Shown here: one piece after another, positions 1 to 7,267 of the stretch
Layout: each line of letters begins with the position of its first letter
How positions within the stretch are numbered: position 1 is the stretch's first letter
IMG/VR virus record: IMGVR_UViG_3300005949_000047
Reading direction: 5' to 3' (one strand)
DNA from: a virus
Length of the DNA: 7,267 bases
Notes under the pieces: model-generated
Told to the model about the DNA's origin: nothing
The model's database searches: none
What the model saw: the letters and a program-made list of their open reading frames with translations, nothing else
Program-made: the position numbers and the translations under genes

Positions 1-120
1 ATTATGCGAACCTATGGGTTATTTCCTCCAAGGTCGCGAAGCTGATTCGCTGTCAGCAACAACAGTAGGTTCGTTGAACGCATGCTGCACAACCCTCTGG
101 TCCACGCCTGCGGGCCCTCG
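1..120. repeat. Terminal direct repeat, copy 1 (identical to 7148-7267)
   Basis: Base-by-base reading shows 1-120 equals 7148-7267. The repeat contains the 3' end of the zot/pI CDS, so it is a circular wrap-around or tandem-copy junction rather than an att duplication. Confidence 0.95.
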
Positions 121-1278
121 GCGCAGACCGTCGGGCTGTTCGGGCTTTTGACTAGACGGCCCACGTGAATTAGCACTCGCATAAGCAGCTTGCTGAACAG
201 AATCATCAAAGAAGCCATTACGAACCACGTCCATGCAAAATTCAAGACTGGTCTTGATGCGTGTCGACTGCTGGGAATAACACTGGCAAGTAGTCTGCTG
301 GCCTTCATACTCACCGACCGGGATACCACGCTGCTTTGCAGTAGAAACAAGCCTGATGTCAGTGCTGGCCAAGCAAGTAGGCCTCGGGTAGTCACGGGGC
401 TTTGTAAGACCATCATACCTGGGCGCTGACAACGTCAAATCAGGTACTCGGGGCTTGTAATCCTCAACATACGAATCAACCGAAACTGGCCTAGAGACAG
501 GCTGAGAACCACCCACAGCAGGCTTAACAAGGTTGCTAGGTCCTGACGCAACCGGTTCAGGGGCCAAATCATCCTTAGACTTATACTTACTGAACATGAA
601 ATATGCCCCAACACCAAAAAGCACAAAAGCCAAGACAATGACGCCGATACCAATATATATATTTCGCAAATAAGATGGCTTTACCTTCTTATGCGTATGC
701 ACAGTGGAGGATTTATAAAGGTTGAAGTAATGAGAGTCGAATTCAATTTTAGACTCTTGAGACAACTTGAAGTTATTGCGCTTTTCGGGCGAATCAATAC
801 ACATCTCGTATTCATGGCGAAACACACCTTTAGTGCGACCATAAGGCCGAATAAAGTTTATGTGCTTACCGCAAAGCTTCCTGACGGGCAAGCAAATCAA
901 AGATGGATGCTGCGTGATAAGGTGGATATCCAAGCCCTGGTGCCGGTGCTTTTCAAACCGAGTCACCTTATCAACCCGAGTACGGACATCAGTGCCAAAG
1001 GTGCCCTGGGCTTCGTCGATAACGATGATCGAGCCATCAGGCAAATCATACCAAGCATCAGGGGTATCAAACTCAACCCAACGAGCCTTGAGCTTGTCAA
1101 TCTTGAGCTCAGGGATACCGTGATAGTAGATGGTGCGCGGTGGCAACTCAGGATGATCAGGATCCTTATGAAGCCTCAAAAGCGGGTTATCAGGGTCAAC
1201 CTGATGCTCTTCATCAAGCTCTTTGATGGTATTGAGCGTCTTGCCTGCACCTGGGAGACCGGTCCGAAGAAAAAGCAT
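19..1278 (-). CDS. Zot-family / pI-like phage assembly ATPase (419 aa)
   Basis: N-terminal Walker A (GLPGAGKT) and Walker B-like (IIVIDEAQ) motifs. A single central TM segment (IYIGIGVIVLAFVLFGVGAYFMF) is followed by a periplasmic C-terminal domain. It is the last gene of the morphogenesis module. Its ATG overlaps the stop of the upstream gene (TAATG at 1276-1280). Confidence 0.93.
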   Translation of the reverse strand: MLFLRTGLPGAGKTLNTIKELDEEHQVDPDNPLLRLHKDPDHPELPPRTIYYHGIPELKIDKLKARWVEFDTPDAWYDLPDGSIIVIDEAQGTFGTDVRTRVDKVTRFEKHRHQGLDIHLITQHPSLICLPVRKLCGKHINFIRPYGRTKGVFRHEYEMCIDSPEKRNNFKLSQESKIEFDSHYFNLYKSSTVHTHKKVKPSYLRNIYIGIGVIVLAFVLFGVGAYFMFSKYKSKDDLAPEPVASGPSNLVKPAVGGSQPVSRPVSVDSYVEDYKPRVPDLTLSAPRYDGLTKPRDYPRPTCLASTDIRLVSTAKQRGIPVGEYEGQQTTCQCYSQQSTRIKTSLEFCMDVVRNGFFDDSVQQAAYASANSRGPSSQKPEQPDGLRRGPAGVDQRVVQHAFNEPTVVADSESASRPWRK

Positions 1279-1589
1279 TACTTAGGCCCTCCCCAGCGGA
1301 ACGTATCCACCCTTCCCGCCTTGTCGACGCCTCTGAGAATGGCCCGCGCAGCCAGCGCAGAAAAGATCACACTAAAGACAACATCAACCTGAAGCATGCC
1401 CAAAACGTTTATCCACGTGGCAGGAACAGAGCCCAGCTTAGATAGGGCAAGCGACTTCATACCATCCAATGCGGTAGAAATTCCAATGTAAGAAACAGCC
1501 GCAAATCCAAGTCCGCGAAGCAACTTCCAGCCTAGCGGAACCAAAGACAAACCGAGCATGCGAAGGAAAAGAGCAATTACCGCTGGCAT
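1278..1589 (-). CDS. pVI-like minor coat / membrane protein (103 aa)
   Basis: Very hydrophobic multi-TM small protein located between the pIII-like and pI-like genes, as in Ff, CTXphi (ace position) and Pf phages. An AAGGGG Shine-Dalgarno lies upstream. Its stop overlaps the zot ATG. Confidence 0.65.
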   Translation of the reverse strand: MPAVIALFLRMLGLSLVPLGWKLLRGLGFAAVSYIGISTALDGMKSLALSKLGSVPATWINVLGMLQVDVVFSVIFSALAARAILRGVDKAGRVDTFRWGGPK

Positions 1590-1592
1590 TAT

Positions 1593-3116
1593 TTAAACCC
1601 CTTGACCGACAATTTCGGCCGCTTTGCGTAAGGCGAATGCGACATTGAGGAACCCAAGGAACGTCAAGAAGTCACAAAAGCCGGAAAGGTTAAAATCAAG
1701 TTCAGTCTTAAACTGACCGAAAGGAATGCTAATGGAGGGAAGTACAGGGCAAGAAGAACTGAAAATCTTATCAGTCTTGATCAAGCTAGAAATGTCATGA
1801 ACATCATCACCCTGGGCGGTGATGGGCTGGTAATCCTTACCGGCGAACTCAGAAGTCAAAGAAGCCTTTGCATCATTAACCGGACCATCCGACAAATCGC
1901 GGAACTTCAAATCTGCACAGCGCGACTGTTGTTCCTGACGAAGAATCGCGCATTGGATAACGTCACCAGTACAGGTAACAACAGCGGGACACGTCATATC
2001 ACCAGAAACAAAACCCTTATCCTTATCCTCATCATCATCGCCGTCACCTTCACCACCCTGCCCGTTCCCATTGTTACCATTGCCATTACCAGTGCCAGAA
2101 CCAACTTTGCCACCACCACACTCAGGACCAGTACAGGTGCTGGAGTTGGGCTTAGAAGTCCCGTTTGAATTAGTGCCACCAGAAGTAACAGTAGTAGTAG
2201 TGCCGCTAGAGCAATTACCTACACCCTTGCAAGAGGTAGTATCAGTAACAACAGTCGTATTAGTGCTGGTAGAACCATCAGCATTTTTAGTGCTGGTTTG
2301 TGTAGTGGTCGACTTTGAGGTATTAGAAGCTGACTTTGGATTCTCAACACAAACCCAAGCACCGTTAGCCGTGCCGCACTGCGTTGTGCCCGGAGTAGAA
2401 TCGGTCTTTGTGGAAGTGCAAGTAAAACCACTTCCAGCAGGAATGGCAGAACAAGGATTGTCTGTTGTTTGCTTCTGAGGCTCACCATCGGTACAAGCAG
2501 TACCGGTACAATCCTTTCCATCGGGACCCTTAGAGGGATCAGTCTTATCACCAGTGATTGTTGCAGTACCGGTACAGCTATATTGACCAGCGGTAGTATT
2601 CTTACAAATAGTCACGCCACTAATCTTGGCAGCACAACCATTAATGGAAATAGTATCGCCGGGTGTGTCAGTAGCCGAGTCCCAACGAAACTTAGGAATA
2701 GCAGTGTCCTTAAGGATCGCACACTTATTATCAGGATTGCAGGTGCCCTTAACAGGATCAAGGGTGCTACCAGACGCACATGAAGAACCAGTACGAACAG
2801 CCTGAGCGACAACAGTAGTGGTGCCGCTCTTATTGTTAGTAACAGTGCAATTATATTGAGCAGCAGTAACAAAAACAGCGCCTGCATACGTGACATTCTC
2901 GTTAGAGAAATTTGCAGCAGCACAGGCACCCTCAGGGGAAGAAGAAGTAAAGCGACCGTTAGAATTAACAGTCCATAAATAATCAGCAGCAAAAACAGGC
3001 GACGAGGCAAGACAAACAAATATAAAGCTAGCGACCAGTACAAAGGAGGAAGAAACCCGCAGTAAGCCAAAACCAAATAAAGTCATCGGGCGAGATATAC
3101 ATTTTAATAGCCTCAT
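1593..3116 (-). CDS. pIII-like adsorption / minor coat protein (507 aa)
   Basis: N-terminal signal peptide ending ...SSPVFA/ADY, then Cys-rich globular segments and Ser/Thr-rich low complexity. A Gly/Asn/Asp linker (GSGTGNGNGNNGNGQGGEGDGDDDEDKDKG) follows, and the C-terminus is a hydrophobic anchor (FCDFLTFLGFLNVAFAL RK). It lies immediately after the major coat gene and terminator. GGAG sits 6 nt upstream of the ATG. Confidence 0.8.
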   Translation of the reverse strand: MRLLKCISRPMTLFGFGLLRVSSSFVLVASFIFVCLASSPVFAADYLWTVNSNGRFTSSSPEGACAAANFSNENVTYAGAVFVTAAQYNCTVTNNKSGTTTVVAQAVRTGSSCASGSTLDPVKGTCNPDNKCAILKDTAIPKFRWDSATDTPGDTISINGCAAKISGVTICKNTTAGQYSCTGTATITGDKTDPSKGPDGKDCTGTACTDGEPQKQTTDNPCSAIPAGSGFTCTSTKTDSTPGTTQCGTANGAWVCVENPKSASNTSKSTTTQTSTKNADGSTSTNTTVVTDTTSCKGVGNCSSGTTTTVTSGGTNSNGTSKPNSSTCTGPECGGGKVGSGTGNGNGNNGNGQGGEGDGDDDEDKDKGFVSGDMTCPAVVTCTGDVIQCAILRQEQQSRCADLKFRDLSDGPVNDAKASLTSEFAGKDYQPITAQGDDVHDISSLIKTDKIFSSSCPVLPSISIPFGQFKTELDFNLSGFCDFLTFLGFLNVAFALRKAAEIVGQGV

Positions 3117-3130
3117 ATTGAACTCCGGGC

Positions 3131-3165
3131 AAAAAAAAGCCCGGAGGGAGGAATTCCCACCGGGC
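3131..3165 (-). terminator. Rho-independent terminator after the major coat gene
   Basis: On the minus strand the sequence reads GCCCGG-T-GGG-AATTCCT-CCC-T-CCGGGC followed by T8. It lies 15 nt downstream of the coat gene stop, which is the classical position of the strong post-gVIII terminator in filamentous phages. Confidence 0.85.
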
Positions 3166-3179
3166 GTTACAGAGCGGGA

Positions 3180-3407
3180 TTAGGTCCCTGCGCGCTGAGC
3201 TTTCTTAGCGGCGCCCACCAGGGCAACCAGACCCAGCATTGCAGTGGCAACGAGACCAGCAGCAACAACGCCTGCCGCAATCCACGCGAGCGAAGACGAA
3301 GTATCGAAGGTCTCACCAGCGGCGAACGTTGGACCGGCAGCAGCGGCAACAACAGCACCTGCAAACAGGGCTTTCAAAGAAACGGCAGAACGGTATTGTT
3401 TTTTCAT
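3180..3407 (-). CDS. Major coat protein precursor (pVIII-like, 75 aa)
   Basis: Basic N-terminus (MKKQYR) with a hydrophobic signal ending TFA/AG. The predicted 46-aa mature peptide has an acidic N-terminus (AGETFDTSSS), an Ala/Gly/Val-rich TM helix and a basic C-terminus (KKAQRAGT). AGGTGA Shine-Dalgarno upstream. Confidence 0.9.
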   Translation of the reverse strand: MKKQYRSAVSLKALFAGAVVAAAAGPTFAAGETFDTSSSLAWIAAGVVAAGLVATAMLGLVALVGAAKKAQRAGT

Positions 3408-3414
3408 AATTCAC

Positions 3415-3624
3415 CTATGCAGCTAAACGGAGGGTTTTGCCCACGTAACAAACAACAAAGAAAACAAGCAGAGCGCTGGTTATCTCCATCTTTGAAGACA
3501 TGGGTATTGCGGGAGAGAGTTGATCTCTCATTTCCTGAACTGTGAAAGTCTGGAGCTGACCAGAACAAACAGAGGTTCCATCAGTCTGAACTTGCCACAT
3601 CCCATCACAGCCCAAAAAATTCAT
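3415..3624 (-). CDS. Small membrane protein, candidate pVII/pIX-type minor coat protein (69 aa)
   Basis: Positioned directly upstream of the major coat gene. Single C-terminal TM (ITSALLVFFVVCYVG) followed by basic residues; AAGG Shine-Dalgarno upstream. An internal start (MSSKMEITS...) would give a peptide of about 28 aa, the size of pVII/pIX. Function is inferred from position only. Confidence 0.5.
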   Translation of the reverse strand: MNFLGCDGMWQVQTDGTSVCSGQLQTFTVQEMRDQLSPAIPMSSKMEITSALLVFFVVCYVGKTLRLAA

Positions 3625-3683
3625 GGTGCTACCTTTTAATACAAATCAAAAACAGGTTGAAAAGCCGGTTAAATCAAACGCGA

Positions 3684-3827
3684 TCAATCGTCGTCGTCAT
3701 CATCATCATCATCAGGCGATTCCCAATAAGTGTCTGGATCATTCGCGCACTCGTCGCAAGCAAAACCAAACTCACCAGAGGCATCACCAGAATCGAAGGA
3801 GTTGCCACAAACCTCACACTCAACCAC
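3684..3827 (-). CDS. Small zinc-ribbon-like protein with a poly-Asp tail (47 aa if GTG-initiated), or the +1-frame extension of the upstream ssDNA-binding protein
   Basis: An open frame encodes VVECEVCGNSFDSGDASGEFGFACDECANDPDTYWESPDDDDDDDDD, which has a CxxC...CxxC pattern plus nine Asp. A GTG lies 1 nt after the gV-like stop, with GAAGG 9 nt upstream. There is no ATG in the non-overlapping part. The longer 143-aa ORF in the track overlaps gV and is poly-Leu junk upstream. Confidence 0.45.
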   Translation of the reverse strand: MVECEVCGNSFDSGDASGEFGFACDECANDPDTYWESPDDDDDDDDD

Positions 3828-3828
3828 G

Positions 3829-4161
3829 TCAAACAGCCTTCGAAGAAGAAGCAGGAGAAGCAGTAGAAGCAGAAGAAAAAGCAGCAGAAAGCGGTGGAAC
3901 GTTCTTACGGCGACCCTGACGAGGATCACAAGTAAACTCAAGACGGCCATCACGAACATCGACAATAACGTCGCACTCATAAGTACCGGGCTGAGGAACC
4001 TCGTTAACAGCACTGGCATAGAATGAAGTTTTCTGAGGGTACGGATCATTTGGCAAATGAACATACGCCTCAAACATACACCACGGTTTAGAGGTGCCGG
4101 ATTTAGTAGAAACACCGGAGCGCTCGCGGCCAGTTACTTCAACAAGGAGTGTCATAGACAT
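3829..4161 (-). CDS. gpV-like ssDNA-binding protein (110 aa)
   Basis: The pattern LLVEV..RSGVS.K.G..KPW...EAYV.LPNDPYP......VPQPGTYE.DV.V....GRL parallels the Ff gene V protein (VEIK...RSGVSRQGKPY..EQLCYVDLGNEYP...PGLYTV). Size and position between rep and the coat genes fit. AAGGG Shine-Dalgarno upstream. It also carries an unusual Ser/Ala-rich C-terminal tail. Confidence 0.8.
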   Translation of the reverse strand: MSMTLLVEVTGRERSGVSTKSGTSKPWCMFEAYVHLPNDPYPQKTSFYASAVNEVPQPGTYECDVIVDVRDGRLEFTCDPRQGRRKNVPPLSAAFSSASTASPASSSKAV

Positions 4162-4172
4162 GATGGGGCCCT

Positions 4173-4427
4173 TTACAATGTTGGAAGTCGGGAACTAATG
4201 CCCGGCTTACGAAATGCCCAACCGGGCACGGTTAAATCAGGACGACGCCTGAAAGTTAAAAGCTCACGCTTCAAAGATTGCTGCCTGACTTGTTCAGACG
4301 ACAAAGCTTGGAGAAACAGGCGCATAAGCGAATTAGTGAAAGCAGTACTATCAACGACGCCAGAGTCAAGATTAGCAACTTGATTCTCCACGGAAAAACG
4401 AAGTAGCTGATAGGCAGACTTATCCAT
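4173..4427 (-). CDS. Hypothetical small protein (84 aa; 89 aa if started at 4442)
   Basis: Open frame in the operon. The second in-frame ATG forms a TGATG stop/start overlap with the upstream ORF, indicating translational coupling. No recognisable motifs. Confidence 0.5.
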   Translation of the reverse strand: MDKSAYQLLRFSVENQVANLDSGVVDSTAFTNSLMRLFLQALSSEQVRQQSLKRELLTFRRRPDLTVPGWAFRKPGISSRLPTL

Positions 4428-4660
4428 CAGTAACCCATCCATTCAGCAAAAGACGGAGTACCCTTTTCCTTTCGTTCCTCAAACCAAACACGCTCAGGTT
4501 TAACGCCCTGCTCTTTACGAGCCTCAACAGCCGCTATTGTTTCAGCAACTTGCTGCTGGAGAACAGGACTCAGAAACGACTGCCGAGCTTGCTGTTGAAA
4601 CGCGAGTTGACGGCGCTGCCCTGGTGAAAGCTGTGTGCCCTGCTGGCTTACGGTGATCAT
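4427..4660 (-). CDS. Hypothetical Gln-rich small protein (77 aa)
   Basis: ATGA start/stop overlap with rep and an AGGTGG Shine-Dalgarno 4 nt upstream. It occupies the position of rstB in CTXphi-type phages, but no sequence similarity could be judged by eye. Confidence 0.6.
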   Translation of the reverse strand: MITVSQQGTQLSPGQRRQLAFQQQARQSFLSPVLQQQVAETIAAVEARKEQGVKPERVWFEERKEKGTPSFAEWMGY

Positions 4661-5787
4661 GCGGCCACCTGCAAATGATTAGGCCGCTTGTACCAGCTTG
4701 GAGGGGCAATGTTCTTGACCGGGTTAATCTCGCGCATTTCACGGATGAAGACAGTAGAAAAAGTCTTCATGTCACAGGCATTGCGTATGTTGATACCAAT
4801 ACGATTAAGGCGTGCCGCATGAGTCTCAAAAGATCTTTGAGAGCAAACAACTTCCTGGCCATGCATCCAAAGATGTGCATAAGAGGCTGTAACGTTCGCA
4901 GCTCTTACAGTATCAACAACTTTTTCAAGAAGTAACTGTTGCGCAATGCTAGCGGTATCCATCTTTGTCACCTTTAGGCGTTGATCAACGCTTAGAAACT
5001 CTTCATGCAGAGTAAGAAATTTGCCTTCATCAAAGAGGCCCCAAAAAGACAAGCGCTGCCGCTTTAGAAATTCATCTTTCAATTCTTGCTCAAGACGAAC
5101 TACACCAACTTGTTTGCAGTAGTCATAAATCTCTTGAGCGTATTTGAATTCTGGAGAACTTTCACCAAATGTCCTTTTAACCTTAGGCAAATGGTTTTCA
5201 AGAATCTCAAAGGCCTTATCATAGGCCTTACGATACTGGAGTCGCGCACCTTTACTATTGCCGGAAGTAGTCCAATCGACGGAACGGCCATTCGAATAGA
5301 GGCGACCGATAGAGTGGCCTATGCGCTGGCTAGCAAGACCGCGAAGATAAGGAATCTCGTTACCCTCCCCGACCGAAATATTAGTGGTTAGATCGATTCG
5401 GTGAATGCAGCAGCCGTCGGCCCAAAGTTGAGAGGCGCTGGCACCCGATTCGCCTTGGCGTATCTCAAACCGCGTGCAACGGGTGAAAGAAGGAAGCCCG
5501 TACTGTGCGAGCAAATCGTTATAGACCGCGATGCACTGTGCAACAGTTTCGAAGCCCCAGAGGTTGTCATGACGATTGAGACGAGAAGGATTGCCATCTA
5601 CGGTGATTTTCCTGCCGGTAACGTGAATTTTGATAGTGGAGCTGTGGCTGCCTTCATGTTTCACGGGACGATAGGAGGTGCTGAGCACTTCACCGGTCAG
5701 GGTATCGATTGCCTTAAAAGCAGTGTCCGATATGACCGGGAGGTCAAAATCGAACTCTTGCGAAACCTTGAGCCAGTCGATGAACAT
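4657..5787 (-). CDS. Rolling-circle replication initiation protein (gpII / RstA / Phage_CRI-like; 376 aa, or 382 aa from ATG at 5805)
   Basis: N-terminal MFIDWLK, then VDGNPSRLNRHDNLWG (the GNPxK..GHN..G-type motif) and a YRKAYDK motif typical of phage/plasmid gene II-type initiators. It is the first gene of the minus-strand operon. The ATG at 5787 has AAGGA 5 nt upstream, whereas the ATG at 5805 has no SD. Confidence 0.88.
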   Translation of the reverse strand: MFIDWLKVSQEFDFDLPVISDTAFKAIDTLTGEVLSTSYRPVKHEGSHSSTIKIHVTGRKITVDGNPSRLNRHDNLWGFETVAQCIAVYNDLLAQYGLPSFTRCTRFEIRQGESGASASQLWADGCCIHRIDLTTNISVGEGNEIPYLRGLASQRIGHSIGRLYSNGRSVDWTTSGNSKGARLQYRKAYDKAFEILENHLPKVKRTFGESSPEFKYAQEIYDYCKQVGVVRLEQELKDEFLKRQRLSFWGLFDEGKFLTLHEEFLSVDQRLKVTKMDTASIAQQLLLEKVVDTVRAANVTASYAHLWMHGQEVVCSQRSFETHAARLNRIGINIRNACDMKTFSTVFIREMREINPVKNIAPPSWYKRPNHLQVAA

Positions 5788-5803
5788 GGGCGTCCTTGAA
5801 TAC

Positions 5804-5900
5804 ATGTATACATATTACAATGACGCCGAATGTATACGTGCATACGGGGATGCGTCAATACAAATCGCATGCATGCATCTAAGATCACGGAGAGAAGCCA
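5804..5900. promoter_or_regulatory. Divergent control region between rep and the RHH-like gene, with palindromic operator candidates
   Basis: ATGTATACAT (5804-5813) is a perfect palindrome and recurs as ATGTATACGT (5830-5839); (GCAT)3 lies at 5867-5878. Minus-strand sigma70-like promoter: TTGACG (5858-5853), 16-17 nt spacer, then TATACA/ATACAT (5836-5830). Plus-strand -10 candidate TACAAT at 5816-5821. GGAGAG Shine-Dalgarno at 5889-5894. Confidence 0.55.
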
Positions 5901-6107
5901 ATGAGCGGGAAGAAAATGCCGGTAACACTAAGACTGTCTGACACAGAACAGGAAGCCATCAGGCAAAAAGCCATAGAAATCAACAGGTTGCTGGTTAAGC
6001 AAGGAAGGCAGCCAGTCAGGGATAGCGAGCTTGCACACAAAATCCTTGAATTATCAGTGGCTTGCGTAGCTCTTACGCCCGAAGGAGAGATAGTGATTGA
6101 GAGGTAG
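5901..6107 (+). CDS. Ribbon-helix-helix-like small DNA-binding protein, candidate phage repressor/regulator (68 aa)
   Basis: Good SD (GGAGAG, 6-nt spacer). The N-terminus PVTLRLSDTEQEAIRQKA fits a beta-strand with alternating hydrophobics followed by helices, as in CopG/Arc/MetJ folds. It is divergent from rep, the usual location of inovirus repressors. Confidence 0.55.
   Translation: MSGKKMPVTLRLSDTEQEAIRQKAIEINRLLVKQGRQPVRDSELAHKILELSVACVALTPEGEIVIER

Positions 6108-7267: not shown

Follow-up and report, generated by a model that had tools for sequence, protein, structure and literature searches.

A small gene for an extremely acidic four-cysteine protein very probably stands on its own behind the gV gene of a Pseudomonas-type filamentous prophage

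Whether a short reading frame directly behind the gene for a phage ssDNA-binding protein is a gene of its own, or an extension of that protein reached by ribosomal frameshifting, is the question raised by IMG/VR record IMGVR_UViG_3300005949_000047, a stretch of 7,267 nt that we refer to in its entirety as the window. The gV-like gene (4161..3829, minus strand) encodes a protein of 110 aa and ends in TCG AAG GCT GTT TGA C, with the stop codon TGA at 3831..3829. From the G of this TGA (3830, minus strand), the +1 frame remains open for 48 codons and reads DVVECEVCGNSFDSGDASGEFGFACDECANDPDTYWESPDDDDDDDDD, followed by a stop codon at 3686..3684. The frame contains no ATG; its only start codon is a GTG at 3827..3825, one base past the gV stop, which opens an ORF of 47 codons plus stop (3827..3684, minus strand) with the translation (M)VECEVCGNSFDSGDASGEFGFACDECANDPDTYWESPDDDDDDDDD. 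The predicted product has two CxxC knuckles (CEVC-x16-CDEC) and no hydrophobic segment; 19 of its 47 residues are Asp or Glu, and none is Lys, Arg or His. It ends in nine Asp encoded by the triplet run (GAT)5(GAC)3GAT at 3713..3687. A GAAGG element with the core AAGG (3841..3837) lies within the last gV codons, 9 nt 5′ of the GTG and 2 nt 5′ of the GTT codon. The first-pass annotation had pointed out the gV terminus, the open +1 frame, the CxxC pair with its Asp run, the lone GTG and the two spacings of GAAGG, and all of these are present in the minus-strand sequence. It left two explanations side by side: a separate tiny gene, or a fusion to gV made by a +1 shift like that of prfB.

The window carries a standard inovirus module, consisting of a G2P-type replication protein gene, two small ORFs, gV and the small ORF, which are followed by genes for a membrane-type protein of 69 aa, a coat-like protein of 75 aa, a pIII-like protein of 507 aa, a DUF2523 protein and Zot. 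All phage genes around the small ORF are on the minus strand, as are gV and the small gene itself. The gV protein matched PF17878 (ssDBP, the Pf3-type ssDNA-binding protein) with E 1.8e-17 and 63.5 bits (cutoff 27) over profile positions 7-80 of 81. Its C-terminal extension (3829-3900, minus strand) is a Ser/Ala/Pro-rich low-complexity segment, AAFSSASTASPASSSKAV; in loci L023 and L025 this extension is long as well, in most relatives it is shorter, and its length bears no relation to whether the zinc-ribbon gene is present.

Reverse-complemented, the window is identical to positions 8-7274 of JGI metagenome contig 3300026220 Ga0209855_1000010, which is 101.7 kb long. A terminal repeat of 120 nt, formed by the zot 3′ end plus 18 nt, occupies positions 1-120 and 7148-7267 of the window; in the contig it measures 127 nt (1-127 and 7148-7274) and begins at the very first base. 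The repeat gives a phage unit of 7147 nt, which is present either as a tandem prophage or because the assembly incorporated reads of the replicative form. The phage-host junction in the contig falls between ...cgcataat and gtatatt, with non-phage genes to the right of the phage; the host neighbours include tautomerase, DsbA, TerB and BrxC/BrxD-like genes. A Pseudomonas host is indicated by an orthologous locus in the genome of Pseudomonas sp. DWP3-1-2 and by the named homologues among 57 gV relatives, which are found in Pseudomonas prophages (e.g., PSPPH05 of P. savastanoi). No close phage record was found in GenBank, the nearest characterised phage being Pseudomonas phage PMBT54 (gV 37% identical). 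The sole megablast match of the whole window in GenBank phages consisted of 36 identical nucleotides (window 6143-6178) in a region of Pseudomonas phage 17897 (7182 nt; host P. aeruginosa) that has no annotation; they may mark a shared attachment or regulatory site. A 20-nt inverted repeat with 95% complementarity and a 6-nt loop (TTATAGTAACGTTACCAGTA / TATTGGTAACGTTACTATAA; window 6532-6577) lies just upstream of a plus-strand ORF of 156 aa (6585-7055) and is a candidate operator or origin element. ARAGORN found no tRNA in the window, and no Rfam match was obtained within it.

A 48-codon open frame is by itself unremarkable; what marks this one as real is its conservation. Syntenic orthologues, located between gV and the 69-aa gene, were found in three further Pseudomonas-type inovirus loci. 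These are L025 (JGI 3300000063; gV 90% identical), whose protein MVECEVCGNQIDEGDQTGEFGYACDECINDPDTYEESADDDDEDD is 78% identical to that of the window; L026 (an ENA contig), whose protein MVDCEVCGIEFDEGDSSAEFGFACEDCEGDPSTYDLFSGDDEEDEDEY is 57% identical; and L027, from the Pseudomonas sp. DWP3-1-2 genome, which differs from L026 by two substitutions and is likewise 57% identical to the window protein. The four Cys are invariant in all four sequences, and the motifs D-x-G-D, GEFG[FY]AC (EFG[FY]AC) and DPxTY are kept. Every family member has 19-20 Asp/Glu and no Lys, Arg or His. The acidic tail is conserved as well, with variable length and composition: DDDDEDD in L025, DDEEDEDEY in L026 and DDEEDEEDY in L027.

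In three comparisons, pN/pS was 0.25-0.42 in the small-gene frame (pS 0.70-0.84, pN 0.21-0.30) against 0.96-2.5 when the same DNA was read in the two other frames, although the family comprises only four sequence types and these statistics derive from few comparisons. For the window and L025, synonymous sites were nearly saturated (pS 0.84) and pN was 0.21. Such frame-specific depression of pN/pS indicates selection on the encoded protein. The 47-aa product (P0001) was also predicted by gene callers in three other assemblies of the same phage; the three Logan contigs carrying it are 100% identical to the window and thus provide no comparative information.

It is barely conceivable that the frame is no gene at all but has stayed open by chance within a spacer, or as the antisense shadow of an ORF on the plus strand (3623..3919, 98 aa). 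The frame is short, starts with GTG and belongs to no database family, and the window's own protein was all that an initial protein search brought up; all of this would be expected of a spurious frame. However, a spurious frame would have to account for syntenic orthologues that retain 57-78% protein identity although synonymous sites are near saturation, for a pN/pS of 0.25-0.42 confined to one frame, and for the invariance of every Cys.

The arrangement of the junction differs among the four loci. In the window (tcGAAGGctgttTGAcGTG), the small ORF is in the +1 frame relative to gV. In L025 (aagTAATAAGAGGGctttATG, also given as TAATAAGAGGGctttATG) it is in frame 0, behind TAA-TAA, and in L026 and L027 (TAAGG, 9 nt, ATG) it is in the +2 frame, behind TAA. 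The three orthologues start with ATG, and in-frame stop codons are located 3-6 codons 5′ of each ATG. Initiation is thus the only route to the protein that is common to all four loci. The AAGG core stands 9 nt before the start codon in the window and also in L026/L027, in which part of it is shared with the gV stop (TAAGG); this placement fits a Shine-Dalgarno (SD) element of the small gene, and in L026/L027 it leaves no room for a frameshift stimulator ahead of the stop. We infer that GAAGG/AAGG serves as the SD element of the zinc-ribbon gene. Of the conservation proposed as a check in the first-pass annotation, the CxxC pairs were kept in all four loci and the +1 relation to gV was not. At the level of sequence comparison, these findings demonstrate that the small gene is real and independently initiated: the orthologues possess their own ATG and SD element, purifying selection acts on the frame, and the 47-aa product was called in separate assemblies, all as the separate-gene option of the first-pass annotation would have it.

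The other option was a prfB-like +1 shift at GTT-TGA-C, aided by GAAGG, that would extend gV to 158 aa by a zinc ribbon and a poly-Asp tail. The local layout on which it was founded (GAAGG, 2 nt, GTT TGA C) is real, and the +1 frame is open. As at the prfB (RF2) site, TGA is followed by C, a purine-rich element lies a few bases upstream, and the last sense codon ends in T such that TTT is formed at the junction. In more than 12,000 genomes, however, prfB sites nearly always combine a strong AGGGGG with a CTTT located three nt downstream; no alternative to CTTT other than TTTT is stated, and altering any element lowers shifting (PMC12421855). The window has GTT-T instead of CTT-T or the rare TTT-T before the stop. 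Only the four bases AAGG can pair with the anti-SD, in place of AGGGGG, and the spacing to the slippery codon is 2 nt instead of exactly 3 nt. The one element shared with prfB is TGA C (3831..3828), a weak stop context used there (PMC12421855). The downstream frame of prfB is reachable by the shift only and its arrangement is conserved, whereas the ORF here has its own GTG or ATG and lies in frames +1, 0 and +2 among the four loci.

Further observations argue against the fusion. When the fusion was used as query, none of the 57 gV homologues was a gV-zinc-ribbon fusion; all were 93-116 aa in length. No stimulatory RNA structure was detected at the junction, where folding was no better than in shuffled sequences (z = 0.37). 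The sequence of SD element, short spacer, last codon and stop also occurs at the gVI-gI junction of the window (GGGGAGGG-cct-aag-TAATG), and the prfB-like layout behind gV is therefore seen as a by-product of tight gene packing. On these comparative grounds and on the anatomy of the site, we rejected the frameshift fusion, which we consider very improbable. Low-level accidental +1 shifting in this one phage is possible; there is no sign of selection for it.

Two longer candidates covering the same region were also discarded. The +1 frame is open upstream through gV for ~101 codons, and a run this long or longer occurred in 71% of synonymous-codon shuffles of gV; a long overlapping gene was therefore rejected. 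A predicted protein of 98 aa from the JGI contig that contains the window (P0058; 3684-3977, minus strand) proved to be an artefact of this frame, in which poly-Leu derived from the +1 reading of the Ser/Ala-rich gV tail is fused to the zinc-ribbon frame. The JGI pipeline that called P0058 called neither gV nor the 47-aa gene.

We conclude that, very probably, a Pseudomonas-type filamentous prophage carries here a small gene that is independent and optional and encodes a 47-residue, extremely acidic Cys4 protein with a poly-Asp tail. A consensus scan of the minus strand from the replication gene to the coat gene (3150-4700) revealed no promoter or terminator. Because, in addition, genes overlap or abut throughout the window, the small gene is probably part of a long operon and would be co-transcribed with the gII-gV-coat genes. 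Translation would begin at its own GTG one base past the gV stop, with the AAGG 9 nt upstream as ribosome-binding site, and the ribosomes most likely to initiate there would be those that have just terminated on gV. Given this position and only a weak SD element, termination-reinitiation coupling to gV is the simplest reading. A GTG served by a 4-bp AAGG is a weak start, such that output of the small gene may be low or dependent on translation of gV.

The Ff genes gV-gVII-gIX-gVIII are closely spaced, translationally coupled small genes. The gene described here resembles them in the few bases that separate its start from the preceding stop, in having its SD element inside the upstream coding sequence, in lacking a separate promoter and in occupying the same operon slot directly after gV. 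In contrast to the hydrophobic virion cap proteins encoded in that slot in Ff, its product is predicted to be soluble, polyanionic and Cys4, and the gene is optional and is followed by a conserved gene for a 69-aa membrane protein.

The product of this conserved gene (3415..3624, minus strand) has a pair of Cys at its N-terminus and is hydrophobic at its C-terminus; it matched phrog_4800 with E 3.6e-19. From its position and the hydrophobic C-terminus of its product, the gene is probably the equivalent of the genes in the pVII/pIX position. In L023 and in L015-L018, which have no zinc-ribbon gene, the gene of the 69-aa type starts 1-2 nt after the gV stop. In the window, a 59-nt spacer (3625..3683, minus strand) separates it from the zinc-ribbon gene, and the consensus scan found neither a terminator nor a minus-strand promoter within the spacer. 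The spacer opens with the motif TTTGATTTaaCCGGCTT. In an alignment, the motif TTTGATTTnnCCGGCTT was found 3′ of the zinc-ribbon stop in all four loci carrying the gene, and in L026 (258-373) the spacer motif appeared by eye in about three tandem copies with a unit of ~27 nt.

The first-pass annotation placed the small ORF outside the canonical inovirus gene set. This was borne out: the ORF is an optional insertion between gV and the conserved gene for a membrane protein of 66-90 aa. L023, whose gV is 91% identical to that of the window, lacks the zinc-ribbon gene, and its next gene starts 2 nt past the gV stop (TGAtaATG). The small gene is thus evidently dispensable, as judged from this close relative.

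The slot after gV was surveyed in 80 IMG/VR loci with a gV of this type. In nearly all 80, gV was followed by the usual gene, whose product of 66-90 aa combines a Cys pair at the N-terminus with a hydrophobic C-terminal part. In a few lineages, a small ORF for a soluble Cys4 protein, starting with an ATG of its own, is interposed between gV and this gene; sister phages lack it. An insert of 54 aa with 13 Asp/Glu is present in L010 (3294-3458) and L033 and missing from the sister L014. L103 (1814-1957) has an insert of 47 aa with 16 Asp/Glu, MDDDDEEVCSEC...CADC, which its sisters L104-L109 lack. A third insert, of 67-69 aa with 8 and 5 Asp/Glu, occurs in L001 (ATG at ~2840 to the stop at 3042), L030 and L056, and is missing from the sister L002; this type belongs to phrog_9584 (tested on L001) and is only mildly acidic, and in L056 it starts 2 nt after the gV stop. 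Three of the four Cys4 types in the slot, i.e., the window family and those of L010 and L103, are thus strongly acidic. BLASTP detected no similarity between the types of the window and of L010 (E = 11), and the other pairs, compared by eye only, look unrelated. The slot directly after gV looks like a hot spot for accessory genes, and the recurrence of small Cys4 proteins in it could be due to convergence, to homology beyond recognition or to a permissive site.

Members of the window gene's family are very rare: among 5.8 billion protein clusters, a word-indexed search picked out three, and a full HMMER scan of 1.84 billion representatives yielded the window's own protein, a single relative (P0060) and three unrelated matches. 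One of these, P0059 (4220 aa, E 1.5e-33), was spurious, since it is a cysteine-free repeat protein whose score sums 33 weak matches; P0061 and P0062 are generic repeated zinc-ribbon proteins and were uninformative. No further relatives were found in two scans of metagenome contigs (the first was swamped by the poly-Asp pattern), in viral contigs, for which both the peptide and a DNA pattern were used, in genome contigs searched with a single gV protein, or in GenBank phages by tblastn. A literature search on zinc ribbons in filamentous phages also returned nothing. From these searches, the family appears to be new, and would belong among the small phage-encoded zinc-ribbon accessory proteins.

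The Cys4 site is presumably a zinc ribbon; it could be a rubredoxin-like site that binds Fe instead of Zn. Pfam gave nothing significant for the 47-aa protein, with sub-threshold zinc-finger matches only, and no significant match was found in NCBIfam or among PDB sequences. PHROGs and PADLOC gave no match for any of the three family members searched, including none to a profile of known defence or anti-defence proteins. AlphaFold models were of low confidence (pLDDT 54.6 and 64.3). In Foldseek, the top-ranked matches were nearly all zinc-binding modules, but every match had E > 1.

The amino-group carrier LysW (PDB 5k2m chains E/F) was the second of three non-significant PDB matches, the sole one to span both knuckles and the sole prokaryotic one, and it appeared again in Foldseek. 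Like LysW, the small protein has ~50 aa, a start of the form MVECxVCG, two CxxC knuckles ~16-17 residues apart and an acidic composition. However, neither the sequence match (E = 0.82, to 5k2m_E) nor the fold match (E = 4.9) was significant, no Pfam LysW match was obtained at E up to 0.1, and the gene has phage neighbours in place of a lysine or arginine biosynthesis context. The attachment motif EDWGE, with which LysW ends, is absent from the small protein. Membership in the LysW family is thus not supported.

Several small acidic phage proteins, including T7 Ocr, T7 gp5.9, phi29 p56 and PBS2 Ugi, are DNA mimics, and the gyrase inhibitor YacG is a zinc-finger protein in which a Cys4 finger is followed by an acidic tail. 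The window protein shares small size and strong negative charge with all of these, and with YacG also the succession of Cys4 finger and acidic tail, but matches none of them in sequence or fold. A role as a DNA mimic, a regulator or a counterpart of the SSB tail is possible. On the basis of its composition, its sporadic distribution and general knowledge of small acidic phage proteins and YacG, we tentatively propose, as a possibility still short of even odds, that the protein acts as a nucleic-acid-like polyanion and occupies a basic DNA-binding surface, which could belong to a host nuclease or defence protein or to the phage gV. The strongly acidic Cys4 ORFs of L010 and L103, in the same slot but unrelated, also speak for a polyanion. 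Sporadic accessory distribution is typical of counter-defence or host-interaction genes.

One version of this general function concerns gV itself. E. coli SSB, T4 gp32 and T7 gp2.5 have acidic C-terminal tails that dock in the DNA-binding cleft in cis. The small protein could be a trans-acting acidic tail for gV, its poly-Asp docked in the gV DNA-binding cleft, and would then tune ssDNA coating or the hand-over at assembly. The gene always lies directly after gV, near enough for coupled translation, its product is extremely acidic without any basic residue, and other acidic Cys4 ORFs recur in the same slot of other gV lineages. However, the close relative L023 does without the gene, the tail varies in length and sequence, and the position may mirror only a permissive, highly expressed insertion site; we therefore regard the trans-acting tail as unlikely. 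A small accessory protein is also encoded right after the ssDNA-binding protein gene in another Pseudomonas inovirus, P. aeruginosa Pf4, where the gene in this position is that for PfsE (PA0721). PfsE is a hydrophobic membrane peptide, whereas the protein described here is predicted to be soluble, acidic and Cys4, and the two show no homology.

For annotation, these results mean that the 47-aa gene of this locus is real and can be read without recoding, and that the JGI pipeline had the locus wrong. A frameshift would have been a striking result and is not supported. For the Pseudomonas-type inoviruses, they mean that small soluble Cys4 genes come and go after gV between sister phages. Since this distribution is typical of host-interaction or counter-defence genes, the Cys4 genes of the slot are cheap candidates for a functional screen. 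The recurrence of small, mostly acidic Cys4 genes right after gV is the most useful lead. It is a rather improbable prospect that phages with a Pf3-type gV have repeatedly acquired such proteins, of at least four unrelated types, as tails acting in trans or as inhibitors of defence. In the former case, the proteins would provide in trans the regulatory tail that is part of SSB, gp32 and gp2.5 themselves; in the latter, they would be polyanions that inhibit DNA-binding defence proteins of the host, and a new class of such inhibitors. If the window protein is a partner of gV or a DNA mimic, it would represent a new accessory function in a very small and well-studied virus architecture.
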